A stretch of 44,014 nt of DNA from an uncultured Nitrospiraceae bacterium (GTDB lineage: Bacteria > Nitrospirota > Thermodesulfovibrionia > Thermodesulfovibrionales > Dissulfurispiraceae). Of the stretch, positions 1 to 44,014 are shown in pieces (the stretch's first letter is position 1; every line of letters starts with the position of its first letter). The stretch covers positions 1 to 44,014 of the forward strand of contig CAMTVO010000011.1 in NCBI GenBank assembly GCA_947085205.1, written 5' to 3'. Made by a program: the position numbers and the translations under genes. Under the pieces are notes generated by a model. That model made no database searches. It worked only from the letters and a program-made list of their open reading frames with translations, and had not been told where the DNA came from.

Positions 1-152
1 TACTCAATGCCGACTTTGCATCAAATATGAACGCTATCTTTGAGGAAGACCTGAAAAATTCAACCGGAATAACGCTTGACGAATGGCTTAAAAGGCCATT
101 CAGAGAAAAAATGAAAGAATGTTTCTTTTCATTATTCAGAAAAAGGCTCTAA
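1..152 (+). CDS. 3' end of cardiolipin synthase / phospholipase D family protein (partial)
   Basis: Frame 3 reads LNADFASNMNAIFEEDLKNSTGITLDEWLKRPFREKMKECFFSLFRKRL*, a typical Cls C-terminus; TAA at 150-152. Confidence 0.7.
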   Translation, partial: LNADFASNMNAIFEEDLKNSTGITLDEWLKRPFREKMKECFFSLFRKRL

Positions 153-168
153 CCTTTTCCATTTTTTG

Positions 169-1488
169 TTATCTCTTTTGTAAAGCCTTCTGCAAAAAGC
201 TGCATCCCTTTTCAGATCCCATATCACAGGCCTTTTGGAAATCAGAGATGGCCCTCGGATTGCCGATTTCAGCGTAGACCATGCCGCGTACGTTGTAAGC
301 ATCGGCTTTTTTTGGATTCAAATCTATGGCCCGGTTCAAGTCCCCGATTGCCCGGTCGAACTGCTTCTTGATTGCAAGAGTGAGTCCACGTCCCAGATAA
401 GCGTTCGCATTGCGCGGGCTCAGTTCTATGGTTTTGCTAAAATCATCAATAGCTTTGTCGTACTGTTTTTCTTTCAGAAAAACTCCGCCGCGGTTCGAGT
501 AGGCTATGGCGCTCCAGATGCCTCCTTTGGCAATGACCTTGCTGAAATCCGCAACTGCCTTTGAGACATCCTTACTCTTCTCCTGCATATAGATGAATCC
601 TCGGCCCACGTAGGCCACGTCCTCATCCTGGTCCATGGCAATGGCCTTGTTCAGTTCTCCAATCGCCTTGTCATATTCCTCCTGATAGATGTATATGGCC
701 CCTTGGGCAAAAAAAGCCGAATAACTTCCAGGCTTCAGGACAATCACCTTGCGGAAGTCCTTGACGGCCTGCTCAAATTGTCCCTGATCGCCCGTATCAA
801 GCCCCCGGTTATAATAAGCAATACCCCGGTTGTTGTAGGCCTCTGCGTAATCAGGGTTCAGGGCAATCGCGTTGGTATATTCCTCAATACCTCTGCCCTC
901 TTCATTGCCGACGGTATGGCGTAATCCTTTTTCAAACCACTGATTTGCCTGAAACATTCTCTCATCATCTGTAATCTTTGCCTCTACTTTTTTCTTTTCC
1001 TTTTCACCCTTTGCCCCTGCCAATTGTTTCTTTAATTCTTCAATATCCTTCTGGCTCTTATCGTAAGCCTCCTGTATCTTCTTGTAATCCTCTATAACCG
1101 ATTTCCCTTTTACCCTTTTTGCCATCTCTTGAATCTTATCAAGATTGACCTTTGCCTTTATCTTTACCCAAAAGCGAAAGCCGTCGCCGACAATAGTCCT
1201 TTTCTTATCAAGCATCTCAACTTCCATAATCCCTGATGCAAGCACCTGTATCTCATCTTTAGTTACTTGCATATGCTCCACTTTTGTATAACTCTCAACA
1301 TAGGTCCCTGCCTGCTCAAGGGCAGTCCTCTTTGCCTGAAGCAATGCCCTGCTCTCTGCAACAAACGGGGTTTCTCCATCGCCCATATTGTATGCCCCTT
1401 CTGAAATAATCTCCTTACCTGCTGTAAAACCATGTGAGGGATAAAACAAAAAAAGAGCAGCAATCATAATTGAAAAAATATGTTTCAT
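169..1488 (-). CDS. Secreted TPR-repeat protein with N-terminal LPP20/FlgT-like domain and coiled coil
   Basis: Likely start MKHIFS (1488) gives a signal peptide; multiple TPRs (AYNNRG, AYSNRG, AYLGRG, AYNVRG). Confidence 0.8.
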   Translation of the reverse strand: MKHIFSIMIAALFLFYPSHGFTAGKEIISEGAYNMGDGETPFVAESRALLQAKRTALEQAGTYVESYTKVEHMQVTKDEIQVLASGIMEVEMLDKKRTIVGDGFRFWVKIKAKVNLDKIQEMAKRVKGKSVIEDYKKIQEAYDKSQKDIEELKKQLAGAKGEKEKKKVEAKITDDERMFQANQWFEKGLRHTVGNEEGRGIEEYTNAIALNPDYAEAYNNRGIAYYNRGLDTGDQGQFEQAVKDFRKVIVLKPGSYSAFFAQGAIYIYQEEYDKAIGELNKAIAMDQDEDVAYVGRGFIYMQEKSKDVSKAVADFSKVIAKGGIWSAIAYSNRGGVFLKEKQYDKAIDDFSKTIELSPRNANAYLGRGLTLAIKKQFDRAIGDLNRAIDLNPKKADAYNVRGMVYAEIGNPRAISDFQKACDMGSEKGCSFLQKALQKR

Positions 1489-1584
1489 ATTATACCTCTG
1501 TATATAGCACGCTTCGAGCCGATAATTTTTCGGGATTAGAAACTTTAAAGATTCCTCAATGTAGTTATACCTAATTTGAATAGG

Positions 1585-1611
1585 AAAGGGGACATATTTC
1601 ATGCCCCCTTT
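1585..1611 (-). terminator. Probable terminator hairpin of the atp operon
   Basis: AAAGGGGGCAT-GAAAT-ATGTCCCCTTT on the minus strand, about 20 nt after the atpC stop. Confidence 0.55.
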
Positions 1612-1633
1612 GAATTATTCGATGAGAAACTTC

Positions 1634-2044
1634 TTATCTCGCTATTCTTTTCTCCGCTATCTGAATCCTTATGGCTGCCCTTTCGAGCGCTGCGGTAGCC
1701 CTTGCAAAATCTATCTTCTCTGCCTGTTTTAGCCTTTCCTCGGCGCGTTTCATTGCAGCCTTAGCCCTTTCCACATCGATTCCTTCGGACTTCTCTGCAC
1801 TATCGGCAAGTATTACCACTTTATCGGGCAAAACCTCGGCATACCCTGAATTCACAAAGACATATTCGGTCTTGTTATCCCTTTTTAATATCAGCATGCC
1901 AACCTTTAAGGTTGTAATAAAAGGGACATGCCCAGGCAATACACCGAATTCTCCTTCAGTGCCTGATGCGGCTATCTCGTCCACATCCTCGCTGAACACA
2001 AGGCCATGCGGTGTTACAACTTCCAGTTTTAATTTATTTTCCAT
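1634..2044 (-). CDS. atpC: ATP synthase F1 epsilon subunit
   Basis: LEVVTP...GEFGVLPGH motif; last gene of the atp operon. Confidence 0.97.
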   Translation of the reverse strand: MENKLKLEVVTPHGLVFSEDVDEIAASGTEGEFGVLPGHVPFITTLKVGMLILKRDNKTEYVFVNSGYAEVLPDKVVILADSAEKSEGIDVERAKAAMKRAEERLKQAEKIDFARATAALERAAIRIQIAEKRIAR

Positions 2045-2050
2045 TTCCTA

Positions 2051-2076
2051 TAACTCCAAACTCTTAACTCAAAACT
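2051..2076. repeat. Heptamer tandem array in the atpD-atpC spacer
   Basis: TAACTCC AAACTCT TAACTCA AAACT. Confidence 0.7.
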
Positions 2077-2082
2077 GTATTA

Positions 2083-3548
<1,466 letters not shown>

Positions 3549-3550
<2 letters not shown>

Positions 3551-4421
3551 ACTGTTTTAAAGCCTCTACACCGCCTACGATGTCCATTAACTCCTTGGTT
3601 ATGGATGCCTGTCTCGCCTTGTTGTACTGCAAGGTTAAGGAAGATATCATGTCATCTGCAGCCTTTGTGGCGTTCTCCATTGCAGTCATCCTTGCCGCCT
3701 CCTCTGATGCCTGTGATTCAAGGAGAGCCCTAAAGACCTGTATCTCAAGGTTCTTGGGCAGCAACCTTTCGAATATGGTCTGCTGCGAAGGCTCGTAGAG
3801 CAACTCGCCTGCACCTTCCTGCGATTCCTTTTCCTCTGAGGATACAGGCGAAAGCGGAAGCAAACGGACGACAGAAACCCTCTGAACAAGGGCAGACTTA
3901 AATTCATTATAAACGAGCATTACTTCATCAAATGTCTCGTTTGTGTAATTCTCGATTATGTCCTTTGCAACTTCCTGTGCATTGTAATAGGAGACCCTTC
4001 CGGAGAGACCTATCCATGACTGCCTTAATGCGATTTCTCTTCTTCTGAAGAGGTCTGTTCCCTTCTTTCCTATAGCGCTGACACTCACCTCTATGCCTTC
4101 GCTCCGGAGGTCTTTGATGAGCTTTGTCGCTGCCTTCATAACATTGGTATTAAATGCGCCGCAGAGCCCTCGGTCACCTGTAAGCGCCATCACCTCGACC
4201 TTATTTCTCGGTCTTACCTCAAGGAGAGGATGTCCCGTATCTACCGTCTTTGCAAGACTTGTGAGTACAGAATTCATCTTGCCGGCATAAGGTCTCAATT
4301 CAAGGATTCGCCCCTGCGCCCTTCTGAATTTTGCAGCAGCGACCATCTTCATGGCCTTTGTGATCTGCTTTGTGCTCTTAACAGAGCCTACTCTTTTTCT
4401 TATCTCTTTTAAACCAGGCAT
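3549..4421 (-). CDS. atpG: ATP synthase F1 gamma subunit
   Basis: ITKAMKMVAAAK, DRGLCG, YNKARQASIT. Confidence 0.99.
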
Positions 4422-4441
4422 TCACTTACCCCTTATAGTTC

Positions 4442-5950
4442 TCAGATTATGAAGCCTTTTTTGAATTCTTCTATTGCAGAAACGAGCTTTGCCTTCATTG
4501 CGTCGTCGATGACCTTTTTCTCTTTCAGCTCATTTTTGACATCCGCTTTCCTGTCCCTCATGAATGTGAGGAATTCCGCCTCAAACTTCCTGATTGCCTC
4601 AACAGGGATGTCGTCAAGATGCCCCTGTGTCCCTGCAAACAGCAGAGCAATCTGATCCTCAACCGGCAGAGGCACATACTGGTCCTGCTTCAGAAGCTCA
4701 ACCATTCTCTTACCTCTCTCAATCTGCGCCATGGTCGCCTTATCGAGGTCTGCGCCGAATGCGGCGAATGCAGCGAGTTCCCTGAACTGTGCAAGGTCGA
4801 GCCTCAGTGTTCCGGCAACCTGTTTCATTGCCTTTGTCTGCGCTGCGCCGCCGACGCGGCTTACCGAGAGACCTACGTTAACAGCAGGCCTGACGCCGGC
4901 ATAGAAGAGGTCCGGCTCGAGGTATATCTGACCGTCGGTAATCGAAATAACGTTTGTAGGAATATATGCAGAGACGTCTCCTGCCTGCGTCTCGATTATC
5001 GGAAGCGCTGTTAATGAACCTCCGCCAAGCTCATCGCTCATTTTTGCAGCCCTTTCAAGCAGCCTTGAATGGAGATAGAAGACGTCGCCGGGGAATGCCT
5101 CACGTCCCGGAGGACGCCTGAGAAGCAGTGAAAGCTGTCTGTAGGATGTTGCCTGTTTGCTGAGGTCGTCGTATATTATCAATGCGTGCTTTCCATTATC
5201 TCTAAAGTATTCGCCGATTGCGCATCCTGTATAAGGAGCTATGTATTGAAGCGGCGCCGGCTCGCTGGCGGTTGCAGATACGACGATTGTGTGATCCATT
5301 GCGCCGTACTGTTCGAGGGTCTTAACAACACGTGCAACACTCGCCCTCTTCTGTCCAACCGCAACATATATGCAAACAACATCGCCGCCCTTCTGGTTAA
5401 TAATAGCATCGAGGGCGATTGCAGTCTTTCCTGTCTGGCGGTCGCCGATAATTAGCTCTCTCTGTCCCCTTCCGACAGGAATCATCGCGTCTATTGCCTT
5501 TATTCCAGTCTGGAGAGGCTCTCTAACAGGCTGTCTGTCAACGATACCAGGTGCAACGACGTCGACTATCATGCTTGCCTTTGCATTTACAGGGCCTTTT
5601 CCATCAATAGGCTGGCCGATAGCATTAACGACTCTGCCTAGCATTTCTTCTCCGGCAGGAACAGACATAATCTTTCCTGTTCTCTTTACTACATCGCCTT
5701 CTTTAATCAATGTATCCTCACCGAAGAGAACAGCGCCTACCGTATCTTCTTCGAGGTTAAGGGCCATTCCATAAACGCCGTTAGGGAATTCAAGCAGCTC
5801 TGATGCCATGCAGTTATCGAGGCCGTATATCCTTGCGATACCGTCGCCGACACTTGTAACAACGCCGACTTCGCTGACATCAATGCGCTTTTCAAAATCG
5901 GTTATTTGTTTCTTTAGATGCTCGCTAATCTCTTCCACTTTGATTTCCAT
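4442..5950 (-). CDS. atpA: ATP synthase F1 alpha subunit
   Basis: [34 protein letters not shown]. Confidence 0.99.
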
Positions 5951-5954
5951 ATCT

Positions 5955-6494
5955 TCACCCCTTTATAAGCTTATCTCTTAAAAGCCCTAATTGGCCTTTT
6001 ATACTGCTGTCATACATAGTGCTTCCGACCTTTATGCGGACACCGCCTAAGATGGCGGGGTCTATGACAAACTCGATATCGATATCCCTGCCTGTAATAT
6101 TCTTCAAAGAGCCTTTCAACTTCTCTTCGTAATCCTTGCTGACCTGAACAGGAGATGTAACGACCGCCTTTGCCTTTTTCTTCATTTCAAGATATGCGGC
6201 GACTATGGCCTTGACTATCTCAGGCATTGCGCCAATTGCCTTTGATGCCGAAAGGTGCTGGAGGTATTTGGCTGTCTTATCCGACATCTTCAGCTTCTGG
6301 CCGAGGTAGCCAATAATCTGCCGGCTCTCAGCTTCGCTAAAGACAGGGCTTGCTATAAGGTTTCTGAAGTTCTTGTTCTTCTCCATGAGGCCGGCTATGA
6401 CGCTCAACTGCTCAATCGCCTGCGGCGCCTCGCCCGGATCAACCGTGCTCAAAAACTGCTTAGCGTATCGTTTTACACCTTTTACCTTTCTCAA
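5955..6494 (-). CDS. atpH: ATP synthase delta subunit
   Basis: RYAK N-terminus, DPAILGG...DSSIKGQL C-terminus; operon position. Confidence 0.95.
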
Positions 6495-7174
6495 TTTCTT
6501 CCCTCTAATAATTTAAGAGATTCTTGCATGAGTCTCTCCTGATCGTCCTTTGTCATTTTAGCTTTTATTTTTTCCTCTGCAAGCTGCATAGCAGCCTCGA
6601 CCGCTTCCGCCTTTATTATCTCTTTTGCCTTCTTAACTTCATATTCTATATTGGTCTTTGCCTGCTCCAATATCTTGACCTTTAATTTCTCTCCTTCTTC
6701 TATAAGCCTTTGCTTCTCGCGCTCTCCTGATCCTTTTGCCGATGAAATAATCTCTTCTATTTCCTTATCTTTAATCTTCAGCCTCTCCTCAACCTCTGCG
6801 AGTGCCTTCATCGCAATCTCTTTTGCCTCCTGCGCCTCTTTGATACTCTTCTCTATAAGCTCTTTTCTCTGGCGCAGATAATCCTTTAAAGGCTTATTGA
6901 GGAATTTAACGAGAATAAATACGAGTATTGCAAAATTGAGTATCCTCCATACCCAGTCCATAAGAGAACTGCCGCTATCACCGCCTCCGCCGGCAGCGAA
7001 AACAATATCAGTGAATAGTGAACAGTGAATAGTAAATAGTAAAAAAATAATAGTCAGCAAAAAAACTTTCTTATTTTTTGGCTCATCACTCATAACTCTT
7101 TTTACAGTGTCAGTGTCGGTTTTTTCTAAAAACTCTTGACCCTTAACTCCTAACTTGCAATTGTCTTTCTTCAT
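6491..7174 (-). CDS. atpF: ATP synthase F0 subunit b with repeat-derived N-terminal extension
   Basis: WRILNFAILVFIL TM helix plus long charged helix; exact start uncertain. Confidence 0.9.
   Translation of the reverse strand: MKKDNCKLGVKGQEFLEKTDTDTVKRVMSDEPKNKKVFLLTIIFLLFTIHCSLFTDIVFAAGGGGDSGSSLMDWVWRILNFAILVFILVKFLNKPLKDYLRQRKELIEKSIKEAQEAKEIAMKALAEVEERLKIKDKEIEEIISSAKGSGEREKQRLIEEGEKLKVKILEQAKTNIEYEVKKAKEIIKAEAVEAAMQLAEEKIKAKMTKDDQERLMQESLKLLEGRN
7009..7163. repeat. Cluster of short tandem arrays inside the atpF 5' region
   Basis: CAGTGAA TAGTGAA CAGTGAA TAGTAAA TAGTAAA (7009-7043); GCTCATC ACTCATA ACTC (7081-7098); AACTCTT GACCCTT AACTCCT AACTTGC (7131-7158). Confidence 0.8.
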
Positions 7175-7590
7175 GCCTTCACCAACTTGTTTACGATTTC
7201 TTCTGAGAATCTTTCGATGTCTGCCTTTAATGCTGTCCTTGCCTTTTCAGCCTCCGCCTGAAGCTCCTTTCTTGCCTTTTCGATCATCTCGACAGCCTCT
7301 GCCTCTGTCTTTGAAAGCGTTTCTTTCTGCTTAGTAACGCCCTCTTCCCTCAATGAATCAAACGCGGCCTTCGCCTTATTCTTTGCTGACAGGAGTTCGG
7401 CATTCATCTTTGCAATGGAATCATCTTTTTTAGCAGTTAATGTCTTTGCTTCATCGAGGGCGCCGGTTGTGGCAGCCTCTCTTTCTTTAAATACCTTCGC
7501 GAGGGGTTTAAAAAGAAGTGCGCTTAATACAAAAAATAAGACTATAAAATTTGCGAGGAGGACAAAAAACCACTGATTGAACTCTAACAT
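7171..7590 (-). CDS. ATP synthase F0 subunit b'
   Basis: Start MLEFNQWFFVLLANF with RBS; TM helix, LFKP, then coiled coil. Confidence 0.9.
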   Translation of the reverse strand: MLEFNQWFFVLLANFIVLFFVLSALLFKPLAKVFKEREAATTGALDEAKTLTAKKDDSIAKMNAELLSAKNKAKAAFDSLREEGVTKQKETLSKTEAEAVEMIEKARKELQAEAEKARTALKADIERFSEEIVNKLVKA

Positions 7591-7675
7591 ATAACCACCT
7601 TCCCTGGCACCCTCTTTTGACGCCTTTCTGCGCCTTGCTTTAGTTCTCTGGCCTTTTTGAAAAACGTTGGATTTG

Positions 7676-7704
7676 ACATTACCACACGCCTTTTTTTTTG
7701 TCAA
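7676..7704 (-). promoter_or_regulatory. Sigma70 promoter of the atp operon
   Basis: TTGACA-N17-TAATGT with extended -10 TG. Confidence 0.7.
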
Positions 7705-7779
7705 GGATTTGAGCGATTATAATTTTTTATAATTGATTAGGTTAAAGTTATAATCACCAGATAACGCTCAAAGCGAGCG

Positions 7780-8931
7780 CTAAGAAGCCGCGGACAGTTC
7801 TTCTACACATTTGATTATCGCCTCTGAAGCATTCTCTATTTCGGTAGCAGTATTGTCTTTTCCCGTGCTTAATCTTATCGCCGACAATGCATCTCCATCC
7901 GACAGTCCCATTGCCTTTAAGATAGATGAAAGCTTTCTGATGCCTGCATGGCATGCAGAGCCTGCAGAAAATGCAACTTTATCTTTTAATTGTTCCACAA
8001 TCTCTTCACCTAAAATCCTTGACCCTCGACCCTTGACCCTTGACCCTCTTATAGATATATTCAATGTATTCGGCAGTCTCAGAGTCTTATGCCCGTTAAG
8101 CTTTATGTCGAGTTTGTCTTGCAGCAAAGAAAAAAGCATATCACTGAGTTTCTTTGTATGCCCATATCTAAAAGACACATCCCGCGCTGCAATCTCACAT
8201 GCCTTCCCGAGTCCGGCAATTCCTATTACATTCTCTGTCCCAGGCCTTATTCCTCTTTCATGGGCCGCACCGAACATTATCGGCATCAAATCAATGCCGT
8301 TTCTCAAATATAATGCTCCGATACCTTTCGGCCCGTGGAACTTATGGGATACTACGGTCAGCATATCAACGATTAAATCGGGAACGCGGACTTCCATTTT
8401 TCCTACGCTCTGCGCAGCATCGGAATGAAATGCGATGTTGTATTCCTTTGCAATCTTTCCGATTTCCCGAACAGGCTGGAGCGCTCCGGTCTCATTGTTT
8501 GAGTGCATTATGGTTATCAGAATCGTATCTCTTTTTATAGCCTTTCTTACATCATCCGGGCTTACCATGCCTTCGGAGTTCACAGGAACACATGTAGTTT
8601 CGAAACCCTTCATTTCGAGCCATTTCACAGGGTTTAATACTGCCGGATGTTCGATGATAGATGTTATTATATGTCCTTTTTGATATTTATACGCAGTGCC
8701 AATTATAGCGAGGTTGTTAGATTCTGTGCCGCCTGATGTAAAAACAACCTCTGAAGGCTCACACGAAATCAAATTCGCAACCTGCTTTCTCGCATTATCT
8801 ATTGCAGTCTTTGCTGCCCTGCCTATGCTGTGGCCGCTCGATGGATTACCGAATAAATCAAAGGCATCCGTCATTGCCTTCTTCACTTCTTCGTCAATAG
8901 GTGTTGTAGCATTGTTATCAAGATATATCAT
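7780..8931 (-). CDS. iscS: Cysteine desulfurase (IscS/NifS family)
   Basis: YLDNNATT, FTSGGTESNN, SHKFHGPKG (PLP Lys), GSAC. Confidence 0.9.
   Translation of the reverse strand: MIYLDNNATTPIDEEVKKAMTDAFDLFGNPSSGHSIGRAAKTAIDNARKQVANLISCEPSEVVFTSGGTESNNLAIIGTAYKYQKGHIITSIIEHPAVLNPVKWLEMKGFETTCVPVNSEGMVSPDDVRKAIKRDTILITIMHSNNETGALQPVREIGKIAKEYNIAFHSDAAQSVGKMEVRVPDLIVDMLTVVSHKFHGPKGIGALYLRNGIDLMPIMFGAAHERGIRPGTENVIGIAGLGKACEIAARDVSFRYGHTKKLSDMLFSLLQDKLDIKLNGHKTLRLPNTLNISIRGSRVKGRGSRILGEEIVEQLKDKVAFSAGSACHAGIRKLSSILKAMGLSDGDALSAIRLSTGKDNTATEIENASEAIIKCVEELSAAS
8017..8048. repeat. Heptamer array in frame within iscS
   Basis: GACCCTC GACCCTT GACCCTT GACCCTC; encodes RGSRVKGRGSR. Confidence 0.9.
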
Positions 8932-9812
8932 TCCATGTCCCTGTGTATTACATTAGGCTTTATGCCATGCTTTTCATGTATATGTCTTGCAATCTCCCCG
9001 ACAATAACAGGTGATCTGTGCCTTCCTCCGGTGCATCCGATGCCTATTATCAGATACGCCCTTCCTTCCCTGATGTAATTAGGAATGAGGAAATCCATTA
9101 GACGGATTATGTGCCAAAAAAATTCTTTTGTCTCCTCATTTTTAATGACAAAATCATATACGGCATTATCAGTGCCTTTTAATGGTTTGAGTTCAGGAAT
9201 GAAATATGGATTAGGCAGAAATCTTACATCAAACAGAATATCGACATTCTGCGGCACGCCGAATTTATAGCCGAAGGATATTAAAGATATATTAATGCCC
9301 TGCGTTTCTTCTATATTTCCGTATGTTGATGTTATGAGGTATCTTAACTGATGAGGTGTATAGTTTGAAGTGTCTATTATCTTATCCGCAGCGTCCCTTA
9401 TAACAGACAGCAGAGACCTCTCTTCTTCTATCGCAGCCTCCATATTCATATTGCCGCGCATCGACATCATAGGGTGAGGACGCCTCGTCTCCTTGTACCG
9501 CCTGAGCATGACATCCTTTTCAGCTTCAAGAAACAGTATCTCTATCCTGTACTGGCCTTTGAGAAGGGATAAAATCCTGTAGGCGTCGGAGAGGAATTCC
9601 TTCTCCCTTATATCCATGCCTATCCCTATTCGCTGATAGCTGACAGTTGATGGCTCATGGCTTCTGATCGTAGAGAGAAAGAGTTCTATGAGCGTAACCG
9701 GCAGATTGTCTATGCAGAAATAACCGATGTCTTCGAGGGCTCTCAGGGCAACTGTTTTTCCGGCGCCTGAGAGCCCGCTGACGATAACAACCTTTATCTT
9801 CTCATCTCCCAT
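8928..9812 (-). CDS. rapZ: RNase adapter RapZ (YvcJ family)
   Basis: GLSGAGKT, ETRRPHP, FDVRFLPNP, GCTGGRHRS. Confidence 0.97.
   Translation of the reverse strand: MGDEKIKVVIVSGLSGAGKTVALRALEDIGYFCIDNLPVTLIELFLSTIRSHEPSTVSYQRIGIGMDIREKEFLSDAYRILSLLKGQYRIEILFLEAEKDVMLRRYKETRRPHPMMSMRGNMNMEAAIEEERSLLSVIRDAADKIIDTSNYTPHQLRYLITSTYGNIEETQGINISLISFGYKFGVPQNVDILFDVRFLPNPYFIPELKPLKGTDNAVYDFVIKNEETKEFFWHIIRLMDFLIPNYIREGRAYLIIGIGCTGGRHRSPVIVGEIARHIHEKHGIKPNVIHRDME
9632..9666. repeat. Degenerate heptamer array in frame within rapZ
   Basis: GCTGATA GCTGACA GTTGATG GCTCATG GCTTCTG; encodes SHEPSTVSYQR. Confidence 0.65.
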
Positions 9813-9829
9813 GTATTAACCGCTTATAA

Positions 9830-9877
9830 CGGCAGGTATGCGTGCGGTAAAGCTTTTTACCGTATGCATACCTGCCG
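9830..9877. repeat. 22-bp inverted repeat between hpf and rapZ
   Basis: CGGCAGGTATGCGTGCGGTAAA-GCTT-TTTACCGTATGCATACCTGCCG. Confidence 0.85.
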
Positions 9878-9884
9878 CAAACCA

Positions 9885-10403
9885 TTATCTTACCGGTTCT
9901 ATCAATCCGTAATTGCCGTCTTTCCTTCGGTAAATGACATTAATGTCTCCGCTTATCTGGCTGGCAAACACAAAAAAATCCTTGTCCAGCAGTTCCATCT
10001 GATTAACAGCCTCTTCAGGGTCCATCGGCTTCATATCGAATCTCTTATGCTTTATTATCCTTCCTTTTTCAGAAGCGCCGGCAGGAACCGTTGCTGCCGC
10101 CTTTTTTTCGCCTTTCCTGTATGAATGGATTTTTTCCTTGTGCTTGACAACCTGTTTTTCGAGCTTTTCTACAATCTCATCAATAGCGGAATAAACCTCG
10201 CCTGTCACGCTCTCTGCCTGAATCATAACTCCGTTGACCTTCAAAAGCACTTCTGCCTTATGTCTGTACTTTTCGACACTGAGGGTCACAATAGCTTCTG
10301 TAATATTGGATATATACTTATCAAACCTTCCTATCTTCTCCTCAGCATAACTCCTCAGTGCAGGCGTGATCTCAAGATGACGTCCATTAATGATAATATT
10401 CAT
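9885..10403 (-). CDS. hpf: Ribosome hibernation promoting factor (long HPF)
   Basis: GRHLEITPALRSY N-domain; KPMDPEEAVNQM...YRRKDGNYGLI C-domain. Confidence 0.95.
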   Translation of the reverse strand: MNIIINGRHLEITPALRSYAEEKIGRFDKYISNITEAIVTLSVEKYRHKAEVLLKVNGVMIQAESVTGEVYSAIDEIVEKLEKQVVKHKEKIHSYRKGEKKAAATVPAGASEKGRIIKHKRFDMKPMDPEEAVNQMELLDKDFFVFASQISGDINVIYRRKDGNYGLIEPVR

Positions 10404-10414
10404 AGGTTTCCTCC

Positions 10415-11857
10415 TTACCCATATCTTTTTCTCTGGTTCTGAGGGGGAATCTTCAATTCCTCCCTGTATTTTGCAACTGTCCTTCTTGCGATATTAATGT
10501 TCTGTCCTTTAAGCCTGTCCGCTATCATTTGGTCGCTGAGAGGCTTCTGAGTGGCTTCTTCTAATATGATTTTCTTAATCAAATCCTTTACTGTTGTGGA
10601 TGATACCTCACCATTGTCCGACTGTATTGCGCTGCTGAAAAAGAATCTGAAGCTGAGCACACCGCGATTGCATGCAAGGAATTTGTTCGATGTCACCCTG
10701 CTTACGGTGCTCTCATGCATCTCTATATCTGAAGCCACGTCCCTGAGATTTAAAGGCCTGAGATGTTGCACCCCCTTGTCAAAAAACTCCCTCTGAAAAT
10801 TCAGTATGCTTTTAGATACCTTATAAATGGTCCTGTTCCTCTGGTCAAGGCTCTTAATCAATTCCGTGGCGAGCTTGAGCTTCTCTTTTAAGAAATCCCT
10901 CTCTTCCTTTGTGAGCATATCCTTATTCAAAAGCAGTTTTCTGTAACTGCTGTTCAGCCTCAGCCTCGGCATGCCGTCACCATTCAGGATTATTTGGTAT
11001 CCTTCGTCCGTCTTGGTTATAAACACGTCAGGTACTATATAGTTTGTCTCTGTGCTGGAGAAGCTCGTGGCAGGCCGCGGCTCAAGCCCTTCTATTATCT
11101 TTACAGCAGCTATAATATCATCGAGCGGCGAGTTGTACTGCTTTGCTATGCTGCTGTATTTCTTTTTCTGGAGGTCGTCTATATTATTTTCTATTATCTT
11201 CTCGACAAGTGTATTGCTGAGATTCAAAGCCTTAAGCTGCAGCAAAAGGCACTCCTTCAAATCCCTTGCTCCTACCCCCTGCGGATCGAAGCTCTGAACC
11301 AGCGCTATGGCAGATTTAACAGTATCTCCTGCGGCATTCGTATCTAAACCTACGGCCTTTGAGAGTTCCTCTTCAGTAGCCCTGAGATAGCCGTCATCAT
11401 CGATATTGCCGATTACCGCTTCGGCAACCCTTCTTACCTCGTCGTCTGCGCTGCTCAGCCTTAATTGCCAAAGCAGATGGTCGTACAAATCAGGTTTCTT
11501 GGAGCAGAAAAGCTCATAGGAAGGCTGTTCTTCCATTCCCTGAGAGAAATATCCGAGGTCCCTTCCGTCGCTGCTCCTTTCGTCGAAATATTCGCCAACA
11601 CTGAAGTTTATGAGACTGTCGAAGGGCATTTCTGCATCATCGGCAGGAGCGGACAACTCCATATCCTCAGCCGGATATTCTTCTACTTCAGTCTCCTCAA
11701 CTGATTCTTCCAAAAATGGATTCTCTATAAGCTCATTGTTCAGTGTCTGGGCGAGCTCAAGCTGCGGCATCTGCAGAAGCTTGATAGCCTGCTGAAGCTG
11801 CGGCGTAAGAATAAGCTTTTGCGTAAGCCTTAAATCGAGTCTGCTTTCCAGAGCCAT
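10415..11857 (-). CDS. rpoN: RNA polymerase sigma-54 factor
   Basis: LTPQLQQAIKLLQ; HESTVSR HTH; RpoN box ARRTVAKYRE. Confidence 0.99.
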   Translation of the reverse strand: MALESRLDLRLTQKLILTPQLQQAIKLLQMPQLELAQTLNNELIENPFLEESVEETEVEEYPAEDMELSAPADDAEMPFDSLINFSVGEYFDERSSDGRDLGYFSQGMEEQPSYELFCSKKPDLYDHLLWQLRLSSADDEVRRVAEAVIGNIDDDGYLRATEEELSKAVGLDTNAAGDTVKSAIALVQSFDPQGVGARDLKECLLLQLKALNLSNTLVEKIIENNIDDLQKKKYSSIAKQYNSPLDDIIAAVKIIEGLEPRPATSFSSTETNYIVPDVFITKTDEGYQIILNGDGMPRLRLNSSYRKLLLNKDMLTKEERDFLKEKLKLATELIKSLDQRNRTIYKVSKSILNFQREFFDKGVQHLRPLNLRDVASDIEMHESTVSRVTSNKFLACNRGVLSFRFFFSSAIQSDNGEVSSTTVKDLIKKIILEEATQKPLSDQMIADRLKGQNINIARRTVAKYREELKIPPQNQRKRYG

Positions 11858-12591
11858 TATAGCCTGAACTCCTCTCCTAAATACGCCTCTTTCACAGCAG
11901 AATTGTTCACCAGTTCATCCGGCGAGCCTTCTGCCAACACCTGACCGTTGCTTATTATATATGCCCTGTCCGTTATTGAAAGTGTTTCCCTGACGTTGTG
12001 GTCCGTTATCAAAATTCCAATTCCCTTTGACTTCAGATAAGTCAGCATCTTCTTCAACTCAATTATTGCAATGGGGTCTATGCCGGCAAAAGGCTCGTCA
12101 AACAGCATGAACATAGGATTCAATGCAATGGACCTCGCAATCTCGGCGCGCCTTCTCTCTCCGCCTGACAATCTGTATCCATCCCTATCCGCGAAACCGG
12201 TCAGATTAAATTCTTCAAGGAGTCTGTCCACCTCTTCATGTATTCCGTTCTTTCTGCTTGACATTCCTCCTTTTATCTCAAGAACGGCCTTAAGGTTTTC
12301 CCTCACTGTCAGCTTCCTGAATATGGACGGCTCCTGAGGCAGATAACCTATTCCTTTCTTTGCCCTACGATACATGGGCAGCTTCCTTATATCCTCTCCG
12401 TCAAGCATAATATCGCCCTGCTTAGGCGTTATTATCCCGACAATCATATAGAAGGTCGTGGTCTTCCCTGCCCCGTTGGGACCGAGAAGTCCGACTATCT
12501 CCCCTGTCCTGACAGAGATGTTCACATCCCTAACTACGTATCTCTTGCCGTATGCTTTGGATAAATTTCTTATTTCAAGGGCATGAGCCAT
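11857..12591 (-). CDS. lptB: LPS export ABC ATPase
   Basis: GPNGAGKTT, LSGGERRR, DEPFAGIDP, ITDHNVRETL. Confidence 0.97.
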   Translation of the reverse strand: MAHALEIRNLSKAYGKRYVVRDVNISVRTGEIVGLLGPNGAGKTTTFYMIVGIITPKQGDIMLDGEDIRKLPMYRRAKKGIGYLPQEPSIFRKLTVRENLKAVLEIKGGMSSRKNGIHEEVDRLLEEFNLTGFADRDGYRLSGGERRRAEIARSIALNPMFMLFDEPFAGIDPIAIIELKKMLTYLKSKGIGILITDHNVRETLSITDRAYIISNGQVLAEGSPDELVNNSAVKEAYLGEEFRL

Positions 12592-12602
12592 ATTTATTTA
12601 CT

Positions 12603-12667
12603 TGGAGTGATGGAGTGCTGGAGTAATGGAATTTAGGTGCTCAATACCCCAACACTCCAATACTCCA
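12603..12667. repeat. Inverted pair of octamer arrays in the lptA-lptB spacer
   Basis: TGGAGTGA TGGAGTGC TGGAGTAA TGGA ... CAATACCC CAACACTC CAATACTC CA. Confidence 0.85.
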
Positions 12668-12676
12668 TATTTTTAA

Positions 12677-13222
12677 CTATTTTCCGCCCTTCTTCTCTAT
12701 TAAAAAGACCTTGCTGTTTTCGACTATCGAGCGGTCGTCCTTCATAAAATATATCATCTTTGTGCCTGTGACGACATTTTCACCCTCGGATGCCCTCGGC
12801 TCCCCTGTAAATATAATCCTCTCCTCAGGCTCTGCGAAATAAGTGGCGAATTTGGAGGTTACAACTCTATCCCCTTTTATAAGCTTGACATTCCCTTCTG
12901 CATCTATCTTTTTGATATTACTGCTACCCTTCTCTTCCGAATAATACACCAGCATCTTGTCTGCAAATAGAGTCATCTCGCCTTTTTTTGCCACAACAGA
13001 CTTTTCAAACAGGGCTGTCTTTGCCTTATTGTCCGCAGTCAAAATCTCTGAAGTAATAATGGTGGGCTCTTTTGCAGCCTTCTTCTCCTGAGCGAATACG
13101 TCAGGCACGAGGCAAGAGGCTATAGGCAAGAGGCAAAAAACAAGTATTGCTATAAAAATATACAATTCGCCTTTTCTCATCGCCCATCGCCTATCGCCCA
13201 TCGCCTTCTTATTATTTTCCAT
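12677..13222 (-). CDS. lptA: LPS transport periplasmic protein LptA (OstA family)
   Basis: Beta-jellyroll pattern (AEGNVKL, FTGEP); lies between lptC and lptB. Confidence 0.85.
   Translation of the reverse strand: MENNKKAMGDRRWAMRKGELYIFIAILVFCLLPIASCLVPDVFAQEKKAAKEPTIITSEILTADNKAKTALFEKSVVAKKGEMTLFADKMLVYYSEEKGSSNIKKIDAEGNVKLIKGDRVVTSKFATYFAEPEERIIFTGEPRASEGENVVTGTKMIYFMKDDRSIVENSKVFLIEKKGGK
13103..13205. repeat. Two heptamer arrays with complementary cores in the lptA signal-peptide region
   Basis: AGGCACG AGGCAAG AGGCTAT AGGCAAG AGGCAAA (13103-13137) and CATCGCC CATCGCC TATCGCC CATCGCC (13178-13205). Confidence 0.9.
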
Positions 13223-13718
13223 AAAATACCGCCTTGACGTTTTTATTCAGTGTTGCTTTATCGGCAGTTGCCGTAAGAGTATCTCCCTCGGCGAAAAATT
13301 TCTTGCCCATAATCTGGACCTTTTCATCCGAAAGGATTTCATTCTTTGACGAATCCCAGAATAATGTATTCGCCACAATATCGTAATCCTTTGTAGATGC
13401 ATTTATATTGCCGTCTATCTTCAGATTCCTTTTTTCGATGTCATACATTCCCCCGCTGGATGTTAGAGTAAGTTCTTTTTCAGGGAATATTATCTTTAAT
13501 TTATCAAGCTTCACATCATTGCCGGTCAAAAACACAGCCTTTTCAGCGTTCAGTATCCACTTGACCAGCCCCTCTTTTCTCTGAGTAATGCTCACACCCT
13601 CCATATAAGAGTTGTCATCGAGACGCAATTTAACCTTTGCATCCTTTTCCTGATTTAGATGGACTATCAATACGGTCAATAAGAACAGAGAGGATATTAT
13701 AAACATCAATTTCTTCAT
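13212..13718 (-). CDS. lptC: LPS export periplasmic protein LptC
   Basis: Start MKKLM; N-terminal TM anchor, WILNAEKA, beta-rich; synteny. Confidence 0.8.
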   Translation of the reverse strand: MKKLMFIISSLFLLTVLIVHLNQEKDAKVKLRLDDNSYMEGVSITQRKEGLVKWILNAEKAVFLTGNDVKLDKLKIIFPEKELTLTSSGGMYDIEKRNLKIDGNINASTKDYDIVANTLFWDSSKNEILSDEKVQIMGKKFFAEGDTLTATADKATLNKNVKAVFYGK

Positions 13719-13752
13719 ACTAAATGTTACCACAGCAGAAAGGTCTTGTAAA

Positions 13753-13769
13753 GGCAAATAACATGCCAA
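13753..13769 (-). promoter_or_regulatory. Sigma54 -24/-12 motif upstream of lptCAB-rpoN
   Basis: TTGGCATGTTATTTGCC = GG-N10-GC consensus. Confidence 0.65.
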
Positions 13770-13783
13770 CTAAAAAAATGTCA

Positions 13784-13840
13784 AGCGTAGAGCGTGGACA
13801 CGACGCACGACCATGACGCCTGACTCACGACGCTTGACGC
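13784..13840. repeat. Heptamer arrays overlapping the aroE stop
   Basis: AGCGTAG AGCGTGG, then ACACGAC GCACGAC CATGAC GCCTGAC TCACGAC GCTTGAC GC. Confidence 0.8.
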
Positions 13841-14670
13841 TCTGCACTTAACGCTTTACGCATTACATCAGCCGGCGGCATAATCCCCGTCCATATCTCG
13901 AATGCAAAAACGCCCTGCCAAAGGAGCATCCCGAGGCCGTCCATAGTCTTGCAGCCTATTTTGGATGCCTCTCTCAGAAGCGGGGTCTCTTTGTATATGA
14001 GGTCGCAGACTATGTGATTCTTATTAAGAAGCGATATATCAACAGGCATCGGGTCATCCGGCTTCAATCCGAGAGGGGTCGCATTAATAACAATATCCAC
14101 CCCTGAAAAAAAATCAGAACTCTTTAGGGAATCGTTGTTTATTAAACTCGTGTTATTCTTAATACTGTTCAGATGCATTCTCAATGCCTCTGCCTTGTTT
14201 GCATCAACATCATAGAGATATACATTCGATGCCTCTTTGCAGAGGTAATAGCCTATGGCACGGGAAGCGCCTCCGGCACCGGCTATCAGAATCTTTTTAT
14301 CTTTCGCATTTATTCCGGCATCTGAAAGGGATTGCATAAAGCCCCTGCCGTCAGTGTTATAGCCTATCAGCTTCCCGTCATCGTTTTTTATTGTATTGAC
14401 GGCTCCGATGAAAGACGCCTCCTCGCTCACCTCATCCAAAAAGGGAATAACATTTTCCTTATGAGGAACAGTGACATTTACTCCGCTTAAATTCAATGCC
14501 CTGATGGCCTTTACCGCATCTCCCAGCAAATCCGGCCTAACAGAAAAGGTTACATAGCAATAATCCAGATTCAGATATTCAAAGGCGGCATTGTGCATTG
14601 CCGGCGACAGACTGTGCTCAACAGGACAGCCGAAAAGCCCTGTCACCTTTGTTTTTCCGCTTATATTCAT
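13825..14670 (-). CDS. aroE: Shikimate dehydrogenase
   Basis: HSLSPAMHN, NVTVPHK, GAVNT, NTDG, GAGGA. Confidence 0.97.
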   Translation of the reverse strand: MNISGKTKVTGLFGCPVEHSLSPAMHNAAFEYLNLDYCYVTFSVRPDLLGDAVKAIRALNLSGVNVTVPHKENVIPFLDEVSEEASFIGAVNTIKNDDGKLIGYNTDGRGFMQSLSDAGINAKDKKILIAGAGGASRAIGYYLCKEASNVYLYDVDANKAEALRMHLNSIKNNTSLINNDSLKSSDFFSGVDIVINATPLGLKPDDPMPVDISLLNKNHIVCDLIYKETPLLREASKIGCKTMDGLGMLLWQGVFAFEIWTGIMPPADVMRKALSAERQAS

Positions 14671-14681
14671 AAGACCTCCAA

Positions 14682-14742
14682 TGTAGGGGCAATCCTGTGT
14701 GATTGCCCATCATCAGGGCAGACACATAGGTCTGCCACTACA
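14682..14742. repeat. GTAG-type REP doublet (REPIN-like)
   Basis: GTAG-GGGCAATC-CTGTGT-GATTGCCC, 7-nt spacer, inverted copy GGGCAGAC-ACATAG-GTCTGCCA-CTAC. Confidence 0.85.
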
Positions 14743-16063
14743 ATTTCGAAATCGCATCCACAAGCCCCTTGGGCGTTGATTCAATAACCACAGCCTTTAT
14801 TCCAAGAACATCCTCAACATCCTGCCTCGATACATCATCGAGGAAGACCTCATCTCCCTCCCTCATAACAACATCGGGTATAAGCAGAATGTCGTCTTTC
14901 TTAACAATACCGGAGAGTGATTTAATTACATCCCTTCCTGTAAGAAGTCCGGTCACTGTTACGCTCTTACCGAAGAATGCATTTTCGACAGGTATAGCTT
15001 CTATGCCGATGCCTTCCTTTATTAGCTTATTGACAAACTTCGTGAGATAAGGGTAAAAAGAGACACCTGTAAATGTAACGAACATCTTCTTCTTTTTCGG
15101 CGAGAGAGAAGTTTTCGTTTTTTTTGCCTGATGTAGAAAAAGCGGCACCATACCGACACCGTTTTCTATCTGCGGGAGTTCTTCGTACTGTTCTAAAGGA
15201 GGAAACGGCATTTCAGCCTTTATGTAAAGCTCGTCTGCCGCATAGACAATATTATCTCCATGTTTTCTTTTAAATCTTGACTGGAGTTTATGGACTGTCT
15301 CAAAAGCCTTTAATGCATCCTCTCTTTCCACAGGTCTTATTGCCTTCTTCCTGTGCAGGGTAAGTCCGACAGGGACTACAGCGATGGATGCTACATACGG
15401 ATAATATTTATAAAGGTCTGTTATGGTCTTTTCAAGATTCTTTCCGTCGTTATAGCCGGGACACAGGACTATCTGTGTATGCATCTTTATTTTATTTGAG
15501 GCGAGAAACTTTATCTCCTTCAGTATGTCGGAAGCATTGGGATTCCCGATAAGTTTATTCCTGACTTCGGTATTTGTGGAATGGACAGAGATATAAAGGG
15601 GGCTGAGCCTTTGCTTCACAATCCTTTTTTTATCGGCATCCGAGAGATTTGTCATCGTAATGTAATTGCCGTACAGAAAGGACATCCTGTAATCTTCATC
15701 TTTTACATAAAGTGGCCTTCTGAGCCCTCTTGGAAGCTGTGATACAAAACAGAATATGCAGTTGTTTCTGCATGTCTTAATCTTAAAGGACTTAAGAACA
15801 ATGCCGATATCAGAGTCCGAAGACTTCGGCGAGCTCAGTCGAGCCGTTCGGAGTTCGGAGTTCAAAGTAAAGGTTAGTTTCTTATTGTCCCTTTTAATAA
15901 GAAGTTCTGACAGTGGTTCATCGCCGTAAAACATCAGGTCTATATTATCCCTGACTTCATGGCCGTTGATGGCGACAAGCCTGTCTCCTGCATGCAGGTC
16001 TGCCTTTTCGGCAATACTACCCCTCCGTACCTCCTCTATCTCTACGCCGCTGCTATTTTTCAC
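14738..16063 (-). CDS. PDZ + radical SAM / DUF512 family protein
   Basis: N-terminal PDZ-like segment, CRNNCIFC, KDEDYRMSFLYGNY, QIENGVG. Confidence 0.88.
   Translation of the reverse strand: MKNSSGVEIEEVRRGSIAEKADLHAGDRLVAINGHEVRDNIDLMFYGDEPLSELLIKRDNKKLTFTLNSELRTARLSSPKSSDSDIGIVLKSFKIKTCRNNCIFCFVSQLPRGLRRPLYVKDEDYRMSFLYGNYITMTNLSDADKKRIVKQRLSPLYISVHSTNTEVRNKLIGNPNASDILKEIKFLASNKIKMHTQIVLCPGYNDGKNLEKTITDLYKYYPYVASIAVVPVGLTLHRKKAIRPVEREDALKAFETVHKLQSRFKRKHGDNIVYAADELYIKAEMPFPPLEQYEELPQIENGVGMVPLFLHQAKKTKTSLSPKKKKMFVTFTGVSFYPYLTKFVNKLIKEGIGIEAIPVENAFFGKSVTVTGLLTGRDVIKSLSGIVKKDDILLIPDVVMREGDEVFLDDVSRQDVEDVLGIKAVVIESTPKGLVDAISKL
15808..15866. repeat. Heptamer array interrupted by a 24-nt element, in frame
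   Basis: GTCCGAA [GACTTCGGCGAGCTCAGTCGAGCC] GTTCGGA GTTCGGA GTTCAAA. Confidence 0.8.
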
Positions 16064-16592
16064 TTGCTTGTTTCAATCCCCTGTAAATATATTGCAATCC
16101 TGAAACTGCGGTTAATGTTGCGACTGTCCAGAGCATCCAGCCGTATGGCGGCGGGACATTCAAATTAATAGACAAAAGTGTATAAGCTATAAGTATAAGC
16201 TGCGATGCGATGGCTGCCTTGCCGGTTAAAGAAGGCTCTATTTTTGTTGTATGGGATGTGAGATGCAATGAAATCCATCCAAGCACCACAATCACATCCC
16301 GGCTTATGACTGTTATTGTCAACCACAGCGGTATCCAGTCATAAACAGAAAAAAGGATAAATGCTGTTACAAGAAGAGACTTATCAGCAAGGGGATCGAG
16401 GAATGCACCCAGCTTTGTCTTCTGTTTTGTAACCCTCGCCAGAAGCCCGTCGAGCATGTCGGATACGGCTGCGAACACGAACAAATACAATGCATAATCA
16501 TACCTTTTGTAAATCAAGGCAGTTACAAAAACAGGAATTATGATTATCCTGACAAATGTGATGAAATTGGGAATATTTAAAACATTATTCAT
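16053..16592 (-). CDS. CDP-alcohol phosphatidyltransferase (PgsA-like)
   Basis: NIPNFIT, DMLDGLLAR...GAFLDPLADK signature. Confidence 0.92.
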   Translation of the reverse strand: MNNVLNIPNFITFVRIIIIPVFVTALIYKRYDYALYLFVFAAVSDMLDGLLARVTKQKTKLGAFLDPLADKSLLVTAFILFSVYDWIPLWLTITVISRDVIVVLGWISLHLTSHTTKIEPSLTGKAAIASQLILIAYTLLSINLNVPPPYGWMLWTVATLTAVSGLQYIYRGLKQASEK

Positions 16593-16598
16593 ATTTTG

Positions 16599-17708
16599 TT
16601 AGGGCATATTAAAGGGGATGCCCGAAAAATCCAAGTTTACCCCTATTTTTTTATAGCAGGAAATAAATTTAACAGTTTGACCCTTTACCCTTGACCCCTG
16701 CCCCTTAATGTAGTTGAGAAGCGCCTCTGAATGGCATTTCTCAAGCTTGAAATTATGCTTTACAGCAATGTTCATCGCAGAAAGAAATCTATCTTCAGCA
16801 ATACGTTTATTACCCTCGATAAAATCTATCTCTCCAAGAGATAGGTCGCAATATATTATTCCTCTCGGGTCTTTTGTGTTTTTAAAATTTTTTAGGGCCT
16901 TCTTAATACAAAGTCTCGCGTTATCGAAATCCATCTCCATTTTATGCACAGTCGCAAGACTCCACAGCGTATAAGAATAGCTGACTATATCCCCTATATC
17001 CTCATAAAGGGCAGTCGCCTTTTCAAAGTGTTTTAAGGCATCGCTGTAATTACCAAGCATCCTGAAGGCATTACCTATGCCGCAGTGCGAATAGGCAGCA
17101 CCGAATTTATCTTTTAGCATTTTAAAAGTTTCATTTGCCTGCTTATAGTAATTTAGCGACTCTTTGAACCTGCCGGAGATTCTGTGTGTTCCTCCAAGAC
17201 CGCACAACGCATAAGCAATGCCTGACTTATCTTTTACTCTGGCAAAGATGTCTTTTGATTCCTTAAACTTCTTAATAGCCTTCGGAATGTCGCCTGCAAC
17301 CCTTAAAGCGCCTGCCTCTGCCCATAAAGAAAAGGCGACTCCTCTTGTATCTTTTTCCTTTTCATAGATGCCTCTTGCGCTGGATACGAACCTTATGGCC
17401 TCCTTCCACATGCCCATCGCCCTTAAGGACAATCCCATTCCCACCATACAGTCGGCAGCAGTAAGCTTATTTCCCAAAGCCTCGCATGCCTCAAGCGACT
17501 CTTCGTAATTTTTTACCGCATCATCGAATTTTCCTGTCATCCTGTAAATATCGGCCATAGCAATTGTAGAATCGAGGATGCCGTCGAGGACACCGTGCTT
17601 TTTGCTGATGGAAAGCGCTTTTTTAAAGACTTTCAGGGAATCGATATATTTTGATTTTTCCCTTAATTTCTCTGCCTCTTTAATTAATCCGTATATCCTG
17701 TCTTCCAT
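16599..17708 (-). CDS. TPR-repeat protein
   Basis: Repeated ~40-aa helical units (D..G.AY...GLG). Confidence 0.85.
   Translation of the reverse strand: MEDRIYGLIKEAEKLREKSKYIDSLKVFKKALSISKKHGVLDGILDSTIAMADIYRMTGKFDDAVKNYEESLEACEALGNKLTAADCMVGMGLSLRAMGMWKEAIRFVSSARGIYEKEKDTRGVAFSLWAEAGALRVAGDIPKAIKKFKESKDIFARVKDKSGIAYALCGLGGTHRISGRFKESLNYYKQANETFKMLKDKFGAAYSHCGIGNAFRMLGNYSDALKHFEKATALYEDIGDIVSYSYTLWSLATVHKMEMDFDNARLCIKKALKNFKNTKDPRGIIYCDLSLGEIDFIEGNKRIAEDRFLSAMNIAVKHNFKLEKCHSEALLNYIKGQGSRVKGQTVKFISCYKKIGVNLDFSGIPFNMP
16677..16706. repeat. Heptamer array in frame in the TPR protein C-terminus
   Basis: TTGACCC TTTACCC TTGACCC CTGCCCC; encodes KGQGSRVKGQ. Confidence 0.8.
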
Positions 17709-17712
17709 TATC

Positions 17713-18366
17713 TCACTCTAACAAGCCTCTCAGCCTTTTCATCAAAACGCCATAATCCTCTGAATTAAAGAATGCAGAGCCTATGACAAGAATATCGGTA
17801 CCAGCAGAAGCAATCTCTTTGGCATTGTCAAGCTTCACTCCGCCGTCAACCTCGATGAGGACATTGAATCCTCTCTCTTTGATAATGTTTTTTAACGCCT
17901 TTATCTTATCCAAGACGCATGGTATGAACTCCTGCCCTCCGAATCCAGGATTTACCGACATCAGGAGCACCATGTCGAGGTCAGGCAGTATGTGGTCGAG
18001 GCTCCATACAGGCGTCGCCGGATTTAAAGAAACTCCAGCCTTTACCCCGCTCTCCTTTATCCACTGGATTGTCCTGTGGAGATGCACAGAGGCCTCCACA
18101 TGGACAGTGATATAATCCGCGCCGGCTTTGATAAAGTCCCTTAGAAATCTATCCGGCTCCTCTATCATCAGATGCACATCGAGGGGCAGCGCGGTTATTC
18201 TTCTTATCTCATCAACAATTGCAGGGCCTATGGTAATATTCGGGACAAAATGTCCGTCCATTATATCCAGATGCAGCAAATCCGCGCCTGCAGCCTCCAC
18301 AGCCTTTATCTCTTCCCCGAGCCTCATAAAATCAGCCGACAATATTGATGGGGCAATCTTTACCAT
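17713..18366 (-). CDS. rpe: Ribulose-phosphate 3-epimerase
   Basis: APSILSADF, HLDIMDGHFVPN, MSVNPGFGGQ, VDGG. Confidence 0.98.
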   Translation of the reverse strand: MVKIAPSILSADFMRLGEEIKAVEAAGADLLHLDIMDGHFVPNITIGPAIVDEIRRITALPLDVHLMIEEPDRFLRDFIKAGADYITVHVEASVHLHRTIQWIKESGVKAGVSLNPATPVWSLDHILPDLDMVLLMSVNPGFGGQEFIPCVLDKIKALKNIIKERGFNVLIEVDGGVKLDNAKEIASAGTDILVIGSAFFNSEDYGVLMKRLRGLLE

Positions 18367-18374
18367 GAATCCTC

Positions 18375-18884
18375 CTAATTCTCAAAATCTCCAAGACTTA
18401 CAAGCACGCTGAAGCTTTCCCCGCCTTTTTCGTTGGTCTCCGGCCGCTGAGCAAGTATTGTATTCTTCGCTGTTTTTTCAGAATGCACATAAATGATTTT
18501 TCCTATCCTTATCCCCTTTTCCTTCAGTATTGCCTCTGCTGTCTCAAGCGGCTGCCCGACAACATCAGGGACATATCTTACCCTCGGTCCTTTGCTTAAT
18601 ACAATCCTTATCTCCCTTCCTTCCTTCACGCTGCTGTTCGGCGGCATGTCCTGACGTATTATGTATCCCTGAGGAATATAAGAATCGTAGTCCTCGCCTT
18701 CAAGCCTTATATACAAGCCTTTTTTCCTTATAATATCATTGGCGTCAACCATGCCCTTTCCCCTCAAATCAGGGACAGTAACAGTCCTGCTGAAACTGAG
18801 CAGCTTGAAAGTAAAATGGCCAGAAATCATTCCGATAACGAATATGGCGATTATATAAGTCGGTATTTTTATTAATTTATTCAT
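18375..18884 (-). CDS. Membrane-anchored protein with two PASTA domains
   Basis: TM helix; VPDLRG and VPDVVG repeat starts. Confidence 0.9.
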   Translation of the reverse strand: MNKLIKIPTYIIAIFVIGMISGHFTFKLLSFSRTVTVPDLRGKGMVDANDIIRKKGLYIRLEGEDYDSYIPQGYIIRQDMPPNSSVKEGREIRIVLSKGPRVRYVPDVVGQPLETAEAILKEKGIRIGKIIYVHSEKTAKNTILAQRPETNEKGGESFSVLVSLGDFEN

Positions 18885-20196
18885 TCTTTTTAAGCCTTAC
18901 AGTGAAAAAGCCGTCCATATCATACTTGTGGGGAAATGTCCTGTAAAATAAATGTCCATCTTTATCCAACACTTCGAAAGGCGCCAGAAAATCATGGTCT
19001 CCTCTTATGATACTAAAATCAGGATTGCCATGTAAAAATTCCTTAATGACCTCTTCCCCCTCTTCAGGCTCTGTAGAGCATACAGAATATACCATAATAC
19101 CACCTGTCTTAAGAAGTCGTAATACAGATCCAAGCATAGTTGTCTGGTTTTCTTTAAACCTGCGGAGGTCTTTTTCGCTGTGCCTGTATTTTACATCAAG
19201 GTTCCTCCTTATGACACCAATTGAGGAACAAGGCGCATCAAGGAGTATTTTATCGAATTGACCAATGCCTTCGACTGATCTCACATCACCATGAATAATT
19301 TTGACAGATTTAATGCCAAGTCTCGAGACATTTTCTTCCAATTGTCTTATCCTTTTCTCTTCTGATTCTGCTGCTATTATCTCTCCTCTGTCCTTCATAA
19401 GTTGTGCTATGTGCGTGGTCTTTCCTCCCGGCGCAGCACAGGCATCCAGTATTCTCTCTCCAGCAACTGGATTCAGGAGATATGCCACAAGCTGTGCAGC
19501 CTCGTCCTGAACAAATAAGTTATGAGTTAAGAGTTCGGACTCTAAAGCCGCAGGAAATTCTTTTAGAACAATCCCGACAGATGAAAACTTAGCCGGATGC
19601 GCTTCTATTCCTTTTTCAGTAAATCTCTTTAATATTTCTTCTCTCTTTTCTTCATCCTCTGCCCTAAGGACAACAGGCGGTATCCTGTTATTTGCCTCCG
19701 CAAGTTCTAATGCCTCTTCATATCCAAATCTCTTTATCCATCTCTTTACAAGCCATCGAGGATGGGATGTCGTGATTGAGACATAATCGACAGGGTCTTT
19801 TATCTGGAGTGATGGAGTAATGGAGTAATGGAGTCTTAGAAAATTTCTCAATACGGCGTTCACTAAGGCTCTTTTCCCTTTACTGAACCTTTCGAGATTT
19901 ACCGCCTCATCCACAACCGCCCACTCAGGCACACGCATATATTTAAGCTGATAAACAGCAGCCCTGAGATTATTTAATGTATTCTGCGAAAGGCCCGAAG
20001 GTTTTTTTAAAAAATCCTTGAGCATCCAATCAAGATAATCCCTGTATCTCAAAACTCCATAAACAATCTCCATAAGAAACGCCCTGTCTCTTTTGTCCAG
20101 ATCGCCCGACAATTCATCGAGCGCTTCCTTTGGCTTTATGCCTTTGTTGAAGATTCTATCGAGGACTGTTACTGCAATATGGCGGGTAGAGGGCAT
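18877..20196 (-). CDS. rsmB: 16S rRNA m5C967 methyltransferase
   Basis: NusB-like N-domain, SHPRW, QDE, DACAAPGGKT, DAPCS, YSVCS. Confidence 0.95.
   Translation of the reverse strand: MPSTRHIAVTVLDRIFNKGIKPKEALDELSGDLDKRDRAFLMEIVYGVLRYRDYLDWMLKDFLKKPSGLSQNTLNNLRAAVYQLKYMRVPEWAVVDEAVNLERFSKGKRALVNAVLRNFLRLHYSITPSLQIKDPVDYVSITTSHPRWLVKRWIKRFGYEEALELAEANNRIPPVVLRAEDEEKREEILKRFTEKGIEAHPAKFSSVGIVLKEFPAALESELLTHNLFVQDEAAQLVAYLLNPVAGERILDACAAPGGKTTHIAQLMKDRGEIIAAESEEKRIRQLEENVSRLGIKSVKIIHGDVRSVEGIGQFDKILLDAPCSSIGVIRRNLDVKYRHSEKDLRRFKENQTTMLGSVLRLLKTGGIMVYSVCSTEPEEGEEVIKEFLHGNPDFSIIRGDHDFLAPFEVLDKDGHLFYRTFPHKYDMDGFFTVRLKKNE
19517..19543. repeat. Heptamer array in frame in rsmB
   Basis: AAGTTAT GAGTTAA GAGTTCG GACTCT; encodes ESELLTHN. 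Confidence 0.6.
19805..19835. repeat. Octamer array in frame in the rsmB interdomain linker
   Basis: TGGAGTGA TGGAGTAA TGGAGTAA TGGAGTC; encodes LHYSITPSLQ; same unit as the 12603 array. Confidence 0.85.
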
Positions 20197-20247
20197 AAGG
20201 AAATCTTGTTATATGTGTTTGAGCTTATGATTACGGCAGGTCGTTTT

Positions 20248-20475
20248 TTAACGGCTGCCTAATTGCTTTGTCTTTTCTCCCTTTGGGTTCAAAATATCGC
20301 GATGGAAGAATCCATGCGAACAATCATATCTAACAATAGGATACCATTTATCTTTTATTTTTGCCTCATATTGAATAACCACATCGGTGACCTCACCTTT
20401 TTCAGCGATGATTTTTATCCTTAACCTATCGTCGCCATCCGGACTTATTTCTTTTGTAAATTCTTTGTTGCCCAT
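20248..20475 (-). pseudogene. Small uncharacterised protein (RYDxxHG motif), probably C-terminally truncated
   Basis: QYEAKIKDKWYPIVRYDCSHGFFHRD, then an abrupt end; truncation is inferred. Confidence 0.45.
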
Positions 20476-20640
20476 TAATATAGCTAATTATAACAGATTA
20501 AAACCTCTTTTTTTCATACCAGCGGGCAGGCTTCCCGACTTCCAGCAGCAGATGAAAAATGTGCCTGTAGGATTTATTTCTTCTTAATGCTTAATTTCTC
20601 AATTAAATAGAACCGTCCCCTTTATTCCCTTTCAAAATCG

Positions 20641-20723
20641 CCCTTTCCGTTCTGCTAACAGTTCCCCCTGTCGGGTCTGTAGAGGACTTTCACCGCCGTG
20701 TGTGTGCGCCCTGCCGGGCGCAC
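20641..20723 (-). mobile_element. 5' fragment of a group IIC intron (start of domain I)
   Basis: GTGCGCCCGGCAGGGCGCAC...GGTGAAAGTCC...GTTAGCAGAACGGAAAGGG, directly after a terminator stem-loop. Confidence 0.85.
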
Positions 20724-20725
20724 AC

Positions 20726-20753
20726 AAAATAAGGGCATGCTATTGCATGCCCT
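20726..20753 (-). terminator. Rho-independent terminator of the barrel/partner operon
   Basis: AGGGCATGC-AATA-GCATGCCCT followed by TATTTT. Confidence 0.85.
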
Positions 20754-20777
20754 GTCGGCAGCTATGAAAATACAAAG

Positions 20778-21413
20778 TTACTCTATTGTTATGGTTACAT
20801 CGGGTTGTCCTGGTGATATATATTCAGGAGCAGCTTCATATTTCAATACTCCGTCAACATCAAAGGATACACTTATTGTCTGGGGGGAACTACCAGGACT
20901 AATTACAAATGACATATTACCTGTCAATACCAGATCGCTGCCTGAAACGCATTGCGGGGTAGCAGGACATGCAGGAATTCCAAGCACTGTAAAGTCAATG
21001 ACAGTAGTAACAGTTGAAGCAGCAGCATAATTACCTGCATTAGCAGTTGCCAGGGTATGTCCACCAATCGACTGCGTGCCATCCGTACAGTTTGTCCCAC
21101 CATTATCGCATGCCTTAATACCGAACTGATTGCTCACCGTCACTCTCCCCTGTGTATATGTTCCATTCGGCAGGGTTACGCCTGATGCCATGTTGCCTAT
21201 GGCTGTATTGGTAGAAGTAGCAGATGCTATGTTGAATGTTGCGGGTGTATCTGTTACTGTTACCCACTGTCCTGTTGTGCTGTTATATGCTTCAACCTTT
21301 TTTACCGTAACATTATATACCATATTAGCGTTATAATCTATGCCCACTTCTGCTGCATTGGATATGCCGGCAAACAAAAACAGCAATATTATTGCCAAAA
21401 CTATGTTTCTCAT
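20778..21413 (-). CDS. Secreted beta-rich hypothetical protein (DUF4382-like)
   Basis: Signal peptide ending SNA-A, Thr/Asn/Gly-rich, four Cys, LPNGTYTQGRVTV motif; starts right after the upstream stop. Confidence 0.75.
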   Translation of the reverse strand: MRNIVLAIILLFLFAGISNAAEVGIDYNANMVYNVTVKKVEAYNSTTGQWVTVTDTPATFNIASATSTNTAIGNMASGVTLPNGTYTQGRVTVSNQFGIKACDNGGTNCTDGTQSIGGHTLATANAGNYAAASTVTTVIDFTVLGIPACPATPQCVSGSDLVLTGNMSFVISPGSSPQTISVSFDVDGVLKYEAAPEYISPGQPDVTITIE

Positions 21414-21414
21414 A

Positions 21415-22338
21415 TTAGTTCCCCCTCTTTATCTTCACTGCAATTCCACCAGATGCTTTGGCATATTGTTCAACAACTATATCCTTTACCCTCTGCACAG
21501 GCTGCAATAGCTTCTGCTTCAAATCAATACCGCCGTCCTTTGTCCTCTTGGTCTTTATAGAGGCCGGCATATCGAGTCCGATGGTAAGCTGGGCATAATA
21601 CCTCTCTGCTTTATTCTCATCTTTCATGGCCTTCAGTTCTATGCCGGTATACTGTGTAATGGGATATATTACTCTTACTTGATATGTCTTTAAATCGTCT
21701 GTATATTTGGCATCAAACCACTGATAACCTGCATAAATCTTCAGGTCTTCAAGCGCTTTTACAGGGATGACAGAACCGCCTATTTCAAAATCATAGCCGT
21801 TCATAACCCTCTGGAAAATTCCTGTAGTTACCTGTTTTTCGTGAGAGTCTCCAAAATATGTGTTCACCCTCGCCTCATATCTTTTGCCCAATGCCTCGAA
21901 ACCAAAACCATATCTCCTGTGGTCATAATATGTTGTGTAATCATAAAAGGCATTCGCACCTAGCATAAGCCAATCAACTACTATGTTTCTGTAGCCCATG
22001 CCGAGGTTGTATGTCTGCTTACCGCCTCTTGTCCTCGCATTAAACTGTGTAAAAATTGCATCCCTGTCTGTCATGTACAGAGGCTGGACAGTTTCCAATT
22101 CATATGTGGGCTTATAATCGTCTTGAATCTCAAACTTAAGATTAATCCTTTTCAGCCAGTCAGGTGCGTCGTCAGGTTTTTTAAGACTGTTGATAAGAGC
22201 ATTTACACCTTTTGCAGTGCTGTTTGACGGTTTATCGGATGTCCCGCTGCCCGAATCCTTTGCTATTAAGTCGCCTGCAAATAAACTGCACGGGATCAAT
22301 AGCAACAAACATAAAACAAGTCCGACCGCTTTTTTCAT
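21415..22338 (-). CDS. Stand-alone inverse autotransporter (intimin/invasin-type) beta-barrel
   Basis: Signal peptide; ETVQPL, NLGMGYR, LGANAFYDY, HRRYGFGFE, NGYDFEIG, PVQRVKDIVVE; ends about 15 aa after the linker motif. Confidence 0.85.
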   Translation of the reverse strand: MKKAVGLVLCLLLLIPCSLFAGDLIAKDSGSGTSDKPSNSTAKGVNALINSLKKPDDAPDWLKRINLKFEIQDDYKPTYELETVQPLYMTDRDAIFTQFNARTRGGKQTYNLGMGYRNIVVDWLMLGANAFYDYTTYYDHRRYGFGFEALGKRYEARVNTYFGDSHEKQVTTGIFQRVMNGYDFEIGGSVIPVKALEDLKIYAGYQWFDAKYTDDLKTYQVRVIYPITQYTGIELKAMKDENKAERYYAQLTIGLDMPASIKTKRTKDGGIDLKQKLLQPVQRVKDIVVEQYAKASGGIAVKIKRGN

Positions 22339-22366
22339 AAATCCCTCCGCTTTGCATTTTTGAAGA

Positions 22367-22395
22367 ATTATAAAAAATTGGGGGGGGGAGGTCAA
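22367..22395 (-). promoter_or_regulatory. Sigma70 promoter with a C9 homopolymer in the spacer
   Basis: TTGACC-TCCCCCCCCCAATTTTT(17)-TATAAT. Confidence 0.8.
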
Positions 22396-22466
22396 CAAAT
22401 TTTTTAAGCAGGCTCTAACTAATTGTCTTACAAATGCATAAAGGAAGTTTATGCTAAACTATTCCA

Positions 22467-23276
22467 ATGAGAAACATCAGACTAACTATCCAGTATGACG
22501 GCACGAATTATAACGGCTGGCAGATACAGCAGTCAGCAGTCAGCAGTCAGCAGTCAGCAGTCAAAAGCCAAAAAAATGTTATTACGATACAGGGAACAAT
22601 TCAGAATGCAATCAAAAAGATAATGGACGAAGACGCAAAGGTTATCGGCGCTGGGAGAACTGATGCAGGTGTTCATGCCATAGAGCAGGTAGCATCCTTT
22701 AAGACATTATCAAAACTTTCAGCTGATGTCATAAAAAAGGCGTTAAACGCCAATCTGCCGGACGATATAAGGATGATGGATGCATCCGATGTAGAATTAG
22801 ACTTCCATCCGAGATTTGACGCAAAAAGCAAAATATATTTTTATGTGATTTCCAATTCACAAATAATCTCTCCGTTTCTGTACAGGTATGCTTGGAGGGT
22901 TCCGCAAATGCTTGATGTTGATGCAATGAAGAATGCAATGGATTTTTTGAAAGGAAAACAGGACTTCTCTACATTCAGGGCAAGCGGCTGCAGTTCAAAA
23001 AATCCTACCAGGACGATATTCTATTTATCGATAGAACTATCGGACTTTATCCACTTTATGGGCATAGGGTTTTCGGAGAGATTTATTAAAATACGCATCG
23101 AAGCGGATGCCTTTTTACGACACATGGTGAGAAACATCGTCGGAACGGTCGTTGAGGTCGGAAAAGGGAAAATTAATGCCGGGAATGTTAGAGAGATTAT
23201 TCTTTCAAAAGACAGAAAGCTTGCCGGGCCAACCGCACCGGCAAGAGGACTGTTTTTACAAAAGATAAACTATTAG
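22467..23276 (+). CDS. truA: tRNA pseudouridine(38-40) synthase
   Basis: YDGTNYNGWQ, GRTDAGVHA, FLRHMVRNIVG, TAPARGL. Confidence 0.97.
   Translation: MRNIRLTIQYDGTNYNGWQIQQSAVSSQQSAVKSQKNVITIQGTIQNAIKKIMDEDAKVIGAGRTDAGVHAIEQVASFKTLSKLSADVIKKALNANLPDDIRMMDASDVELDFHPRFDAKSKIYFYVISNSQIISPFLYRYAWRVPQMLDVDAMKNAMDFLKGKQDFSTFRASGCSSKNPTRTIFYLSIELSDFIHFMGIGFSERFIKIRIEADAFLRHMVRNIVGTVVEVGKGKINAGNVREIILSKDRKLAGPTAPARGLFLQKINY
22527..22573 (+). repeat. (CAGCAGT)x5 plus a degenerate unit, in frame in truA
   Basis: Five perfect heptamers at 22527-22561, then CAAAAGC CAAAA. Confidence 0.97.
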
Positions 23277-23283
23277 TCCCCTG

Positions 23284-23820
23284 CTATATCTCTTCCAGCT
23301 CTATCTTCTCCATCAATTCTTTTCTCTCCTGGCAGTCCCTGCAGTAGATGGCAAACGGCATAACCTTCAATCGCTCTTCGCTTATCTCATCGCCGCAATC
23401 CTCGCATGCGCCGTATGTGCCGTCTTGAAGCTTCATTAAAGCCGCATCTATCTTGATAAGAATTTCCCTGTGTGTACTCAACTGTTTAAGGCTTATGTCC
23501 TCAGCCAGGTCAACGACAGAAAGGTCTCCGTCATCCATTACGGTTTCCACAAGCTGTTTCCTTTCGCCTGACTTGAATTTCTTTATCTCTGACTTAGCCT
23601 CTTTGACTATATCCTCTCTTTTCTGTATGAGCAGTTTCCTGAGTATTTCTTTCCTTGTCTTTTCGTCCTCAACAGCTGGCTTGCTCTTTGGCTTTGGCTG
23701 TGATTTCGGCTTTGACTTGCTCTCTAACTTGGATTTTGCTTTTGGCGCGGCTTTCTTCTCTGATTCCTTTGTTGCCTTAGGCTTTAATTCTTTTTTTGTT
23801 GTTTTTACTTTTTTAGCCAT
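23284..23820 (-). CDS. dksA: DksA/TraR family C4 zinc-finger protein with Lys-rich N-tail
   Basis: YGACEDCGDEISEERL...CRDCQE. Confidence 0.8.
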   Translation of the reverse strand: MAKKVKTTKKELKPKATKESEKKAAPKAKSKLESKSKPKSQPKPKSKPAVEDEKTRKEILRKLLIQKREDIVKEAKSEIKKFKSGERKQLVETVMDDGDLSVVDLAEDISLKQLSTHREILIKIDAALMKLQDGTYGACEDCGDEISEERLKVMPFAIYCRDCQERKELMEKIELEEI

Positions 23821-23835
23821 TATCCCTCCTCAACT

Positions 23836-23928
23836 GGGTTTATTGCGTTATTGCGTAAAGCGTTGAGCGTTGTGTGTTTTGGTGTTTTGCACTATAACTC
23901 CATAACGCTTTACGCTATGAACGCTATT
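23836..23928. repeat. Inverted pair of 7/8-mer arrays upstream of dksA
   Basis: TGCGTTAT TGCGTAA AGCGTTG AGCGTTG ... ATAACTCC ATAACGCT TTACGCT ATGAACGCT. Confidence 0.75.
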
Positions 23929-24055
23929 CAGCGGTCTCTTCCTTGAAGACCTCTATGATACTGCGGACATTAATGCCTGCCTGTTCAAGCGCTTTCTGGA
24001 CATCCATAAGCTTTGCATCCGTTACCTTCACAACATAGTTAGTGTTAGTAGCCAT
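23924..24055 (-). CDS. 43-aa small protein absent from the ORF track
   Basis: MATNTNYVVKVTDAKLMDVQKALEQAGINVRSIIEVFKEETAE*; GGAGGT RBS inside the frr end; ATG 1 nt after the frr stop. Confidence 0.75.
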   Translation of the reverse strand: MATNTNYVVKVTDAKLMDVQKALEQAGINVRSIIEVFKEETAE

Positions 24056-24056
24056 A

Positions 24057-24617
24057 TCATACCTCCATAATTTCCTTTTCTTTATGCTGAAGGACTTCTT
24101 CGACCTTGGCTATATAAGAATCCGTAACCTTCTGAATCTCTTCCTGAAGCCTCTTGACATCGTCTTCGCTCAGGTGCTGCTCTTTTTCGGACTTTTTGAG
24201 TTCGTCATTGATATCTCTCCTGATATTCCTTACCGCAACCCTTGCTTCCTCAGCCCTCTTTTTTACTACCTTCACAAGCTCTTTTCTTCTTTCTTCCGTA
24301 AGGGCAGGTATATTTATTCTTATAACCTTTCCGTCATTGGAGGGAGTAAGTCCAAGGCCTGATTTCAATATGGCCTTTTCTATCTCCGGTATGAGTTTCT
24401 GCTCCCACGGCTGTATTGTTATCTGCCTGCTCTCGGGTATTCCTAATGTAGCAGCCTGATTGAGAGGCGTCGGCGTGCCGTAATAGTCTACGTTTATCCC
24501 GTCAAGCAGAGAAAGCGATGCCCTTCCTGTCCTTATGGAGGCAAAGTCCTTTTTTAAGGACTCTATGGCGCCGTTCATCCTGTCAGTGGCCTTCTTCTTA
24601 ACCTCTTGCATCTTCAT
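24057..24617 (-). CDS. frr: Ribosome recycling factor
   Basis: [31 protein letters not shown]. Confidence 0.98.
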
Positions 24618-24648
24618 TCACCCCATTTTTTAATGAGTAATTCTTAAT

Positions 24649-26061
<1,413 letters not shown>

Positions 26062-26065
<4 letters not shown>

Positions 26066-26820
26066 CCTGCCGTCTCCTCCTGCATAATTTTTTCCTCTAT
26101 CCCCGCCTTTTCTGTCTCCTCTTCCATTATCTTCTGTAACGCGCCCTTGCCCTCAAGCACCGCATCTGCCATCTTTGATGCAAGAAGCTTGATAGCCCTT
26201 ATTGCATCGTCATTGCCGGGGATGACATAATCTGCATCATCAGGATCGCAATTGCTGTCAACAACAGCCACAACCGGTATTGAAAGCCTTCTGGCTTCTG
26301 CAACGGCAATCTTTTCCTTCTTCGGGTCTATGACAAAGAGTGTGCCCGGCAGGTTTGTCATATCTTTTATCCCGCTCAGGTTCTTCTCCAGCTTTTCCCT
26401 TTCCTTCTCAAGCTGCGATACCTCTTTTTTGGTGAGCACATTGTAAGTGCCGTCTTCTTTCATTGTCTCTATCTTCTTTAGCCTTTCTATGCTCTTCCTG
26501 ACTGTCGAGAAGTTTGTGAGCATGCCACCAAGCCATCTGTTATTTACATAAAAGGCGCCTGCCCTCTGCGCCTCTTCTGCAACAGAATCCTGAGCCTGCT
26601 TCTTTGTGCCTACAAAGAGTACAGGCGCGCCTTTTGATGCCATATTCCTGACAAAGTTGTAGGCCTCCTCTACACCCTTCAATGTTTTCTGAAGGTCGAC
26701 GATATGGATACCATTCCTCTCTCCGAAGATGTATTTCTTCATCTTCGGGTTCCATCTCTTCACCTGATGCCCGAAATGGACGCCTGATTCCAACAGCTCC
26801 TTCATTGTTACAACACCCAT
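26062..26820 (-). CDS. rpsB: 30S ribosomal protein S2
   Basis: [29 protein letters not shown]. Confidence 0.99.
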
Positions 26821-26835
26821 CTTTACTTCCTCCTT

Positions 26836-26912
26836 ATGGTTTTTCCTCCGTCCGATCCACCCCTAAACTCACGAATGTGAGACCATCGGGGGAATCTTTC
26901 CGGACGTGCGTT
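26836..26912 (-). promoter_or_regulatory. rpsB (S2) autoregulatory leader
   Basis: ACGCACGTCCG...CGGACGGAGG-AAAAACC stem architecture resembling known rpsB 5'UTRs; upstream TTGAAA-N18-TATCTT with extended -10 (26953-26924). Confidence 0.6.
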
Positions 26913-26957
26913 TTTAGCTGATAAAGATAGCACAAATATTGCTTATTTTTCAAGCTG

Positions 26958-27887
26958 TCATATGCTTTCCGGCAAAAACAACCCTGTGCTCAAATACCTG
27001 TCTCCCCTGTCAGGGAATATCACAGCCACCTTTTTCCCTTTCCCCAGCTTCTCTGCAACCTTCATTGCCGCCCACATGGCAGCGCCAGATGATATGCCGA
27101 CGAGAATCCCCTCTTTTAGTGCCAATTGTCTTGTGGCATTTTCCGCATCATTGTCGGTTACAGGGATGACCTCGTTATATATCTTTGTATTTAAGACGCC
27201 TTGATAAAAACCAGCGCCTATCCCCGCAATCTTATGTTTCCCTGGTTCTCCGCCTGAGAGAACGGGAGAACCGGCAGGTTCAACAGCAGCTATCCATATA
27301 TCCGGCCTTCTCTCCTTCAAGACCTCTCCTGTTCCTGTTATGGTCCCGCCTGTTCCAACGCCTGCTACAAAGGCATCCGGCACGCAGTCAAGGTCGTTTA
27401 TTATCTCAATGGCGGTTGTCCTTCTGTGTATCTCAGGATTTGCCTTATTTTCAAACTGCTGCGGCATAAAGAAATCAGGATTTTTCAAAGCAATCTCCTC
27501 TGCCTTTTCCACAGCGCCCATCATGCCTCTATCACCCGGAGTCAGTACAAGCTCGGCGCCGAATGCCTGAAGCAACTGCCTCCTTTCCGTAGACATGGTC
27601 TCGGACATCGTAAGTATAAGCCTGCATCCCTTAACAGCAGCAACCATGGCAAGTCCTATTCCTGTGTTGCCGCTTGTCGGCTCTACAATAGTCCCGCCCT
27701 TCTTGAGCCTGCCTTCTTTCTCTGCGGTCTCTATCATAAAAAGCGCTATCCTATCCTTCACGGAGCCTCCGGGGTTAAAGCCCTCAAGCTTTGCCCATAT
27801 CTCGGCATTGTTTTCCGTAACCATTCTGTTGATTTTGACCAACGGAGTGTTTCCGATAAGGCTCAGAATGTTTGCATGCGGCTTCAT
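26958..27887 (-). CDS. cysK: Cysteine synthase A
   Basis: NPGGSVKDR, EPTSGNTG, GVGTGGT, GISSGA. Confidence 0.95.
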   Translation of the reverse strand: MKPHANILSLIGNTPLVKINRMVTENNAEIWAKLEGFNPGGSVKDRIALFMIETAEKEGRLKKGGTIVEPTSGNTGIGLAMVAAVKGCRLILTMSETMSTERRQLLQAFGAELVLTPGDRGMMGAVEKAEEIALKNPDFFMPQQFENKANPEIHRRTTAIEIINDLDCVPDAFVAGVGTGGTITGTGEVLKERRPDIWIAAVEPAGSPVLSGGEPGKHKIAGIGAGFYQGVLNTKIYNEVIPVTDNDAENATRQLALKEGILVGISSGAAMWAAMKVAEKLGKGKKVAVIFPDRGDRYLSTGLFLPESI

Positions 27888-27899
27888 ACCCCCCCTAAT

Positions 27900-27950
27900 A
27901 AGTTAAAGAGTTCATGAACTCTCAACTCATAACTCCTCAACTCCATAACT
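27900..27950. repeat. 7/8-mer arrays (short inverted pair) in the cysK/mqnD divergent spacer
   Basis: AAGTTAAA GAGTTCAT, then GAACTCT CAACTCA TAACTCCT CAACTCCA TAACT. Confidence 0.75.
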
Positions 27951-27978
27951 TTTTAATCTGGTAAATAATAAATATTTA

Positions 27979-28854
27979 ATGATAAAATTGCAAACTATGA
28001 TAAGCTTAGGTTTTTCGCCGTGTCCAAACGACACCTTCATCTTTTACGCACTTGCAAACAAAAAAATAGATACAAAAGGGTTTGAGTTTAATTTCATCAT
28101 CGAAGATGTAGAGACGCTGAACCAACTCGCAATGAAAAGGGCGATCGATGTTACAAAAATATCGTGCCCTGCATTCTATTATCTTCAGGACGATTACCAT
28201 TTTTTGAGGTCTGGAGGGGCATTCGGCAGAGGATGCGGACCGCTCTTAGTAATCGAGAGTCAACATAACAAACGACGCACGACAAACAACGCACAACGCA
28301 TGACTCACGATACACGACGCATTAATAAAATAGCGATTCCCGGCGAACTCACTACAGCATTCCTGTTATTAAAGCTTCATTTATCCTCAAACTCATCGCT
28401 CATCACTCGTCACTCATCACTGTCTTTTATTGCCATGCCCTTTCACAAAATCATGGAGGCAGTCAGGGATAAAAAGGTGGATGCAGGCCTCATAATACAT
28501 GAAAGCAGATTCACATACCATGAATACGGACTTGCAAAGATCGTAGACCTTGGAGATTGGTGGGAAAAGGAGACAGGATTGCCAATACCCCTCGGCGGTA
28601 TCATTGTGAAAAAATCCTTATGCATGAAAACTATCAGGACGATTGAAGACCTCATAAAGGCGAGTGTAGAATATTCAATGCTTCACAGGGACGAGGCTAT
28701 GCTTTATATCAAAAAATATTCACAGGAATTATCAGATGATGTAATATTTAAGCACATATCCCTTTATGTTAACGATTATACCCTTGATATCGGCGATGAA
28801 GGAGAGACTGCACTTAATGAATTATTAAAGAGGGCAAAAGGAGAAAAACTATGA
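27979..28854 (+). CDS. mqnD: 1,4-dihydroxy-6-naphthoate synthase (futalosine pathway)
   Basis: GFSPCPNDTFIF, DVETLN, GRGCGP, IIHESRFTY, LPIPLG; start may be 27997. Confidence 0.93.
   Translation: MIKLQTMISLGFSPCPNDTFIFYALANKKIDTKGFEFNFIIEDVETLNQLAMKRAIDVTKISCPAFYYLQDDYHFLRSGGAFGRGCGPLLVIESQHNKRRTTNNAQRMTHDTRRINKIAIPGELTTAFLLLKLHLSSNSSLITRHSSLSFIAMPFHKIMEAVRDKKVDAGLIIHESRFTYHEYGLAKIVDLGDWWEKETGLPIPLGGIIVKKSLCMKTIRTIEDLIKASVEYSMLHRDEAMLYIKKYSQELSDDVIFKHISLYVNDYTLDIGDEGETALNELLKRAKGEKL
28261..28323 (+). repeat. Heptamer array in frame in mqnD (first)
   Basis: ACAAACG ACGCACG ACAAACA ACGCACA ACGCATG ACTCACG ATACACG ACGCATT. Confidence 0.88.
28391..28424 (+). repeat. Heptamer array in frame in mqnD (second)
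   Basis: ACTCATC GCTCATC ACTCGTC ACTCATC ACTG; encodes NSSLITRHSSL. Confidence 0.88.
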
Positions 28855-30554
28855 CAGTATCGATAGCCGAGTTTATCAAAGAGCCGAAGATAGCGTACTT
28901 TTCTATGGAGATCGGCGTCAGGAGCGATATGCCAACATACAGCGGTGGACTCGGCGTGCTTGCAGGAGATACAATCAAATCTGCAGCAGACTTAAACCTC
29001 CCGGTAGTTGCAGTAACCATCCTGACAAAAAAGGGCTACTTCAAACAGGAGCTTGACATTTACGGCAGGCAGACAGAACTGCCCGATGAATGGGACCCGA
29101 ATAGTTTTATGACACCGCTTAAGGAAAGGATTAGCATTTTTATAGAGGAAAGAGAGGTCTTTATAGGCGCATGGCTCTATGTTGTGGAAAGCATGAGGGG
29201 CCCAAAAATACCGATTATATTCCTCGATACAGACTTGCCGGAGAATGCACCGGAAGACAGGGGTCTTACGCATCATCTCTATGGCGGTGATCAAGTTTAC
29301 AGGCTCAAACAGGAGATAGTCCTTGGTATTGGCGGTACAAGAATGCTTGACGAGCTTGGATTTGAAATAAAGAAGTACCACATGAATGAAGGGCATTCGA
29401 GTCTTCTGACTCTCGAATTGCTGAAGCGGTACAAAAAAGACATAGAAGAGGTATGGGACGAAAGGCTTGTATGGGATGTCGAGAAGATAAGGAGCCTCTG
29501 CGTATTCACAACCCACACGCCTGTGGCAGCAGGGCACGACAAGTTCCCGTACGACCTTGTGCAAAGAACAATGTGTGAAATACTCCCTATAGATATAGTA
29601 AAAGAATTAGCAGGCCATGAGCATCTGAATATGACGATGCTCGCATTGAATCTCAGCAACTATATAAATGGTGTTGCTAAAAAGCATGGCGAGGTGTCAA
29701 AGGGCATGTTCCCGGGCTATGAGATTCACGCCATAACAAACGGGGTCCACTCCTTTACATGGACATGCGACAGTTTCAAAAGGCTCTTTGATAAATACCT
29801 GCCGGGATGGGCGAACGAGCCGGAAATATTCGTGAGGGTCGGCCGCATACCGGACGACGAACTATGGGAAGCTCACATGGAGGCAAAATGTCACCTGATT
29901 GATTATGTCAACCGCGAGACACAGGCCGGAATGAACCATGATACTTTTACCATCGGCTTTGCAAGACGCGCTACGGCCTACAAAAGGGCAGACCTCCTCT
30001 TTACTGACACAGACAGGCTCGCACGCATCGGTGAAGGCAGACTTCAGATAATCTATGCAGGGAAGGCGCATCCTAAGGATGAATCAGGCAAGCAACTTAT
30101 ACAGCGCATATTCGAAATCAAGAATAGGCTTAAAGATAAGATAAAAATTGCATTCCTGAAAAATTACAACATGGATTTAGCCCTGAAGCTCGTGTCCGGA
30201 GTCGATGTATGGCTCAATACACCGTTGAGACCCCTTGAGGCGTCAGGCACAAGCGGCATGAAGGCAACGCATAACGGCGTTCCGAATTTCAGTGTCCTCG
30301 ACGGTTGGTGGATAGAGGGGCATATAGAATGCTTTACAGGATGGGCGATAGGCCCTTCACCTGATGTCCCTGCCGATCCTGCGCGGGATGCGGACGACCT
30401 ATATTACAAACTCGAAGCTCTAATCATACCCACATTTTACAATGACAAGCACACTTGGATCAGGATAATGCAGAATGCCATCGGCAAAAACGCATACTAC
30501 TTCAACTCGCACAGGATGATGAGAAGGTATGTGACAGAGGCGTATATAAGATAG
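28851..30554 (+). CDS. glgP: Alpha-glucan phosphorylase
   Basis: YSGGLGVLAGD, HMNEGH, FARRATAYKR, EASGTSGMKA. Confidence 0.93.
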   Translation: MTVSIAEFIKEPKIAYFSMEIGVRSDMPTYSGGLGVLAGDTIKSAADLNLPVVAVTILTKKGYFKQELDIYGRQTELPDEWDPNSFMTPLKERISIFIEEREVFIGAWLYVVESMRGPKIPIIFLDTDLPENAPEDRGLTHHLYGGDQVYRLKQEIVLGIGGTRMLDELGFEIKKYHMNEGHSSLLTLELLKRYKKDIEEVWDERLVWDVEKIRSLCVFTTHTPVAAGHDKFPYDLVQRTMCEILPIDIVKELAGHEHLNMTMLALNLSNYINGVAKKHGEVSKGMFPGYEIHAITNGVHSFTWTCDSFKRLFDKYLPGWANEPEIFVRVGRIPDDELWEAHMEAKCHLIDYVNRETQAGMNHDTFTIGFARRATAYKRADLLFTDTDRLARIGEGRLQIIYAGKAHPKDESGKQLIQRIFEIKNRLKDKIKIAFLKNYNMDLALKLVSGVDVWLNTPLRPLEASGTSGMKATHNGVPNFSVLDGWWIEGHIECFTGWAIGPSPDVPADPARDADDLYYKLEALIIPTFYNDKHTWIRIMQNAIGKNAYYFNSHRMMRRYVTEAYIR

Positions 30555-30608
30555 CCGTCCTGCCTACCACACAAAAGAAAGCAGGGCATCTAAGTCCAAC
30601 AAAAAACT

Positions 30609-30809
30609 TCATGCCAACAAGATGTCTTGCTCGTCAGACTCTATGTCGTCAAAGAGAGGCACCCATTCGCCCTTTTGGGTCAATACAAAGGGCATCTCCT
30701 TCTGGCATTTTTTGCATTTTCTGATCTCAGCTGCCTTGATTCCGAGGTCCATCAGATCGGATGCAATTCCGTGATGAGATATGGTTTCGTATTTGTGAAT
30801 GTGTTTCAT
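30609..30809 (-). CDS. 66-aa hypothetical protein, possible zinc ribbon
   Basis: AGGAGG RBS, start MKHIHKY; HxH and CKKC motifs, acidic tail. Confidence 0.7.
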   Translation of the reverse strand: MKHIHKYETISHHGIASDLMDLGIKAAEIRKCKKCQKEMPFVLTQKGEWVPLFDDIESDEQDILLA

Positions 30810-30871
30810 TGCAGTGTCCTCCTTCCTCTTAGAATATCCTAACCAAAACAATAAGTCGAGTCAAACAGTTT

Positions 30872-31336
30872 TTACCAGCGCTTTTCCTCATGCTTCAGCA
30901 GCCACCTCTTAATCTCTACTCCGCACGAAAATCCTCCGATAGAGCCGTCAGAGGCGATGACCCTGTGGCATGGTAAAACTATCGGCAATGGGTTCTTCTT
31001 TAATGCCTGCCCCACTGCCCTCACTGCCTTTGGACTTCCGGCCATTTCCGCAATCCATTTATAGGAGCGTGTTTCACAGCATGGAATATCTTTCAAAGCA
31101 AGCCAGACCTTATGCTCGAATTCAGTGCCGCCGACAAATTTTATCTTCTGTTCAAACCTCTTCAAATCTCCTTTAAAATAAGTATCAAGCTCTGAGAACA
31201 GGCTAGAGGCTATAGGCGAGAGGGGAGGGGTGTGCCGATTATTCGCTTTTATAGAAAGCTCTATCAACTCATGCCCTTCAAATACGCAGTAAATATTGCC
31301 GACAGGGCTTTTATATTTAAAAACTTGGATTGTCAT
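30872..31336 (-). CDS. ogt: Methylated-DNA--protein-cysteine methyltransferase
   Basis: RAVGQA, NPLPIVLPCHRV active site. Confidence 0.95.
   Translation of the reverse strand: MTIQVFKYKSPVGNIYCVFEGHELIELSIKANNRHTPPLSPIASSLFSELDTYFKGDLKRFEQKIKFVGGTEFEHKVWLALKDIPCCETRSYKWIAEMAGSPKAVRAVGQALKKNPLPIVLPCHRVIASDGSIGGFSCGVEIKRWLLKHEEKRW
31200..31227. repeat. Heptamer array in frame in ogt
   Basis: AGGCTAG AGGCTAT AGGCGAG AGGGGAG; encodes PPLSPIASSL. Confidence 0.75.
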
Positions 31337-31337
31337 T

Positions 31338-31601
31338 TCAGGGATTTTTAATTACGTCGTGAGTGCCGACTTTGCGGAGGACATAAAAATCGCCGTCAAT
31401 CTCAAAAGTAAATCTGTAATGGTAGTCAATATACCCTTCCCATATGCCACTTGTGCCACGGATTAGATGAAGTTTCAGAGACGGGTGTTTGGGATTACTC
31501 AATAAAAACTCTAATTGTTTGTCAATCTTATTCTTTATCTCAGATGGCAGTTTTTGATAGTCTTTCTTAAATGTTTCGAGAATCCTCAGTTTTTTAGCCA
31601 C
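31338..31601 (-). CDS. RelE/YafQ-like type II toxin
   Basis: FKKDYQKL, HPSLKLH, YRFTF, VGTHD; overlaps the antitoxin end. Confidence 0.8.
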   Translation of the reverse strand: MAKKLRILETFKKDYQKLPSEIKNKIDKQLEFLLSNPKHPSLKLHLIRGTSGIWEGYIDYHYRFTFEIDGDFYVLRKVGTHDVIKNP

Positions 31602-31858
31602 TTGACAGCCTCTTCAGCCTTTTTGAACTCCTTAAACCTTCCCTTCTTTTTAGCTTCTTCTGCCTCTCTTTCCCCTTTCTGCCACTCCTCTGTCCAGAAG
31701 TACGTCTGAGATTTTTCGATTATCATAACAGGCTTTATCACCAGAGTCCCATCTTTTTCCACAATCTCAAGGGTATCTCCAATCTCAACTTTGAGCCTTT
31801 TCCTCACATCCTCAGGAATTACTATCTGATATTTGTTTTTTACTTTTACCAATGACAT
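31586..31858 (-). CDS. AbrB/MazE-family antitoxin
   Basis: YQIVIPEDVRKRLKVEIGD; QTYFWTEEWQKGEREA tail. Confidence 0.88.
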   Translation of the reverse strand: MSLVKVKNKYQIVIPEDVRKRLKVEIGDTLEIVEKDGTLVIKPVMIIEKSQTYFWTEEWQKGEREAEEAKKKGRFKEFKKAEEAVKWLKN

Positions 31859-31877
31859 ACTATACTCCTTGTTGAAA

Positions 31878-31925
31878 AGTTTAACTGTTAAACTAATAAT
31901 ATTAGAATATAGACGGATTCGTCAA
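31878..31925 (-). promoter_or_regulatory. Toxin-antitoxin promoter and operator palindrome
   Basis: TTGACG-N18-TATTAT, followed by the perfect palindrome AGTTTAAC-N-GTTAAACT (31878-31894). Confidence 0.65.
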
Positions 31926-32031
31926 ATGCCGTAGGAATAAATATGCAGTATAAACACACTCCTTAGTCATGATTATGGATGTAAAATTTCCTCTTATTGT
32001 AAATTCCATAGCGTGACGTTTATAATTAAAA

Positions 32032-34323
32032 ATGCGTTTTAAATTAATCATCACTATTTCCGTCCTAATCTTCGGTTTCATAGCAGGCGGCTATCTTGCC
32101 GTTGCAAAGGGAGCGCCTTCCATTGCAGAACTCAAAAAATACCGCACTACAGACGGCACAAAGGTCTATGCTGACGACGACACGCTCATAGGAGAATTCA
32201 AGGTGGAAAAAGGAATATTTGTTCCCCTCAGCAGCGTTCCTGAGCATCTTAAAAATGCAGTAATCGCGGTAGAAGATTCGAGGTTCTGGCAGCACAAGGG
32301 TATAGATTATATCGGCATAGGAAGGGCGCTGATTAAGGACATTATGCACGCGCGTCTCAAAGAGGGAGGAAGCACCATCACGCAGCAGCTTGCAAAGATA
32401 ATGTTCCTCACACCCGAAAAAACCATTAGGAGAAAATTAAGAGAGGCGCAGCTTGCCATAAGGATCGAAAAGGAACTAAGCAAGAACGAAATACTGGAAC
32501 TGTATTTCAATCGCGTCTATTTCGGACACGGCGCATACGGCATTGAGACGGCTACGAGGCTGTATTTCGGAAAGTCCGTATCAGAGATAACGATGCCTGA
32601 GGCAGCCCTGCTTGCAGGACTCATAAAAGCACCGAATACCTACTCCCCATATAACAACCTTGTACGCTCAAAGGAAAGACAGGAGATTGTACTTGTTAGG
32701 ATGGAAGAGGAAGGATACATCAAACCTTCTGAGAGGACTGCCGCAAAAAACCAGCCCATTCATCTTTCATCGCTGAGGGCAAGCACAGAAGCGAACAACT
32801 ATTTCCTTGAATACATAAGACAGCAGTTGGAGCAAAAATATGGGGTGGAAACAGTATACAAAGGCGAATTAAAGGTCTATACAACCCTCGACAAAAACGC
32901 TCAGATGCATGCACAAAAAGCGCTTCAGGAAGGACTGCGGGAGGTTGACAAGAGAAGGGGATGGAGGGGCCCGATAGGCCATAAAAAGGATATAAAAACA
33001 GATAGCGATGAGCAAAGGGTGTCCTTCTCGGCGTCAGTCGGCGATATAGCAACAGGTGTGGTGTTGTCTGTCAGTCCCAAAGATGCGGTTATTAAGGCGA
33101 GGGGGATAACCGGAAGACTTATGCTTGCAGACGCACAATGGGCAAGCAATATAATCGACCGTTCATCCGGAAAGATAAAAACTATCCAGAACCTTAAACT
33201 TACAGACCTCCTGAAAAAAGGCGATATTGTGTGGGTAAAGTTTAAAGCCATATCAGGCAAAAATGTCGCCTTCATGCTCGAACAGGACCCTGAAGTCGAA
33301 GGAGCAGTTGTGGCTATCGAGCCTGAGACAGGATTTATCAGGGCAGTTGTCGGCGGCTTCAGTTTTACAAAGAGCGAATACAACCGTGCGGTTTATGCAA
33401 AGAGGCAGCCCGGCTCTGCAATCAAGCCCATAATCTACGCCGCTGCTCTTGAGCATGGATTTACGCCTGCCGGCATAATAAATGACGAGCCTGTCTCATA
33501 TCCCGGAGGGCTTGGAGGGACATGGAGGCCTGAAAACTACGACCGCAAGCATTACGGACCGACCACATTGAGAGAGGCGCTTGCGTATTCGAGAAATGTT
33601 GTAACAGTAAAGCTTGTCGATTCTGTAGGCATCGACAAGGTTATGTCATTTGCAAGAGATGCAGGGATATCGGCCGAGATGCCGAGGGAATTGACCATAG
33701 CGCTCGGCTCTATCAGCATGTCGCCTCTTGAGATGGCGACAACATATTCAACATTTGCAAACGGCGGCATTAAAATCACCCCAATAGCTATTAAATACAT
33801 CGCAGACTCGAAGGGCAATATTTTAGAGAGCAACGAGCCGGAAGGTCTGGAATCAATAACGCCGCAGACATCATTCCTTATAACATCCATGATGAAAGAC
33901 GTTATAAACTATGGCACAGGCATGAGGGCAAATATAGGCAGGCCTGCCGCAGGAAAAACAGGGACAAGCAACGACTACAAAGACGCATGGTTTGTGGGCT
34001 ATACACCTCAGATTGTGGGATGCGTGTGGGTAGGATTTGACGACATGAGAAGGCCGCTTGGAGCAGGAGAGGTCGGCGGAAGGGCGGCAGCGCCGATATG
34101 GGCAAATTTTATGAGGAATATTCTTGCCGGCGAGTCGGTAGCGGATTTCTCTCCGCCTGAAGGCATCATAAGAGTCTCCATAGACCCGCGCACAGGGCTT
34201 TTATCGCACGACGCTACATCAGGAGTTTTTGAGTATTTCAGGGAAGGCACACAACCGAGGGATTACAGCAAGACGCCGTCGAAAGTCGAAAGGGTTATGC
34301 CGGCAACAATCGACTACGACTAA
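32032..34323 (+). CDS. mrcA: Penicillin-binding protein 1A
   Basis: EDSRF, GGSTITQQLAK, SAIK, SRN, KTG motifs; OB-fold insert. Confidence 0.93.
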   Translation: MRFKLIITISVLIFGFIAGGYLAVAKGAPSIAELKKYRTTDGTKVYADDDTLIGEFKVEKGIFVPLSSVPEHLKNAVIAVEDSRFWQHKGIDYIGIGRALIKDIMHARLKEGGSTITQQLAKIMFLTPEKTIRRKLREAQLAIRIEKELSKNEILELYFNRVYFGHGAYGIETATRLYFGKSVSEITMPEAALLAGLIKAPNTYSPYNNLVRSKERQEIVLVRMEEEGYIKPSERTAAKNQPIHLSSLRASTEANNYFLEYIRQQLEQKYGVETVYKGELKVYTTLDKNAQMHAQKALQEGLREVDKRRGWRGPIGHKKDIKTDSDEQRVSFSASVGDIATGVVLSVSPKDAVIKARGITGRLMLADAQWASNIIDRSSGKIKTIQNLKLTDLLKKGDIVWVKFKAISGKNVAFMLEQDPEVEGAVVAIEPETGFIRAVVGGFSFTKSEYNRAVYAKRQPGSAIKPIIYAAALEHGFTPAGIINDEPVSYPGGLGGTWRPENYDRKHYGPTTLREALAYSRNVVTVKLVDSVGIDKVMSFARDAGISAEMPRELTIALGSISMSPLEMATTYSTFANGGIKITPIAIKYIADSKGNILESNEPEGLESITPQTSFLITSMMKDVINYGTGMRANIGRPAAGKTGTSNDYKDAWFVGYTPQIVGCVWVGFDDMRRPLGAGEVGGRAAAPIWANFMRNILAGESVADFSPPEGIIRVSIDPRTGLLSHDATSGVFEYFREGTQPRDYSKTPSKVERVMPATIDYD

Positions 34324-34332
34324 AAAACCATA

Positions 34333-34761
34333 TCAGTTCTTCTTCATCTTATTCGCTATATAAACAATACAGTCTTCGCACACCATGCCTGACTCTTTGT
34401 TGCATATCATCCTATTAAGCTCCCAACACGGCTTTGTTTTATCAATATAGGCAGTGCATTTATTTCTCTTTTCTTCATCACATTCGGTAAGCTCCCAGCA
34501 CGGCGCGTATTCGAGGAGCTTCTTGATTCCCTCAATGCTTATCTTCTTTATATGTATCAGGTCTCTAATGCAGACAAGCCACTTTATGTCGTTTTCGGAA
34601 TAGTATCTGTTCTTATTACGCCTTGAAGGCTTGATGAGCCTGTGCTTTTCATAGAGTCTTAGGGTCTGGGCTGTAATGCCTACAAGCTCGGCCACAATGC
34701 CTATTGGATAAAGAGGCATATCTCTTTTGTCTTCGGCGTTGAGATTCAAGTTGCTTTTCAT
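34333..34761 (-). CDS. MerR-family regulator with Cys-rich C-terminal domain
   Basis: YPIGIVAELVG..QTLRLYE HTH; two PCWE motifs and seven Cys in the tail. Confidence 0.85.
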   Translation of the reverse strand: MKSNLNLNAEDKRDMPLYPIGIVAELVGITAQTLRLYEKHRLIKPSRRNKNRYYSENDIKWLVCIRDLIHIKKISIEGIKKLLEYAPCWELTECDEEKRNKCTAYIDKTKPCWELNRMICNKESGMVCEDCIVYIANKMKKN

Positions 34762-34850
34762 TCATCCCCCTTATAGTGGTTTTTGACAAATAAAAACTAC
34801 TTAATAATTATAACTAATAAAACATCTTCAAACTCGAAAAAGCAAGTGGG

Positions 34851-37490
34851 CTAATGGGTTTTAAGATAGGCCTTTTTAACGAATTGAATCTCTTCTTCCT
34901 TCGTATAAAGCCTCTTCATAAGCTTCTCATCGAGTATTCTTTTAAAAATCTCGGAATATTCCGGCCCGGGAGGAATGCCTAAATTTTTCAGGTCGCTGCC
35001 CTTCAGTGCCGGCTTTATGTTTCTCAACTCCAGAAGGAACTGTGATATAGCCTTTTTCTTTTCATTGTCCTGCGTTAATGCCATGCTGAAGAGGATAAAT
35101 TCTATATCACGACCAATTAGCAAATGATATATCTCCACAGGATTATCTGGCTTAAGACGTTTCAATATCTCTTGTGCAGCATTCAATCCCTTCAATATCT
35201 TATCCTTTAACCTCGATGTAACAGAAAGCCTGTTAAGGGCGAACTCCCTCTCCTCTTTGTTCAATTTGTATAAGAGGGCCATGATATAAAGCATGCCTTT
35301 ATCGTACTTCTCCTTTAGAAAAAGCAGCTCAAACCATGTGATGGTGTCATGAACCGACTGAAGAAGCGCTTCCATGTCTGGAGCAAACAAAAGCTTGGGA
35401 TGTATTACCCTCATGAGTTCATAATCTCCGAGCCTCTTTAATGCTTTTATGGGATTGGTTTCGTTAAAGGTAAGAATCAACTCATCGTAAAGCCTCGCTC
35501 CGGAAAGCTTCTCGAATATATTCATCCTGATAGCGGATTTTATGAGGTTTTCAGTATGCTTTGTCAATTTAAAGCCGAACCTCTCAGAAAACCTTATTGC
35601 CCTGAATGCCCTTGTCGGGTCTTCGATAAAACTCAAATTGTGAAGCACCCTTATGACCCTGTCCTTTAAGTCCCTTTGGCCGCCGAAAAAGTCTATCAAA
35701 AGACCGAAGTCCTTTTTGTTCAATTTCACGGCAAGGGTGTTTATGGTGAAATCACGCCTGCAGAGGTCTTTTTTTATAGATGATGTCTCCACCGTTGGAA
35801 GCGCAGCAGGAGATTCGTAATACTCGGTCCTTGCAGTTGCAATATCCACCTTTGAGCCCTGAACCTTAAATCTGGAATTTTCAGGCAAAATAATCTGCGC
35901 AGTTCCGAACCTTTGATGGACTGTCACCTTTGCGCCTATATCTTCTCCGAATTTCCTTGCAAATGCAATCCCGTTGCCTTCGACCACGATATCTATATCT
36001 AGGTTTTCCTCTCCTCTCAAGAGATCTCTTACGCAGCCGCCGACAAGGTATACCCCGAATTTCAGTTCATCGGCATCCTCCCCTGCCATATTGAGGAACT
36101 CATATAAATCCGAAGGCAGCCTCTCTTTTATGATTCGTGAAATGTTTCTGCTAAGGCCGGGTGCAGACTCGCCGGTCAATTCCTTTGCATATACCCTGCT
36201 CTTCCTTAGAAAGTCTTCGTAGAGAGACCTCAAGATGTCTGTTCTCGTTATGGCGCCGATTATCCTGTCGCCGTCAAGGACAGGGACAAACCTCTGGTTC
36301 TGCTCAATCATAGATGTCTCCACGTCGGATATGGGGGCATTGGGAGAGGTGGTTATAGCATCGGTGGTAGCAAAGTCGATGCACTTGAACTTTCCAAAGC
36401 CGTGGAAAAGCGCCTTCTCAACGACCTCCCTTGACAAAATACCTATGTACTTATCTTTCTTAACGACTGGAAGGACATTTACGCCGTATCTTGTCATCAT
36501 GTCCTCTGCGTCTTTTACCATACTGTTATACTGAATAACAATGACAGGTATTGTCATGACATCCTGTGCAGATTTCAAAGGCCTTACATTTCTTTTTAAG
36601 GATTCTATGAGCCGCTCTTCCACTATCTCAAAGGGCACATCCTTTATAGTTGCAGAGGCAGCAGTAGGATGCCCTCCGCCTCCAAAATCGGATAAGACCT
36701 GTGATACATTAAGCTCAACCACCCTGCTCCTTGCAACCATCAGGATTTTATCTGCCATTGCAATCAAAAGCACGATGGCATCCGTATCCTCCATATCCAT
36801 AATCTTGTGAGCGAGATGTGCGACATCTCCAAAGCCTTCCATCGTACCTTTCCCTATCTTTATGCGAACTCCCCGTATCACAATTTCATTGAGGGACTGC
36901 ACAAGCTCGTTAAGAAGCGTAAACTCCTCCCTGCTCAACTCTATCTTCAAAAAGTTTGAGACTATATTGAGATTTGCTCCTCTCTTTAGCAGATAAGACA
37001 CAGCCGTCAAATCCCTGGGCGTGGTGGAAGCGTAAGTGAGAGAGCCTGTCTCTTCGTATATACCGAGACAGAGCATTGTAGCTTCCATAGGCGTCAATGG
37101 AATCTTCTTCTTTTGCATTATCTCTGCAAATATCGTAGATACCGCGCCCACATGCTCTACAACCTCCATTTCTCCCCTTATATCCGACTTGTTTATTGGA
37201 TGGTGGTCATAAATGTGTATCTTCACATCAGTCCTCGAAAGAAGCTCTTTAAACCTCCCTATCCTGTCCGGATGTTTTGTATCGACTATTATCAGCCTTT
37301 TGACCTTTTCCAAGCTTATGTCTTTCAGCTTTTTAATATCCACAGGATGGAAGGCATCAAAAAAATCCCGCACCTTCTTTTCGAGAGAACCGGGGAAGAC
37401 TATCACAGCGTCAGGATACAGTTTTTTAGCCCCGATTGTTGATGCAAGGGCGTCAAAATCTGCATTTATGTGGGAAGTAATAATCTCCAT
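34851..37490 (-). CDS. tRNA nucleotidyltransferase with DHH/DHHA1 and CBS domains
   Basis: DFDA, YDHH, GGGGH, two CBS, VGGCVRD, DIDI, RRDFTIN, EDPTR; CCA- versus A-adding cannot be resolved by eye. Confidence 0.9.
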   Translation of the reverse strand: MEIITSHINADFDALASTIGAKKLYPDAVIVFPGSLEKKVRDFFDAFHPVDIKKLKDISLEKVKRLIIVDTKHPDRIGRFKELLSRTDVKIHIYDHHPINKSDIRGEMEVVEHVGAVSTIFAEIMQKKKIPLTPMEATMLCLGIYEETGSLTYASTTPRDLTAVSYLLKRGANLNIVSNFLKIELSREEFTLLNELVQSLNEIVIRGVRIKIGKGTMEGFGDVAHLAHKIMDMEDTDAIVLLIAMADKILMVARSRVVELNVSQVLSDFGGGGHPTAASATIKDVPFEIVEERLIESLKRNVRPLKSAQDVMTIPVIVIQYNSMVKDAEDMMTRYGVNVLPVVKKDKYIGILSREVVEKALFHGFGKFKCIDFATTDAITTSPNAPISDVETSMIEQNQRFVPVLDGDRIIGAITRTDILRSLYEDFLRKSRVYAKELTGESAPGLSRNISRIIKERLPSDLYEFLNMAGEDADELKFGVYLVGGCVRDLLRGEENLDIDIVVEGNGIAFARKFGEDIGAKVTVHQRFGTAQIILPENSRFKVQGSKVDIATARTEYYESPAALPTVETSSIKKDLCRRDFTINTLAVKLNKKDFGLLIDFFGGQRDLKDRVIRVLHNLSFIEDPTRAFRAIRFSERFGFKLTKHTENLIKSAIRMNIFEKLSGARLYDELILTFNETNPIKALKRLGDYELMRVIHPKLLFAPDMEALLQSVHDTITWFELLFLKEKYDKGMLYIMALLYKLNKEEREFALNRLSVTSRLKDKILKGLNAAQEILKRLKPDNPVEIYHLLIGRDIEFILFSMALTQDNEKKKAISQFLLELRNIKPALKGSDLKNLGIPPGPEYSEIFKRILDEKLMKRLYTKEEEIQFVKKAYLKTH
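35850..35880. repeat. Degenerate heptamer array in frame in the nucleotidyltransferase
   Basis: CTTTGAG CCCTGAA CCTTAAA TCTGGAA; encodes NSRFKVQGSK. Confidence 0.65.
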
Positions 37491-37533
37491 ATAATTAGGA
37501 TACCATAGTTTGACTGAGGATGAAGGATAACCA

Positions 37534-38854
<1,321 letters not shown>

Positions 38855-38860
38855 GATTCC

Positions 38861-38904
38861 TCCGTTAGCCGTGTCCGTTGTCCGTTCTAACAGACAACGG
38901 ACAC
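38861..38904. repeat. Inverted heptamer-based hairpin upstream of nrpR
   Basis: GTGTCCGTTGTCCGTT-CT-AACAGACAACGGACAC (15/16 match). Confidence 0.8.
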
Positions 38905-38916
38905 CTTCACGAAAAC

Positions 38917-40491
38917 TTACTTTAAAAGTATCCTCTCTGCTTCCTTCATGTCGGATTCCATTACATACGGTATTCCTGTAACCTCTGCTGCCTCCTTTGT
39001 CAGTGATACGAGGTCATTTCTGTCAAGATAGTTTATGGCAAATTTCCTTGCTCCTGCCATTAACTGCTGGAGTCCGAGTTTAAGCCTGTCGCAGAATGTG
39101 TACATTGCGATAGCGCCGAGCGGAAGTTTTTCAAAATCCTTGCCATATTTAGTTTTCAATGCTTCGTATGTTATGAATATCCTCTCCGGGACATCGCCGT
39201 ATTTTTTAACCTCTGTCGGGAGCTTCTCCTCTTCTATCCACTTCTTGATATTTTTACCAATAAAGGCAGGTATCATGAGCGCCCTTCCCATGCATACGGC
39301 CTTGAAGTAAGGCGCGCCCATTGCCAGAGCCTTGAATATATGGTCTTCGAGAGAAAAACCGCCGGCTATGGCCATATCAGGGACATACTTGCCTTTTGCC
39401 TTTAACTGGGATGCAAACTTGTATGCGAGGGACTGGAGGTATATTGTAGGGATTCCCCATTCGTTCATCATCCTCCACGGGCTCATTCCTGTACCGCCGC
39501 CAGCGCCGTCTATGGTCAGAAGGTCAATTTCTGCGTCAGAGGCGTATCTTATAGCCCTTGCGAGGTCGGATATCCTGTATGCCCCTGTTTTAAGGGAAAC
39601 AAATTTTGCCCCTGCATCCCTATAATGCTTTACAGCCTTTACAAAGCCTTCATGCTCAACCATTCCGAGTCTCGAATGCCTCTCGAACTCCCTGAATTCC
39701 TCCTGCTGAAATGCCCTCTGCACTACATTGTCTTCAGGATTCGGCACAACAATATATCCCTTTTTATATAATTCCTGTGCCCTTTCGAGGGTCTTGAGCT
39801 TCACCTCACCGCCGATGTCTTTTGCCCCCTGACCCCATTTGAGTTCTATGCACTCTACACCGAGCTTCTCTATTGCATACTCGGCAGAGCTGAGCCTTGT
39901 GTCTTCCACATTCTGCTGAAGAAGGATGTTTCCATAGCCATTGTGCCACTCCTTAAAGTGCCTGACCCTCCTCTCAAGCTCCGGGGATTTCACCACCCTT
40001 CCGTTCTTGATTTCTGATTTAGAGTCCATGCCGACAACATTTTCGCCGATTACGACAATGATTCCTGAAATGGCAGCGCCGGCTGCCAGCCCTTCCCAGT
40101 TATCCTTTGCGATATCTGTTGAACCCAGGGCGCCTGTAAAAACAGGCACATTTAGCTTGATCTTATTTTTATTGCCGACTTCGACCTCTGTTGAAACAGC
40201 GGGGAATATGGCCTTGTCAGGATCAGGATCAACTCCGTGAGCGCCAACGCATGTGCCCTGAATATTAATGTGTGAATAATCTACAGGATACTTTTTCGTC
40301 GCCCCTGCAGTTATCTTGCCGAATGGCATCGGATAAATAACCTCTCTGCCTCTGTATGAGGACTTTCCGATTTCGCATGGGCCTGGACATCCGTCAAGAC
40401 ATACAGAGCATATGCCCGAGTATGGCGCAGGATCAGGAACCCTGTTCCTCGTTCCTGTTGCCGAGCTTGCATTTGGTTGACCTTGATGCAT
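38917..40491 (-). CDS. Stand-alone FMN-binding glutamate synthase family protein with N-terminal Cys cluster
   Basis: CSVCLDGCPGPC; ELKWGQGAKDIGGE; DGAGGGTGMSP. Confidence 0.85.
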   Translation of the reverse strand: MHQGQPNASSATGTRNRVPDPAPYSGICSVCLDGCPGPCEIGKSSYRGREVIYPMPFGKITAGATKKYPVDYSHINIQGTCVGAHGVDPDPDKAIFPAVSTEVEVGNKNKIKLNVPVFTGALGSTDIAKDNWEGLAAGAAISGIIVVIGENVVGMDSKSEIKNGRVVKSPELERRVRHFKEWHNGYGNILLQQNVEDTRLSSAEYAIEKLGVECIELKWGQGAKDIGGEVKLKTLERAQELYKKGYIVVPNPEDNVVQRAFQQEEFREFERHSRLGMVEHEGFVKAVKHYRDAGAKFVSLKTGAYRISDLARAIRYASDAEIDLLTIDGAGGGTGMSPWRMMNEWGIPTIYLQSLAYKFASQLKAKGKYVPDMAIAGGFSLEDHIFKALAMGAPYFKAVCMGRALMIPAFIGKNIKKWIEEEKLPTEVKKYGDVPERIFITYEALKTKYGKDFEKLPLGAIAMYTFCDRLKLGLQQLMAGARKFAINYLDRNDLVSLTKEAAEVTGIPYVMESDMKEAERILLK

Positions 40492-40588
40492 AATAGACCT
40501 CCAAATAATTTAGTAATACTTATTATTTTGGGTTTAAATTAAGTATTTATAACCCAAAAGGACAAAAAAATACCAAAGGCATTTTTGC

Positions 40589-40604
40589 CCGAATCTTAAT
40601 TCCG
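40589..40604 (-). promoter_or_regulatory. Candidate NrpR operator
   Basis: CGGAA-TTAAGA-TTCGG, one mismatch to the archaeal GGAA-N6-TTCC. Confidence 0.45.
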
Positions 40605-40631
40605 ACTTGAAACTTGCATCTTGCAGCTTAC
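40604..40631. repeat. Degenerate heptamer array after the regulator stop
   Basis: GACTTGA AACTTGC ATCTTGC AGCTTAC. Confidence 0.6.
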
Positions 40632-40637
40632 CATTTG

Positions 40638-41915
40638 TTACCATGCCACAAGCAGTTCTGCTTCATCACCCCCTTCGTTTTTCCACTGAGATGGAAAAGA
40701 TTCTTTTAGATAAAGGCTATCTCCGGAATTTAATACTTCCTCTCTGCCCTCGATTTTAACGGAAACCTTTCCTTTTAATGCATAAATGAACTCAGGAGAT
40801 CTGTGAAAGAAAAAATGCCTGTCCAATATAGTCTCAGGGGTAAATACAATTACCCTAACAGACAGCTTTTCGTCAGAAACTATGTTGTAGATTCTTACAC
40901 CGTCGCTTGCGGACACAGGATTTGAAAACACAGCCTCCTTTTTAAAAAGCCATGATGCAGCATCCATCTTCTTGCCTTCCATGAATTGTCCCGGATTTAC
41001 TCCAAGCGCACTGCATATCTGTAGAAAAGAGCTAAGGGACGGGCTTATCTGGTTATTTTCCACCTGAGATATAAAGCTCGGCGTTAAGTCCACCTTATCA
41101 GCCAGATCCCTTTGGCTCATACCGATCGTCATTCTCAGGTCCTTTAACCTGCGCCCGATATCGATGGATAATTCTTTTCTGGGAAGCGTTATTGCCACAT
41201 TGTCATCGTCAATCTCGTAAAGATGGGGCTTGAATGCCTCCCTGTTCTGCCTGCCTGCAAGCTTCAATGCCTTTATGTACAGCCTGTCCCTTCTTTCATA
41301 CAGATCAAAGACAACCTGCGTAATATGCCTGAGATTTGCTTTGAATTTCTGGCTGTGCGCATCTTTCTCCAAAATCCAGTACGCAACAGTATCGAGGTCA
41401 TAAAGCCTTGGGCACATGTATGTGAAAAATTTGTATGTATCATTCTCGTCTCCCCACAGATCCTGCATGCCTGTAAGGCTGTCAAAGACATATCTCACGC
41501 CTGTTGGAAGGCTGTCCTCCATGGAATTGAGGGTCTGGGTAAATTCGTCTATGTTTCCGGGATTTGCAATCCTGATAACATTTATGTTTGTGGGCTTCTC
41601 ATAAAATCTTAGGAAGGTATTATCATTTTTTCCTTTGCCTGATGTGAAGCAATCTATCAGTGTAAGGCATGAAGCAGGCGCGGGATTAATTTCCTTATTG
41701 CAGAGATTTTCTATTTTTTTTAGAATGCTTTGGGGAGACCTGTTAAAGCTTATATAGATGACCTTCTGGTTATCATTAAATGACTGCCTGATAAAATTCT
41801 GTATAAATATCTCATAGGCTGTCCCCGCGCCGACCTCCCAGACAACATTGTCCCCTATATAAAAAGAATCAATCAGCCTGTCAAGGCTGCTTATGCCTGA
41901 GGATATTTTTTGCAT
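40638..41915 (-). CDS. Regulator with a degenerate KaiC/RecA-like domain, XRE HTH and cupin
   Basis: SSGISSLDRLI N-terminus; MSQRDLADKVDLTPSFISQVENN HTH; EFIYALKG...GDSLY cupin. Confidence 0.82.
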   Translation of the reverse strand: MQKISSGISSLDRLIDSFYIGDNVVWEVGAGTAYEIFIQNFIRQSFNDNQKVIYISFNRSPQSILKKIENLCNKEINPAPASCLTLIDCFTSGKGKNDNTFLRFYEKPTNINVIRIANPGNIDEFTQTLNSMEDSLPTGVRYVFDSLTGMQDLWGDENDTYKFFTYMCPRLYDLDTVAYWILEKDAHSQKFKANLRHITQVVFDLYERRDRLYIKALKLAGRQNREAFKPHLYEIDDDNVAITLPRKELSIDIGRRLKDLRMTIGMSQRDLADKVDLTPSFISQVENNQISPSLSSFLQICSALGVNPGQFMEGKKMDAASWLFKKEAVFSNPVSASDGVRIYNIVSDEKLSVRVIVFTPETILDRHFFFHRSPEFIYALKGKVSVKIEGREEVLNSGDSLYLKESFPSQWKNEGGDEAELLVAW

Positions 41916-42073
41916 GGCAAACGGTTACCTTTAGGCATAACTTTATATTATGGAAAATTTCCTTGTCAAGGGCTTGCAGATCCTGAAAAATAGACATAGA
42001 ACTTCCCAAAAGTTTCCCCTCCTGCAAGTGGAGGGGGTTTGAGAGGAATAACAACTTCCGAGGTCATCAAATA

Positions 42074-42173
42074 TTGACAAAGGACTTATGTAATTTTTAT
42101 TATTAAATTCGACGGTAAACGGTTACCGTTTCGAGCGTCTTATATCATACATTATGGTATAGACGCTTTTTTG
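42074..42173 (+). promoter_or_regulatory. Promoter, palindrome and terminator-like leader hairpin upstream of the glt genes
   Basis: TTGACA-N18-TATTAT; ACGGTAA-ACGG-TTACCGT; AGCGTCT...AGACGCT followed by a T run. Confidence 0.6.
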
Positions 42174-42203
42174 CCATATAATTATGTATGAGGTAAAAAT
42201 ACT

Positions 42204-43313
42204 ATGTGCAGACTGGCTGCAATCACTTCTAAAAACTACATCTCATCAATGGAGACCATCCTTGCCCTCGAGACCATGAAGGAGGGACACGATGGTTCGG
42301 GTTTAGGTCTCACACTTAAAAATCTCGGCGGCGAATTTGAAGAACTGAAGGAATATCCGATACTCTCAGGCATTTGCTCAAAGAGGGGAATGGAAGTTCT
42401 CGATGAATATATGAAAAAACACGGCTTTAAGCTCAAGCATATCTGGACGCCGAATATAAAGCATATAAAAGGCATTGTGCCGAGGGAGCATTACTTCGCA
42501 AGGGTTTACGACTACCCTGCTTCTTATAAAAACAAATCAATGCAGGAAAAGGAAGAACTCCTCATGAACACCCGTCTTGCATTGAGAAAAATCGGCGAGC
42601 CTGATGAGTCCATATTTGCATTTTCGTTTTACCCCGATGTCATTACATTAAAAGAGGTTGGAGACCCTCTTGAGGTGGCTGAATTCTTCGGCATCGACAG
42701 AGACGGTCTCAAAGCAAAAATCGTATTTGCGCAAGGCAGGCAGAACACAAACTATGCCATATATCTCTACGCCTGCCATCCGTTCTTCATTCAGGGATAC
42801 TGCTCCATGACAAACGGCGAAAACACGGCATTCGTTCCCATAAGGGAATTTTTGATGAGCAGGGCATTCCCGGGTTATATTGGCTATAACAGCGACAGCG
42901 AGGTATTTACCCATATTCTTCATTACACAGTAAGGCAGTTGGGATTCCCCCTTACTTATTATAAGGATGTCATTACACCGCTTAAGGTATCAGAAATAGA
43001 ACAGAGGAAAGACAGAGAGGCATTGAAGCTCGTCAAGCAGTCATTAAGGCCCTTATGTATAGACGGTCCTAATATGGTAATAGGCTTCACCCCTGATGGC
43101 ACATGCTTCATGGTTCAGGATTCAAAGAAGCTGAGGCCCGGTGTCGTGGGTGGCGTGAAGGGCAAATATGCATTGATGTCTGAGGAATGCGGTGTTGACA
43201 AGGCGGTTCCAAAGAGGGACAGGAGCAAAGACATATTCCCCATGAAGTACGATATGGTAATAGTATCGCCCGATGCACAGGAGGTTAAGGTATGGAACCA
43301 GCTTCAGGGATAA
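42204..43313 (+). CDS. Class II glutamine amidotransferase (split glutamate synthase subunit)
   Basis: N-terminal MCRL nucleophile, QGRQNTN, CHPF, NGEN, SDSE, LRPG. Confidence 0.88.
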   Translation: MCRLAAITSKNYISSMETILALETMKEGHDGSGLGLTLKNLGGEFEELKEYPILSGICSKRGMEVLDEYMKKHGFKLKHIWTPNIKHIKGIVPREHYFARVYDYPASYKNKSMQEKEELLMNTRLALRKIGEPDESIFAFSFYPDVITLKEVGDPLEVAEFFGIDRDGLKAKIVFAQGRQNTNYAIYLYACHPFFIQGYCSMTNGENTAFVPIREFLMSRAFPGYIGYNSDSEVFTHILHYTVRQLGFPLTYYKDVITPLKVSEIEQRKDREALKLVKQSLRPLCIDGPNMVIGFTPDGTCFMVQDSKKLRPGVVGGVKGKYALMSEECGVDKAVPKRDRSKDIFPMKYDMVIVSPDAQEVKVWNQLQG

Positions 43314-44014
43314 GATTAGACCATAATCATCAACTCTCATTAAAGGAGTTCCCATATATAATCAGATGGAGGGACGACAGGTGCAAGAGGTGCGGCAAAT
43401 GCACGGCAGTATGCCCTGTAAAGGCAATTGAACCCACTGTAAAGGTTCAGAGGATTGTAAAATCTGAGGGACCGGTTCCAACGCCAACTGCAGTAAGGAG
43501 TATCACCCATATAGTTGAGCAGGTCACGGATATGGAGCGCTACTGCACAGGCTGCGGCACATGCACGCTGGTATGTCCCAATGAGGCAATAGAGCCTGAA
43601 TTCAATCCGCAGAACAAATTCCTCCACTACAAAAATAAAGGCAGAGACGGATACAAGAGGGGCGGAAGGAGAAACGACCCGGCAGTATCAACCCTTGACA
43701 GGCTTAAATTTACAAGGATCTCGATGCTCACAGACCCGGCGCTCGATGCCGGAAGGCACGAGTTCAGGGTAAGGTCGCTTTTAGGAAGGATACTGCCTCC
43801 CGAAGACCTGCCTTTAAAAATGGTAAACGGCAAATTGGTTGTTGATAAAGAGAGCAGGTTTATCCCGCCTGTCCGTGAGATATTCCCCATAATGATAGGA
43901 AGCATGTCAGTAGGTGCATTGTCGCCTCCTATGTGGGAGGGTCTTGCCATGGGCGTGGCATATCTCAATGAGGTGGAAGGAATGCCTGTTGTGATGGCTT
44001 CGGGCGAAGGCGGA
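43292..44014 (+). CDS. Glutamate synthase FMN subunit with 2x[4Fe-4S] N-domain (partial, runs off the window)
   Basis: Not in the ORF track; AGGAGG RBS, MEPASG..., CKRCGKCTAVCP, CTGCGTCTLVCP, MSVGALS, SGEGG. Confidence 0.88.
   Translation, partial: MEPASGIRLDHNHQLSLKEFPYIIRWRDDRCKRCGKCTAVCPVKAIEPTVKVQRIVKSEGPVPTPTAVRSITHIVEQVTDMERYCTGCGTCTLVCPNEAIEPEFNPQNKFLHYKNKGRDGYKRGGRRNDPAVSTLDRLKFTRISMLTDPALDAGRHEFRVRSLLGRILPPEDLPLKMVNGKLVVDKESRFIPPVREIFPIMIGSMSVGALSPPMWEGLAMGVAYLNEVEGMPVVMASGEGG

Follow-up and report, generated by a model that had tools for sequence, protein, structure and literature searches.

Inverse autotransporters of the type Ve class, such as intimin and invasin (PF11924; structures 4E1S and 4E1T), are built on an N-terminal 12-strand beta-barrel, a helical turn and a luminal linker, followed in the same chain by an Ig-like passenger. 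In intimin, the tip of the linker forms a sheet on the extracellular face (PMC13078405) and the D00 domain (K450-S550) starts at K450 (PMC7718877). Two-gene variants of this architecture have been described. In the ZirT/ZirS(/ZirU) system of Salmonella, and in the class that Heinz 2016 names two-partner inverse autotransporters, an intimin-type barrel gene precedes one that encodes a beta-rich protein exported by Sec; ZirT retains an Ig passenger whose domains its partners resemble (PMC2270342, PMC4943183). Heinz 2016 also notes barrels with a very short extension and lists a Pelagibacter barrel with a downstream gene (PMC4943183). The type V pilins of Bacteroidia (FimA, Mfa1) provide a further point of comparison, since the vacated first-strand groove of their transthyretin-like domains is filled by a donor strand provided in trans by another chain; these pilins are lipoproteins of two domains, depend on cleavage by a protease and possess an additional donor strand at the C-terminus (PMC13655056).

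Here we analyze a gene pair in a window of 44,014 nucleotides (contig CAMTVO010000011.1 of assembly GCA_947085205.1, from an uncultured Nitrospiraceae bacterium) that a first-pass annotation, made from the sequence alone, had interpreted as an undescribed split inverse autotransporter. Given ZirT/ZirS and the Heinz 2016 class, the term undescribed was an overstatement. The elements of the locus are as follows:

21415..22338, minus strand: passenger-less inverse autotransporter barrel, 307 aa (open reading frame, PF11924 match and structural model)
20778..21413, minus strand: exported partner of the DUF4382 family, 211 aa, a predicted transthyretin-like beta-sandwich without the family's first strand
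21418..21453, minus strand: C-terminal tail of the barrel (residues 296-307), one beta-strand-like segment and candidate donor strand
22367..22395, minus strand: candidate promoter of the pair, sigma-70-like TTGACC-17-TATAAT with 11 of 12 matches
20723..20753, minus strand: intrinsic-terminator-like hairpin and T run, with a 9-bp stem at 20753-20732

The pair is flanked by a truA-like and an rsmB-like gene, named from their translations, and its close homologues carry Thermodesulfovibrionales/Nitrospirota labels. The barrel ORF starts at an ATG preceded by a GGAGGG site; read from a TTG further upstream, the protein would measure 327 aa, compared with about 300-315 aa in homologues. A single nucleotide separates the barrel ORF from the partner ORF. 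The sigma-70 match lies 29 nt upstream of the barrel ORF. Neither promoter-like sites (7 found, 8.1 expected) nor terminator-like hairpins (3 found, 2.4 expected) exceed chance in the region; the hairpin behind the partner is nonetheless kept in relatives at other chromosomal sites, moving along with the cassette. The stop and restart between the two ORFs are real: contigs from two runs of one study, one of which may be the source sample, cross the junction without differences, and the same split recurs in 112 other loci. Rfam yielded no match in 20150-22500, and no paralogue was found in the genome, which is 89.7% complete. An element of about 30 nt at approximately 20588-20636 recurs on eight further contigs of this genome, in some cases as inverted pairs, and has no Rfam match; a near-perfect GC-rich palindrome at 20701-20726 adjoins the terminator and has similar pieces at many other places in metagenome contigs; and short tandem arrays of 7-nt (or 14-nt) units are numerous in the window (22527-22563, 25351-25433, 28268-28421 and others), several lying inside housekeeping ORFs and giving rise to low-complexity peptide inserts.

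The reading of the 307-aa ORF as an intimin/invasin-type barrel with a PVxR linker is confirmed by a PF11924 match of 93.6 bits (cut-off 22.3) and by sequence matches to 4E1T and 4E1S; eight NCBIfam type Ve models are matched as well, all far under their whole-protein cut-offs. The predicted structure contains 12 strands (approximately residues 65-254; pLDDT 79), and its top fold matches are intimin/invasin barrels (4E1S: E 1.3e-13, TM 0.76 by target). The chain runs from a leader through a low-confidence spacer to the 12-strand barrel, the helical turn, the luminal linker (PVQR at 280-283 and, in the model, a strand at 289-293) and a short tail, with R283 and E290 of the linker invariant in 34 homologues. 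Barrel, turn, linker and a next strand in the register of D00 are thus shared with intimin and invasin; the present chain, in contrast, stops after that first strand, ending in GGIAVKIKRGN 24 residues past the linker Arg with no Ig-like passenger. The stop that leaves the chain without a passenger, as first annotated, is backed by both contigs and homologues. In a phylogenetic tree built without the passenger-bearing Omnitrophota barrel L244, barrel-only sequences separate from the enterobacterial passenger-bearing ones with 100/100 support, and the neighbours of the barrel in the cluster atlas are PF11924 clusters of about 300 aa.

In an alignment with 19 passenger-bearing relatives the linker keeps its register, and the tail occupies the place where the passenger of these relatives starts. 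On this alignment the tail corresponds to a single strand that lines up with the first D00 strand of intimin, and this register, together with the known start of D00, indicates that the protein corresponds to an autotransporter cut after its first passenger strand. By analogy with intimin, the tail would lie on the outer face of the membrane. Its residues (296-307) are modelled at pLDDT under 50 in the barrel alone, its length past the linker Arg is 17-26 residues in 110 of 120 measured cases, and its alternating hydrophobic strand is conserved across phyla.

To assess gene coupling we compiled 160 barrel loci, the best 80 of 140 from genomes and the best 80 of 227 from metagenomes; the two sets overlap, and together they comprise 123 closed barrel-only ORFs, 21 barrels with passengers, 12 cut and 4 broken. 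A partner gene adjoins the passenger-less barrel in 113 of the 114 loci with at least 300 nt of downstream flank: directly behind it in 111, 67 nt away in one and upstream in one. The remaining locus, from Veillonella (L054), has an exported-type ORF that the partner profile misses. No partner homologue was found beside any of the 21 passenger-bearing barrels. The plain Nitrospirota partner profile recognizes 91 of 117 downstream ORFs, and 112 after iteration; applied to all plus-strand ORFs, the final profile finds eight more, all beside barrel-only or broken barrels. A fused barrel-partner form was seen neither among candidates of 434-2000 aa, which constitutes a weak test, nor on any of the best 150 partner representatives or in the 160 barrel loci, and no other gene family accompanies the cassette in more than 4 of 58 lineages. 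The near-obligate two-gene coupling of a passenger-less type Ve barrel with a separately exported partner, which the first-pass annotation had proposed, is well supported by these comparisons. Some loci show variant layouts: in L036 the barrel is flanked on either side by partner genes, and in L170 the partner lies upstream. One locus (L225) carries a second remnant, made up of a barrel tail and a partner end, behind a complete pair, which suggests cassette exchange.

The distribution of the cassette is patchy but broad. It occurs under at least eight phylum labels, including Nitrospirota, Omnitrophota, Planctomycetota, Campylobacterota, Pseudomonadota, Bacillota, Myxococcota and Hydrogenedentota, although some bin labels may be unreliable, and the partner profile matches 683 clusters at E up to 1e-10. 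Among 301 genomes of the order to which the organism belongs, eight have a PF11924 match and five a partner match. These five are the barrel-only ones, with genes 1-2 nt apart in differing chromosomal settings; the other three comprise one barrel with a passenger and two weak fragments. Searching in the reverse direction, from partner to barrel, we obtained 18 partner-profile matches in 401 Nitrospirota genomes: the six with E under 1e-30 are all barrel-linked, and none of the 12 weak ones is. In 301 Omnitrophota genomes a barrel lies directly upstream in 18 of 23 partner loci, including 17 of 17 with E at or below 2.1e-29, while five weaker ones lack a barrel; some of these loci repeat the earlier genome set. 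The gene-neighbourhood check suggested in the first annotation therefore has a divided outcome, in that the core partner family is barrel-linked and distant relatives occur without a barrel. Distant partner-like proteins with neither the first strand nor a nearby barrel comprise the five Omnitrophota loci and four in Nitrospirota (L178-L181). Three of the latter (L179, L180, L181) encode DUF4382-like proteins of about 200 aa with an N-terminal hydrophobic anchor and no obvious first strand, located in a repeated gene cluster in three Nitrospirota genomes. Orphan partner-like genes were noted at L237 (G793) and at L238, L240 and L242 (G677, G800). The only barrel of G793 (L244), 475 aa with its own passenger, lies elsewhere in that genome, and no barrel was found in G677, G658 or G800, genomes that may be incomplete. 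In G658 (L239:684-1448 and 1339-2052), a DUF4382 protein without the first strand is not accompanied by an inverse-autotransporter barrel. The exported-type ORF immediately before it, possibly another kind of strand donor, terminates in a segment resembling the family's first strand, its best 9-mer on the corresponding matrix with a weak score of 3.6; a barrel-like ORF lies further upstream.

The partner was initially described as a beta-rich protein with a signal peptide and four cysteines, and this description is upheld by the ORFs and by a nearly all-beta model at pLDDT 93. The leader, judged by eye and by a heuristic, is a hydrophobic N-terminus of the cleavable type; the cysteines are at positions 102, 109, 149 and 155, and the chain ends in VTITIE. 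The protein also contains five N-x-S/T sequons (34, 44, 83, 108 and 166), which may reflect its Asn/Thr-rich composition. It matches DUF4382 (PF14321) with 27.4 bits against a curated cut-off of 25, and 50 of 86 partner-family members match it at E up to 0.01. Its neighbours in the cluster atlas are unnamed clusters and one in which 31% of the members carry DUF4382.

What distinguishes the partner from other members of this family is the start of the domain. The Pfam match of the partner begins at position 20 of 136, and in 30 partners scanned all 17 that match do so from positions 14-36. By comparison, the best 30 stand-alone DUF4382 matches start at profile position 1-2, all 30 with a GTLSVSLTDAP-like first strand and nearly all with a lipoprotein-type leader before the domain. 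Compared with stand-alone DUF4382, the partner-family profile aligns with 97.1% probability from template column 29, past the GTLSVSLTDAP strand; of 150 distant partners, 106 match the canonical profile, whose first strand spans columns 14-22, and none of these matches begins before column 19. The first-strand pattern G-x-hydrophobic-x-V-x-L-T-D is absent from the partner. By a rough cleavage heuristic, at most 13 residues precede the conserved Tyr of strand B in 58 of 85 partners, versus about 17 in stand-alone proteins; the present partner retains 12 residues ahead of strand B, which could fill the groove in part. As judged from sequence profiles, then, the partner is a DUF4382-family protein without the family's first strand (strand A). 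The homologous stand-alone proteins of Nitrospirota are lipid-anchored by motif, have strand A in cis, usually carry further domains and have no barrel within 1.5 kb in any of 42 loci; the partner, in contrast, consists of a single domain behind a leader of the cleavable type and lacks strand A. A lipoprotein-type protein of 435 aa (P0062) carries two tandem partner domains; a short strand-like segment in front of each may provide its strand A in cis.

Structural comparison offers a second, weaker view of the same feature. A wide search with the partner model returned MbnP as the best match (Z 4.7, rmsd 4.1, 140 aligned), followed by other weak matches that include PUD-1 (Z 4.3), five Bacteroides fimbrial/adhesion proteins (Z 2.6-4.0) and transthyretin (Z 3.3). 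Transthyretin matches as a whole have Z 3.1-3.9 and superpose at an rmsd of about 4 A over some 100 residues, in rows that represent essentially one protein. Many of the weak matches are to what we take to be transthyretin-like folds. The transthyretin chains align with the model from their residue 19-21 to 122-124. In transthyretin, whose sheets are DAGH and CBEF, residues 20-28 form the A-B loop (PMC6995605), so the model would span strands B to H and skip the inner strand A. Because the Z values are low, the resemblance to transthyretin is a tentative call, and the missing strand is supported mainly by the sequence profiles and weakly by structure. Foldseek searches of the PDB and of viral models returned nothing at E up to 0.001, and neither the partner profile nor the DUF4382 profile gave a significant sequence match among solved structures. 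The fold comparison and the profiles also revise the initial view of VTITIE as a free strand-like tail. This last strand corresponds to strand H of transthyretin, with model residue 191 falling at about residue 123 of the chain, and to the PxLxV strand, which stand-alone DUF4382 lipoproteins keep inside longer chains, and hence it is not a spare donor strand. The partner as the remainder of D00 was considered and ruled out, the probability against the D00-D0 region being 0.1%.

On a matrix of strand A, the tail is the best-scoring 8-mer in 22 of 57 barrels, where about two are expected by position; only 21% of tails, however, exceed the 95th percentile of shuffled tails, and the C-terminal strands of partners score as well (median -1.5 versus -3.9 for tails). 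Overall, the tail resembles strand A of DUF4382 modestly and without specificity. A profile comparison of the barrel with DUF4382 does not pick up the tail (probability 0.4%), and homology of the tail to strand A is not supported by either approach. Across 74 barrel-partner pairs (about 46 effective), the covariation signal is mostly noise, and the second-ranked pair, I303-F60, has no evidential value. The two proteins evolve at very different rates: in 84 pairs with barrels 80-90% identical, partner identity has a median of 68% and a minimum of 30%, indicating that the partner diverges much faster than the barrel.

A lone end strand on the barrel and a single missing strand in its near-obligate neighbour suggest a 1:1 donor-strand complex as the simplest reading. 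We propose that the barrel serves as an outer-membrane anchor whose 12-15-residue tail acts as the partner's missing first strand, holding one partner per barrel on the cell surface, and we assign this reading a probability of roughly 0.55. Both proteins would be exported by Sec and the barrel inserted via BAM/TAM; its tail would emerge on the outer face and slot into the partner as its first beta-strand. As to how the partner crosses the outer membrane, our preferred guess is that the tail captures it before the barrel leaves BamA, and that folding of the partner around the donated strand takes the place of D00 folding in intimin. The genome encodes two Omp85 proteins, TamB and two secretin matches, the TamB gene adjoining the second Omp85 gene (G000:C22:16710-21684), so that BAM/TAM-type and secretin routes are both available. 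In its complete form the proposal describes a widespread, minimal type Ve system in which a barrel cut after its first passenger strand donates this strand to complete a separate transthyretin-like DUF4382 domain, replaces the lipid anchor of that family, displays exchangeable alleles and possibly exports the partner by tail capture; for this full version we consider the odds to be even. The displayed partner would probably be an exchangeable adhesin or surface antigen. Type V pilins set a precedent for a transthyretin-like domain that receives its first strand in trans (PMC13655056); relative to them, the groove would be genetically pre-formed and the donor would be an outer-membrane barrel.

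Other arrangements have to be weighed against this proposal. The pair has the gene order of ZirT/ZirS and could operate in the same way, with the barrel as a channel that releases many partner molecules to the medium and the tail as a plug or brief recognition element. Secretion of ZirS depends on ZirT (PMC2270342), and Heinz 2016 proposes the same for a group of operons (PMC4943183). However, ZirT is a 660-aa protein whose Ig domains are the proposed substrate binders (PMC2270342), and this barrel has none; the conserved linker should fill the 12-strand pore (PMC4943183, citing Fairman 2012; PMC13078405); and the partner is unrelated to canonical passenger domains. ZirT-like secretion would also leave the missing first strand unexplained, and we regard it as unlikely. 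Still less probable in our estimation is a periplasmic complex, in which the tail stays unexported and the partner, located in the periplasm, caps the barrel or serves it as an accessory factor. Once exported, the two proteins encounter each other in the periplasm; no gene for a dedicated exporter lies near the pair, and so short a tail offers little folding energy for pulling anything through. Against this location stand the conservation of the linker and its tip strand, a tip that lies on the outer face in intimin (PMC13078405), and the fast divergence of the partner, which fits exposure to the outside.

The remaining two readings we hold to be highly improbable. The first annotation had envisaged strand complementation into a fibre, with the barrel tail nucleating a chain in which each partner donates its C-terminal strand to the next. 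Its complementation half remains plausible, now with a specific missing strand, and its fibre half does not. Type V pili do polymerize by strand exchange of transthyretin-like domains (PMC13655056), and the last strand of the partner alternates as the tail does and scores like it on the strand-A matrix. That strand, however, is integral to the fold, which makes a fibre built from it unlikely, and the partner is a single domain without a lipobox or an extra donor strand, so that it resembles a tip subunit; no conserved protease, chaperone or tip gene occurs among the neighbours. Equally improbable is that the partner folds alone and binds the outer loops or works beside the barrel, the tail being a D00 remnant maintained by the partner's ribosome-binding site. 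The partner alone is already modelled with confidence, which counts against docking, and barrel-less homologues without strand A exist. The Arg-Gly codons of the tail do double as this ribosome-binding site, the Arg codon being AGR in 33 of 41 tails versus 41% elsewhere, and the overlap may account for part of the conservation of the tail. Yet the alternating hydrophobic strand persists across phyla, and of the 19 lineages with a partner start more than 6 nt away, 14 retain the Arg.

As regards its relation to known systems, the module works like the two-partner inverse autotransporter class, with a barrel gene followed by that of a co-encoded protein Sec-exported by sequence pattern, minus Ig domains of its own and minus a partner resembling them. 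What is new is the partner as a DUF4382 protein without its first strand, with the barrel tail as the likely donor. The gene pairing is well supported; docking and export are inferred. We found neither a pair of barrel-only and DUF4382 genes, nor a donor-strand model for one, nor a link between DUF4382 and transthyretin in the literature searched, which covered few subscription papers. How an inverse-autotransporter barrel with a filled pore exports or holds a second protein has been a puzzle since ZirT/ZirS, and the pair analyzed here comes close to the smallest possible version of it: a barrel, one strand and one domain of 190 residues. It provides a first structural and functional lead for DUF4382, a family that appears in a single paper of the literature searched, in a setting where close relatives carry swapped partners, a pattern that a surface antigen would be expected to show. 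Should the docking hold, the pair would constitute a natural two-piece tool for surface display.
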